Assembly (NCBI GenBank): GCA_052327205.1
Contig: CM126204.1
Span: 43,090,001 to 43,154,000 of the forward strand
DNA: 64,000 nucleotides
Reading direction: 5' to 3'
DNA from: Somniosus microcephalus
Lineage: Eukaryota
In this document: in pieces, positions 1 through 64,000 of the stretch
Position numbering within the stretch: position 1 is the first letter of the stretch
How the letters are laid out: each line of letters opens with the position of its first letter
Translations under genes and position numbers: made by a program
Notes under the pieces: generated by a model
What the model saw: only the letters and a program-made list of their open reading frames with translations
What the model was told of the DNA's origin: nothing
Database searches by the model: none

Positions 1-462
1 GTCTGTATTCCCATCCTAAGATGATGGAAATGGCACAATAAAAGAATGATTTTGTGGATTTTCACAACCTCTCATCAATGATCTTCTCAGTAGATCCACC
101 TTTTCCCTTCTGACATTGACTTTAGTCAGATAGACTCATGGCAGGTCCTGGGAAATTCAAGGCACTCTTGGCCAGTTGGCTTTTAAGTTCTTAGTTCACA
201 CACTCTGCTGCTGAATCAAAGGCTAATGCGACATAATGAAGCTAGTCATTATTTTGGGAGCAGTTCTACTGCTGCAATACCACCCATATAGAGCTAAAGT
301 GAACACTGATGCACAATATTAAGATAAGAAAAGAAAATTGACACCTTTTTCTGCATGAATCTGGGAAGGTCTACCACAGGTCAAGCTATCACCTTGGCAG
401 CCCAGGGTCCCAGTCGTGCCTGAATGTGATTATTTCTCTGGCATTTCAACAATGTGGTGATT

Positions 463-1080
463 GGGGAAAGTAGGGAAGTCTTACTACAACTGTACAGGGT
501 GTTGGTGAGACCACACCTGGAGTACTGCGTACAATTTTTGTCTCCTTATTTAAGGAGGGATATACTTGCTTTTGAGGCAGTTCAGAGAAGGTTCACGAGG
601 TTAATTCCTGAGATGAAGGGGTTGTCTTATGAAGAAAGGTTGAGCAGGTTGGGCTTATACTCACTGGAGTTTAGAAGAATGAGAGGGGATCTTATTGAAA
701 TATATAAGATGCTGAGGGGGCTTGACAGGGTAGATGCAGAGAGGATGTTTCCCCTCGTGGGGAAATCTAGAACTAGGGGGCATAATTTCAGAATAAGGGG
801 ACACCCATTTAAATTGGAAATGAGGAGGAATTTTTTCTTCTCAGAGGGTCGTGAATCTTTGGCATTCTCTTCCCCAGAGAGCTGTGGAGGCGGAGTCATT
901 GAATATATTTAAGGTGGAGATAGACAGATTTTTGAATGGTAAGGGAGTCGAGGGTTATGGGGAGCGGGCAGGGAAGTGGAGTTGAGGCCAAGATCAGATC
1001 AGCCATAATCTTATTGAATGGCGGGGCAGGCTCGAGGGGCCAGATGACCTACTCCTGCTCCTACGTCTTATGTTCTTATG
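463..1080 (+). mobile_element. CR1 LINE, 5'-truncated (ORF2 C-terminus plus 3' UTR)
   Basis: ORF 454-912 has the CR1 motifs LVRPHLEYCVQF and LYSLEFRRMRGDLIE; ends in the stem-loop tail and (TTCTTATG)n. Confidence 0.92.
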
Positions 1081-1412
1081 CACTCTCCACCTACCCACTG
1101 AAATCAATGTGCTGGCGAAAAGTTGGGCTAATTGCATTAATTACGCTGGAAATTTTTACAGCTAGTGCAAACAGGCACAGAAGCCTGTTTGCACAGCGTA
1201 AGGGAGGGGGGGGTGGGTGGATGAGAAAATCGTATCGGTATTAATTATCTTGAAACTAAATTAACAATGCCTGCTCAGTTTACCTCGCCTCTTTTGTCAA
1301 AACCCACTAGAATAAGCATTAAGACGCAATGCTGACCTTACCCTCGGCAAGTTCGCTTATCATTCCTTTCATCTTTTAAAGGACATTTTTTCCATTATAC
1401 TAATGTACGTTA

Positions 1413-1706
1413 GTTTCAGAATAAGGGGTCGCCCATTGAAAACGGAGATGAGGAGGAATTTCTTCTCTCAGAGGGTCGTGAATCTTTGGAATTCTCTACC
1501 CTGAGAGCTGTGGAGGCGGAGTCATTGAATATATTCAAGGTGGAGATAGACAGATTTTTGAACGATAAGGGAGTCGAGGGTTATGGGGAGCGGGCAGGAA
1601 AGTGGAGTAGAGTCCAAGACCAGATCAGCCATGATCTTATTGAATGGCGGAGCAGGCTCGAGGGGCCGAATGGCCCACTCCTGCTCCTATTCCTTATGTT
1701 CTTATG
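1413..1706 (+). mobile_element. CR1 LINE 3' fragment
   Basis: Close copy of 786-1080, ending CCTTATGTTCTTATG. Confidence 0.9.
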
Positions 1707-3565
1707 AAAGAGACTACTTTTGACAATACCAAAAAGCAGAGGAAGGTACAAATCTCTGGAGAGTGAGCAGGGCAGTGAGATTAGTTTCGGATTACTCTAA
1801 CAAAGAGCCCTGACAGAGAGGACGGCCTGCTTCTGTTCTGTGAGTTTCCACGGGGTGAAATTCACCTTCGGCGGGGGGGGGGGGGGGGGGCGCAGAAAAC
1901 AGGCTCTTAACTTCAGTGCAAACAAAAATTGGGTGGGACGTATCTCACTGGTGGCCCATCTGCCACCGTCTGTTTTCTCACCCTGCCGGAGTAGAATTAA
2001 CCATCCCCCATGGCTTTATATTTCTGATAACACAGTGTTTATCTCTGCACCAATAGATATTGGTTTGGCTTTTTAAGGGTTCCGTCAAGAGGAAAATCTC
2101 CAAAGTTGTAAAAGTTGATTTGGGCTCATCTACGTGAATAGGCAATCTCAAAATTATTGTATGATCAGGAATCAGTGAATCAAAAGAAACTTCATTTGTG
2201 CAATAAACTTAGTTTATATTTTTCAATATTTCTCGTTATTTAGAAAAAGTTCACTGCCAATTATACAAGGAATGACTCATCAAACAGTGGAAAGATATGA
2301 GAACTAAATAGGAATACAGCGCTGGCATGGTGGAGGAGCATTAATAAGGATATGAATAGGTTCTGAGAACGGTCATAATTAAGGAAGATTGCTTAAACTG
2401 TTTCGACTTTTTTTGTGCCCCACTGAGCATCATTCTGCGTCATTTGCATTTTCTGAATCCATCTGGATAGAATTAATGAATGAACACAGATAGACAGATC
2501 TCGTGGAGCAAATGGTTTGTGAAAAGTAAATTGTTTTCTTGTGTTTTCTTTAGGTTTTTAATCCCACATTAAGCAAATGGTGTCTGCTCAGAACTTCTTG
2601 CAAATGTGCTTAACAGCAGTTCGACAGTTGGTTAGGTGGTTTTCGGTAACGTTTTGCTATTTTGAATGGGCTTGTGTAGTTTTGTAATTCCTGGTTAATA
2701 ACATGCTGTCCTGGTATTGATAAATGTTAGTTACAAACACATCCTTCATTGAAAATGTATTCAGGTTTAGTGTGATGGAGAGCATGGACCCTAAAGGAAA
2801 CTTCTTGAATTATTTCCAGTCTTTCCAATTATGTAGCAGCTGACAAGATTACACTATTAGCATGAAAATGCCCCTTATAATTTATTTGTCCTTTGTACAA
2901 TTAGTATTATTCTGTAGTTACATTATATGATCTATGCTTTATCCATTTTCTTTACCTTTCGTATGTACATTGCCCTCCTCAGTCCTCACAGATGATAAGT
3001 GATTATTACTTGCAGTGTCTCACCATTAATATCTTCTGTCCAACATGGGATGTAGTTTTTGTAGAGCAGTTCCATTTATATTACATAAGGGAAGTTAATG
3101 AGTCAACTTGGGCTGACAGCACAAGGGTGCATGTTAGAGAGACTTGATCTGTCCTTTGAAAAATAACAAGAGAAATAGTTAAGGAGACTTTTAAAGATGC
3201 CTTTATTGATTTCTGCATTGAGTTGAAAAGATTTTTTTTTAAAGGAATCTAATTAAACCCAGACCATGGTAAACACTGTATGTCGGTGTTGGGGCATGGA
3301 TTTACAAAGATTAACAGAGGGTTGAAATTGTGTTTGCAACATGAGTAATAAATGCATTCGTATAAAATGTCTTTGTTTATTTTTTTTAACAAAAGTATTA
3401 ATGCTTAATAGTCATTAAAATAGATAACTGAAACATTTCCTGCAATGTGTTCATATGTTTATTGCTAATATCACACAGTGTGATTCTGCTTCCAAAGACT
3501 CGATATCTCAAACATGCAGTCTGCAAGTCTGGATATCAGTATTGGAGTGGGGCAGGGGAGGGGGG

Positions 3566-3733
3566 GTGGGTAATTGTAATTTAACCGCCTGGCAGGAGAC
3601 TGACGGGATCGGTTCAAAAACCCATTTTACACGCCAACCGATTTTACTTTCCATAATACGAAATCGGGCGGAGTGTAAAACTCCGCCAGATCTAACCCTG
3701 TCAGCGTCCCTGAGGTTCGGTTAAAATGACTCC
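3566..3733. mobile_element. Short TIR element (MITE), degenerate
   Basis: Imperfect inverted ends (..aatttaaccg / cggttaaaatgactccc); internally similar to 12806-13007. Confidence 0.5.
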
Positions 3734-4620
3734 CATGCAGTTAGTACACTCAGACTATATGCTAAAGCTCCACTCACGGGTCAGTGGCTAATGTATTTCT
3801 GTAGCCGGAGCTGGGGGGCGGTGGGGGGGGGGTCTTTTTTTTGAGCTGCTGCCAGAGTGCGAATGGCCTGAAATTCCATAGACAAATGTCCCACTGAGGA
3901 AAGTTGACAGGTAGCAGCTTGTTGCTATGGTTTCATAGTAATGGCCCAACTGCATGCGACAGAAATGTGTTTTAACATTGGAGACCTCAGTTATGAAAGC
4001 ATAAGCACAGTTACCCACATACTATTTATATAATAGAGGGACAGAAAAACTCAGCACTTTTGCAGCTAATAATCTTTTTCATCTCCATTGCTTAATGCCT
4101 ATTTTTATTGCATGAACACCCAAATCCACGAATATAGAGCAGTTACTTACACAATATTGCTGAGGAAGATTGGGGGAAGGGGATATGATGGTGTCATTTG
4201 TTCGTGCCTTTGTGATCTTTATATTTGGATATTCACTGAAACAGAGTCTAGAGTGAAAGGAAAATTCATTCATAGCATCTATTAAAGATACCTACAGGAA
4301 CTTTAAATTCATCTTAGTCAATGAGCGTGAAAGGATTTCACCAAAACAATGCACTGGCAAATCAGTCAGTATCTAAAAAGCATCCGCTGACGACTACGCT
4401 GGTCAATCAGTCATTATCCACAAAGGTCTGATGAGTACAACTCGCTGATTAAACATTCAGACAGGGCCAGCTAGGGTCCAATGCGTTAGAGCGTTCATCA
4501 ATCAATTAGTTAGTATTTACGATGGTCCAAAGGTTACTTATAATGCACTCATTAACCGGTTAGTATCTACAAAAGTCCGACCATTGATTATCTGCACCCT
4601 TCATTATCTGCCAGTATTTT

Positions 4621-5520
4621 CATGGGAATCATGGCTTCAGCTCATTTACCAGTGGGAGTTGGGATATTTGGTGGTCGAACAGTGGAATCATAGCTTCGGG
4701 TAATTGATCAGCAAAAGTTGGGACTTGGGTTGTTGACGAGCAGGGGTCATGGCTTTGGGTCATTGACTACTTGGAGTCAGGGCATCAGGTTGTTGATCTG
4801 CGGGAGTCACGGCTTGGTGTCATTGACCAGTGGGAGTTAGGAGCAGGTCAGTGCCAAATGGAAGATGAGACTTTGGGTCATTTACCAGCATTAGTCATAG
4901 CTTTGACTTGTTGATCAATGAGAGTTGGCACCTTGGCTAGTTGGCTGGCAGATATTGGAGCTTTGGGTCCTTAACCAGCAGGAGTCAAGATCTCAGGTTG
5001 ACCCATCGGAGGCAGGACATTGGATCATTGAATTGCAAGAGTAATGGTTTCATTAACCAGTGGATGTCTGGACTTTGGGCCATTGAATAGCAGGAGTCAC
5101 AGTTTTGGGGCATTAATCAGTAGAAGTCCAAACATTTGAGGCATTGACCAGAAGGAGTCAGAACTTCAGGCCATTTTCTGATGGATGTCAGGACTTCAGG
5201 TCATCGACTTGCGGGAACCAGGACTTTGGGTCATTGACTGGTGAGAATCAAGGCTTTGAGGAATTGCCCAGCAGGAGGCATGACTTTCAGTGATGGCCCA
5301 GTAGAAGTTGGGACTTCAGATCATTGACCAGTGGGAATCAGGACTTCTAGGCATTGACCAGTGAGAGCTGGGACTTTTGGCCATTGACTAGCAGGATTCA
5401 TGACTTTCAGTGATGGCCCAGCAGGAGTTGGGACTTTGGATCATTGACCAATGGGGCTTTGGACTTTATGTAATTAGCCAGTGAGAGTTGAAACTTCATG
5501 GCATTGACCACTCAGAGTTG
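4621..5520. repeat. Degenerate 30-bp minisatellite, about 30 units
   Basis: Consensus approx GGACTTTGGGTCATTGACCAGTGGGAGTCA; exact 30-bp phasing over 5161-5520. Confidence 0.88.
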
Positions 5521-5767
5521 AGGTTGCCAGAATTCATTAAAAGGAACAAGCTTTCAGTTTAAAATGACACCGAGAAGTTCATAAGGACCATTTCAAATAT
5601 TTGTAAACTGGAGAGTTAAGGACTCTCAACTACCTACGAATTTCCATTATCGATCGGTGGTGATGGGAGTTGCCTCCATTACAGCAGATAGTTGCGGTTT
5701 TACAATGCACATTAGAGATGATAGCACAAATTCATGATTTGTGACATTATGAATAATAGAGCCCTAT

Positions 5768-5927
5768 AGATCAGAGAGGCCCCAAGTTCAATCGCTGGCC
5801 TGTGCTGAGTTAACTGATCTCGGGTGCAGTTGCATTACAGGCAACTGACCTCCGTGCCTCCAGGGTAGGAATGGAAGATTGGTCCTCACTTCTGACCACT
5901 AACCAGAGACGCCTGCTGGAAGTGTGT
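5768..5927 (+). mobile_element. Ancient tRNA-derived SINE (AmnSINE2-like), 5' part, split by a MITE
   Basis: B-box-like GTTCAATC followed by TGTGCTGAGTTAACTGATCTC; resumes at about 6779 (GTGAGGATAGGATC); similar to 24050-24319 and 34850-35215. Family name from memory. Confidence 0.55.
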
Positions 5928-6760
5928 GGGCTGGATTTTTGCCAGCCCTGGGGAGGCGGGTTTGGAGGCGGGACTGCCGGGAAAAGGGCAGAATTTGAGG
6001 GCGGGTGCCCAACCCGCCTCCATGCCATCTTGCCAGGAGGCGGGTAGCCGACCCACGCCGGGTCCCGCCTCCTCGAGGCGGGAAGGAGATTAATGCCAAT
6101 TAACTGCCTGTTAACAGGTAGTTAATGGGCAGTTTTTTGGCTAATCCCTATTTTGAGCCCTGAAGTGTGGGCTTCCCGACAGCTCTGAAACTCGCCAGGG
6201 TCAGCGAGGCGGGCCGTCGGTCTGCGGGGGTCGGAGGGGCCGAGATGTCCGGTGTGCAGGTGAGTAATGGGTGCATGTGTGCAGAGGTAAGTGTGTGAGG
6301 TGTGTGTAAAGTGTTTTAATTTTTACTTACCTTTTACTTTCCCCTGCAGGCTTCCTCCCTTCAGGTCTCGGGAGTCTCTCAGCTCACCGACACAGAAAGC
6401 AGAATATCCGCTGAACTGTCAAAAGCTGCAGTCTTCTGCTTTCTGGTCAGGAAGGCTTTCTAATTGAGTCTTGAGTAAAGACACAACTTAGAAGACAGAT
6501 TGTCAGTGTTTGACAGCTTCACCGAGCTGTCAAACGATGACATTTCATCTGTCAAAAACTCTTGACAGATGAAACGTCACTTGCTGACGTCACCTGTAAC
6601 TGGCTTTCCCTTAATTGGCCTGCTAAGCCCACTGGGCAGGCTTAACAAGGTCAATCAAGGAAAAATAGCGTGGGTTGGCCAGAAGTTGATGGCGGCGGGA
6701 CTGAAACCCAACAAGTGGGAGTCCCGCCTCCAAAAGCTCCCCATTGACAAAATCCAGCCC
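5928..6760. mobile_element. Non-autonomous TIR DNA transposon (PIF/Harbinger-like MITE, family A)
   Basis: Ends GGGCTGGATTTT...AAAATCCAGCCC with about 45-bp imperfect TIRs; second copy in opposite orientation at 49729-50535. Confidence 0.8.
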
Positions 6761-7434
6761 TTTGTCTCCAAACCTCAAGTGAGGATAGGATCAGTCTTGG
6801 AGGGGGAAGAGCCTGCTGCTCATACATTTGGGAGGGATACCGGAAGACGAGGCAAGGGAAGAAAATTATTAGGAAAAGGAATGGGAAATCAAATCTCCAA
6901 TTCAGGAACAAGTGTTCAGTTACATTGCTGAATTTCAGAGCAAATGACATGTCCAAGACACATAGGAACTAATTGCTACAAACCAAAGTGAGTTAACCGG
7001 CATCGATTAGTCACATACAAGACTTTGACCGTTACAATGCTCTGATCGATAAATTTATCTATTATATTCAATCTTTTCTTTCTTCCTCGGATATGATTTT
7101 TAGACTGTCCTGGTTTTCTTTGCGTGCCGTTAGTCCATTGGATTTTCACATTTTCTCTGATGACGAGACTTGCTGTAATACTAATGCAGTGGGGGGGGCG
7201 GTAAAGTTTCTCCTGTCAGTGAATTTAGGGGAAGTTGGAACCACCATAAAACATGAAACTCTGCTTTGTCCTCGTACTGGGGGTGAATTTCCATGGGGCT
7301 TCCCCACCCGCCTGCCATAACTTCAGTGGAAAATCTGCCTAAACTCCAGAAGAATAGCGTAAATGGCACTGGTGTCAGTCTGTGGCCCAGAGTTTGGGTC
7401 CATAACCTGCTCACAGATGACAACTAATGCTCTT

Positions 7435-7542
7435 CTATGGAGAAAAGGTGGGTAAATGGAGTTGAGGTATAGATCCGCCATGATTTAATAAAATGGTGGA
7501 ACAGGCTAGAGGGGATGAATGGCCTACTCCTGTTTCTATATT
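7435..7542 (+). mobile_element. CR1 3' tail fragment
   Basis: GATCCGCCATGAT...GAATGGCCTACTCCTGTT matches the CR1 3' ends elsewhere in the window. Confidence 0.7.
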
Positions 7543-7547
7543 CCACT

Positions 7548-7692
7548 CACACCATGAGAAGTCCCTGCTCTCTTTCAAAAAGTGCAATGAGATCTTTATA
7601 TCTACCTGAGAAAGTAGATAGCTCATCCAAAAAACACCATTTCTGGCAACGCAGCACTCCCTCAGTACTGCCCTGAAGTGTCGGTCCAGATT
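7548..7692 (-). mobile_element. DeuSINE (SacSINE1-like) fragment
   Basis: Reverse strand reads CAGTACTGAGGGAGTGCTGC, the Deu-domain-adjacent motif. Confidence 0.6.
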
Positions 7693-7715
7693 AATCCTGC
7701 AACATCCAGTCGTGA

Positions 7716-9481
7716 ATGGTGGTGGACCATTAAACAACTAACGGGAGGAAGAGGCTCCATGAATATCCCCATCCTCAATGATGGTGGAGCCCAGCACGAG
7801 TGCAAAAGACAAGGCTGAAGCATTTGCAACCATCTTCAGCCAGAAGTGCCGAGTGGATGATCCATATCAGCCTCCTCCTGATATCCCCACCATCACAGAA
7901 GCCAGTCTTCGGCCAATTTGATTCACTCCACGTGATCAAGAAATGGCAGAGCGCATTGGATACATCAAAGTCTATGGGCCCCGATAATATCCCGGCGGTC
8001 ATGCTGAAGACTTGTGCTCCAGAACTAGCCGTGCATCTAACCAAACTGTTACAGTACAGCTACAACACTGGCATCTATCCGACAATGTGGAAAACTGCCC
8101 AGGTATGTCCTGTCCACAAAAAGCAGGACAAATTCAATCCGTCCATTTACCGCCCCATCAGTCTATTTTCAATCATCAGCAAAGTGATGGAAGGTGTCGT
8201 CGACAGTGCTATCAAGCGACACTTACTCACCAATAACCTGCTCACCAATGTTTGTGTTCTGCCAGGACCACTCGGCTCCAGACCTCATTGCAGCCTTGGT
8301 CCAAACATGAACAAAAGAGCTGAATTCCAGAGGTGTGAGTGTGACTGCCCTAGACATCAAGGCAGCATTTGACCAAGTGTGGCATCATGGAGCCCTCGTA
8401 AAACTGAAGTCAATGAGAATCGGGGGGAAAACTCTCCAGTGGCTGGAGTCATACCTAACGCAAAGGAAGATGGTTGTGGTGGTTGGAGATCAATCATCTC
8501 AGCACCAGGACATCATTGCAGGAGTTCCTGAAGGTAGTGTCCTAGGCCCAACAATCTTCAGCTGCTTCATTAATGACCTTCCCTTCTACATAAGGTCAGA
8601 AGTGGGGATGTTCGCTGATGACTGCACAGTGTTCAGTGTCATTCGCAACTCCTCAGATAATGAAGCAGTCCATACACGCATGCAGCAAGACCTGGACGAC
8701 ATTCAGGCTTGGGCTGATAAGTGGCAGGTAACATTCGCGCCACACAAGTGTCAGGCAATGACTATCTCCAACAAGCGAGAGTCTAACCACCATCCCTTGA
8801 CATTCAACGACATTACCATTGCCGAATCCCCCATCATCAACATCCTTGGGGTCACCATTGACCAGACACTTAACTGGACCAGCCGCATAAATAAGAGCAG
8901 GTCAGAGGCTGGGTATTCTGCGGTGAGTGTCTCACCTCCTGACTCCACAAAGCCTTTCCACCATCTACAAGGCACAAGTAAGGAGTGTGATGGAACACTC
9001 TCCACTTGCCTGGATGAGTGCAGCTCCAACAACACTCAAGAAGCTCGACACCATCCAGGACAAAGCAGCCCACGTGATTGGCACCCATCCACCACCTTAA
9101 ACATTCACTCCCTCCACCACCGGCGTACTGTGGCTGCAGTGTGTACCATCTACAAGATGTACTGCAGCAACTTGCCACAGTTTCTTCGGCAGCACCTTCC
9201 AAACTCGCGACCGAAAAGGACAAGGGCAGCAGGCGCATCGGATCACCATCACCTGCAAGTTCCCCTCCAACTCACACACCGTTCCGACTTGGAAGTATAT
9301 CGCCGATCCCTCATTGTCGCTGGGTCAAAATTCTGGGACTCCATCCCAAACAGCACTGTGGGAGTACCTTCACCACACGGACTGCAGGGTTCAAGAAGGC
9401 GACTCACCACCACCTTCTCAAGGGCACTTAGGGATGGGCAATGCCAACGATGCCAACATCCCAGGAACGAATAATAAAAAA
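7716..9481 (+). mobile_element. CR1-group (Zenon-like) LINE, 5'-truncated, frameshifted RT
   Basis: YRPISLFSIISKVMEG, ALDIKAAFDQVWH, GVPEGSVLGP, FADD, SLHHRRTVAA; A-rich tail at about 9470-9483. Confidence 0.85.
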
Positions 9482-9996
9482 GAATGATGTGCTCAAGTCC
9501 TAGAGTAGGACTTGAACCCATAACATTTTTAATCAGGATAAAGTGATACCAAGTGAGCCAAGAATACAAATAACATTGAACAGTTACCAACTTTAATGAG
9601 TATGAGGCTAAGAACACCGTCTTAACATATGTGTCTGCCCCTTGTGAGATGAAGTGATTTCATGAACTTCTTTTCAACCAGTGATCCTGACTCTGTGTAG
9701 ACAGGCATAGCTTGATTTTCAGCACATTTGCTGAATGCACAGCCCCACCACCATGTGGCAGTTACAAACTACTGCACATTACAGGCTAATGTTTTCATTC
9801 CTTCTTAATGTATACCAGAGAGGGAATCTGTCTCTGTGTATTGTTTAAGCATAAGAGCTGTTATTAGCACATTCACAGGTCACAAATCCAAAATGCCATC
9901 AAAGTGGTAATAACATTAGGGTTAGTGGAAAGTGGTTTTCACTCCACAGCAATGTTAAAGTAATGGTGTAAATCATAGGGCTCGATCTGACTTTAA

Positions 9997-10337
9997 TAAG
10001 AACATAAGAAATAGGAGGAGGAGTGGGCCATACGGCCCCTCGAGCCTGCTCCGCCATTCAATAAGATCATGGCTGATCTTCGACCTCAAATCCACTTTCC
10101 CGCCCTATCCTCATATCCCTTGGTTCCCTTAGTGTCCAAAAAGCTGTTGATCTCAGCCTTGAATATACTCAATGAGCATCGACAGCCCTCTGGGGTAAAG
10201 AATTCCAAAGATTCACAACCCTCTGAGTGAAGAAATATCTCAGTCCTAAATGGCCGACCTCTTATCCTGAGAATATGACCCTTCGTTCTAGACTCTCCAG
10301 CCAGGGGTAACAGCCTCTCAGCATCAATCCTGTCAAC
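9997..10337 (-). mobile_element. CR1 LINE 3' fragment
   Basis: (ATAAGAAC)n tail and reverse complement of the CR1 3' end. Confidence 0.88.
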
Positions 10338-11377
10338 ACATCGAAGAATGAAAATGGTGTGGGACTGCTTGAAGAGGTCATCTCACCACATTGGATTAAC
10401 AATGCATGCAGCATAACGCTAGTGCGGTAACAAATGGGAGGCAAAAACTGTGCAGCGGTTCTGCGATGAATTGAAATGTGCGGCAATGCAGATGCTCTTC
10501 TCTATCTAAACATTTAAATTATAACCAGAGAGAGAGGAGCTCTGTGCATGTTTATAATGTGCATATGAAGCTCTCGCTGGACTAAAGATTTAGAATTCTG
10601 GCCAGGGACACTGTCTGGCTACAGCCAACACTGCAGCTACTGCAGTGATTGCGCTTCCTCCCACCCTGCTTCCTGCAAGGACTCTAGTCCATTCTCCCAG
10701 TTTCTCTATCTCTGTTGCATCTGTTCTGATGATGCCACCTTCCACACCAGTGCTTCTGATTTGTCTTCCTTTTTCCTCAACCGTGGTTGACAGAGCCCTC
10801 GACCGGTGTCCGTTCCATTTCCCGCACTTCTGCTCTCACCCCATCCCCTCCCTCCCAGAACCTCGATAGAGTGGAAGGTGAGGACAAGGGGAACCCTATC
10901 AGCCTCCACATTCAACGGATTATCCTCCGCCATTTCCGCCACCACAAAAAACATCCCCTCCCCTCCCCTTTCAGCATTCCGAAGGGACCGCTCCCTCCAC
11001 GACACCCTGACCCACTCCTCCATCACCTCCAGCACCTGTTCCCCTTCCCACGGCACCTTCCCATGCAAGTGCAGGAGATGCAACATTTGCCCTTTCACCT
11101 CCTCCCTTCCCACCGTCCAGGGCCCCAAATACTCCTTCCAGGTGAAGCAGTGATTTATTTATACTTCTTTCAATTTAGTATATTGTATTCACTGCATACA
11201 ATGTGGTCTCCTCTACACTGGGAGACCAAACACAGATTGGGTGATTGCTTTGCTGAACACCTCCGTTCAGTCCGCAAACGTGACCCTGAACTTCCAGTCG
11301 CTTGCCATTGTAATTCTGCGCCCCACTTCCACTCTGACCTCTCTGCTCTCGGCCTCCGACACTGTTCCACTGAAGCT

Positions 11378-12221
11378 AGTACAAAGAAGGTTCACTCGGT
11401 TAATCCCAGGAATGAGGGGGTGGTCATATGAGGAGAGGTTGAGTAGATTGGGACTCTACTCATTGGAGTTCAGAAGAATGAGAGGCGATCTTATTGAAAC
11501 ATATAAGATTGTGAAGGGGCTTGATCGGGTGGATGCGGTGAGGATGTTCCCAATGATGGGTGAAACTAGAACTAGGGGGCATAATCTTAAAATAAGGGGC
11601 TGCTCTTTCAAAACTGAGATGAGGAGAAAGTTCTTCACTCAGAGGGTGGTAGGTTTGTGGAATTTGCTGCCCCAGAAAGCTGTGGAAGCTACATCATTAA
11701 ATAAATTTAAAACAGAAATAGATAGTTTCCTAGAAGTAAAGGGAATTAAGGGTTACGGGGAGCGGGCAGGAAATTGGACATGAGTCTAGGTTCGGAATGG
11801 TCATGGCCCTGTGGGTAGTGGAGCGGGCCCAGGGGCCGTGTAGCCTGGTTCTGTTCCTACTACTTGTGTTCTAATTCTGTGTTAGATTTCAGGAGACGGT
11901 TTTATTCCTGTTCCTGGCTGGGGTGGAGATCGCCTTTACAGAAGGTAAGTACTGTAGAAAATATAGGGACAGTGTGATCTCCTGGAAGAGTTTCGATCGC
12001 CTAGATGGGTCGGAGAGGAATTTCCCAGATTTTTTCTCCCAAATTGGCCATTGGGTTTTTTATCTGGTTTTTCGCCTCTCCTGGGAGATCACATGGGTTC
12101 GGGTGGGATGGAGAGTGATAGAAGATTTGAGGTTAGGATCAGATCAGCCATGATCTTATTGAATGGTGGAGCAGGCTCGAGGGGCCGATTGGCCTACTCC
12201 TGCTCCTATTATGTTCTTGTG
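11378..12221 (+). mobile_element. CR1 LINE 3' part with extended composite 3' UTR
   Basis: ORF2 C-terminus ends at 11783, then about 340 bp of extra UTR before the standard CR1 tail. Confidence 0.9.
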
Positions 12222-12567
12222 TAAGCTCTGCGGAAGTTCTATCTTTTGATTAGGCACTTTACAGCATTCTGGACTCGACACCGAGTTCAACAGTTTCTGA
12301 TCATAACCGCTGCTCCCATTGTTTCGGACAGCAGGTGCGGGGAATGGTTCTGCTCTTGCCTTTTCCAGCTCATCTTTTGTTTCTTTACTTGTCCCATTAT
12401 CACTCCCTTTTGCCTTGCACCATTATCTCTTTTCTGATTTCATCACTCCTGCCTTCCACCCTATCACAGACGTTCAAGTTTGTTCTTTCCTCCCCTCCAC
12501 CCGCCCCCCCCCCCCCTTTACCTGCCTCTGTACTTGTTTAAAACCTGTTACATCTCTAACATTTTCC

Positions 12568-12604
12568 AGTTCTGACGAAAGGTCATCGACCTGAAACGTT
12601 AACT
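12568..12604 (+). ncRNA. Minimal hammerhead ribozyme motif in Penelope pseudo-LTR
   Basis: AGTT-CTGACGA-A-AGGTC-atc-GACCT-GAAAC-GTT-AACT: conserved core with stems I and II and a palindromic stem III. Confidence 0.8.
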
Positions 12605-12805
12605 CGGTTCCTCTCTCCACAGATGCTGCCTGGCCTGCTGAGTATTCCCAGCATTTTCTGCTTTTACTGCAGCTGCTGGGATGAGGCAGTGTGAAGTGCA
12701 GCATAAGGCAGTGATCTGGGTTCAGATGGTGAACATAAACTGTTTGAGTTTCGAACCGTAGAATCTCAGAAGTTTAAAGCACAGAAGGAAGGCTTTTGGC
12801 CCGCT

Positions 12806-13007
12806 GGTGGTCATTTGAACCTAACCCGCCCAGCAGTAAACTGACGACATTGGACCGGCCGCCTGTTTTACATCCCGGGTGATTTTATTTTCCATGGACT
12901 TCAGTGGAAAGTAAAACCAGACAGCATGTAAAACAGGCACCTGATCCGATCAGATCAGATCCAATCCTATAAGTTTCCATTGGGCAGGTTAAGTTAAAAT
13001 CACCACC
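12806..13007. mobile_element. MITE with about 27-bp imperfect TIRs
   Basis: GGTGGTCATTTGAACCTAACCCGCCCA ... TGGGCAGGTTAAGTTAAAATCACCACC. Confidence 0.7.
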
Positions 13008-13831
13008 ATTTGTTTCTGTTCCGGCTCGTTGTTCGAGCAAACGTAACCTAATCCCATTGCCTCACTCCCTCCTCATAGCCCTCTATACTGCTCTGTTTCA
13101 AATGCCAATTTTCCTGTAAAAGATGCAGTGGTCACTGCCTCAACCAATCCCTGTGGCAAAGCAGTCAATGCTCCAACAACCCTCTGCATAAAGAAATTTG
13201 AGATGGATCAATTCCTTGTATTTCACTGCCGGCTACACATTTGACTTACTTGTAATAACTTGTACTATTTGAATGAGTTCCTATATGCTTGTTCTTTCTA
13301 GTTACAGAATAACATCTTTCTAATCACATCCAGACTCAGGAGGTGAAAGACTGCAAATTGCAAATAAGTGTTTGATAACGGCAGTGTCTGGCTTAAAAAA
13401 TGAATTTGACAAAATCAAATACTTTCTCGACGTCCTCTATCAATTTCATTTGTAAAAACGAATAAAAATAGTTGCTTCTTCTCACAGTTTTCAGTGAATT
13501 GGCAACTGAACGATGGTGCATCATTAACTGTTTCCTACCATCTGTTTTGAAGAATACACAGCTGCTGAATCTAAGTTCGAGTTTAATATCACAATGTCAT
13601 TCTATGGAGAAATGGCGTGTTGGATGAATGCCTCATGCTCAGGTTGTTGTATCACATCTGCACCTTCACTGTCTGCATTGCTCAGGTGCTGCACCAGGTA
13701 TCGTACAATCAGGCTCTCCCCGCCTCTCATTGAAACGCAGGCATCACTTGTTCATGGTCGCCAACTCTCGGGTTTTGTTTTCAATTGAGAAAGCTAGATA
13801 AATGCCTGTGGCCCATAGTGGAGGGCATTAC

Positions 13832-16800
13832 TGTAGTGTCCGGGTATCAATAATACTCGGACTGCAGGAGAACAATAAAACAGGTATTTACTGAACAGAG
13901 GGTAACTCAAGACTGAAGTACAGAAGCCTGCTAGGGCTTTTTATACAGATGTGGTCACTGCCGGTACTGCAGTATAAAATCAGTTCTTCTCTTAAAGGTA
14001 CATACACAACAATTCCTCCCCTTTTAGATAAACAGTACATAACATTCATTTAACAACCAAATAATAACTAATTACAATTACAATTTTCTCTATTATATAC
14101 ATCAACTGAAATAATTATTTATAAGTTCAGTCTTTGAGGAGGCTTCCTGATCCTGACTGGATAGCGCCTTTCTCGAGTATCCTGTTCTTGCAGCGGAGTC
14201 GATTCTGGCTCATTGTCATTGGTTGGTTCGTCAGCTTCCAATACCACTGCTTCTGAGGTAGATGCAATCTGTACTTCGGGTTCATTACCAGGTGCACATG
14301 CTCGTGGCATAGGTTTGGCTTGTTCCTGTGACTCTAGAATCTGGTCAGCATGGCGTCTCACGATGCCCTCTCCAACATCCACTGTGTACATTAGTGGCCC
14401 CTGCTGTGTGCATATCGTTCCTGGCTGCCATTTTTCTGTTCGGTAGTCGCGGGCCAAGACTGGTTGCCCTATCTTGAAGCTCCTGGTTGGCTTCTCATTT
14501 ATGTGCTGGAATTGCTTATCCTCAACATCTCGTCTTATGTTTGGTTTGAGCAAATCCAGGCGACATCTTAGCCTTCGGTTGAAGAACATTATGGCTGGAG
14601 CTAGGTTGGTGACTGCATGTGTCGCATTCCGGTAAGCAAACAAGAAATTATCTACCTTGTGTTGTAGTGGTATGTCGTCGTTATACATCGCCTTTATTGC
14701 CTTTTTAAAGGTCTGAACAAACCTCTCAGCCAATCCATTTGTGGCTGGATGGTATGGGGCAGATGTGTAATGTTTCACCCCATTATTCCTCAGAAACCTC
14801 CGGAAATCTTCGGACACAAACTGTGGCCCATTATCGGAGCAAATCTGTTCTGGCAAGCCATTCCTGGTGAAGATGGTCCGTAGGACTGCAATAGTTTTCT
14901 CCGTGGTGGTGGAGGACATTTTGATGACCTCTGGCCATTTCGAATGGGCATCCACGGCGATTAGAAACATTCAGTCCATAAATGGACCAGCAAAATCAAT
15001 GTGTACCCATTGCTATGGAGATGAGGGCCACTCCCATGGGTGTAGAGGGGCCTGTGGTGGTGCATTTTGGACTTTCTGACATCCTGAGCAGCTCTTGGTC
15101 AGGTCCTCGATTTGTTTATCGATTCCCGGCCACCACACTTAAGCCCTGGTTAGGCTTTTCATTTTTACCCCTCCCAGATGACCCTCATGAAGCTCATTGA
15201 GCACTCTGTCTCTCAACTTGGGTGGAATTACCACTCGGGATCCACACATCAAGGTCCCCCGGCACACTGACAGCTGTTCTCTCCTTGGCAAGAATGCTGG
15301 CAACAGTGAGTCGCCATGTGCTGGCCATCCCTTCACCGTCAAATCATAGACCCGAGAGAGTATCGGGTCATTTCGGGTTTCTTTCTCTATACTTGAGTTT
15401 GTAACGGGCAGACATTCGACTATGGTCGCATGGAATATCTCAACAGGGTCCACTGCAGGTGCTTCCTCTACCGTAGGCAACATCTCAACAGGGTCCACTG
15501 CAGGTGCTTCCTCTACCGTAGGCAACGGTAGGCGCGACAGCCCATCAGCATTTCCATGCTGTTTCGTACCCTTGTACTCTATGTCGTACTGATGTGCCCC
15601 TAGAAAAGGTGACCATCTTTGCAGCCGTTGTGCCGTCATCACTGGAACGCCCTACTTTGGGTTAAAAATGGAGACCAGGGCTGATGATCAGTCAGTAGGG
15701 TGAATTTCAGCCCGTGCAGATAGTGATTGAACTTCTTCACCCCCCACACCAGGCTGAGGGCCTCCCTGTCAATCTGGACGTAGTTACGCTCGGCTGAGGT
15801 TAACGAGCGCGACGCAAAGGCTATTGGCCTCTCTGAACCATCAAGGAATTTGTGTGACAGCACCGCTCCAATGCCGTAGGGAGACGCATCACATGCCAAC
15901 CGAATCGGTAGTGTTGGGTTGTAGTGGGCCAATACTTCTTTTGAAGTGATTAGGCATTTACATTTCTGAAAGGCACGCTTACACTCATCACTCCATTTCC
16001 ATGTTACTCCAGTTTGCAGTAGAGCGTTCAGTGGGTGCAGAATTGTAGATAAATTCGGCAAGAACTTATGGTAGTAGTTCACCAACCCAAGAAACGACCT
16101 CAGTTGCGACACATTTTCCGGTGCTGGAGCCTTGACTACAGCCTCAATCTTGTCTGGCGACTTATGCAACCCTTCCTCATCAATCATGTGGCCACAATAC
16201 GAGATTTGTCTCCTGAAGAACTCGCATTTGGGGCGGTTGGCTCGTAGCCCATATTCCTGCAATCTAGTGAGCACCTGCTCCAGGTTGGCAAGGTGTTCAC
16301 TGTCATTTTCGCCCGTAACCAGGATGTCGTCCAAATAACACTGGGTCCCCGGGATCCCTTGCAGGACCGCCCTCTGCCAAATAGCCGGGGCTGATGCTAC
16401 CCCGAATACCAGTCGATTGTACTGGTAAAGGCCTTTGTGAGTGTTTATCGTGAGGTATTTCCTAGATGCTTCTTCCACCTCCATTTGTAGATACGCTTGG
16501 GCCAGATCAATCTTCGTAAAGCGTTTCCCTCCAGATAGTGAGGCGAAAATATCTTCTATCCGTGGAAGAGGATATTGTACTGTGTGCAGGACTGGGTTCA
16601 CAGTTACCTTGAAGTCCCTACAGATGCGAACCTTCTTCGGCTCCCCAGGCGTGCTGCTCAATGATTTCTTCATTACAGGAACGATGGGTGTGGCCCACTC
16701 ACTCCAGTCCACCTTGGACAGCACACCTGAATGCTCCAGACTCTCCAGTTCTGCTTCAACGGCTAGGCGGATCGTGTACGGTACCGGTCTGGCCTTAAAA

Positions 16801-18669
16801 ATTTTTGGGTTTGCGTTATCTTCGATTTTTATCATTGCCTTTACTCCTTTTAGAGTCCCAAGTCCTTGTTGGAACACCTCTTTCGTTTCAGTTAGAACTT
16901 TTGACAGTCATCCAGGTGTGACGTCATCACCCTTTTTGTCAGTCACAGTTAGTGTCTGAATGGAATGCCAATCCAATTGTATTTTTCGGATCCATTCACG
17001 TCCCAATAATGGTGGTCCTCCATCTTGTAGTATACATAGATACAGTTTCTGTGTTTCCTTGCTGTTGTATTTAACTGGCACCCTTATTTTTCCTCTGGGG
17101 TAGACTTTTTGCCCCGTGTATGTCTTCAATACAATGGACGTGTCCTTTAAGGGTATGTGTGAGAATAGCCGCTCATAGTCTCGTCGATTCATGACAGTTA
17201 GGGCTGATCCTGTATCCAATTCCATCTTTACTTGGGACCCTGCTATCATGAGGGTGACCCAAATGGTTCGGTGATCCTCCTTTGCGATCATGTTGTGTAA
17301 CTTTAGACAACTTAGTCTCCTGCTCCCAGCATCATTATCACTCTCCTGATCTTCCGAACTACTGTCTGTCATTTTTTTTACTTTCTTGTACTTTTCCTTA
17401 GTAGTTGTTGTAGTGTTGGTTTTCTGTTGTATTTCCGCAGCTCCCCGTGCTGCTGCTTCGTAGGATACTGCCACGCTGAAAGCCTGTTCTAGCGTCAGGT
17501 CCTTTTCCGAAAGTAGTAGTTTCTGGTTTCCTTCACTCTGGAGCCCGCAGACAAACTTATCCCGTAAGGTGTCTGCCAGTCCTGCTCCGAACTGGCAGTG
17601 CTTCGATAACTTGCGTAGTTCCGTAAGATAGTCAGCATTGTTCTCATCTTTGTGCTGGTTTCTTTTATGGAACTTGAATCTTTCTGCTATCAGCAGCGGT
17701 GTAGGGTTTAGGTGTTCCTGTAAGATATTAACAATCTCTTCAAAACTTTTCTCCATTGGTTTAGCTGGGGTAATTAAATTCCGCAATAGGCCGTACGTTC
17801 TCGCGCCCATCAAATTTAATAATACCGACGCCTTCTTTCCATTGGCCACCTCGTTGGCATTGCAGTACACTTCAATTCTTTCCACATACGTGGTCCAGTC
17901 TTCTACCTCATTGTCGAAAGCAGTGATACTGCCACTCTTCGGCATCTTGGGTGATTTAAAATGGCGCCTCCCGCGCTTTTTCTTCTTCCCCAATGGAATA
18001 AAATGGCGCCTCCCACGCTTTTCCTTCTTCCCCTTGCTGCCACGCTGCTCCTAGCGTTCTACAGGGTAATGGCGGCAACCCGTGGCTTCGGCGCGTCTCA
18101 CTTTTCCTTCCCCGCGTTCTATCCTCTCCACGCTGCCCGGTTCTTGAGCACCGACTGCGCCCTGTGCGCTCCACCCTCTTTCTCTCTCTTCCTCCCGACG
18201 ACGCTGCACGGCCCCTTTGCAGAGCCGCTCGATCGAGCCCGAGCCCGCCGCAGTCCAGAAGGGTCAGCGCACTACCTGCTACCAGCACGACTTGCTGGAA
18301 CACCTCGACTGGGGAGCCAGGCCCAGCTCTCCACAGCCTCCCCTGCAACTCTCCGATTGATCCCTGGGCAGTTGCCCGTGGTCGACGCCCGCCGTTCTGA
18401 CTTCGACCTCCAAGAAGCTTCTCTTCAGGGAAAAGATCCCCGTGAGGTGATGCAGTACTGCAGGTGAGTTCAAACCTGCCCGTCGCCAGTGTAGTGTCCG
18501 GGTATCAATAATACTCGGACTGCAGGAGAACAATAAAACAGGTATTTACTGAACAGAGGGTAACTCAAGACTAAAGTACAGAAGCCTGCTAGGGCTTTTT
18601 ATACAGGTGTGGTCACTGCCGGTACTGCAGTATAAAATCAGTTCCTCTCTTAAAGGTACATACACAACA
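13832..18669 (-). mobile_element. Ty3/Gypsy (Mag-like) LTR retrotransposon, near full length, frameshifted
   Basis: 180-bp LTRs at 13832-14011 and 18490-18669 (TG..CA, 3 differences by eye); target-site duplication (TSD) ATTAC; PBS TGGCGACG; PPT AAGGGGAGGA. Confidence 0.96.
14119..17946 (-). pseudogene. Gag-protease-RT-RNase H-integrase polyprotein, broken into several ORFs
   Basis: Gag (ERFKFHKRNQ), protease (LDTGS), RT (YLDD), RNase H (DASPYGIGAVL), integrase (SDNGPQF, HPATNGLAERFV). Confidence 0.93.
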
Positions 18670-18872
18670 ATTACAAGGATGAAAAGAGTGACGAGACGAT
18701 AGCCACTTTGTCTTGATCCATGAATATTAATGCAGAGAGAGAGAAAAAAGAACAAATCTCATTTGGTGTCCAGTGTGGCGTAATGCTGACGTCAGTGGTG
18801 CTGCGTGGTAAATATCCTCATCAGTAGTGAACTGGTAGTGATATTGTAACAAGTTTTTCAATACTATCAGTG

Positions 18873-21625
18873 TCATTTCCAAAAGCAATGCCAATAGATT
18901 GAGGCCTGGCTCAAAAAAGGGCAGGATTGAGTACTAAATATTCCTGGATATAAGGTGCTCAGGAAAGATAGGGCAGTAAAGAAAGGAGGTCGGTGGCAGT
19001 ATTGTGTAGAGAATATTACCGTGCTGGAGAGAAAGGATGTCCTGGAGGGGACAAGGATAGAATCTATTTGGTTAGAGTTAGGGAACAATAGTGGTGCCAT
19101 TACACTACTAGATATATTCTATAGGCCTGGAAAGGATATAGAGGAGCAAATTTGCAGGAAAATTAGAGAGGTGCAAGAACTATAGAGTAGTGATAATGGG
19201 GGACTTCAACTATCCTAATATAGACTGAGATAGTAATAGTCTAAAGAGCAGAGAGGGGAAAGAATTTCTGAAGTGTGTTCAGGAGAACCTTCTTGATCAG
19301 TATGTTTCCGGCCTAACGAGGAAGGAGGCATTGCTGGATCTGGCTGTGGGGAATGAGGTGGGTCAAGTGGAGCAAGTGCCAGTAGGGGAACATTTAGGGA
19401 ACAGTGATCATAGTATCATAAGGTTTAGATTAACTATGGAAAAGGACAGGGAGCAATCTAGAGTAAAAATACTTAATTGGAGGAAGGCCAATTTCAGTGG
19501 TTTGAGAACGGATCTGACCCGGGTAAATTGAAATCAAAGATTGGCAGGCAAAACTAATCGAACAATGGGCTGCCTTTAAAGAGGATATGGTTCAGGTACA
19601 GTCGAGGTACATTCCCACGCAGAGGAAAGGCAGGGCAACCAAAGCCAGAGCTCCCTGGATGCCGAAAGAGAGTGAGAGTAAGATGGAGCAGAAAAAGGGG
19701 GTGTATGGCAGATGTCAGGTTGAGAATACAAGTGAGAACCAGGCTGAGTATATCAAGTTCAGAGGTGAAATGAAAAAGGAAATAAGAGGGGTAAAGAGAG
19801 AATATGAGAATAGATTGGCAGCTAACATAAAAGGGAATCCAAAAGTCTTCGATAGGCATATAAATAATAAACAGGTAGTAAGAGGAGAGGTGGGACCAAA
19901 AAGGAGGCAGAGGGCATGGCTGAGGTACTAAATGAATACTTTGCATCTGTCTTTACCAAGGAAGAAGATGCTGCCAAAGTCATAGTGAAAGAGGAGGTAG
20001 TTGAAATACTGGATGAGCTAAATATTGATATACAGGAGGTACTAGAAAGGCTGGCTGTAATTAAAGTAGATAAGTCACCAGGGCCAGATGGGATGCATCC
20101 TCGGATGCTGAAGGGTGGAAATTACAGAAGTACTGGCCATAATCTTCCAATCCTCCTTAGATATGGGGGTGGTGCCAGAGGACTGGAGAATTGCAAATGT
20201 TACACCCTTGTTCAAAAAAGCGTGTAAGGGTAAACCCAGCAACTACAGTTTAACCTCGGTAGAGGGGAAGCTTTTAGAAATGATACAAAATTAACAGTCA
20301 CTTGGACAAGTGTGGATTAATTAAGGAAAGCCAGCATGGATTTGGTAAAGGCAAATTGTGTTTAACGCATTTGATTGAGTTTTTTAATGAGGTAAGAGAA
20401 AGGGCAATGCGGTTGATGTGGTGTACATAGACTTCCAAAAGGCATTTGATAAAGTGCCACATAATAGGTTTGCCAGCAAAGTTGAAGCTCATGGATTAAA
20501 AGAGACAGTGGCAGCATGGATACAAAATTGGCCAAGCGACAGGAAACAGAGAGTAGTGGAAACAGTAGAGTAGTGGTGAACGGTTGTTTTTCGGACTGGA
20601 GGAAGGTGTACAGTGGTGTTCCCCAGGGGTTAGTACTAGGAGCATTGCTTTTCTTGATATATATTAATGACTTGGACTTGGGTGTACAGGGCACAATTTC
20701 AAAATTTGCAGATGACAAAAAACTTGGAAGTACAGTGAACTGTGAGGAGGATAGTGATAGACTTCAAGAGGACATAGACAGGCTGGTGGAATGGGCGGAC
20801 ACGTGGCAGATGAAATTTAATGCAGAAAAGTGCAGTGATACATTTTGGTAGGAAGAACGAGGAGAGGACATATAAACTAAAGGGTACAATTCTAAAGGGG
20901 GTGCATGAACAGAGAGACCTGGGGGTGTATGTGCACAAATCGTTGAAGGTGGCAGGACAGGTTGAGAAAGCGGTTAAAAAAGCATACGGGATCCTGGGTT
21001 TCATAAATAGAGGCATAGAGTACAAAAGCAAGGAAGTTATGATGAACCTTTTATAAAACATTGGTTTGGCCTCAACTGGAGTATTGTGTCCGGTTCTGGG
21101 CACCGCACTTTAGGAAAGATGTGAAGTGCCTTAGAAAGGGTGCAGAAAAGATTTACAAGAATGGTTCCAGGGATGAGGGACTTCAGTTACGTGGATAGAC
21201 TGGAGAAGCTGGGTTGTTCTCCTTAGAGCAGAGAAGGTTGGAAGGAGATTTGATAGAGGTGCTCAAAATCATGAGGGGTCTAGACAGAGTAGATAGAGAG
21301 AAACTGTTCTCATTGGTGGAAGGGTCGAGAACCAGAGGACACAGATTGAAGGTGATTGGCAGTAGAGCCAAAGACGACATGAGGAAAAACCTTTTTATGC
21401 AGCGAGTGGTTATGACCTGGAATGCACTGCCTGAAAGGGTGGTGGAGGCAGATTCAATTGTGGCTTTCAAAAGGGAATTGGATAAGTCCCTGAAGGAAAA
21501 TAATTGCAGGGCTACGGGGTAAGGACAGGGGAGTGGGACTAGCTGAAGTGATCTTGCAGAAGGCCGGCATGGGCTCGACGGGCCGAATGACCTCTTCTAT
21601 GCTGTAACCATTCTATGATTCTATA
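18873..21625 (+). mobile_element. CR1 LINE with nearly complete ORF2 (APE endonuclease + RT), many disruptions
   Basis: EHLGNSDH, KSPGPDGMHP, SGVPQGLVLG, ISKFADD, EQRRLEGDLIEV; (ATTCTATG)n tail. Confidence 0.92.
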
Positions 21626-22029
21626 ATTCTACTGGGACATTCTTAGAACTTAGCAGCATCAATCAGAGGTAACAGTCATACTGCCGCAAATTATTCAAAT
21701 AACCCTGCCACCTGCCGTGTGTCCTACAGAGTGTCCCCGGTTCAGTGCCTCTGTCTCTTACCTGCCCTGTGGTGTGGTGAATGTCTGGTGCTTTCAACTC
21801 TTACCTATATCAGATTCCATTGGGTATTGCATGTGAGGATCTCTGCCTCTTACCTGCTCAGGATCAAGTCGGCTATCACACATTCTTCATCTCTTTCTTG
21901 GCAGTGGCATATGGGATGTTGCATTGACATCTGAGAAGCATTATTGCTGTGATAGTAGTCGATTTTCAATATCAGTGTCTGAAATCATTAAAAAAAACAT
22001 AGGTGGCCCAGGGAGGAAAGAATTCTCTT

Positions 22030-22170
22030 GAATTCTGAGGAATGGTAATCGACCTGAAACGCTAACTCGGTTTCTCTCTCCACAGATGCTGCCTGACCTG
22101 CTGAGTATTTCCAGCATTTTCTGATTTTGTTTCAGATTTCCAGCATCCGCAGTATTTTGCTTTTGTATTC
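22030..22170 (+). mobile_element. Penelope pseudo-LTR fragment with degenerate hammerhead
   Basis: CTGAGGA...GAAACGCTAACT followed by the GATGCTGCCTGACCTGCTGAGTATTTCCAGC tail. Confidence 0.82.
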
Positions 22171-22678
22171 TCTTCAACTGTCGGCAGTCTAAGGCTGAGA
22201 AAGATTTTCAGGCAACATTAGCAATCAAACTGTTGGTGGCTTTAATTATGTTGTACAGCTCTTTTAATGTTGCCTTTGCACTGCATTAATGCTGTCCCTG
22301 TCTGGCTTTAGGGGGATTGCTGTAATGTAAATGAGGCAGCACTACTGCCTCTGGTGGTATAAAGTACAACTTGAGGCTATTTCTTCCCTGCTCCTGCAGG
22401 CGCAGCACCCAACAGTTTACATAATGTGAGCAGGACGCAAGAGGAGCAAATAACAAGTACACAGCAGTAGTAAATCCCACCTGGTTCATAATTAGAATAA
22501 TAAGATAAGTTGGTACATTTTAAATGATATTTACACTTGATGTGCTCCACTAATTAGTGATAGTGAGGCAGCCAATTGACGTCTTTAGATGAGCTGTTAA
22601 CAAAGCAGCAATTGCAAATTTAAAGACTGAAGCAATTAAAGGTGAATTGTGTGTACGAACTATAAAATGATGCACATA

Positions 22679-23053
22679 AGGCCTGATTTTAACCTGGGGT
22701 GAGAGGCGCACGTGGGGCTAGCGGCCATTTTAACGTCTGGGCCACCACCGCTTGACACCTGCCCGAACAACGTGTGGGAATGACGTGAGGCCAGAGGGCG
22801 GGAGCTGTGCGTGCGTGGAAGGTGGCCGCCATCAGGTACCCAAGGAAACGGTCCCCGGCATGGTAAAGGAAGGGGGGTGGGCCCGAGCTGATCGCGGAAA
22901 GGGGAAAGTCATCGGAGGCCCAAAGATTCCTCCCAGGGCACACGGGAGTCCTGCGAAAGTTCACTCTGTCCCTGGATTCCGCTTCAGGGCAGCTTCTTTG
23001 GCCGTAGTTGGCAATGTGGGCAACCCACGTGGCTTGGGGTTAAAATTGAGTCG
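22679..23053. mobile_element. GC-rich MITE-like element
   Basis: Ends GGCCTGATTTTAACC ... GGTTAAAATTGAGTC; similar left end at 57718. Confidence 0.55.
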
Positions 23054-23671
23054 TGATCTGAATGACGGCATCAACTATTTTGTATTTCAGTCAGAAGTTA
23101 CAGATATTTGTGATTCATGATGGTGGCGATGTGCTACTTTTAACATTAATTTTAGCCATTAAAATTTTGGAGCTCACGGTCCTTAATGAATATTATCAAT
23201 GTATTTTGTCGCTAACATAACTTGGCAGTACTTTATGACGATGGAAACTTATATTGGTCTCACTTTTGGAGCTGCTGCTGAAGGCCCAGAAAAGTGGTGT
23301 CTCTAAATTGTGTTCGTTGTCATTTAGTTTAACTGTGCCTTATTGGAGAGCAGATGAAGTTAACCCTACGCATTCTCGATTGAAATTTCCAGGTAGCTCG
23401 TCTCGCACTGTGAACAACCACAACGGTTAAATTGTTAACGCAAGAAAGATTTTCTGGGGCAGATAACTCCTCCAGAATCCAATGTACCTGCATTGATTTG
23501 TGGGTGTCACGAATAGCTCCTTTTACTGCAGTTCAACATCGACCAATCGATGCAGCACTTAATGAGATTGTAACAGCTTTACAAATGGAGACGCATCCAA
23601 CTTCTGTGCAGCGGGGTGCGGGGCGGGGGGGGGAAGGTACAGCGAGTTTTGTGTGCTTGTACTCAAGTGCA

Positions 23672-23888
23672 TGTACCGAGTGACGTAAGAAAACTACTAG
23701 GCACTTGGTCTGAGCATTAAACAAGGCTTTAATCAACTGTTTTTCAACATGGAGATCTAGTTGTGTCGTTCACTAGTTCCTGATAAAGAATGTCCTGAGC
23801 AAGCTGGGCCCATGCCTGAGTATTTATACTCTCCCTGGACAGCGCCACCAGCAGGCCGCCCAGTATTACTTCATAAGTCATTTCCACA
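23672..23888 (-). mobile_element. Probable solo LTR (Gypsy)
   Basis: TG..CA ends; minus strand TGTGG..TATAAATA..ATTAAAGCCTT; shares CAGCGCCACC and AAAGCCTT with the LTRs at 58360; flanks TGCA/TGAA. Confidence 0.55.
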
Positions 23889-24049
23889 TGAATGCCACGA
23901 TTCATGTCACAGAGCGCTGCTGACTGACTGCCGGTGAAGCAGGCAGCAAGAGCATTTTCTTAAGTTTAAAGCTTAAATACTGGGGCAGCTCATAAGTTTC
24001 AGATTATTTCGAGCTAGATCAGCATTTCTTCTCTCCTGGTTTTCATCAT

Positions 24050-24319
24050 TTCCTCCTGTTAGGAAGTGCTCACTCAAGCTGGTGCAGAGTTCCACAGGCA
24101 GCCGCTGTCCTCTGGCACCTCAACCCAAGTGGCCCATTCTTCACGTAGAGGTGGTGAATGTTGGGATTCAACCATAGGAGGCCCAGTGTACAGAGATGCA
24201 CGTTCCAGCAGAGGGTAATTGGATAGCAATCAGGAGTGTAAAGTCTTATCTTATTGTTCCCCCATCTTATTGGCTGAAGTACTGAAGCCGATTGTAATGG
24301 CCCTTCCACCACCCCAGCT
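24050..24319 (-). mobile_element. Ancient SINE (AmnSINE2-like), split by Tx1; remainder at 34243-34340
   Basis: Reverse complement of GTGAAGAATGGGCCACTTGGG and related motifs; the 5' half continues after the Tx1 TSD. Confidence 0.6.
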
Positions 24320-26556
24320 AGGAGAGCGTCCGAGCGGAAAGAAGGCGCGGCGGAAGATGAAAAAGCTTCAGGCGGGTCCCCTCAACGTGCAGACTGATGA
24401 TCTAACGGAACTTACGCCCGCATTCCCCGCGGAGTTGGCGGCGGAGTTTAAGAGTGGGAGGGGCCTCGTGCCCGAGCCTGTGACCGCAACTGACGAGGCG
24501 GAAAGATCAAGACCTGCGGCCGGGCACGGGCCCGAGGGACCCAGGAAACACTCGGCAGGAGGAAGCGGAGGAGGAGGCCTCGGTAGGCATGGAGGTCTCC
24601 CAGTCTCTGTGTCCCTCCAGACATAAAAGGAGGCGCGAATCCCTGGGAGAGGAGGAGAACCACGAGGAGCAGGGTCCCTCCTCGCAAGGGGAGTCATCGC
24701 CCGCCACAGGTACTGCGCAACCCCCCACCGACACCATTACCAGTATTCGGCAGGATTTGCCTGTCCCTCGGGAGGGTACGACAGATGAGTCTGTCCAGCC
24801 TGTGCCTCCCGGGGATGGGGAAGAGTCTCTGCTCGTCGGGGGGGCCGCGGAACTACCCGTGGAAGTTATAATTGAAGGCCCATTACTCCTCACCGGGTCA
24901 GGCGTCCTGGGGACTGGGGCGGGCGAGGCCGAAGAGGCTGAGTTCACCCAAGACAGCCGGGACATCTCCCAGGTGCTGCTCGACCTGGTCGAGAACCTCA
25001 ACCAGGGTCCCCGGTCCGCTGGGTCGGTGGCTGGTGGCGGTGAAGGGGAAGGCTCCCAGACTCCGCCGCCGACACTGGCGCCGGGGGTGTTGGGGGAACT
25101 GGGAATAATGTTCTCCCCAGTTTTCCCGTGCACTTCGGTGCCTGGGGCGGAGGGGGGCCTTGAACTGCCACCGCTTCCTGACCCGTCACCTCTGGAGGAG
25201 CCCAGGGAGGTCTCCTCTGCCGCCAATCCTGGGGGTGGGATCGGGTCAGAGGTGGGGCTGCCTGATGGCGACCTCCCAGAGGAGGACGGGGACCCGGCGG
25301 CGGGCACAGAGGACGACCTGGACTCCATCGCCAGCGAGGCGGCGGATACCCATGTGCCCCTCTCCGGGTCCCCCCTCATCCCCGTTGTGGAACTCCGGGA
25401 CTTTATGGCCACGTGCCAGGGTCACCACGATATAATCCGGCTGGCCTTCGACAGATGGTCGGATCTGGCGCTGCTCGTTGGCTCCATCCACGCCGCCGCT
25501 AAAACCATGGGCGTGGACGAGGGCGTGAGCCGCCCGAGTGGCATCAGATCAAGAAGTTCCTCGCTGGGCTGAGAAGGGAGTGGCAGTTGGCTAGTGGCCG
25601 CTCTCCCTCCTCCCGTTAGGTTTAAGTAGAGGTTGCACTATGCTCTTGTCATGAAGATAACCATAGCCAGCCTCAACATCAATGGCAGCAGAGAGGTGCG
25701 CAGTAGATTTAGTAATTTCTCGGTCCTCCGGGACGGGGTTATGCGGTGTGCTTCCTGCAAGAAACCCACACTGTTCCGGGAGACGAGGCCACGTGGCTCC
25801 TGGAGTGGCAAGGAGGGGTCAGCATGAGTCACCTCTCCAGTAATTCCAGCGGGGTGGCTATCTTGCTGGCCCCACATTTTCAGCCGGAGATCTTGGAGGT
25901 CAAGGAGCTTGTGCCGGCCGCTTCCTCCAGGTCCCTGTTCGCCTGGGGGGCTTGCCGCTCCATCTAGTGAATGTGTATGCCCCCCGGACCGGTGCGCAGC
26001 GAGTGCGCTTCTTTGATGAAGTGCCCGCTCTTCTGGGCTCCATCGACGTCGGCGAGTGCGTCATCCTCGGGGGGGATTTTAATTGCACCCTCGAGGCGAG
26101 GGACCGTTCAGTTCGCCCGCGCGGCCTGGAGGCGATAGAGAAGTTGAGGGACCTGGTCGGGTCCTTCGACTTGGTGGACGTCTCGCGAAATCTCCATCCT
26201 GACTCCAGGGCCTTCACCTAGGTGAGGTCTGGAGGAGGAAGGTCCAGAATCGACCGCGTTTACATTTCCCGGGCGTACGTCTCCTGCGTTCATGCGGCCG
26301 GTGCCATACATGGACCACCACCTGGTGTGGGCGGAGCTTGCAGCATTACGCACGTGCGGGGGGGGGGGCGCATACTGGCATTTTAACAACAGCCCTGCTC
26401 CTTCACCTGGCACCTTCCCGTGCAAGCGCAGGAGATGCAACACATGCCCTTTTACCTCCTCCCCTCCCACTGTCCAGGGCCCCAAACACCCCTTCCAGGT
26501 GAAACAGCGATTTACTTGTACTTCTTGCAATTTAATATACTGTATTCGCTGCTCAC

Positions 26557-27179
26557 GAACATAAGAACATAAGAAATAGGAGCAGGAGTAGGCCAATCGG
26601 CCCCTCGAGCCTGCTCCACCATTCAATAAGATCATGGCTGATCTGATCGTAACCTCAAACCTTCTATCACTCTCCATCCCACCCGAACCCATGTGATCTC
26701 CCGGGAGAGGCGTAAAACCAGATTAAAAAACCCAATGGCCAATTTGGGAGAAAAAATCTGGGAAATTCCTCTCCGACCCATCTAGGCGATCGAAACTCTT
26801 CCAGGAGATCACTCTGTCCCTATATTTTCTACAGTACCTGTACTTACCTTCTGTGAAGGCAATCTCCACCCCAGCCAGGAACAGGAATAGAACCATCTCC
26901 TGAAATCTAACACAGAATTAGAACACAAGAAGTAGGAGCAGGACCAGGCTACACGGCCCCTGGGCCCGCTCCGCTACCCACAGGGCCATGACCGTTCCGA
27001 ACCTAGACTCATGTCCAATTTCCTGCCCGCTCCCCGTAACCCCTAATTCCCTTTACTTCTAAGAAACTGTCTATTTCTGTTTTTAATTTATTTAATGATG
27101 TAGCTTCCACAGCTTTCTGGGGCAGCAAATTCCACAAACCTACCACCCTCTGAGTGAAGAAGTTTCTCCTCATCTCAGT
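26557..27179 (-). mobile_element. CR1 3' fragment with extended composite 3' UTR
   Basis: Reverse complement of about 11612-12221, including the extra UTR. Confidence 0.92.
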
Positions 27180-27635
27180 CTCCTGTACATTGGGGAGACC
27201 AAACGCAGATTGGGCGACCGCTTTGCAGAACACCTCCGTTCAGTCTGTACGGGTGACCCTGAGCTTCCGGTCGCCTGTCACTTTAATTCACCGCTTCACT
27301 CCCACTCTGATCTCTCTGTCCTCGGGCTATTGCATTGTTCCAATGAAGCTCAACGTAAGCTCGAGGAACAGCACCTCATCTTTCGATTGGGCACTTTGCA
27401 GCCTGCCAGACTCAACATTGAGTTCAACAATTTCAGATAATTATCCCTGCCCCCATTTTTCATGCAGTATGATTTTTGCCATTCCCATTTGCAACATTTT
27501 ATCTTTCCTGCCTCTTACAAAAAGTACAGGATGTTCTTTCTACTCCTTCCTCCCCTCCTAACCGCCCCCCGCCTCCACCCCCCCCCCCCCCGTCTCTGCA
27601 CCTGCTTAATATCTGTTACATTTCCAGCTTTTTCC

Positions 27636-27672
27636 AGTTCTGATGAAGGGTCCCAGACCTGAAACGTTAACT
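27636..27672 (+). ncRNA. Minimal hammerhead ribozyme motif (upstream pseudo-LTR)
   Basis: AGTT-CTGATGA-AGGGTCCCAGACCT-GAAAC-GTT-AACT. Confidence 0.82.
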
Positions 27673-27807
27673 CTGTTTCTCTCTCCACGGATGCTGCCTG
27701 GCCTGCTGAGTATTTCCAGCATTTTCTGTTGTTATTTCAGATTTCCAGCATCCGCAGTATTGTGCAATTATATTAGTGTTTGGTTCACTGCCACCTCTCT
27801 TCTAGGA

Positions 27808-30555
27808 ATGCCTACCTTGAAGAAGTTCTGCTCTTCTCCCTGACGGGGGTTCCGTTTATCTATTCAGCCTTGTTCATCTTCATTGCTTTCAGTTTCCCTT
27901 CTCGTTTTTGACCAGGTATCTGCCAAGACTCGGTTTCACAGCCACATCTCTTTCCTCAGTAACTGTCTCCGGTTCAGAGTTATTCCACGTGGATTCCAAC
28001 TAAACTTCCACCCTTCATGTTTTGGATCCACCCAGGATTACAAATATCTCCTCGATATTCATCGTTCTTCAAACTACTGCTCTCGCCGCATCTTGAGATC
28101 CACGCTCAACGCCATGCGCCGCCACATGAACAACCTCGACCTCTCTCTTCAGCACCGACGCACTCTATTTCAATGCTGTCCGGGTCCACAGTTCCATTTC
28201 ATCCTTCGACTCATCCGACGCTTCAACAAAAAACTTTTTTTCTTCCTTTCTGATGTCAAGGATCGCAAGCTTCATCAACTCGTGGACACCAACGCCCCCC
28301 CAGAACCTTCTTCCCCGTTACTTTCCTCCGATCCGATCCCTTCTTCCAATCTCACCCCCTGCCGTGTTTTCACTATCCCCTCTGACCTTCCCCTCTCTGA
28401 CCGCGAACGTTCAGTCTTCAACAAAGGCCTGAGCTTCATCCCCTTACGCCCCCATCTGAATGAATTTCGAGCTCGGCACGATGCTGAGCTCTTCTTCTGT
28501 TGCCTTCGTCTCCGTGCCCACTTCTTTGGCCAGGAGTCTTCCTCCCGCACGGTTGATCCTTTCTCCCGCTTTCTAAATTCTCGTTCTACTTGGACCCCTC
28601 CCTCTGGCCTTCTACCCTCTCTAGATCTTTTCATTGCTAACTGCCGACATGACATCGGCCGTCTCCATTTCTCTGCTCCCCTCACTCACTCCAACCTACC
28701 TTCCTCTGAACTTGCAGCACTCCGTTCTCTCCGATCCAACCCTAACATTATCATTAAACCTGCTGATAAGGGTGGTGCTGTTGTTGTTTGGTGAACCGAC
28801 CTCTACCGTGCAGAAGCTGAACGCCAACTCTCCAACACCTCCTCCTACCTCCGCCTGGACCATGACCCCACTAGCAAACATCAAGCCATTGTTTCCAAGT
28901 GTGTCACTGACCTCATCTCCTCCGGAGATCTTCCCTCCATGGCCGCCAACCTCATAGTCCCCCAACCCCGCACAGCCCACTTCTACCTCCTTCCCAAGAT
29001 CCACAAACAGGACTACCCTGGTAGACCCATCGTTTCAGCCTGTTCTTGCCCCACGGAACTTATCTCTTCCTATCTCGACTCTATTTTTTCTCCCCTTGTC
29101 CAATCTCTTCCCACCTACATTCGCGACACTTCCGACGCCCTCCGTCACTTTAACAGTTTCCAGTTTCCTGGCCCCAACCATCTCCTTTTCACTATGGACG
29201 TCCAATCCCTCTGCACCTCCATCCCCCACCAGGACGGCCTTCAGGCGCTCCGTTTCTTCCTTGAACAGAGGCCCAACCAGTCCCCATCCACCACCACCCT
29301 CCTCCGCCTGGCTGAACTTGTTTTCACATTGAACAACTTCTCCTTTGACTCCACTCACTTCCTCCAAATTAAAGGTGTTGCTATGGGAACCCGCATGGGC
29401 CCTAGCTATGCCTGCCTGTTCATGGGATATGTGGAACATTCTTTGTTCCAGTCCTACTCAGGTCCCCTCCCTCACCTCTTTTTCCGGTACATCGATAACT
29501 GTATTGGTGCCGTTTCCTGCTCTCGCCCTGAACTGGATAAGTTCATTCACTTTACTTCCAATTTCCACCCTGCCCTCACCTTCACATGGTTCATCTCCGA
29601 CTCTTCCCTTCCCTTCCTTGACTTCTCCATCTCCATTTCTGGCAATCGGCTTTCAACAAACATCCACTACAAGCCCACCGACTCCCACAGCTACCTGGAC
29701 TACACTTCCTCCCACCCCACTTCCTGTAAGGACTCTATTCCATTCTCCCAGTTTCTCCGTCTCCGCTGCGTCTGTTCTGACGATGCCACCTTCCATACCA
29801 GTGCTTCTGACATGTCTTCCTTTTTCCTCAACCGAGGATTCCCCTCTACCGTGGTTGACACAGCCCTTGACCGTGTCCGTTCTATTTCCCACACTTCTGC
29901 TCTCACCCCTGCCCCTCCCTCCCAGAACCATGATAGGGTTCCCCTTGTCCTCAACTTTCACCCCACCAGCCTCCACATTCAATGGATCATCCTCCGCCAT
30001 TTCCGCCACCTCCAACGTGATCCCACCACCAAACACATCTTCCACTCACCTCCCCTTTCAGCATTCCGAAGGGACCGCTCCCTCCGCGACACCCTAGTCC
30101 ACTCCTCAATCACCCCCAACAGCCCTGCTCCTTCACCATGCACCTTCCCGTGCAAGCGCAGGAGATGCAACACATGCCCTTTTACCTCCTCCCTTCCCAC
30201 TGTCCAGGGCCCCAAACACCCCTTCCAGGTGAAACAGCGATTTACTTGTACTTCTTGCAATTTAATATACTGTATTCGCTGCTCCCGATGTGGTCTCCTC
30301 TACATTGGGGAGACCAAACGCAGATTGGGCGACCGCTTTGCGGAACACCTCCGTTCAGTCCGTACGGGTGACCCTGAGCTTCCGGTCGCCTGTCACTTTA
30401 ATTCACCGCTTCACTCACACTCTGATCTCTCTGTCCTCGGGCTATTGCATTGTTCCAATGAAGCTCAACGTAAGCTCGAGGAACAGCACCTCATCTTTCG
30501 ATTAGGCACTTTGCAGCCTGCCGGACTCAACATTGAGTTCAACAATTTCAGATAA
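27808..30555 (+). pseudogene. Penelope ORF: RT + Cys-rich linker + GIY-YIG endonuclease
   Basis: One frame with two in-frame TGA (27841, 28792; probably CGA>TGA); KPADKG, GVAMGTRMGP, YIDN (expected YIDD), CKRRRCNTC, LIYCIRC..LYIGET. Confidence 0.93.
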
Positions 30556-30732
30556 TTATCCCTGCCCCCATTTTTCATGCAGTATGACTTTTGCCATTCC
30601 CATTTGCAACATTTTATCTTTCCTGCCTCTTACAAAAGTACAGGATGTTCTTTCTACTCCTTCCTCCCCTCCTAACCGCCCCCCCCCCGTCTCTGCACCT
30701 GCTTAATATCTGTTACAGCTCCAGCTTCTTCC

Positions 30733-30769
30733 AGTTCTGATGAAGGGTCCCAGACCTGAAACGTTAACT
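30733..30769 (+). ncRNA. Minimal hammerhead ribozyme motif (downstream pseudo-LTR)
   Basis: Identical to 27636-27672. Confidence 0.82.
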
Positions 30770-31666
30770 CTGTTTCTCTCTCCACGGATGCTGCCTGGCC
30801 TGCTGAGTATTTCCAGCATTTTCTGTTGTTATTTCTGGCATTTTAACAACCTGCTGCTGAAGGACGAGCGGTTCCGGGATTCGTTTTGTCGGTTCTGGGC
30901 CGACTGGAGAAGGAAGCTAGGGGGCTTTCCCTCCTTGAGGCTACGGTGGGATGTGGGCAAGGCTCACATCTGTCTCTTCTGTCAGGAGTACGCAAGGGGT
31001 TCGACCAAGAGGCGGGAGGCCCAGGTCGGGCGGTTGGAGAGGGAGGTGCTCGACCTGGAGTCCCGTCTCGGTCAAGTTGTCGAGGACTCGGCCCTGCGGA
31101 AGGTGTATGAAGAGAAGAAGGGCACATTGAAGGACCTGCAGCTCGTTGGGTCCCGAGGCGCGTACGTGAGGTCACGGATCCAGTTCCTCCGGGACCTGGA
31201 CCGCGGTTCCCCCTTCTTCTACTCGCTGGAAAAAAGACGGGGTCCGTAAGCAGCTCTTGGGGCTGCTGGCCGACGACTGATCTCTGGTCTCGGATCCGGA
31301 GGGGATCAGCGTGGAGACCCAGCCCTATTATGGGGCTCTGTTCTCTCCGGATCTGTCCAGCGAGGATGCGCGCAGAGTTTTGTGGGAAGACTTGCCGAAG
31401 ATCGGCCCGGAGAGCGCCGAAAATCTGGACGCTCCGCTAAGCTTGGCGGAGCTGATCGGCGCCTTCGGCCAGCTCTCGAGGGGAAAGTCCCCGGGGCTGG
31501 ACGGGCTGACCGTGGAGTTCCACAGGGCATTCTGGGACTACACGCGGGTCCTGGGGGAAAGTTTGGCGACCGGGGAGATGCCCCTCTCTTGTCATTGTCC
31601 TGCTGCCCAAGAAGGGCGATCTCCGCCTATTAAAAAACTCGCACCCGGTCTCCCTCCTCAGCACAG

Positions 31667-32024
31667 TGTGATGAAATATGCCATTCATCAGGCACTCTGT
31701 ATTCTCTGTGTTTGATTGTGCCTGTGACTGTGACAAGCAGGGGAGCCTAGTTTCAGTTTCATTTCCTTACCTGTATTGTATTGTGTGTAGGGCTCCGCCC
31801 ATACCTGGCCCCTACTTAAGCAGGCCCCAGCGTGTCTCACAGGCAGTACAGCAGATCTCTGGATGAGAGACACTTCTCCACTGTGTATTACTTTCTGAGT
31901 TAATAGAAGCCTTGCTTTGCTCCGTTAACGTTGAGTCTCGGATTCATTGAGGCACATCAATTTTATTAACTCAGAAAGTAATACACAGTGGAGAAGTGTC
32001 TCTCATCCAGAGATCTGCTGTACT
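31667..32024 (+). mobile_element. Single Gypsy LTR (31667-31959) followed by an inverted copy of its own R region
   Basis: TGTG..ATCA ends; TATA-like TACTTAAG at 31813; 31961-32024 is the reverse complement of 31845-31908 (63/64); interrupts Tx1 RT with no TSD. Confidence 0.85.
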
Positions 32025-34849
32025 TTTTTGCCACGGCCATGTCTGCCCGCCATGGCACCGTGCTGGCCCACATGATCCACCCCGACCAGTCCTACACGGT
32101 CCCGGGCTGGACCATCCACGACAATATCCATCTGGTCCGGGACCTGGTCCACCATTCCCAGAGGGCTGGTCTGTCGGTCGCCTTCCTTTCCCTGGATCAG
32201 GAGAAGGCGTTTGACAGGGTGGATCACGAGTATCTTTTCGGAACTCTGCGTGCATGCGGGTTCGGGATGCATTTCGTCGCCCGGATCTGATTGATGTATG
32301 CCGCCGCGAAGTGTCTGATAAAAGTTAACGGGTCTTTGACGGCGCCCCTTCGGTTCGGGAGAGGAATGCGTCAGGGATGCCCCATGTCCGGTCAGTTATA
32401 TGCCATCTGCGTGGAGCCTTTCCTGCGCCTCTTGCGGAAGAGGTTGTCGGGACTGGCTCTGCAAGGGCCGGGCATGGAGGTCGTCCTCTCGGCTTACGCT
32501 GATGACATGCTCCTCACGGTCACGGATCCCGTCGACTTGCGGAGGATGCGGGAATACCAGCAGATTTACTTGAACGCATCCTCCGCCAGGATCAACTGGG
32601 AGAAATGTTCTGGACTCCTGGTGGGCCAGTGGCGGGTGGACTCCCTGCCGGAGGAGTTCAGGCCTTTCGCCTGGAGCTCCACGCACCTCCTCTACTTGGG
32701 AGACTACATTAGCCCCGCCGAGGACGCCTGGCCGGCGAACTGGCAAGAGCTGGAGGCCAAAGTCACTGCTCACCTGGACGCTAGACAGGACTGCTCCGAG
32801 TGTTCTAAACCAGCTGGTGGCTGCCATGTTGTGGTACTGGTTGGTCACTTTGATCCCTCCCCCTGTATTTGTCGCCAAGATGCAGAAGAAGCTCATCAAC
32901 TTCTTCTGGGACAAAAGGAAGCACTGGGTCTCTGCCGCGGTTCTGAGTCTCCTGCTTAGGGAGGGCGGTCAGGCGCTGGTGTGCCTTCACACCCGGGCGG
33001 CGACTTTCCGTCTTCGGACGCTGCAGAGATACCTGTACATCAAGAATCCTCCTCGATGGTGTGCGTTGGCGACGTATTTCTTCCGTCAGCTGCACGGCCT
33101 CAATTACGACATGCAGCTCCTGTTTGTGAAAGTGGGCGGTACACGTGCCTGCCTGCGGGAGCTGCCTGTCTTCTACCAGGAACAGCTATGGGCCTGGAAC
33201 AGTGTTGCCTCCAGGTGGAGTCCTCCCCTGTCAGGAGTGGCGGCTGTCCTTCAGGAGCTTCTGCTCAGGAATCCGCACCTCCACGACCACCGGCTCAGGT
33301 GGCTGGTGGAGGGCAGGGCTGTGCATGGTAGGGTGACTAGAATCAGGGACCTGCTCGATGGCGGAGGAGCGGGCTGGATGGCGCCAGAAGAGCTGGCGCA
33401 GCGCCTGCCCTCCACCAACGTCAGCCTCTTGGCCAAAGCCATCGAGTCGCTGAAAGCAGAATTGGGCCCTGACTCCACTAGGTGTATCGAGGAGGCTCAA
33501 GCATGTCGGGCGATCCCGTCCGAACTGACCCCCGTTCGGACAGAATTCCTCATCGGCGCGCGGCCCCGAAACTCTTCTCGGGAACCGGCACCTCACAACT
33601 TGAGCCGTCTCGGTGAAATACCTTCAGTGCGGAGGCGGAGGTTCCCAATGGAGGGCTCTCTATGCGGGAGTCCTCCCCTTTTCTATTGGGGACTTGGCCT
33701 GGTGGGTGTTGCATGGAGCAGTCCCGTGCAATAAAATGTTAAGTAGGTTCACGGACTCCCAGGCCGCCTGCCTCTTTTGTGGCCTAGAGGAGTCCATGTT
33801 TCATGTTTATATAGAATGTCAGAGGTTGCAGCCCCTGTTCCATTACTTGAAGGGGCTGCTCCTTGATTTTTGGCTGCACTTCAGTCCCACGCTCCTGATC
33901 TTCGGTCACCCGATGCGGAGGGGAGCGGGCAGGTCGGAGGACCTCCTCGTAGGACTGCTTCTGGGCCTGGCCAAAGTGGCCATTAACAAGTCCACGCAGC
34001 GGGTGGTCGAGGGGGTCGTTCGGCCCGATTGCCTGCCTCTCTTCTGCGGCTATGTTCACGCCCAGGTGGCCCTGGAGATGGAGCACGCGGTGTCCGCCGG
34101 CACACTCAAGGCCTTCCGCGACCAGTGGTCGCCGCGGGGACTGGAGTGCATCATCACCCCGGCAAACCAAATTTTAATTTAATTTGTTAAGTTTTATTTA
34201 AAATTCCATTAATTTACAGTCAATTGGTTCTAACCAAAAGAGCACCCCAGCTGTGATCAGTTGTTTCAGCACGAAATAAAGATGGGACCTTCCTGCTGAA
34301 TGTGGCTCAGTACCATTTATCAGCGGAGGCAGAGGGAGTGTTGGTGATGAGTTTTAATAATCGATCACAAATGGTCAATATAATCTGTACCAAAGGAGTT
34401 AAACACAAAGCAGATGCTGGCTCTCATAAGTGCATTTTTTGAATACAAATTAAATACAATATTAATTAAAATGAATAGTCTTGTACAGCATATAGAACAT
34501 TAATTATACATGCAAATGTTTGGGTAATAACACATTATAACTTGCATTTGATTATGATCTTTGCAGTACACGTATCCTCTGAGCACCACTTGAATACAAA
34601 GGTAATTTAGGTAATTACATCAAGTACCTTTTGATGTGCTGCTCAAATCTTCACAGTGCACAATTCTGTCCCTTGTCACTTGGCATCATTATGTGTGCAG
34701 CGCGCTAACCATAAGATGAAAATTCATGTGTTATGCAGTTATTGCTGGAAGCTACCTGATAGCATGGCGTTGTTAGTAAAGTTGAATATTCAGCAAGTTC
34801 AGCTTCGAGCGTGGCGACGTTTAAGTGGGGCCCTCCAGCTGATTAAGGC

Positions 34850-35215
34850 GCTGAGGAGCTGGGCTACACAGAGTGGGCCCCAGATTTGCTCCCTGATCTG
34901 TGCAGTTATCTGATCTCAGTAGGATGGCACTCGGAGGTATTAGAATTGGTCTCAGTGGCCCGAGCATAAGGAGGGGAAAATCAGCCAACATTTACACTCC
35001 TGACTACTATCCACTCCTGCCAGAAGTGCTTGTGTGTGGAGGTCACATGAGTCTAGGATTGCCATCCACCATTGAACAGCCTTCTGACCTTTGCTGTTTA
35101 AGACTCACAAATGAAGGATAAACACTTGGGCAAGGTAGCAGAAGATGCTTGGCATTTGGTGGGACCCTGGCCGAGCAAGGAGTCAGCACCCACTGGAGCA
35201 GAGCAGAGACAAAAT
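34850..35215 (+). mobile_element. Ancient SINE (AmnSINE2-like)
   Basis: TGTGCAGTTATCTGATCTCAG..GGAGGGGAAAATCAGCCA..CACTTGGGCAAGGTA; matches the other two copies. Confidence 0.6.
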
Positions 35216-35264
35216 CAAATTTCAATCTTTAAACATGAATCTCAGCTGTGCACTGACGACACCT

Positions 35265-35437
35265 GTATTCTCTAGAGTTTAGAAGAAGAATGAGGGGTGA
35301 TATCATTGAAACATACAAAATTCTTACAGGACTTGACAAGGTAGATGCAGGGAGGACGTTTCCCCTGGCTGGGGGGTCTAGAACCAAGGGTCACAGTCTC
35401 AGAATAAGGGGTCGGCCATTTAAGACTGAGATGAGGA
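35265..35437 (+). mobile_element. CR1 internal fragment
   Basis: Matches CR1 ORF2 C-terminal sequence at 655-825. Confidence 0.8.
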
Positions 35438-35524
35438 GACCTTGAAATCACTGCATAGTTGTATACTTTCTTATTGTTGGACTAGCAGGTGCAATGGTGT
35501 TGCTCCTAGTGTGTTAGACATATT

Positions 35525-36287
35525 GGCCCAGAAAGTCAGGTCTCCATGGGTGAGTACGCACGGGGTACTCACCCGTAGGCCCGATGGAAGTGCTGGTTTC
35601 CTGCATGCACTGCACATGCGCGGGAAACTGGCACTTCCGTCCCCTGAACGAAGAGGTTCAGAGGTCGAACGCGTGCGTAGGAGGGGCTGCGCGTGCGCAT
35701 TGAACTTCGGTCTTTTTTACAGGTTTTCCCGGGAACATAAGCCTGCAGAATTTAGAAATGTAAAAAGCAGGCGTAAGGCCTGCTTTTTACAAGGTAAGTG
35801 GTGAATTAATTAAAATTAAAACATTTTTTCCACAGGTTTATTATTTTTAAATACTTTAAAGAAAGGTAAGTTTATTTTTAGCCCCGTTAGAAAATAAAAT
35901 TATTTTTTTCAAAAATTTAAATTATTGTTTAAAATAGTTATTTCATGTAATTTATAGTTTATTTAAAAAATGTGATTTAAAAAAAAAATTATTTGAAGAT
36001 TTAGTGCTATTTTGGGGTCGTAGTATTTATAAGTCTTGACAGCACTTCCTGTCAGACTTATGAATGGAGCATTCCCTGCTCCGATTGGCTCCCCATGGCC
36101 CACGTGATCCCAGGGGATGCATCGAACTAACTGCACCCCTGGGATACGCAAGCACTGTGTGCCGGCAGCTGGACCAGGCCCCGGATCGGAATTCCACGGG
36201 GGCCCACAGCTCAATGGCCGGCGCGCAAGGTAAGTGCAGGTCGGGGGCTTACACCCGCGGGAAGCCCCCGACCCGAATTTCTGGGCC
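35525..36287. mobile_element. Harbinger-like MITE, family B
   Basis: GGCCCAGAAA...TTTCTGGGCC TIRs; flanks ATT/AAT; GC-rich hairpin arms with an AT-rich core; related copy at 48133-48891. Confidence 0.8.
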
Positions 36288-36825
36288 AATGTGGAGTGGA
36301 AACAAGGGAAGAGTCCATTACTCCACTGACAGGATTTGGAAAGAAGTATGTAAGCAATCCTTTCAAAAACTGATGTGGTAGTTTATTTTAGCTGGTTCTT
36401 GGAAATTAAACAAATAATGTTTTCTTTGTCAACTGCAAATAGATGAATACATAAATTTGTTCCCTTGACATTGCATAGTTACATAAATAACTAACATGGA
36501 GGGGCAGCTCTTTATCTGTATGGTCCATGTGTTTTTATAACAAGTGTAAGAAATAAATTAAGCTAATTTGCAATTTTCCTGCTTCATCAAATATCTCAAC
36601 AAGTGAATGTCAGAAGGCGATGAGCAGTAATGCAGCTGAGCCCAGTCTAATACTCATCTGTTCTGGAAACATCAGCACTTCCAACTGGAAAGGATATTAG
36701 GTTTGTACCAGTGGCCAAAGGATGAACTAATCATTGCACGTCCGTTTAGTATCATGCAACAGTTAATTTTTTTTTATATTGAGAAACCCAGGTGACAGAC
36801 CACGGCCCATAATACTAGCAACTAG

Positions 36826-37165
36826 CAACAATAACAGCAACTTTCATTTATATAGCACCTCTAACATAGTAACATGTCCCAAGGTGCTTCACAAGAGTGA
36901 TTTTCAAACAAAATTTGACACTGAGCCACATGAGATATTGGGTCAAGTGACTAAAGGTTTGGTCAAAGAGGTAGGTTTTAAGGAGCGTCTTACAAGAGGA
37001 GAGAAGTGGGGAGGTTTAGTGAAGGAATTCCTGAGCTTAGGGCCTATACATCTGAAGGACACCAATGGTAGAGCGATGAAAATCGGAGATGCACAAGAGG
37101 CCAGAATTAGAGGAGCGCAGGGATCTCGGAGGGTTGTAGGGCTGGAGGGAGGTTACAGAGAAAGG
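36826..37165 (-). mobile_element. L2 LINE 3' fragment (older)
   Basis: Diverged copy of 37323-37680. Confidence 0.8.
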
Positions 37166-37322
37166 GATTTCTTGCATACTTCTTTCAAGATTGGAAAAAT
37201 AGAAAAAAACCAAGCTAGCGATTAGGTGTCACCTATCTTGGGTTTCAAAAGCCTGTAGGAGGAAGTAAGGCTGATGGAGGCAAAGAATTCTTTAGGTTTG
37301 AGATCCTTGGAAAAGAATGAGG

Positions 37323-38580
37323 ACAACAACTTGTATTTATATAGCACCTTTAACGTAGTAAAATGCCCCAAGGCACTTCACAGGAGTATTATAAGACAAA
37401 AAATTGACACCGTGCCATATAAGGAGAAATTAGTGCAGGTGACGCAAAAGCTTGGTCAAAGAGGTAGGGTTTTAAGGAGCATCTTAAAGGAGGAAAGAGA
37501 GGTAGCGAGGCGGAGAGGTTTGGGCAGGGAATTCCAGAGCTGAGGGCCTAGGCAACAGAAGGCACAGCCACCAATGGTTGAGCGATTATAATCAGGGATG
37601 CTCAGGAGGGCAGAATTAGAGGGGCACAGATATCTTGCGGGGGTTGTGGGGCTGAAGGTGCCGAGATAGGGAGGGGCGAGGCCATGGAGGGATTTGAAAC
37701 AAGGATGATAATTTTGAAATCGAGGCGCTGCTTAACCGGGAGCCAATGTAGGTCAGCGAGCACAGGGGTGATGAGTGAACGGGGCTTGGTGCGAGTTAGG
37801 TCACGGGAGATGAGTTTTGGATAACCTCAAGTTTACATCGGGTAGAATGTGGGAGGCCAGCCAGGAATGTGTTGGAATAGTCAAGTCTGGAGGTAACAAA
37901 GGCATGGATGAGGGTTTCAGCAGCGGATGAACTGAGGCAAGGGCAGAGATGGGCGATGTTACGGAGGTGGAAATAGGCCGTCTTAGTTATGCCAAGGATA
38001 TGTGGTCGGAAGCTTATTTCGGGGTCAAATATGACACCAAGGTTGCGAACAGTGTGGCTCAGCCTCAGACAGATGTTAGGGAGAGGGATGGAGTCAGTGG
38101 CTAGGGAACGGAGTTTGTGGCGGGGACCGAAAACAATGGCTTCGGTCTTCCCAATATTTAATTGGAGAAAATTTTTGCTCATCCAGAACTGTAATGTCGG
38201 ACAAGCAGTCTGACAATTTAGACACCGTGGGGGGGTCGAGAGTAGAGGTAGTGAGGTAGAACTGGGTGTCGTCAGCGTACATGTGGAAACTGACGCTGTG
38301 TTTTCGGATGATGTCACCAAGGGGCAGCATGTAGATGAGAAATAGGAGGGGGGCCGAGGATAGATCCTTGGGGAACACCAGAGGTAACGATGCAGGAGCG
38401 GGAAGAGAAGACGTTGCAGGTGATTCTCTGGCTACGATTAGATAGCTAAGAATGGAACCAGGCAAGTGCAGTCCCACCCAGCTGGATGACAGTGGAGAGG
38501 CGTTGGAGAAGGATGGAGTGGTCAACCGTGTCAAAGGCTGCAGACAAGTCAAGAAGGACAAGGAGGGATAGTTTACCTTT
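37323..38580 (-). mobile_element. L2 LINE 3' part
   Basis: HMYADDTQFY, FLQLNIGKTE, LIHAFVTSRLDYSN; (CAA)n tail. Confidence 0.92.
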
Positions 38581-38919
38581 GGGGATATATGCAGGAAGAA
38601 AAACATGTAAAATGGGACATAGAAGGAACTAACGGATAGTTCAGAGGAACACTGACCACAACAGTATCAGCAAAATAGGGAGTGACCAGAAAAGTTGTGA
38701 TGGAAAGAAGATTGAAGGCTAGAGGTGAAAAGGGATCAGCAATTATTTCTAACTATTTCTTGAATTCTGTCCTGATTACCAGGAAAAAATGCATGTGATA
38801 TTTTACGCTCTTTCTACATTTTGCTGAACGTGCCGGATTAATTCCTTATCCAGAAACTTTCATGCTTTGTCCTCTTTGAAAGCAAACGTGACCAATCTTT
38901 ATCACTTCCAGTTCCACAG

Positions 38920-39020
38920 CCAGTTCTGACGATGGGTCATTGCTCAGAAACGTTAGCTCTGTTTCTTTCTCCACAGATGCTGCCTGACCTGCTGAGTATT
39001 TCCAGCATTTTCTATTTTTA
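38920..39020 (+). mobile_element. Penelope pseudo-LTR fragment with degenerate hammerhead
   Basis: AGTTCTGACGA...GAAACGTTAGCT plus tail. Confidence 0.8.
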
Positions 39021-39324
39021 TCACTTCCTTCCTGGTTATGCTGTCACAACAATAAAAGGCTATGATTCTGTACTGCAACAATAGTGCACACAATTATGAT
39101 TCAGTTTCACAATGGTACTGCATGCAGTTATTTTCACTATACTGACATACCATTAATCCTGATATCAGTCAGAAGTGTGAGTGAGACTAATTGGATAGTT
39201 CTTTCAAAGAGCCTTCACACACATGATAGGCCGAATGGCCTCCTTCTGTGCTGTATGATTCTAAGTACAGAATAAATAGTTCCAATATTTGTCCTTTCCA
39301 CAATGGCAGATGGCCTTCATCGAC

Positions 39325-40485
39325 TGTACAGCACAGAAACAGACCATTCAGCCCAACTGGTCTACCCCAGCGTTTATGCTCCACATGAGTTATACTCGCA
39401 CCCTACTTCATCTAACCCTATCAGCATATCCTTCTATTCCTTTGTGGCTCGTGTACTTATCTAGCTTCCCCTTAAATGCATCTATGCTATTAGCCTCAAC
39501 TATTCCTTGTGGTAGCGTGTTTGACATTCTTACCAGTCTTTGGGTAAAGACATTTCTGCTGAATTCCCTATTGGATTTAATAGTGACTATCTTATATTTA
39601 TGACCTCTAGTTTTGGATTCCCCTGCAAGTGGAAACATCTTCTCCAAGTCCACCCTATTGAACCCTTTCATTATCTTAACGACCTCTATCAGGTCACCCC
39701 TCAGCCTTCTCTTTTCTAGCGAAAAGAGCCCCAGCCTGTTCAGCCTTTCCTGATAAGTATAACCTCTCAGTTCTGGTATTATCCTTGTGAATCTTTTTGG
39801 CACCTTTTCCAATGCCTCTACGTCCTTTTTATAATATGGAGACCAGAATTGTGCACACTACTCCAAGTGTGGTCTAACCGAGGTTCGATACAAGTTTAAC
39901 ATAACACCTCTGCTTTTCAGTTCTATCCTGCTGGGTTTGCTGGGGTTTTTTTATGACCTTATTAATCTGCATCACTACGTTTAGTGAGTTGTGTATCTGT
40001 ACCCCTAGATCCCTTTGCTCCTCTACCCCATTCAGACTCTTATTATCCAAGCATTATGTGGCCTCCTTATTCTTCCTACCAAAATGCATCACTTCCCACT
40101 TACCTATATAGAAATTCATTTGCCAATTACACACCATTCTGCAAGTTTATTAATGTCTTTCTGTATTTTGTTACATTCTTCCTTTGTACTGTATTAACTA
40201 CACATCCCAATTTAGTGTCGTCCGCAAATTTTGAAATTGTACTTCCGATTTCTGAGTCCAAATCATTCATGGAAATCGTGATAGTCATGATCCCAGCACT
40301 GATCCCTGTGGAACACCACTTCCCAACTTTTTCCAGTTTGAGTAGCTACCCTTATCTCCTACTCTCTCTTTCCTGCTTTGTAGCCAGCTTTCTATCCATT
40401 CTGCTGCCTGTCTCCTGACTCCATATGTTCTAAACCTTAGTCATGAGTTACTATGCGGTACTTATTGAAGGCCTTTTGAAAATCT
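39325..40485 (-). mobile_element. CR1 LINE 3' part (older subfamily)
   Basis: ORF 39408-39812 LGLFSLEKRRLRGDLIEV; ISKFADD remnant. Confidence 0.88.
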
Positions 40486-41677
40486 TTATGACGGTCTTCA
40501 TGTTGTCTTAAAATATTTAACACAGCAGAGAAGGATGTAATACAACGTAGATCATTTCCATTGTCGGGATTTGTTTGTTACTGACAGGTGGACCTTTTGA
40601 TTAGTGAAGCCTTCCCTATTCACCTTTTCTTATAAACCAACCTCATGGCTTGTCCACTATTATAGTAATTAGAAATTGTAAACCAATTTAGCTGAACTCT
40701 ACATAATGTGAACTGCACTAATTTTGTGTCACTTGGTATGGTGATAAACCGAAGCTTACTGTGAAATGAATGAGGCAATATAAGAGTATGTAATACTGAC
40801 CTCTGTCGATTACTTAAACCTTTACTGTAATGCCAATCTATTCTGTGACGAACACTTAAAATCTTATTGTTCCCCATTCTTCTTGTAATCCCTAATTTCA
40901 TGTAACCCTACCTTATTCTTGCAATCCCTAAGCTCTCCTTTATTACTCCGAACCTATTCTTGCAATCCATGACCTCTCCTTGCAACTCCAATCCGATCTC
41001 ATTTTTGCCCCAACGTTGAAGAAAAGCCTTTGGTACAATATTCTAACATTTTCTGTTTCTTTTTGAAAATTAAACACTACTGTAGCTTTGTATTTCAACG
41101 TCTGCATTTTCTAATTCTGCCACAGGGAATGTGCTCTAGATCAAAGCTACCCACACATGTTCGGCCAGCAGCTTCCAGCCAGTCAGCTAGTTAGAGGACT
41201 CTGCAAGCAAGCTTGCTGTAAGAGCAGTAGCAGTGAGCTGTGTTTCCCATCACACATTAGATTGTGGCTAAATCACCGCTATCAGCAGTGAGCACTGATG
41301 TGATGATAGATGCCTTTCTTTTCATTCTGTGTGTTCTTGCTCTTTGGTGTTCTCACTGTTACTTATTACCCTTTAACTACAATAATCATATCAAAACACC
41401 GTAATCATTGACAGATCCGTCTGGTAAAGAAACACAATACTGTTAAAAGACACTGTATCACTTACCTAGAATTTTAACACTTTTTTTCTTTTGATTTAAT
41501 AGTCTCACATTTGGAGGTTAAAACCTTTCAGTCTCAACTTTACTTTCTACTCCAGTTGGTTGCACACGAGCATGTTTTTCTTCAAATAAATTATGTAAGA
41601 GCAGTGGTCTGTCAAATTATAATGCTAACATTATAAACAAATTAAAGCAGTGTACTACAAGGAGTATGCTTCACAAT

Positions 41678-42330
41678 AGGTACAGCAAACAATTAGGAAG
41701 GCAAATGGTATGTTAGCCTTTATTACAAGGGGGTTGGAGTATAAGAGTAAGGAAGTTTTGATGCAATTATATAGGGCTTTGGTGAGACTACACCTGCAGT
41801 ACTGTGTACAGTTTTGGTCTCCTTACCTAAGGAAGGCTATACTTGCCTTACAAGGGGTGCAACAAAGGTTCACTAGATTGATTTCTGGGAAGAGAGGGTT
41901 GTCCTATGAGGAATGATTGAGTAGAATGGGCCTGTATTCTCTGGAGTTTAGGAGAATGAGAGGCGATCTCATTGAAGCATAAAAGATTCTGACAAGGCTT
42001 GACAGGGTAGATGCTGAGAGGCTGTTTCCCCTGGCTAGAGAATTTAGAACTAGGGATCATAGTCTCAGGATAAGGGGTCGGTCATTTAGGACTGAGGTGA
42101 GGAGAAATTTCTTCACTCAGAGGGTTGTGAGTCTTTGGGATTCTCTACCCCAGAGGAATGTGGAGGCTCAGTCGATGAGTATATTCAAGGTTGAGATCGA
42201 TAGATTTTTGGACACTAAGGGAATCAAGGGATTTGGGGATAGGGCAGGAAAGTGATGTCGATGATCAGACATGGTCGTATTAAATGGTGGAACAGGATTG
42301 ACGGGCCATATGGCCTACTCCTTATGGTCT
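41678..42330 (+). mobile_element. CR1 LINE 3' part
   Basis: LYRALVRLHLQYCVQFWSP; CR1 tail. Confidence 0.9.
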
Positions 42331-42994
42331 AATAATGATACTACAGTGACCGGCCTGTGATTAAAATTAAATTCTTGTACAGTAATGCTCTGCTATCTAT
42401 TGTGGATAATATCTTGCACCTATTTACATCAGAAAGGTTGCATTTTGTGCTCACTAACGTCACAAAGCAAGTGCTTTCCAGCTAAGATCTCAATATTCAG
42501 GCAATCATCTTGTTCAAGTAAATGTGGAGATTTCAATTTTTCCATTGCAAAGCTGGCCGTTATATTCATTAAATGTATTATAATAATAGTCCGGTAGAGA
42601 CAAGTTGTGTCACTCACGCAGTATTTGGGTTTGAATGATTAATTGAAAGATTGATTGGTTTGTTCTATTGTCTCTTTCCTCTGTGCCACTGCCACTCATA
42701 TCAGAGGACAGTCAAGCGTTAAAATATCTCCACAGAAGGCATCAATGCTGCTCCTTGACCAACTTACTTCAGGGAGTGCTTGAGCAGTCTGAGAATGGAC
42801 TGCTGTCCTGGATAGTTTTCCCCATATCGTCCAGACAGAAGGCTATCAAATTAGGTGAAGCCAGAGCACTAATGACCGTCAGGAGTAGGAATCAAACTCA
42901 GAAATTCACGTCAAGACATTCTAGTTTTATAGCTCCCTGGAAATCCTGGGTTCATCTTTCCTCGTCTTCCCTCTCACGTAGGCATCAAAGATCC

Positions 42995-43243
42995 AATGTC
43001 ACCATTTCCAAGAAGAACAGGAGAGTATTCCCCGTTGTCCTGGCCAATATGTGTCCCTCAACCAACAGATTATCTGATTTCTTACCTCATTGCTGTTTGT
43101 GGGAGCTTGCTGTGCGCAAATTGGCTGCAGCTTTTCCTACATTACAACAGTGACAAACTTCAAAAAACACTTAATTGGCTGTGAAACCACTATGGGTCAT
43201 CCTGAGGTTGTGAAGGCACGATATAAATGTAAGTTCTTCTTTT
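42995..43243 (+). mobile_element. DeuSINE (SacSINE1-like) 3' part with L2-like tail
   Basis: TTGCTGTTTGTGGGAGCTTGCTGTGCGCAAATTGGCTGC core. Confidence 0.78.
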
Positions 43244-43649
43244 ATTTGCTCGCTTGATTCCATTTTCAGGCAGGCCTTTAAATGGGCGCCTGTTACTCCT
43301 GCCCAAAACAGGCAGGAGGCTGTTTAATTATGCAAATCGGAGTCCTACTCCGGTTGTAGGACCCCGTTTGTAATTTTCACAGGGAAATGCGAATTCCCAG
43401 TTCGTCCAGGCGTTGAGCGGCTTAACCGGCGGTCCTTAAAGGGACTGCTGGAGGCCACTCAGAAAAGTGGCCTGAGTGGTCTGATCGTTGCTTTAAAAAG
43501 ATTTTTGTGGGGCCAGGAGGAATATTTATGTCGCCGACTTCTGATTTTCTACTGCTACAGCGGAATGCCCCTTTGGCGCCCACAATTCACCTGTAAAATT
43601 AAAATTTAAACCCAAAAATGGTTTTTCACTGTGAGACACTTAAAAAATC

Positions 43650-43975
43650 AGTGTTCACAGCATGGGCAAGGCCAGCATTTATTGCCCTTGAGAAGGTGGT
43701 GAGCCATGGTGAACCACTGTAGTCCATGATACTTTTTATAGCAGTTTGGTACAACTGAGCAAGTTGCTCGGCCATTTCAGAGTCAACCACATTGCTGTGG
43801 GTCGGGAGATTGCCTTCCCTAGAGGACAGATGGGCTACTAATAATGGGTTACTGGATACTAGTTTTTTTATTCCAGATTTATTTAATTGACTGCCTTCAG
43901 TGGGATTTGAACTCACTTCTCCAGATCATTTAGGATTACTAGCCCAGTAGCATAACCACTATGCTACCATACCCT
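43650..43975 (-). mobile_element. tRNA-headed SINE remnant with Zenon-like 3' tail
   Basis: Minus-strand A/B boxes (GGTAGCATAGTGG..GAGTTCAAATCCC); 43660-43725 matches the LINE 3' end at 55925-56000. Confidence 0.55.
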
Positions 43976-44829
43976 TGGCTGGTTTCACACCCGATTGGCG
44001 CCCAAGTGGAACATTTCCCCCCACCACTCGTCCTCCATCCCAAGAGTTTTACAAATCAGTGCTAGCAGTAAATTAGATTCAGTCCCTCAAAGTTTCTGAA
44101 TTCAATTTTCAAGTGATGTTAACTGGTGCAAAGTATATGTTTACAGTCCATCGGAGAAATATATCCCTAAAGCCCTTTAGTACGTAAAATACAATCTCAT
44201 ACTCTCATATTTGCTGTAATTAAAGTACTGCAAATACTGATTGGTGCCAAAGCACAAATACATTAATGGTAATCAAGTAAACATTTGAATAGTTAAATGT
44301 GTCTCTTGTGTCCATTCCTTTTCCATATTGTTGATGTTCCACATTAAGAAAGTTACAGGCTTTGATAAATATTGTAACACAGCTGTTGCTACCAGATATA
44401 AATCAAGGACAGCAGACACATTTTGGATTCCTCATGCAGGATTTATTAAACATGAAAGCTGATGTGATATCAGTAATCCAAAACAATTAGATTTTTATCA
44501 TAACTCCAGTTACGCTGCGGTTACTCTTCCTAATGTTCAGCCTTAACGTGAGCTGGCAAGCTGCCTTCTGTGTCCAGATTTGGCTATTACCCACAAGATT
44601 TCCATCAAGACTTCCATCATCCCACCATCATAATTCCGTACACCCAGTTCCAGTGCAGTGTAACCCAGCTCCCCGAAATGGTTGAGAAGTCTTCCAGATT
44701 ATCTCACTGCAGCTCATTGAGAGCAGTGCCTTCAGTACTGCTAGCTATTCCCTTATTTGTGGAGCTTTCTAGACCCACATCTCTTGCACTCACAGGCAGT
44801 TACATACAGCAAAATAACCAGTTTACTTA

Positions 44830-45054
44830 AATAAAAACAGAAAATGCTGGAGATACTCAGCAGGTCAGGCAGCGTATGTGAAGAGAGAAACAGAGTTAAC
44901 GTTTCAGGTCAATGACCTTTCGTCAAACGAAAGGTCATCGACCTGAAACGTTAACTCTGTTTCTCTCTTCATAGACGCTGCCTGACCTGCTGAGTATCTC
45001 CAGCATTTTCTGTTTTTATTTCAGATTTCCAGCATCTGCAGTATTTTCTTTTTG
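44830..45054. mobile_element. Inverted (palindromic) Penelope pseudo-LTR pair
   Basis: About 94-bp arms 44830-44923 and 44927-45020; 15-bp TSD TAACCAGTTTACTTA. Confidence 0.92.
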
Positions 45055-45865
45055 TAACCAGTTTACTTAGTTGCCGGAGAATTTGTTGTTGATAATCAAC
45101 TAGAAATAAAATTCCCACATCCAATCGCTATAATTTGCAGCAGATTTGCCCGTAGGTCAACAAGTACTCGACAGTCTACGAGTTCATTTGAAGGCTCAGA
45201 GTTATTTATGACTGCTGCTTCTAAGTACTGATAGCTTTCAGGTTGCACCACATTGGTTTGCTAATATGCTGCCTTGTGGGATAGTAAAATGCATGCTCTT
45301 CCTGCAGTTCCCAACACATTGAGGTCTTGGCAAGTTTAGGCTGGAGATGTAGCAAGGTAGCGGGGGGCGGTGGTGGAGGCAGGAGGGGAGGAGGAAAGTG
45401 GCAGGAAAACTGGACTGCCTCTGCCAGTCAGCTCCAGAGTGCACTGGCAGAGGCCTATGGACTGTGACTATGGTATGCGATGTGAAGAAGGAACATGGAA
45501 AAGGAGGGGGGAAAAGCAGAAAATGCTGGAGGTAGGTAGCGTTAGATTCGAATTTTGGAGAAACCCAGATGGAGATAGAATTGAGGACAAGTACAGAATT
45601 TATTAAACTAAGAGAAGCTTGTTAACAAGGGAGAGTCACTCTGTTTCCTCAAACAAGAGGTGCACTCACAGGGGATAAACAGTGATTCATGTCTTCTGTG
45701 ACTATTCGGATTTGGTTGTTAATTGTACTCTTATCTCCTAGGAGGACAGGGCAGTGTTTAGGCACTGGCTTTACTGAAGTGCTGTGAACACACATTCCCA
45801 TGCCCTTATCACTTCTATGTGTCTTTGATGTTTGATATTCGACCTTGCTGCATCCCTGCTACCTA

Positions 45866-45990
45866 TCTTGACAAAGGGTTTTCACCCGAAACGTCGACTC
45901 TATTTTCTCTCCACGGATGTTACCTGGCCTGCTGAGTTTTTCCAGCATTTTCTGTTATTTTGGATTTCCAGCATCTGCAGTATTTTGCTA
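45866..45990 (+). mobile_element. Penelope pseudo-LTR fragment, diverged
   Basis: TTGACAAAGGG..CCCGAAACGTCGACT plus CCTGCTGAGTTTTTCCAGC tail. Confidence 0.75.
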
Positions 45991-46109
45991 TCCTGCCATC
46001 TGTTCCCAGCTGTATCTTATCAGTCTCTGTTCTAAGACTTAAAAAAAACATCTTTGTCTTTAACAGCTAACATAGTCAAGTATCCCAGAATTCATTGGGA
46101 ACAAGCTCA

Positions 46110-47250
46110 TAATAATCATAATCAACTTTATTGTCATTGTTAGTGCACAAGACATTTAAACATTCAACATACATTTGGCTTGTAATACATTAACATAAAC
46201 ATAACCATAATAAAGTGCATTGGCAGATGTGCAGGCTTTAGAGTTTATTTGTGGAGTTCAGTAGGATGACAGCCCTGGGAAAGAAGCTGTTCCTAAATCT
46301 GGTCGTATGGGTGCGAATGCATCTGTAGCGTCTCCCAGATGGCAGGAGGGCGAACAGACTGTGGCTGGGGTGGGTAGGGTCTTTGATGATGGTCCGTGAC
46401 CTCCGTAAACAGCGTTTCTGGTATATGTGCTCTATGGTCGGTAGCCGGGTGCCGGTAATGCATTGGGCAGTTTTGACTACCCGCTGCAGGGCTTTCCGGT
46501 CATAGTAGCTACAGCTGCCATACCATACCGTGATACAGTTTGTCAGGATGCTCTCTATAGTGCAGCGGTAAAAGTTAGAGAGGATCAGGGGTGACAGGTT
46601 ACATCCCTTCAGCCTCCTTAGGAAATATAGGCGCTGCTGGGCCTTCTTCACCAGAGAGGAGGTATTGAGGGACCAGGAGAGGTCTTCCGTGATGTGGACT
46701 CCGAGGAACTTAAAGCTGTCCACCCTTTCCACCACAGCCCCATTGATGTGGATGGGGGTGTGACTTCCGCCTTTAGACTTCCTGAAGTCCACAATGCTTT
46801 CTTTGGTTTTCTTGATGTTAAGGGCCAGGTTGTTATCGGCGCACCACTTCACGAGATGCTGGACCTCCTCCCTGTAGGCTGACTCATTGTTGTTGGTGAT
46901 CTGGCCTACTACCGTGGTATCATCCGCAAACTTGATGATGGTGTTGGAACCATGAACAGCCACACAGTCGTGGGTGAAGAGGGAGTAGAGGAGGGGGCTC
47001 AGCACACATCCTTGTGGGGCACCCGTGTTCAGGGTCAGGGGGGGGGAGGTGTGGTTACCTAATTTGACAGACTGGGGTCTGTTTGTTAGGAAGTCCAGGG
47101 TCCAGTTGCAGAGGGAAGTGTTCAGGCCAAGAGTGTGGAGTTTGGTGGCCAGCTTGTTGGGGACGATAGCGTTGAATGCTGAGCTGTAGTCTATGAACAG
47201 CATTCTGATGTAGGTCTCTTTACCATCTAAGTGATTCAGTGCAGAGTGTA
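46110..47250 (-). mobile_element. Rex1/Babar LINE 3' part
   Basis: Uninterrupted RT C-terminal ORF 46238-47203: [51 protein letters not shown]. Confidence 0.92.
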
Positions 47251-48132
47251 GGATCCTTCAGTAGCATTAATGACCCAACTAAGATTGCAAACCATTTAGT
47301 ATCAAATGTTTATGTCCAGACATAACATAACTGGTTAAAAACTGTAGAATTATATATATTTTTTAAACTACCTTGTCCAAACGACTTCATTATCTAGTGT
47401 TGAAAGACAGGTTGCTGTGGCACACAACGAGGGGCTGAAATGTTTCAGCTTGTTGCCCAAGTCTGTGAGGCCTGGATGACTTCGGCATCTAAAACTGCTT
47501 GAAAATGATAGAAAAAAGTTATGTTCTGGAGCCCTCCTGTGCAGTCCATTTATGGTAATCAATCTATGCAACTCGGGTGGGGGGGGGGGGGGCAGAAAGT
47601 GAAGCCTCAGAAGTATATTGACCTCCTGCATTTGCAGTCATTAGCGTGCAGAACTGATCCTGGTTTGAACCCACATTTATCCCATTTACTGGTTTGCAAT
47701 AGATGGTGCAGTTAGACAGTGGGTGTTTTGTTTCAGTACACATTCTGCTTCAAACACAGTGCCAAACAAAAACAGACTGGAGTTCAAAACTGCTGAAGTT
47801 CCCCACGCACTTTGTTTTCTTACCCCAGTCTCAACTAGCTTGTGCAGGTGAGGTAGTCAGTGAAGACTCAGCATTCCCATACAGGGAAGGTCAGGAGGAT
47901 GCGTAGTTCACTCTAGATTAGCACCTGTAAAGGCCTGCTGGAAGTGTACCTGCCAACCTTCCCCACATTACAAGGCTCAGGGAGACTTGAGAAGAAAGGT
48001 TGAACTTAGTCTAAGATGGACGTTGAAGTAAACGGTTGGTTGATGTGACTCGGGCTTAGGAGATTGGATAAATTGGGCAGAGTTTGTGGAAGGGGAAAGC
48101 CTGATGAACCAAATCATCCTTTCCTCGATAAT

Positions 48133-48891
48133 GGCCCAGAACTTGGTGTTGGGGGCTTGCCGCGCGTGCAAGCCCCCGATGTGCGTTCACCCTGCGCGCC
48201 GACATCTGAAACCTGGCCCGCAGTGGATTTCCTTTCAGTGGCCAGGTTCTGATGTCGGCGCGCTGTGCTAACCTGACCCAGCGGCGTAGTTAGTGCGATG
48301 TGCTGGCTGGGATCAGGTGAGCACTGTTCAGCCAATCAGGGGAGGGGAGACTTCATTCATAAGTTTGAGAGTAAGAACTGTCAAACTCATGAGAAGTACT
48401 GCACCCCAAAACACTACTTAAACTTTAAATAAAATTTTTAAAAACATCCCAATCATTAAATTAAGTATAAATAAGTTTAAAAAAAAATTTAAACAATTTT
48501 TTTTTGAAAAAAATAAATTTTTAATATAAAGGGTCTAAAACTAAACTTACCTTATTGTAGATTCTTTAAAATAATAAACCTGTGGGGAAAAAAATTCTAA
48601 ATTGCACTAAAATACCACTTACCTGTAAAAATAAATACTTACGTGTGCTTTTTACAAGCAGAAAGACGGGAGGCCTTTACACATGCGCAAATCCCCCAAA
48701 ACAGAGGAAATCCAAGACGCACGCGCTGCCCTCTACAGTGCACGCGCTAGCCTCTTCACCTCTTGGGTAAGAGGAGAGGAAATGCCGGTTTTCAGCGCAT
48801 GCGCTGTGCATGCTGAAAACCGGCATTTCCTCCGGCCAGACGCGTGAGTACCCCTTCCGTACTCACGCGTTTGGGGAGGAATTTCTGCCCC
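48133..48891. mobile_element. Harbinger-like MITE, family B (opposite orientation to 35525)
   Basis: GGCCCAGAA..TTCTGCCCC ends, 3-bp TSD AAT/AAT, same hairpins in reverse order. Confidence 0.8.
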
Positions 48892-48898
48892 AATATAA

Positions 48899-49036
48899 AT
48901 CAAAAGCAAAGTACTGCGGATGCTGGAAATCTGAAATTAAAACCGAAAATGCTGGGAAACGCTCAGCGGGTCAGGCAGCATCTGTGGAGAGGGAAACAGA
49001 GTTAACGTTTCAGATCGATGTCCTTCCATCAGAACT
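48899..49036 (-). mobile_element. Penelope pseudo-LTR fragment
   Basis: Reverse complement of the hammerhead plus tail. Confidence 0.82.
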
Positions 49037-49728
49037 TTCATCGTCCTTTCTTATTCATTCTTCTGTTTTCACTTGATACAGTGGCCATGAGTGTATTCAG
49101 TGTAACAATGTTCACAGTAAATCTAGAGAGTTACTTCACCCCCCACCCCCCCTTTCTCTGTAATTCATAGCTCTTTTCCCTGTCCAGGTTTAGGAAGGCT
49201 AGCCATGTGTCCTTTCTACATTCGGTTTTGGCTATGCTAGTATAGAATGAAATCCGTGGTTGCTATGAAACAGGAGCCAGAGATGTTTCATTTGTCTTTT
49301 ATTAAGCTGGATAGCCTAAAGGTTTGTGGATGTGATCCGGCTCTTGCTGCTGCTCAAATCTAATAGCGATTTCAAATATCCACTGCTGACACTACTTTTC
49401 AAAGAAAAAATTGGATTTAGTTACTAGAAAATGAGAGTTAAAGGGGCCAATTTTCATCTGCTGTCTGGCCCATTTCCTGGTGAGAGCAAGGCGGCAGTAG
49501 CATGAAAATTGGCGAGACTCGCATCCCACCGAGATCTCGTGACCTTCGACCGTCCTCAAAATAGGCGTCCAGTGCTCCTGCCCGGAAACAGTGAGAACCA
49601 AGTATCAATATGAGAATAGAGGACCCACAGTGCTTGCAGGACTGCAAGGAGCATTGCTGACATGGGCAAAGTATGCATTTACCCCCACAGTGAAAAATAG
49701 ACCATAACATTCAACAGTTTGACATGAT

Positions 49729-50535
49729 GGGGGTGATTTTGTGACTGGGGGCGAGTTGGAGGCAGGACTGCTGCTTGTCAGGCTTCAGTCCCGCCTCCAT
49801 CGAGTTGTGGCCAACCCATGCTATTTTCCCTTGATTGACCTTGTTATGCCCGCCCAGCGGGCTTAGCAGGCCAATTAAGGGAAAGCCGGTTGCAGAGCAC
49901 GTCAACGTATGACGTGTCATCTGTCAAAAAATTTTGACAGATGAACTGTCATCGTTTGACAGCTCTGTGAAGCTGTCAAACACTGACATTCTCTGCAATT
50001 TGATGAGGTCTTGACAACCTCATCAACCTTCTTTCTTTTACAGAATTGAGATATTTGTTGCATCTGAGAATGCAACGGACATCTCTCATCGGCAACACGG
50101 AGGTGCGAGACTCTCCGCATAGAAACCGACTGAAGCCTGCAGGAAGAAACAAAGGTAAGTACACTTTTAAAAACACTTAGGACTTACCTCAGGTACTCAC
50201 TTCTACACTCTTGTACCCATCACTTACCTTCACACCACACTTTTGCACCCCCGCAGACCCAGTACTCGCCTCGCTGAGCTGGCGGGTTTTGGAGCCATCG
50301 GGAAGCCCGCACTTGTGAGGGCAAAAACGGGATAATCCTATTTTCTGCCTGTTAACTGCCTGTTAACAGGCAGTTAATAGGCTATAACCCCTTCCCGCCT
50401 CCAAGGAGACGGGACCGGCGCAGGACAGCTACCCGCCTCCTGGGAAGATGGCATGGAGGCGGGTTTGCCACCCGCCCCCAAAATCTGCCATTTTCCCGGC
50501 AGTCCCACCTCCTCGGGGCTGAGAAAATCGCTCCC
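49729..50535. mobile_element. Harbinger-like MITE, family A (opposite orientation to 5928)
   Basis: Colinear reverse complement of 5928-6760. Confidence 0.8.
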
Positions 50536-51016
50536 TTTGAGTCTATACCTTCAAATTAAGTGCCCAATTTATGTTGCTGCCTCATTCTGAATGTGTCAAC
50601 CCACTGATGATGCCCTGGGTTGATGCTCACCGTTGTTTTCTCTGCTCAAACCATAACATTCATCAGTCAAACAAGTCATTGAGGGGAGCAACAGAATGTT
50701 GTCAATAAATCTGTGAGATATACGGGGTAATTGTACAAAATATCACTCCCAGCAAGGAGCCTCCTTCATCAGGAGCACATATTGGGAGTCCAGGCATGCT
50801 CCTGATAAATTTATGTCTCTTAATTTTACAAAATTATGTTCTTCACCAGAAGCATTATTTTGGAAAAACTATTCTACAATATAAGTGACTCACTGGCTGT
50901 CAAACTGATTCTTTTTGTCAGATTAGCAACTTATAGTAATAATGATTTGGATCAGCAGAAAAAATTCTTTCTATACTAAATCATCTCTAAATATAAAGCA
51001 GGGTTCAAATTTCATC

Positions 51017-54000
51017 CGTAATGTATTATCACATGGTTTGTCACATGGTTTAGTATTAGCATGCTCAGTTCGCTCTGGCCTAGTTTACAAGCACCTTGAC
51101 TAGCAACTCATCGTATCTCTGTTCTTCATTTGTTCTACCCACATATATTACATTTTTGGTGACGAGAATGGGATCCAAAAGCCATTTTTAGGGATCATGG
51201 AAGGACAGTGTTCAACCTTCGAGTGGAAAAGTTGAAGGTACACAGGTAGTGGGCTGAGTCAGTTTGATGGGATCGGGACAATAATGGACAATCGGGATTC
51301 ATCGGCAGCCTGGGCATGTATGACCGAGCTCGCAAACCATTCAGTTCTTGCATTGAGCGGATGGAGATTTTTTTTAAAGGCCAATAACAACATTATTGAG
51401 ACCGAAGGTGCAGATGAGAATGTTCAAGCTCATAATACCGTAATTCGTGAATGGAAAAAAACAATTTTTCTAACGGGGATCGGGCCAGATGTCTACGAAA
51501 CGTTGTCAAACCTACTTGCGCCAGGGAATGCGAATGATGTGTCGTTTGAAGACATTGTCGAGAAATGAGGACCATTTTGACCCAAAGCCATTAGAAATAG
51601 CAGAGAGCTATAAGTTTGGTACCAGAAACAAAGTGAAACCATCAGTGAGTACATTGTAACTCTTAAAAATCTGTCTTTGCATTATAACTTCGGCTCATTT
51701 TTGAATCGTGTGTTGTGAGATAAATTTGTGTGTGGACTGGTGGATGAGCGCACACAGTCGAAATTACTGAACACTCCGAACCTAATATTTGACATAGCAT
51801 GCAAAATTGCCCTATCTATGGAGATGGTGTCTAAGAATACTCGGGAGCTCCATCCAACTCAAGTGACTAGTGCAGCTGAGGTCTACAGTCACAAAGCCAA
51901 ACCTAAAGTTGTGAGACCGAGTCAAAAGCATGTCAGTAAGAGCAGTTCAGTGAATTGTTATCGCTGCAATGGAAATCACTCACCACAGACCTGCCAATAC
52001 AAAAATGTGAAGTGTTTTCACTGCCAGAAGCAAGGCCATATTTCAACAGCTTGCAGAGCTTGATCTAAAGCAGGAAGTAAGAACCATTCTAGTGGCAATG
52101 CAAAGCAGTGACAACAAAAGGGAGGCGTTCACAATATTGAAGTGAACACACATGATGTTGAAGAACTAGGCATATACAGTATCTATTCCGCTAGCAGTTG
52201 TGAGAAAGATTGCCGTACAAAACTTTTGATCAATGAGCAATATATTGATGTGTATCGACATGGCGGCGGACTGCTCTATCATGAGTAAGGACACAGAGGA
52301 GAGTAAGTTTAATCAAATACCACTTACAAAGAGTACCGTAGAGTTAAAAACCTACTTCGGAGAAAACCCAGAGACGTGGACAAATGGAACGTACAGTTCA
52401 ATGCAATGGCCAGTCAGTAAAGCTGCCTATTATTGTAGCGAGCTACAACAACAAGCCAACTCTCAGGGGCAAAGACTGATTCAGAAAGTTAAAACTAGAC
52501 TGAAAAAACACCTTCAGTGTAGATACTTCAAAGAAGCAACTCGACACAAAGCTGAACAAGTACAAAAGCATGTTCTCAGACAGTTATGACGCGCATATCC
52601 GTATCAAGTCCAACGCGAAGCCTGTCTATTGTAAGGCAAGGCTGGTCCCCTATGCGTTGAAAAGTCAGGATGAGGAAGAGCTAGAGAAACTGACAGAGAA
52701 CGGAGTGCTAGTGAAAACTGACAAAATGAATGGGCTACCCTGCTTGTGGTAGTGCCCAAAGCAGACAAAACTGTACGCTTGTGCGGTGACTACAAAGTTA
52801 CTATCAACCAAGCAGTTGACGATCAGCAGTGCTCGTTACCTACATCGCAAGATTTGTATGCAGCCCTCTCTGGGTCAAAGGTTTTCTCTAAGCTTGACCT
52901 GTCGCACGCTTACAAAGATCGAAAGAAACTACGAGCAAATGGAAAAGGAAGCACTCGCCATAGTGTTTGGAATCAAGAAATTCCAACAGTTCCTGATCAG
53001 CAGAAAGTTTACCCTGATAACCGATCACAAACCACTCCTAGCAATATTGGGGCCCAAATCTGCCATCCCTGCAATGGCCACATCAAGAATACAACATTGG
53101 GCAGTGTTGTTGTCACAATATGACGACATGATTGAATGTCGCACTTCAAAGCAAAACGCAATCACAGCTACCTTGTCCAGGTTGCCACATGAAGACTTGT
53201 GTTGGGAGTGAAGGTGAGATTTTCACACTAGGTGCAGTTGACAAAGACCTTCCCGTGAATGCAACTGAGATTGCAAATGAGACTCGAAAGGAATCCGTAC
53301 TGAAAAGAGTGTATGAAAACACCTTGAATGGATGGACTGATGAGTGTGTGGACACAGAACTGAAACCATTCCATAACCGTCGTACTGAATTGTCTTGTGA
53401 GCAAGGTTGTATCCAGTGAGGCAACAGAGTGGTGGTACCTACTTCGCTGAGAGATAAAATTCTGGCCGAACTTCATACTGAACATCCTGGGATCGTCAGT
53501 ATGAAATCAATTGCAAGAAGCTTTGTTTACTGGCCTGGATTGGACAGTGACCTTGAATCACTTGTCAGCAAATGCAGCATTTGCCAAAACTGCGGCAACA
53601 AACCACCCAAAACTTCATTACAACCCTGATCATGGCCAAGTAGACATTTTCGGAGAGTACATGTAGACTTCTGTGAGAAAGCAAATGATTATTAGCTGGT
53701 ACTTGTAGATAGTCACTCAAAGTGGATTGAAGTGAAACACATGGGTTCAAATATTACAACATAGATGAGTTGAGGTCTATCTTTGCATGTCATGGCTTAC
53801 CTGAAGAGTTTGTTTCTGACAATGACCCTCAGTTCCATTCTGTTCTATTCCAAGAATTCATGAAATGGAACAGTATCAAACACTCTCGTTCCACCATATC
53901 ATCCAGCTTCAAACGGAGCAGCTGAAAGATCAGTCAGAATAGTGAAGTAAGCTCTCAAAAAGCAAGTGTTGCAGGGTTGTTCAGGACTCAGCATGAAGCA

Positions 54001-55049
54001 AAGTTTGGCAAATTTCTTGCTTAAGTACAGAACTACTCCGCACACTACAACTGGATATACCCTAGCAGAACTCTTGATGAAGAGAAGATTGAGAACACGA
54101 TGGAGTCTTGTTCAACCAAATTTGGCCTCGAGTTGAACAGAAACAGTTGAGTCAGAAACATTATTATGACAGCAATTAGAAAGAACCCAGTTGCAAACAA
54201 AACGAGTGTGTTCATGTTCTCAGTCCCCTGGAAAGTCGAGTTCACACATGTGGGATGTAAGAACCATAGTAGAGGTTGGTGGAACCAAGAGATATTTGGT
54301 TGAAATTGATGACGACATCCGAAGTGTTCATGTAGATCAAATGATCTCTGCTAGAGATGAACCAAGACGTGATCTTCAACCACTTGATCATAAACTGATA
54401 CAGGAGTTTGACTCAGTTCAGACTTCAGTAACTGAAGTTCCAGGTTCAAACAAGTCTGAGATAGAAACAGGATCATCTTTGAGTTCGGAACCGAAACAAA
54501 ACAGCCCGGAAATTGGTTCAACACCAAAACCTTCTTGGGGATCAGGAAAGCTCCACAAACCTGTTATTGAACTGGATTTGTAGTTCATGTTTTTAAAAAA
54601 GCCAGGAGTTTTTGTTATGTGGTACATGTAATGCTGGGAAAGGTGGGACCATAGTTTTGTTGTATTTGAAAGGAGAATACATTTGTTTTTTTTAAGGGGA
54701 AAGCAGTGTAATGTATTATCGCATGGTTTGTCACATGGTTTAGTATGAGCATGCTCAGTTCGCTCTGGTCTAGTAAACAAGCACCTTGACTAGCAATTCA
54801 ACGTGTCTCTGTCCTTCATTTGTTCTACCCACATATATTACATTTTTGGCGATGAGAATGGGATCCAAAAGCCATTTTTAGGGATCATGGAAGGACACAG
54901 CGTTCAATCTTCGAGCGGAAAAGTTAAAGGTGTACAGGTATTATGCTGAGTCACTGTTCGATGGGATCGGGACAATCATGGCCAACCGGGATTCATCGGA
55001 AGCCTGGGCATGTATGAATGAGCTCGCAAACCATTCAGTTCTTGCATTG
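51017..55049 (+). mobile_element. Decayed Ty3/Gypsy (Mag-like) element plus the start of a second tandem unit
   Basis: 136-bp LTRs at 51017-51152 and 54707-54842 (about 10 differences); PBS TGGTGACGAG; PPT AAGGGGAAAG; gag zinc knuckles; RT core deleted near 52913; PBS and leader repeated at 54843-55049. Confidence 0.92.
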
Positions 55050-55250
55050 GCCAATATTTATCACTCAACCAACATAATTAAAACAGATTATCTGGCCATT
55101 ATCACACTGCTGTTTGTGGAACCTTGCTGTGCACAAATTGGCTGCCGTGGTTCCGACATTACAACAGTGACTACACTTCAATAGTACTTCATTGGCTGTA
55201 AAGCGTTTTGGGACGTCCTGCGGTCGAGAAATGCAAGTCTTTCTTTCTTT
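55050..55250 (+). mobile_element. DeuSINE (SacSINE1-like) 3' part
   Basis: Matches 43043-43243; ends AATGCAAGTCTTTCTTTCTTT. Confidence 0.8.
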
Positions 55251-55911
55251 ACCCCATCTAACAAAGCCTACCTCTGGTCAGCTAATATGTGATACTCAAG
55301 GGTTTCAGCCCAGTCAAAAGCACCCTCCCATACTGAGGAAAAGTGGAGAAAAATCATTTCTTTAAAATTATGCTAATACAGTGCAGAAAAAATAATGATG
55401 GAATTCTAACTAATTTGAAATGAATAATTATATGAAGTACATTGGCCTTGCTTCCTCTGTTTGCAGCCTTTTTGGCACGAAGATGGCCACCAGCTAGATG
55501 AAAATAATTCTTCCAGCAGTTTTCAGTTGTACTGATTGCTGAAAAAAGCAATCACTGCTTCTTGAGGCATTGATGAGAATGTTGTCAATAAAACTGAGGT
55601 ATGAGGGGTCATTGTAAAAAAAAAAAAAATCACTCCCAGCAAGGAGCCTCCTCCATCAGGAGCACATTAGGGAGTTCAGGCATGCTCATGATAATTTAAT
55701 GTCTATTTATTTTACAAAGTTATGCTCTCTATTAGAAGCAATAGACCAATAAATTACTTTCCACTTTGATTCAGGTGAGATCGGATGCTCCAATACATTT
55801 CCTCCCTCCCCGCCCCCCCATGCTTCCCTTCCCCAGGATGACAGTTAACATCTGGGAGATTTCCCTGGTAATTTTTTTTTAATTGCTTGAAGCCACTGAA
55901 TGAATCTTTGT

Positions 55912-56670
55912 TTATTATTTGTTCATGGGATGTAGCCAGCATTTATTGCCCATCTCCCTTGAGAAGGTGGTGGTGAGCCGTCTTCTTGAACCACTACAGT
56001 CCGTGTGGTGAAGGTACTCCCGTAGTGCTGTTAGGGAGGGGGTTTCAGGATTTTGACCCAGTGACGATGAAGGAACGACAATACACTTCCAAATCCGGAT
56101 GGTGTGTGACTTGCAGCGGAACTTGGAGGTGGCGGTGTTCCCACGCGCCTGCGGCCCTTGTCCTTCTAGGTGGAAGAGGTCGTGGGTTTGGGAGGTGCTG
56201 CACACTGCTGCCACGGTGGTGGAGGGTGTGAATGTATAAGGTGGTGGATCGAGTGCCAATCAAGCGGGCTGCTTTGTCCTGGATGGTGTCGAGCTTCTTG
56301 AGTGTTGTTGGAGCTGCACTCATCCAGGCAAGTGGAGAGTATTCCATCACACTCCTTACTTGTGCCTTGTAGATGGTGGGAAAAGCTTTGGGGAGTTAGG
56401 AGGTGAGATACTCGCCACAGAATACCTAGCCTCTGACCTGCTCTTGTAGCCACAGTATTTATGTGGCTGGTCCAGTTAAATTTCTGGTCAATGGTGACCC
56501 TCAGGATGTTGATGGTGGGGGATTCGGCGATGGTAATCCCGTTGACTGTCTGGGGGAGGTGGTTAGATGCTCGCTTGTTGGAGATAGTCATTGCCTGACA
56601 CTTCTGTGGCGCAAATGTTACCTGCCACTTATCAGCCCAAGCCTAAACGTCGTCCAGGTCTTGTTGCATC
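55912..56670 (-). mobile_element. CR1-group (Zenon-like) LINE 3' part
   Basis: Reverse complement of about 8680-9480. Confidence 0.88.
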
Positions 56671-56848
56671 TTTGTAGCAAACCTTTAACCTTCACTATCT
56701 TTTTTACCAAGGGGCGTCAGAGCGTGTTGATTAACATGTTGCTGCTGTTCTCCTTGCTCACAGCTACATGCGAGTTCAAATTGTTTTAATGTTCCGGTTC
56801 CTGGGGTATTTTCACGTTTTAACATCATTCTTAGTGATTGTGTGAATA

Positions 56849-57177
56849 AACATAGAAACATAGAAGATAGGAGCAAGAGTAGGCCACTCGGCCCCTCTAG
56901 CCTGCCCTGCCATTCAATACGATCATGGCTGATCATCCAAATTCAGTACCCGGTCCCTGCTTTCTCACCATACCCCTTGATCCCTTTAGCCTTAAGAAAT
57001 ATATCCAACTCCTTCTTGAATATATTTAATGAATTGGCCTCTACTGCTTTCTGTGGTAGAGAATTCCACAGGTTCACCACTCTCTGGGTGAAGAAATTTC
57101 TCCTCATTTCTGTCCTAAATGGCCTACCCCTTATCCTTAGACTGTGACCCCTGGTTCTGGACTCCCCGACCATCGGG
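56849..57177 (-). mobile_element. CR1 LINE 3' fragment
   Basis: (AACATAGA)n tail; ORF 56943-57173 RNFFTQRVVNLWNSLP. Confidence 0.9.
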
Positions 57178-58631
57178 GCATAGTGGTTATTTGTGAAATT
57201 GCCTGAATCGTTTTTGATTCCGTTAACAAAATTTAACTATATCCTCGCCGTAAATCCCCATTTTGGTGTAAACCGCTTTACAACTCTCTGTACTGTCTTA
57301 TGAGGTTTTATGTTAACAAATGTAAAAATGAAAAGCACACAAGTGTCCAAAAGATTAATTGGTCAGCTAACCCCCGTCATGTAAAGAGCTTGAATAATAG
57401 CAAATCAAGCGAAGGACCTTGACAGTATTAGCACAGAAGTGTCCACAATGACCCTATCAGCTCAGCAACAGAACTCATTGTTGGCTGCCACTAGACCAAT
57501 TTGTTGAAGATATTCTGGCGTTTATGATTCGGCTGTAAACATGAAATAGGTTGAAGTCGCTTCTGGGTGATATTGCTCTGTACCTTTACAAACACTGTAA
57601 ATTGGTCTAGGAATACATTGTTGTTCATATCCCTGTACCTGAATGCCTTTGACTCTTGTTTCAAAGATTTTGCTGTTGGCAAAATATGTGAGCTACCCTC
57701 TCACTAACTTACACTAAAGGCCCGATTTTAACACCCCCGTGCCCGAGGCGAATGGGACATGCCAGGGGTATAAATATCGGCAGCGTGGCACTCGCCTTGT
57801 CCACGCCACACTTGCGCCCTGTGCCATTTTTGACTGGTGCATTTTGGGCAACGTGCAAGGCCCTCGCCCCAGGAGGCCTCATTGACATGCAAAAGTCATG
57901 GCCGAGTGACGTCACTCAGACCCCGGCATTGTTTTAACCCCAGGTTGTGTGATCTGCACACGTGCTAATCGCACCAGGGGAAGCTAACTTGCAGGGGACT
58001 GACATCATCATAGTCTAATAGAAATGGGTGGGTTATTGATTCTGCTGTCAGATAAAGGTCTCCTGCTACAGCAAGCTAAATCGGCAGGGAGCTCGTCCCA
58101 CACATTCTGCATTATCTACTAATAAAAACAGAAAATGCTGGAAATACTCAGCAGGTCAGGCAGCAGCTGTAGAGAGAGAAACAGAGTTAACGTTTCAGGT
58201 CGATGACCCTTCGTCAGAACTGGAAAAGGTTGTTAAGCAAGTGTAGGGGCAGGGAAAGGGGGGAGGGGAGGAAAGAACAAAAGGGAAGGTCTGTGATAGG
58301 GTGGAAGGCAGGAGAGATTAAAAGACAAAAGGGACGATGGTGCAAGGCAAAAGGAGATGTGATACGCTTATCAATTACTTCATAAAAGGTGATGAGTCGA
58401 AGAAGAGATGATGAGTCGAAAGAAGAGATGAATAAGGCTTTTATTAGCTAAGAAGAGACCATGCTTCTTCGTGAGTGACTGAACAAGTCTGAACGAAACC
58501 CACACAGTGGTGGGTGGAGTCAGCTGAGGCATGCCTCCATACACAGCGCCACCCAGAGGTGGCAATATACAATACAGTGGTTTACCACATTCACCCCTTG
58601 TTTAATGTGAAGTCCGGCGGGGTGAAGGGTA

Positions 58632-61010
58632 CTACAAGTTAAATCTATCAGGAGGCCTTGTCTGACGTCCTGATCGTCGTGGTGGCGGCGGTGGTGTTAC
58701 AGCATCCGACGTCGGGTCTGGTGTCTGGGTGGTTGGCGAAGATTCCTGGGGCTTTGGCATGCCGTCTGCAAGGGTTGGGTTGGGAGGGGTGGTGGGGGAT
58801 AACAGTGGTAAGGGGGATAACGGTGGTAAGGGGGATAACGGTGGTAATTCAGGGGTACCCGAGGGTGCGAGATCTCGTATGGAGACCGTGTCCTCCCGCC
58901 CGTCTGGGTATGTCACCCAGGCATACTGGGGGTTGGCGTGTAGGAGGTGCACCCGCTCGACCAGGGGGTCCGTTTTATGCGTCCTCACGTGCCTCCGCAG
59001 TAGGACGGGCCCAGGAGAAGTCAACCATGCCGGTAGCGAGGTTCCCGATGTAGACTTCCGGGGGAAAACGAACATTTTCTCATGAGGGGTCGCATTAGTG
59101 GCAGTACAAAGCAGTGACCGAATGGAGTGGAGCGCTGCAGGGAGGACCTCCTGCCAGCGGGAGGTCGGAAGGCCCTTAGATTTTAGTGCTAAGAGGACTG
59201 CCTTCCAAACCGTCGCGTTCTCCCTTTCCACCTGGCCGTTCCCCCGGGGGTTGTAACTGGTGGTCCTGCTCGTGGCGATACCTCTTGTTAGCAGGTACTG
59301 CTGAAGTTCGTCGCTCATGAACGATGAGCCCCTGTCGCTATGTATATAGCTGGGGAACCCGAACAGAGCGAAGATGTCATTCAGACACTTGATGACCGTG
59401 GTACTGGTCATGTCTGGGCAAGGGATGGCAAAGGGGAAACGGGAGTACTCATCAACTATGTTGAGGAAGTACACATTGCGGTCAGCGGAGGGGAGGGGCC
59501 CTTTAAAATCGACGCTCAGGCGTTCGAAGGGGCGGGTGGCCTTGATCAGGCTTGCTCTGTCCGGCCTATAGAAGTGCGGTTTGCACTCGGCGCAGATTTG
59601 GCAGCTCTTGGTCATGGTCCTGACCTCCTCGATGGAGTAGGGCAGGTTACGGGATTTGATAAAATGGAAAAACCTGGTGACCCCCGGGTGGCAGAGGTCA
59701 TTGTGGAGGGACTGCAGCCTATCACTCTGCGCGTTGGCGCATGTACCACGTGATAGGGCATCTGGGGGCTCATTGAGTTTCCCTGGCCGATACAAGATAT
59801 CATAATTGTAGGTGGAGAGTTCGATTCTCCACCTCAAGATCTTGTCGTTCTTGATTTTACCCCTCTGCTTATTATTAAACATAAAAGCTACTGAACGCTG
59901 GTCAGTGAGCAGGGTAAATCGTTTCCCGGCCAGGTAATGCCTCCAGTGACGCACCGCTTCTACAATAGCCTGGGCCTCCTTTTCGACGGAGGAGTGTCTC
60001 GTCTCGGGGCCCTGGAGGGTCCTTGAGAAAAAGGCCACGGGTCTGCCCGCCTGGTTAAGGGTCGCGGCTAGGGCGAAGTCGGAGGCATCGCTCTCCACTT
60101 GGAAGGGGATGGACTCATCCACCGCGTGCATTGCGGCCTTCGCGATATCGTTCTTGATAAGAGTGAAGGCTGCACACGCCTCTGGTGTCAGGGGGAAGGA
60201 GGTGGCTTTGATGAGGGGCCTGGCTTTGTCTGCATAGTGGGGCACCCACTGGGCGTAGTAGGAGAAAAACCCCAGGCATCTCTTCAGTGCTTTTTGGCAG
60301 TGGGGAAGGGGTAGCTCCATTAGGGGGCGCATTCTGTCGGGGTCGGGCCCGATGACTCCGTTCTCCACCACGCAGCCGAGGATGGCCAGGCGCTTGGTGT
60401 GAAACATACATTTTTCCTTATTGTACGTTAGGTTCAGCCGTTGGGCCGTACGGAGGAAATTTGCTAGATTAACGTCGTGGTCCTGCTGGTCGTGGCCGCA
60501 GATGGTGACGTTATCCAAATAGGGGAAGGTTGCCCGCAGCGCGTTCTGGTCAACCATTCGGTCCATCTCCCTTTGGAAGACCGAAACCCCGTTGGTGACG
60601 CCGAAGGGGACCCTAAGGAAGTGGTAGAGGCGGCCGTTTGCCTCGAAGGCAGTATACTGGCGGTCCTCATGGCGGATGGGCAGCTGGTGGTACGCTGACT
60701 TAAGGTCGATGGTGGAGAATACTTTGTATTGCGCAATCTGATTGACCATATCAGATATGCGAGGGAGGGGGTACGCGTCCAGCTGGGTGTACCGGTTTAT
60801 GGTTTGGCTGTAGTCGATTACCATGCGGCGTTTTGCAGTGGTTTTAACGACTACAACCTGGGCTCGCCAGGGGCTAGTGCTACCTTCGATAATGCCCTCC
60901 TTCAAGAGCCGCTCCACCTCAGAGCTGATAAAAGCTCTGTCCCCGGCACTGTACCGCCTGCTTTTGGTAGCGATGGGTTTACAGTCGCGGGTGAGGTTAG
61001 CGAACAGGGG
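58632..61010 (-). CDS. pol: Pol: RT, RNase H, integrase (continues from the gag-pro frame via a -1 shift)
   Basis: IDLKSAYHQ, YLDN, ESDASDFALAA, HHCC zinc finger, DFKGP..SDRG..NGQVER; no internal stops. Confidence 0.9.
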   Translation of the reverse strand, partial: PLFANLTRDCKPIATKSRRYSAGDRAFISSEVERLLKEGIIEGSTSPWRAQVVVVKTTAKRRMVIDYSQTINRYTQLDAYPLPRISDMVNQIAQYKVFSTIDLKSAYHQLPIRHEDRQYTAFEANGRLYHFLRVPFGVTNGVSVFQREMDRMVDQNALRATFPYLDNVTICGHDQQDHDVNLANFLRTAQRLNLTYNKEKCMFHTKRLAILGCVVENGVIGPDPDRMRPLMELPLPHCQKALKRCLGFFSYYAQWVPHYADKARPLIKATSFPLTPEACAAFTLIKNDIAKAAMHAVDESIPFQVESDASDFALAATLNQAGRPVAFFSRTLQGPETRHSSVEKEAQAIVEAVRHWRHYLAGKRFTLLTDQRSVAFMFNNKQRGKIKNDKILRWRIELSTYNYDILYRPGKLNEPPDALSRGTCANAQSDRLQSLHNDLCHPGVTRFFHFIKSRNLPYSIEEVRTMTKSCQICAECKPHFYRPDRASLIKATRPFERLSVDFKGPLPSADRNVYFLNIVDEYSRFPFAIPCPDMTSTTVIKCLNDIFALFGFPSYIHSDRGSSFMSDELQQYLLTRGIATSRTTSYNPRGNGQVERENATVWKAVLLALKSKGLPTSRWQEVLPAALHSIRSLLCTATNATPHEKMFVFPRKSTSGTSLPAWLTSPGPVLLRRHVRTHKTDPLVERVHLLHANPQYAWVTYPDGREDTVSIRDLAPSGTPELPPLSPLPPLSPLPLLSPTTPPNPTLADGMPKPQESSPTTQTPDPTSDAVTPPPPPRRSGRQTRPPDRFNL

Positions 61011-62461
61011 AGGGGGGGGACTTTTAATGTGGAAAGGCTGCAGGTGGTTTGCAGCGGGCGATTTAAAAGTTGTTGGTTGCAGACTGTGAGTGGGGGGAGG
61101 GGTCCACCGTATGCTAGTGTGACACTCTTAAGGTGGCACTGAAAATCCAACCCTAGCAGGACGGCAGCGCAAAGACGGGGCAGGACTAGCAGTTTAAATT
61201 TTTGATATTCAGTGCCCCCTACTGACAGGGTCACCACACAGTAGCCGCTGATGTCCATTGACTGGGACTTGGACGCCATAGAAATGCGATGGTGCGTTGG
61301 CAGAATCGTGAGGGAGTGGCTACGTACCGTGTCGGGGTGGACGAAACTCTCTGTGCTCCCGCTGTCGATCAGGCAACTGGTGGCGCGGCCGTTTACCGCG
61401 ATATCCATCATGGAGCTGGATAGATGGTGAGGGAGGGCTTGATCCAGCGTCACGGAGGCCAGTATGTGGCTTAGTGAGTCACTATAGTCATCCGCCGAGA
61501 CGGTGGTCGGTTCCGGTGACGAAATGGCGGTTGAGTGCGTTGGATACGATGGCGGCGGATGCCATGCGGCCGGGGGTACACAAAATGGCGGATAAGATGG
61601 CTGCTCCCACGGCCCGCACGCTGCGCTGCTGGCTGGCTTCCCCTTGCAGGCGTTAGCGTAATGGCCTTTCTTCCCGCAGCCCGAGCAGGTAGCTGTCTTA
61701 GCTGGGCAGTGCGCTCTGGGATGTTTTAACTGGCCACAGAAATAGCATTTTTGGGCCTGGTTACTGGGCATCGAAGCAGTTCTTACCGGAGGCTGCTGTC
61801 TCGGTTGGGTCGCTGCAGCGGTTGGTGCCGGGGGCGGCGGTCCCGTGTCCCACGGTTTCGATTGCCATGTCTCGGCGCCGTTACGGGGGTATGCCTCGAG
61901 GTTTCGGTGGGCCTCCTCTAACGAGAGCGCAAGGGCAATGGCCGTCTTCAGGTCGGGTTCCTTGCTTTCTAGCAGTCTCTGCCGGGTGTGGTCTGACTGG
62001 AGGCCCCTGACGAAGGCATCACAGGCGAGTCCCTGCGCGTGCTCCACAGCCGTTACCGCTTTACAATCGCAGTCTCTGCAGAGTGCCAGTAGCGCCCGTG
62101 CAAATGCCCCTACCGATTCTCCCGGTTGCTGCCTGCGGGATCCCAAGAGGTGTCGGGCGTAAATTGTGTTCACTGGGCGCGTATATTGCCCTTTTAGTAG
62201 CTCGAGGGCCGCCACGTACGTATTAGAGTCCCGGATTAGCATATATACTTGATGGCTCACCTGGGCGGTCAAAATTTTCAGTTTGTGATCCTCCTCTGTA
62301 ACCTGTGAGATTGCGAGGAAGGATTCAAAGCAGCTCAGCCAGTGTTCAAACTTGGCTGATGCACCCACATCTTGAGGGTCGAGGTCCAGGCGTGGTGGTC
62401 TGAGGGCTCTCAGCAATGTCTGCTGTATCCGTTGCTGTTGTTGCTCCTCAGGTGTCGCCAT
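60902..62461 (-). CDS. gag: Gag (two zinc knuckles) + aspartic protease
   Basis: CYFCGQLKHPRAHC and CSGCGKKGHYANAC; LIDSGSTESF; ATG about 22 nt after the 5' LTR. Confidence 0.9.
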   Translation of the reverse strand: MATPEEQQQQRIQQTLLRALRPPRLDLDPQDVGASAKFEHWLSCFESFLAISQVTEEDHKLKILTAQVSHQVYMLIRDSNTYVAALELLKGQYTRPVNTIYARHLLGSRRQQPGESVGAFARALLALCRDCDCKAVTAVEHAQGLACDAFVRGLQSDHTRQRLLESKEPDLKTAIALALSLEEAHRNLEAYPRNGAETWQSKPWDTGPPPPAPTAAATQPRQQPPVRTASMPSNQAQKCYFCGQLKHPRAHCPAKTATCSGCGKKGHYANACKGKPASSAACGPWEQPSYPPFCVPPAAWHPPPSYPTHSTAISSPEPTTVSADDYSDSLSHILASVTLDQALPHHLSSSMMDIAVNGRATSCLIDSGSTESFVHPDTVRSHSLTILPTHHRISMASKSQSMDISGYCVVTLSVGGTEYQKFKLLVLPRLCAAVLLGLDFQCHLKSVTLAYGGPLPPLTVCNQQLLNRPLQTTCSLSTLKVPPLPCSLTSPATVNPSLPKAGGTVPGTELLSALRWSGS

Positions 62462-62468
62462 TTAACTT

Positions 62469-62481
62469 TTAGCTAATAAAA
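62469..62481 (-). promoter_or_regulatory. Putative self-primer binding site
   Basis: Element-strand TTTTATTAGCTAA is the exact complement of TTAGCTAATAAAA in the LTR (62562-62574). Confidence 0.75.
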
Positions 62482-63753
62482 TTGATACGCTTATCAATTA
62501 CTTCATAAAAGGTGATGAGTCGAAGAAGAGATGATGAGTCGAAAGAAGAGATGAATAAGGCTTTTATTAGCTAAGAAGAGACCATGCTTCTTCGTGAGTG
62601 ACTGAACAAGTCTGAACGAAACCCACACAGTGGTGGGTGGAGTCAGCTGAGGCATGCCTCCATACACAGCGCCACCCAGAGGTGGCAATATACAATACAG
62701 TGGTTTACCACAAGATGGTAATGGGACACTGAGTATTTCCAGCATTTTCTGTTTTTGTTTCAGATTTCCAGCATCCGCAGCATTTTGCTTCTGCATTATC
62801 TACTAATCAGATCTCAGCGGCACCCAGGTGGCCTACAGAGACTTACATCAGATGTCAAATATAAGGGGGCAATTGGCACTGGTTCTCCCAGGACAGGAAT
62901 GGTAATGTGAAAGTGCCTTAACTAGACCAGTGGGCCTCACCAAATTGCAGTTATGTAGAATGTTAAATTCAAATGTGAGGGGGAACAACAAGATTATACA
63001 AAACTTTATGGTTATGGTGTGTATGTTCAGCATTGTCTTCATGCCATCTTTGTTGAGCAAACTGCATCTGTTTTGAAAGTAAAAGCCTCATTCCCCTGTA
63101 TTACACTTCACCTTCTGACATTCAAAGACCTCCTTGCGGTTACTCCTCGTGTTTGCTCCAGAACAAAGGTGCTTCATTTGCAAAACAAAGGGAGCCCATT
63201 GTTTGCTTAATAACTGCCAGAAGAAAAGACTGAAGAATGGTCACCTCTGCAGTGCCAGCACTATTTGTTCATGCAGGGAGTAGAGTCAAATGTGAGGCTA
63301 ACTGAACAGGAAAAGTTCAAGAAGCACACTGCACTCAAAACGTAAGGTGAGATACAAGAGTATGCTGATATTGGTTTTGTGCTGCATAACTGGGCAAGAG
63401 ATGTGAAGTGTTCCTTCATGTAAGTGTGAAGCTGGATTGTCTGATTAGTTGTGCTTGATAATTGTGTGTAATCAATCAGGAAAAGGGGTGGAAAACCATT
63501 ATGCCAGGTGTCTGCTCACAGAAATACATGGAGGTTACAGCATGGAAACAAACCTTTTGGCCCAACCACTCCGTGTTGGCGTTTACCCTCTGTGTTGATT
63601 TGTATGTGGGTTCAATGACGACACATTCATGAAAGAGAATGTCTTTTTATCTAAAGTATGTTCAACTCAGTTAACAGCATTACAGGAGACACCATCTTAG
63701 AGATCCATCTAAAACTAAACTAAAACTAAACTGCTTATCTCTCACATGCCCTC

Positions 63754-63823
63754 TGCTGGTCAGGCATAAATAATCAATCAGGCAAATATGCTGGTAAGGC
63801 ATAAATAATCAAACAGGCAGATA
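63754..63823. repeat. 35-bp tandem duplication
   Basis: TGCTGGTCAGGCATAAATAATCAATCAGGCAAATA twice, 3 mismatches. Confidence 0.8.
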
Positions 63824-63906
63824 CCATCACTATTTGCTGATATCATTACACTCTCCATATGAGCAAATAGTTCTAATCACATCTACACACCCTGTTCTGT
63901 ATTCCA

Positions 63907-64000
63907 GTGTCAGCTGTGGCTCAGTGGGTAGCACACTTGCCTCTGAGTCAGAAGGTTGTGGGTTCAAATCCCACTCCAGGGACTTGAACACATAAATCCA
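63907..64000 (+). mobile_element. SacSINE1-like SINE tRNA-derived head (runs off the window)
   Basis: A box TGGCTCAGTGG, B box GGTTCAAATCC, then CACTCCAGGGACTTGA. Confidence 0.82.

Follow-up and report, generated by a model that had tools for sequence, protein, structure and literature searches.

To our knowledge, self-priming of reverse transcription has been proven only for Tf1-type elements, with a primer of 11 nt. Over-extended plus-strand strong-stop DNA that has read through a tRNA primer is known as well, as is the capture of Ty1 cDNA at chromosomal breaks. According to the available portions of the published reports, Tf1, Tf2 and Tj1 of the Tf1/sushi group use no tRNA, and their primer binding site (PBS) pairs with the 5' RNA of the element itself (PMC7175516, PMC10085805, PMC11042837); about 50% of Tf1 cDNA keeps a copy of the primer, and Tf1 also inserts independently of its integrase (PMC11042837). 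Self-priming has further been predicted from sequence for the plant Tcn1 and TAR (Houba, Osr-1) lineages, whose PBS is complementary to the 5' LTR; these are other clades, and the accessible part of that source gives neither an anchoring on AAUAAA nor the 5' end of the primer (PMC6317226). For Skipper of Dictyostelium, which has a polypyrimidine PBS, the available section of the report proposes non-canonical priming and describes no complementary region in the LTR (PMC5006619).

Here we describe an insert in the genome of the shark Somniosus microcephalus, located in a 64,000-nt stretch of DNA (referred to as the window), in which a Ty3/Gypsy LTR is followed by a reverse copy of part of its own R region. 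We consider it likely that the insert is a dead-end product of reverse transcription, formed when plus-strand synthesis continued through a self-primer consisting of the 5' 54-64 nt of the element's RNA and ending at the poly(A) hexamer. As in the Tf1 group, the PBS is self-pairing and a primer copy can persist on the cDNA. The Tf1 primer comprises the first 11 nt and is fully paired, whereas the putative primer of the insert's clade would be 54-64 nt long, be paired over its last 13-17 nt and end at the poly(A) hexamer; pairing involves a segment situated about 40-50 nt downstream of the predicted start, not the first ~11 nt as in the Tf1/sushi group. Like Skipper, as described in the available section, the clade of the insert has no TGG PBS, but unlike Skipper its LTR contains a complementary region. 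The insert resembles over-extended strong-stop DNA and captured cDNA in that an LTR is followed by a reverse primer copy and inserted without a target site duplication (TSD). It differs from tRNA read-through in that the copied primer would be the element's own leader, and in that most such products were integrated by integrase with TSDs and form a mappable series. In the literature searched, neither AAUAAA-anchored self-priming nor fossils of this kind have been described for this clade, an annotation in Repbase or Dfam being possible, and the available part of PMC3601003 does not describe AAUAAA-anchored self-priming.

An LTR followed by an inverted copy of its R region

In the initial annotation a 293-bp LTR was followed by a single A and an arm of 64 nt, the reverse complement of an LTR segment, and recomputation from the sequence reproduced this architecture, with 63 of 64 arm positions matching (Table 1). 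The arm (31961-32024) is the reverse complement of 31845-31908 and the match stops sharply at both sides. Its sole mismatch is due to a private A>G exchange at 31906, where relatives read AATAAAA, and no other inverted repeat longer than 24 nt is present within 30000-34000. The order U3-R-U5 followed by a reverse copy is that of plus-strand strong-stop DNA, the copied RNA probably being the primer. The TATA-like TACTTAAG at 31813-31820 lies 32 nt before 31845, and the 51-nt extension at 31974-32024 is missing from normal copies of the family.

Table 1. Coordinates of the insert and its flanks, and of a further clade member elsewhere in the window.
Feature	Position	Strand	Basis
Complete 293-bp LTR (TGTG..ATCA) of a young Ty3/Gypsy family	31667..31959	+	98-99% identity to relatives' LTRs
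TATA-like TACTTAAG, putative function; sister families show TATAAAGG there	31813..31820	+	sequence and family comparison
Predicted 5' 64 nt of the RNA, putative self-primer	31845..31908	+	arm template; end points of related arms
13-nt PBS-pairing segment; contains the poly(A) hexamer 31902-31907	31896..31908	+	family comparison, folds
Remainder of R plus U5; loop separating the two arms	31909..31959	+	sequence, folds
One-base spacer (A) between LTR and PBS; present in every sampled family	31960..31960	+	family comparison
Normal PBS of the family, 13 nt	31961..31973	+	identical 13 nt in 1,069 normal junctions
51-nt extension past the PBS, R reverse-copied back to the predicted start site	31974..32024	+	arm alignment
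Left flank, older Tx1-type LINE reverse-transcriptase region meeting the exact LTR start	31500..31666	+	junction alignment
Right flank, continuation of the Tx1 RT	32025..32330	+	comparison with Tx1 relatives
Element of a second family in this clade, with identical 230-bp LTRs and 5-bp TSD	58360..62712	-	sequence

Around the insert (31667-32024) no TSD was found, and comparison with 11 intact Tx1 relatives upheld the earlier statement that there is none. The same comparison confirmed a loss of target sequence from the Tx1 RT, the size of which had been given as about 10 bp and is in fact 8-9 bp. Both features agree with the proposed capture of cDNA at a break, but the LTR begins with an exact TG, without the two extra bases on the PPT side, which suggests that a one-ended integrase event suits the left end at least as well. 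The exact extended junction of the window was found at 12 genomic places, as compared to 0 for the control. We discount an assembly artefact, since independent loci with TSDs show the same junction and its boundary is a biological one.

Two other structures were seen in the window. A 199-bp self-complementary stretch (94%) at 44826-45024 is made up of a common short repeat present twice in inverted orientation. A further Gypsy element lies at 13832-18672 on the minus strand; its LTRs measure 183 bp, its PBS is of the usual TGG type, and its RT motif suggests that it may be Mag-like.

The element family and its clade

When the 6.4-Gb genome was searched for the family, the window LTR was matched by all 40 candidates scored, out of 1,450, and it is 98-99% identical to the LTRs of 4.35-4.38-kb elements bearing 5-bp TSDs. 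Five of six fetched copies are 4.35-4.38 kb long and have two LTRs, a PPT and a 5-bp TSD (mismatched in one case). At 26 of 30 loci the LTR is followed by an A, a 13-14-nt complement of LTR positions 230-242 and gag, and the remaining four, including that of the window, bear a longer arm. The expectation that full-length relatives carry ATTTTATTAAC and then gag, without the long arm, was thereby borne out, at these 26 loci as well as in 1,069 exact junctions.

In the polyprotein Pfam places the protease at 327-415, RT at 521-658, RNase H at 722-847 and the integrase at 938-1034, so that gag, protease, RT, RNase H and integrase follow each other between the LTRs in the order of Ty3/Gypsy elements; TG..CA LTRs, a PPT and a short TSD are likewise present. 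A Pfam scan of the polyprotein at E<=0.001 returned no match to a chromodomain, and the integrase of the present clade differs in this respect from that of the Tf1/sushi group. The window LTR would accordingly come from a Ty3/Gypsy clade outside the chromoviruses, which accounts for about 30,000 junctions in this genome. Among named homologs, those of rays and sharks rank first (about 79% over RT-RNase H), and those of nematode, anemone and insects come next. The second family in the window has a 13-nt PBS that is also complementary to its own R, with letters differing from those of the first family.

The PBS pairs with the R region of the same element

The architecture AATAAAA-N45-75-TCAATTTTATT occurs at 29,943 genomic sites, as compared to 93 for the control. 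From the first 100 matches listed, 20 copies were picked for differing U5 types, and in all 20 the PBS pairs with R over 13-17 nt, except that one copy, itself an extended arm, pairs over 37 nt. Instead of the TGG that starts a tRNA-type PBS, all 20 start with TTTTATT and vary with R, and the PBS is complementary to the element's own 5' RNA, as in the Tf1/sushi group. Among 13 distinct variants pairing was found at 78 of 78 positions left unconstrained by the search pattern, whereas a shuffle control that ignores relatedness gave a mean of 51 and a maximum of 67 in 20,000 shuffles. Compensatory changes were present in 13 of 13 variants, with every column showing at least two pair types. The R:PBS helix had a pairing probability of 0.93-0.99 in 12 predicted leaders, folded without a shuffle control.

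A metagenome scan yielded 11 loci with relatives, two of them with a readable PBS. Read by eye, one of these pairs over 14 nt with ATTAAA/TTTAAT replacing AATAAA and the other over 9 nt, and both retain the one-base spacer and the GCC after the hexamer. No relatives were found in viral contigs.

Extended arms are recurrent and were mostly formed before integration

Exact counts gave 12 extended and 1,069 normal junctions for the window family, and in another group 335 extended junctions stood against 7,465 normal ones. Two junction searches returned 100 and 335 extended junctions (435), from which 140 were examined (the first 30 of each set plus the next 40 listed, with two tandem neighbours and one repeated locus excluded). 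An intact upstream TATA-bearing LTR was present in 91 cases, the arm was the intact part in 38, and 11 were unclassified, including two that end at 54 nt and were kept out of the counts. The 91 junctions with intact LTR comprise 71 short arms, 4 arms ending in U3, 10 ending at the LTR start and 6 running through the PPT, so that 16 of 91 reach the LTR start or pass beyond it. Short arms joined, like that of the window, to sequence unlike any element copy compared were rare (4-5/71).

Of the aberrant copies in the second family, 12 of 15 are flanked by 5-bp TSDs; among the arms that reach the LTR start, the same holds for 6 of 10. As most aberrant copies have integrase ends and TSDs, they were formed before integration. 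In the copies with inverted U5 (38/140, plus the 11 unclassified) the ends are spread through U5, several having no matching reference; nine lie within -11 to +5 of the cut site and none at the start site.

Two recurrent forms were observed besides. Small palindromic insertions, in which an LTR is followed by an arm back to the LTR start, have two U3 ends and a 5-bp TSD (L191, L192, L200, L285, L311, L318, L201), and in other copies an LTR plus short arm rejoins the last 5-14 nt of U5, which restores an integrase end with TSD (L233, L235, L241, L242, L246, L272, L286, L195).

Short arms rarely end beyond the predicted transcription start site

End points were determined for 70 independent short arms of TATA-containing families (one duplicate removed). 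Nineteen end at TATA+28 to +32, 49 at +33 to +67 and only 2 at +1 to +27, and the edge test (2 ends upstream vs 50 downstream, 27 nt each) gave p=3e-13. The peak at TATA+28..32 has p=5e-4, or 0.01 once all windows are scanned. A plus-sense template that stops ~30 nt downstream of a TATA box is most easily understood as having reached the 5' end of an RNA, so that the arm template would have stopped at the predicted transcription start (31844 or 31845 in the window family). Reverse transcriptases add a C in dependence on the cap. The next base is a C in 13 of 17 peak arms vs 11 of 25 arms elsewhere (p=0.037), most such Cs also matching the acceptor, which fits copying of the cap.

In the lineage of the window 16 other independent arms were counted, with tandem duplicates merged and one indel arm as well as six arms of a subfamily with a different initiator left out. 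Three end at 64-65 nt (p=0.01), ten earlier and three beyond, at 86, 89 and 91 nt; in a sister subfamily two arms end 6 and 11 nt beyond their own initiator candidate. Other LTRs with inverted R and the same end point, as sought on the basis of the initial annotation, therefore exist and pile up there, but most arms end earlier and some run further. Likewise, the idea that the fossil locates both the transcription start and the primer's 3' terminus has to be modified, as it is the distribution of ends and not a single fossil that marks the start, and the PBS that fixes the 3' junction. Reads and contigs of a related organism (2 RNA runs, 2 contig sets) that align to the 5' 660 nt of a normal copy are of mixed subfamilies and both strands, and the one apparent RNA beginning near the predicted start lies 5 nt upstream of it (8/25), within an indel cluster, and carries no weight either way. 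At TATA+43 there are six independent arm ends, of which five follow an identical GATC, a possible pause or cleavage site in the primer.

The same sequence, boundary and cap-derived C would result if a short R piece of about 13-17 nt were the primer and the long arms arose from plus-strand DNA that hopped onto another RNA, still unprimed, at its 5' R and was extended to the cap, in which case the fossils would map the start site, not the length of the primer. Some long arms do derive from a subfamily other than that of the adjoining LTR. Yet in an intact RNA the 5' R is predicted to be PBS-paired and the 3' R to be free, so that hops should prefer the 3' R and enter U3, whereas the arms that stop in U3 or continue past the PPT number just 10 of 91. 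The arms also resemble their own LTR more than other copies, with a divergence of 1.0% (15/1,561; biased low by arm-end calling and possible conversion between arms) vs 4.3%. On this evidence we regard hopping as unlikely.

Long arms and other sources of the arms

Further from the evidence is priming by the entire genomic RNA, whose 3' terminus, cut back to the poly(A) hexamer, would act as the primer end. It would account for the 13 arms that read U3, PPT and 3' internal sequence, which make up 6 of 91 arms in TATA-containing families and 7 of 15 in the TATA-less second family, and for one arm that runs back to just past the PBS. At L153 (G000:C15:77341600-77348500) the LTR is followed by the whole element, reverse-copied from the 3' R to internal position 16, and then by other DNA, with no TSD found at this locus. 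Priming by the RNA 3' end predicts no boundary at the start site, in contrast to the 50 ends downstream and 2 upstream, and as a general explanation it is very improbable. It may be a minor route, or the route of TATA-less families, whose arms through the PPT need another primer source or an extra jump. With a 5'-end self-primer, a fully primer-copied plus strand, which would end like a minus-strand strong stop, could jump to the RNA 3' end, or could fold back on its own U3 and halt at the LTR start.

Repair of the genome, by which a break near the PBS after insertion would have folded back through the 13-bp inverted repeat and been elongated by a polymerase of the host, hardly comes into question. 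The missing TSD and small deletion of the window copy, the 4-5 of 71 short arms similarly joined and a few rearrangements near simple inversions between repeats would suit it, but a template of DNA does not stop at TATA+30, the majority of aberrant copies bear fresh integrase ends at rebuilt termini, with TSDs, and rates of 1-4% are found in very young families. Equally implausible is that the R-PBS helix serves only to hide the 5' poly(A) signal while another cellular RNA primes: the helix always spans AAUAAA, its downstream partner exists only for the 5' LTR and hiding may well coexist with priming, but the partner begins one base past the LTR end, where a primer must end, has no TGG, follows R in 13 differing PBS sequences, which no single cellular RNA could do, and the arms carry on in R sequence beyond the PBS.

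A model for self-priming by the 5' leader

The proposal of a strong-stop cDNA carrying a copy of its self-primer is supported, with the qualifications given above, by the lack of a tRNA site, the PBS-R pairing, the extended arms at hundreds of loci and the bounded arm ends. In the self-priming model the 5' leader would fold such that the PBS pairs with the final 13-17 nt preceding A|GCC (or A|ACC). Cleavage of the RNA at this point, for which RNase H is the probable nuclease as in Tf1, would leave a primer of 54-64 nt that is paired at its 3' end only. This primer would stay on the minus strand and normally be trimmed to about the length of the PBS. In 1-4% of surviving copies plus-strand synthesis would proceed further into the primer, as far as the cap, and the resulting overhang may re-anneal via microhomology with internal sequence, the U5 tip, its own U3 or the RNA 3' end. 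For the window copy the primer would have been read to its end; integrase likely made the joint at U3 and host repair that at the overhang, with 8-9 bp being lost. The same R:PBS helix would hide the 5' poly(A) signal.

More tentatively, and at somewhat less than even odds, a widespread animal Gypsy clade may have evolved self-priming apart from Tf1, with one helix that hides the poly(A) signal, sets the cut after AAUAAA and leaves a capped leader of 54-64 nt. The primer that the clade appears to use would be five-fold longer than that of Tf1 and tied to the poly(A) signal; the named homologs of this clade extend from sharks to anemones, nematodes and insects. If the model is true, strand transfer relies only on the short stretch from the hexamer to the poly(A) site, the PBS is re-copied from R in every cycle, and hundreds of read-through fossils map start sites and primer ends for each family without RNA data. 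Such elements would presumably depend neither on the host tRNA supply nor be subject to silencing by tRNA fragments. The model specifies exactly where the cut falls (A|GCC or A|ACC) and where transcription starts, and it predicts a short capped RNA. What the window locus adds is the end-point evidence from read-through arms, and integrated read-through products would give the primer 5' end and the start site for any LTR family from the genome alone.

Further observations on the two families

The second-family element in the window (58360-62712, minus strand) is very young and has no recognisable TATA box. Eight copies of this family (L136, L138, L142, L144-L147, L149) have in common a PBS of 17 instead of 13 nt, which owes its added length to bases complementary to R and is an inherited read-through, and seven other copies bear an 18-bp palindromic PBS. 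Family members also occur in tandem or local amplification with spacings of 4.1, 7-8 and 20-21 kb, the amplified sites being G000:C2:27200227-27208454, C35:75274722-75290478 and C9:148015265-148056901.

Follow-up and report, generated by a model that had tools for sequence, protein, structure and literature searches.

Sequence evidence for tRNA-independent self-priming in a Gypsy retrotransposon clade represented in Somniosus microcephalus

Background

Self-priming of reverse transcription has been shown biochemically in the fission-yeast retrotransposon Tf1, and is ascribed mainly to chromoviruses and to some plant Copia elements. Tf1 and Tf2 of S. pombe, Tj1 and the Tf1/sushi group as a whole are Ty3/Gypsy elements whose primer binding site (PBS) complements their own LTR (bioRxiv 2022.12.06.519325, PMC4600332, PMC5341516, PMC6317226, PMC7175516, PMC3601003, PMC6934838), as is the element described here. 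In the Tf1 RNA the cut falls between base 11 and base 12 (PMC7175516), and a helix beside its PBS duplex involves LTR sequence downstream of the primer, in a fold called the 'pretzel' (bioRxiv 2022.12.06.519325). Self-priming has also been predicted from PBS-LTR complementarity for the plant TAR Copia elements (Houba, Osr-1) and for Tcn1 (PMC6317226), which differ from the present element in belonging to another superfamily with plant hosts or to the chromoviruses.

The Cigr-1 clade of Gypsy is known from Ciona intestinalis and is listed in molluscs (PMC6238403). That mollusc paper contains no occurrence of 'PBS', and PMC13524379 screened tRNA-type PBSs only. Our literature search, with most subscription journals, GyDB and Repbase outside its scope, turned up two papers that mention Cigr together with Ciona and nothing about self-priming in that clade or about overshoot insertions of the kind described below, and an earlier description of either is possible.

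Here we analyse a Gypsy element on a 64,000-nucleotide stretch of the Somniosus microcephalus genome (contig CM126204.1, positions 43,090,001 to 43,154,000; hereafter the window) together with its relatives. We regard its priming as a variant of the known Tf1-type self-priming, a connection that the original prediction for this locus, made from the sequence alone, did not draw.

Results and discussion

Structure and age of the element

The element, which we assign to family F1, occupies positions 58360-62712 on the minus strand of the window. Its 5' LTR (62483..62712, 230 nt) and 3' LTR (58360..58589) are identical over 230/230 nt, a target-site duplication CATCT lies at 62713..62717 and again at 58355-58359, and a polypurine tract (PPT) is found at 58590..58603. 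Protease, reverse transcriptase (RT) and RNase H domains were all detected, as was an integrase domain. The description of a young Gypsy provirus in the original prediction stands, as does that of identical LTRs, but the domains of this copy are not intact. The gag-protease frame (60902..62461, 519 aa, with an aspartyl protease and, as judged from its sequence, two knuckle motifs of Cys/His type) and the RT-RNase H-integrase frame (58632..61127, 831 aa stop to stop, with the RT active-site motif YLDN at 60505-60520), both on the minus strand, lie in different frames, which are offset at a C-run near 61010-61020. This spot was spanned in 26 of 30 sampled F1 loci and was absent from the remaining four; 21 of the 26 have a single open frame. 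A programmed gag-pol frameshift was considered and ruled out, since most sampled copies have one frame and many homologs carry protease to integrase in one protein.

The F1 family is very young. A pattern search identified 1,640 exact F1 LTR-PBS junctions in the genome, and 23 of 30 sampled LTRs are identical to that in the window. Near-identical copies of the element (0.75-0.80 of sampled words) were also found in sequencing runs of three organisms, which suggests either close hosts or recent spread; no relatives were found in viral contigs. Some F1 elements lie in tandem with one common LTR (L033/L034 and L049/L050), with about three such pairs in the first 100 F1 matches listed.

Clade placement

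Among named protein relatives of F1, the nearest are those of rays and a catshark. In a by-eye comparison with a published RT alignment (PMC8220671 supplement 4), the F1 RT has in common with the Cigr1 row the words SPWRAQV, MVIDYS-QT, LDAYP-LP, PFGVTNGVS and PDP.R.RPL, and PFGVTNG occurs in no other row of that alignment. The element therefore probably belongs to the Cigr-1 Gypsy clade, an assignment based on these motif words rather than on a tree. No chromo family was matched in a Pfam scan of P0002 or in the domain lists of 120 homologs, so that the element is not filed in the Tf1/sushi group, though its priming appears to work alike. It differs from that group in having no chromodomain match, RT words that match Cigr1, and mostly YxDN relatives (93 of the 120 homologs, against 25 with YxDD and two with neither). 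The Cigr1 RT of Ciona intestinalis has YLDD where that of F1 has YLDN. A related family that also self-pairs, F3, has YLDD as well, and YxDN and self-pairing are therefore separable traits; a literature search for YLDN in retrotransposons returned nothing relevant.

We constructed an RT tree, midpoint rooted and without named references, from rows of this genome, metagenome contigs and the two other LTR elements of the window, leaving out L226 and L227, which contain too little RT. All 18 of 18 self-pairing rows fall in one clade, apart from the two window elements (100/100), both of which are TGG-primed Gypsy elements on a separate branch with RTs only 29-34% identical to that of F1. One locus, L230, has a 5' end of F3c type and an RT nearer to F1 (75%, compared to about 62% for other F3), and is either a recombinant or a nested copy.

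Pairing of the primer binding site with the LTR

Read along the minus strand, the 5' LTR ends in GTATCA and is followed by a one-nt spacer A (62482), the 13-mer TTTTATTAGCTAA (62481-62469), AAGTTAA and the gag ATG, which lies 7 nt beyond the 13-mer. The 13-mer, which we take as the PBS (62469..62481, minus strand), has no TGG start and is the exact complement of TTAGCTAATAAAA (62574-62562, LTR nt 139-151), a stretch of 13 nt that ends in AATAAAA; the complementarity and the missing TGG are as originally described. So is the contrast with two 'Mag-like' elements: the other LTR elements of the window (13832-18672 and 51018-54897), also of the Gypsy order and of similar size, both have TGG sites, and in a TGG element PBS-LTR pairing extends over only 3 bp. 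As a control for chance, 0 of 3,470 internal 20-mers pair over as great a length with the same LTR stretch, the best reaching 9 bp. A screen of the PBSs against tRNAs, covering only Cys and Lys tRNA loci, gave a longest shared word of 5 nt.

The polarity of the helix is that of a primer, since the LTR strand has its 3' end directed at U5. When the leader was folded from six trial start points, folding being among the checks named in the original prediction, the 13 PBS-LTR pairs had probabilities of 0.72-1.0, but the F1 leader as a whole folds no better than its shuffles (z -1.18; 27/200 shuffles as good). The spacer A is unpaired, opposite the G that follows the junction, and a one-nt spacer is present in every family listed in the comparison below.

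The core of the F1 PBS, TTAGCTAA, is palindromic. Some of the copies at L166, L177, L184, L185, L186, L190 and L171/L172 gain three letters by fold-back of the PBS, and one locus among these is a head-to-head LTR fusion through the PBS core.

Covariation across families

Families were drawn from this genome and from a set of 80 metagenome loci, restricted to those in which a gag start could be detected and the upstream DNA was long enough, and near-identical subfamilies were collapsed to 15 representatives, with L371 and L089 in place of the overshoot-inflated L226 and L090. The mean PBS-LTR run is 11.8 bp within families compared to 4.55 bp between families, and pairing of at least 11 bp is found in 11/15 own combinations and 3/210 cross combinations. 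The own-pairing mean was reached in 0 of 100,000 permutations, a count that is not a strict probability because related families share ancestry. We take as a cleaner sign the compensatory single changes between close subfamilies, which occur between F3a and F3b, between L333 and L329 and twice between F1 and F2. Covariation was one of the checks proposed in the original prediction, and pairing is indeed kept with different letters.

In families with long pairing the PBS helix spans 11-17 bp, and it ends at a conserved junction, mostly AAA/GCC. Four of the 15 have less than 11 bp of unbroken own pairing (L113 2, L123 4, L155 7, L141 9), being decayed or mismatched; with one mismatch allowed, L123 reaches 16 bp and L141 14 bp. 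None of the 15 families has a PBS starting with TGG.

The original prediction also proposed that pairing masks the 5' LTR poly(A) signal. AATAAA or ATTAAA lies inside the paired stretch in 10/15 families, so that the junction usually abuts a poly(A) hexamer, unlike in the Tf1/sushi group. It is absent from this stretch in 5/15, and in L123 AATAAA lies downstream, outside the PBS helix. Masking of the 5' signal is therefore unsupported, and is not needed to account for the pairing, but may still happen.

Comparison among families supports a second short helix just inside the PBS duplex, with the LTR end looped out. This putative inner helix starts right at the junction as GCCT:AGGC, replaced by ACCT:AGGT and ACCAT:ATGGT in two families, and its summed length over 14 families is 57 bp, compared to a shuffle mean of 39.2 and a maximum of 56 in 2,000 shuffles; the unbroken length is only 2 bp in F1 and in L226. 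In the window, the 5' arm would be GCCTTATT (62554..62561, minus strand), with a predicted partner in U5 near 62494-62486 and a bulge in F1. In its position the putative inner helix resembles the helix that adjoins the PBS duplex in the three-helix Tf1 'pretzel'.

Insertions that overshoot the primer binding site

Certain copies do not run from the PBS into gag; their PBS is continued by an antisense copy of the element's own LTR. Our search patterns fix the junction, and these overshoots therefore test what follows the junction and not where it lies.

One such copy lies in the window. The 293-nt LTR at 31667..31959 (plus strand), which the original prediction cited as sharing the architecture of the F1 LTR, does belong to a related family, F2, but is not a normal 5' LTR, as its hexamer is AATAGA and it is followed at 31961..32024 (plus strand) by a 64-nt antisense copy of itself that continues the PBS (63/64 matching). 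The copy stops at an Inr-like A (31845), 29 nt past the T of the TATA-like CTTAAG at 31815-31820. In our reading it is a plus-strand primer copy that became trapped. That the LTR at 31667 is an overshoot product in its own right was missed originally. The LTR lies, with no obvious target duplication, inside a decayed LINE RT (31400-34180), which we take to be Tx1/L1-like from its general look; a few target bases were lost instead. We ruled out that F2 naturally carries a long inverted repeat, as 26 of 30 F2 loci run from PBS into gag. In F2 as a whole, 12 overshoots exceed 23 nt. The partial overshoots end at 14, 14, 32, 40, 64 and 65 nt, the two longest stopping at TATA +28/29, and it was in F2 that the +29 spacing was noticed before other families were examined.

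All 55 F3 overshoot loci were read, comprising 31 partial and 24 full overshoots. After removal of three duplicates and L243 (no collinear LTR) from the partials, with L250 set to 17, and of ten full rows (nine without collinear LTR, one duplicate), 24 of 27 unique partials end within 48 nt, the others at 72, 133 and 182 nt. Eight of the 24 end at +27 to +32 from the TATA-like CTTAAA. A change point fits best at nt 48, the stop rate being 0.025 per nt before it and 0.0013 after, and 0 of 3,000 constant-rate simulations matched the statistic (events >20 nt). A longer DNA hairpin, released less often, could mimic part of this drop.

For F4/F5 we fixed in advance a prediction that overshoots would end at 70-76 nt. 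The 67 loci comprise five normal junctions, 50 overshoots running in full to the LTR start and 12 partials, ending at 32, 34, 39, 46, 60, 71, 71, 122, 143, 145, 150 and 164 nt, of which those at 34, 145, 164 and one at 71 resume farther along the same inverted LTR. Two ends thus lie at 71 nt and four (122-150 nt) stop or break past the predicted wall, and the prediction was weakly borne out. Extended junctions outnumber normal ones by 62 to 5 in this sample.

The F1 junctions include 41 with a letter other than A after the PBS, against the 1,640, and in 26 of the 41 this is the LTR-templated G. Among 30 of these deviant loci that were read, none has foreign sequence after the PBS; what follows is LTR in antisense, the result of fold-back at the palindromic PBS, or a single changed letter. 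Of the 26 G-class loci, 18 are short (eight with one common 17-nt junction and two with one common 63-nt junction), six extend into PPT and integrase, and two are rearranged. The farthest reach of the short overshoots, to LTR nt 89-93 if microhomology is allowed for (one event in two copies), marks 62620..62624 (minus strand) as a weak candidate transcription start, with no upstream TATA box. F3, F2 and F4 have TATA-like boxes about 75, 93 and 100 nt upstream of the junction, respectively, whereas F1 has none at the expected place.

Several F3 insertions (L234, L241, L246, L247, L252, L257) are small palindromes of the form LTR + A + inverted U3-R ending in CA with 5-bp target duplications on either side, as are L329, L336, L342 and others in F4/F5. 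A strict script found 5-bp target duplications at 14/29 of those in F4/F5, a few more being mis-parsed, and integrase has evidently accepted two U3 ends in palindromic insertions. Two complete elements whose right end is inverted showed no target duplications. The LTRs at L065, L134/L135, L235 and L251 have a short internal patch in inverted orientation between the repeat's two arms, which looks as if it came from template switching.

No RNA run was listed among the indexed runs that contain the element. Two raw RNA-seq runs chosen by species label (X7, X8) contain reads on both strands. RNA fragment ends pile up in both runs in gag, at L034:1763-1766, and not in the LTR.

Proposed priming mechanism

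The original proposal of tRNA-independent priming gains sequence evidence of two kinds, covariation across 15 families and overshoots made of element sequence only, and we consider self-priming of this clade very probable. As to what the primer is, we favour as the likely answer the whole capped 5' leader, predicted at 45-70 nt and acting in cis, where Tf1 uses a much shorter primer. The RNA would fold back so that the 11-17-bp PBS helix ends at AAA/GCC, one spacer nt after the LTR end. By analogy with Tf1, the element's RNase H would cut at this junction (62562/62561 in the window, the end of the 62562-62574 stretch being the putative primer 3' end) and leave a 3'-OH facing U5. Minus-strand DNA would then copy U5 back to the cut and jump to the RNA 3' end, with the stretch from hexamer to poly(A) site as the overlap for first strand transfer; this overlap, produced when the RNA is cut at the hexamer, would account for the usual position of the cut, at the poly(A) signal, without invoking masking. 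The genomic overshoots suggest that the primer stays attached, that plus-strand synthesis reads into it and usually resolves at the PBS, and that the copy occasionally runs to the cap, with a microhomology jump or integration following. The wall at TATA +27 to +32 is consistent with a template terminating at the cap, and hence with a primer consisting of the whole leader. In F3 and F2, the positions at which overshoots stop suggest a putative start 46-64 nt upstream of the junction.

It is unlikely, in our view, that these elements simply follow Tf1, with a transcript starting at the paired stretch, a primer of 11-17 nt, and all overshoots arising when plus-strand strong-stop DNA folds back on the LTR it contains. 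Tf1 does prime with its first 11 bases (PMC7175516), most F1 junctions are normal, and DNA fold-back accounts both for copies whose end is precisely LTR nt 1, of which many have target duplications, and for the T-class junctions at the palindromic PBS. However, such a mechanism does not predict the stop at TATA +27 to +32 that is seen in F3 and F2, and the TATA-like boxes are too far upstream for a start at the paired stretch. The overshoots match the subfamily of the adjacent LTR in all of 31 cases (0/31 discordant), which does not separate an RNA primer from DNA fold-back; discordance would have spoken for a separate RNA template.

Somewhat less probable again is a primer supplied in trans, either by another packaged RNA through its 3' R copy, or as a short capped LTR transcript that terminates at the 5' poly(A) signal and is trimmed to the hexamer. 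Overshoots that run through U3 and PPT into integrase beside a host-flanked 5' LTR (L062, L069, L070, L072, L193, L253, L282) need a plus-sense template containing the element 3' end; in F1 these (6/26) cannot derive from the 5' leader, and another template is needed. A short capped LTR RNA would also predict the same wall at the start site, and a hexamer lies at the junction in 10 of the 15 families. Against this, the conserved inner helix implies cis fold-back, five families have no hexamer at the junction, tandem arrays (L033/L034, L049/L050) can give long templates in cis, and 3'-end priming alone does not predict a wall. Full-length overshoots may come from fold-back of strong-stop plus-strand DNA, from tandem-array transcripts or from priming by a 3' R copy.

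Priming by a host RNA, be it a tRNA fragment or other, with the helix serving instead to conceal the 5' poly(A) signal or to regulate translation from the nearby AUG, is very improbable. Half-tRNA primers are known in some Copia lineages (PMC6317226), the hexamer is within the helix in 10 of the 15 families and our tRNA screen was confined to Cys and Lys. Against such priming, each family would have to find its own host RNA with the very sequence of that family's LTR, the overshoots consist only of element sequence, and in every case the helix stops one nt short of the LTR end, in the orientation that a primer needs.

Returning to the leader as primer, we can only speculate about a broader picture, whose parts are unlikely to hold all together. 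This would be a widespread animal Gypsy clade that has replaced the tRNA by an RNA with its 3' end set at the element's own poly(A) signal, the capped leader or an RNA 3' end serving, perhaps generated in trans when the host processes RNA 3' ends. Such a primer would never be removed, and its copying would yield palindromic LTR insertions with two U3 ends integrated, a fossil record of reverse transcription intermediates and start sites.

Implications

An animal clade outside the chromoviruses, present in a single genome as thousands of young copies, would add to the known cases of self-priming one that may be independent and in which a long leader seems to serve as primer. Its overshoot insertions provide evidence from the genome alone on the source and length of a primer, and lead to the prediction that transcription starts 27-32 nt after the TATA-like box and that an RNA end lies at AAA/GCC. 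Elements that prime themselves in this way would escape control by tRNA fragments.
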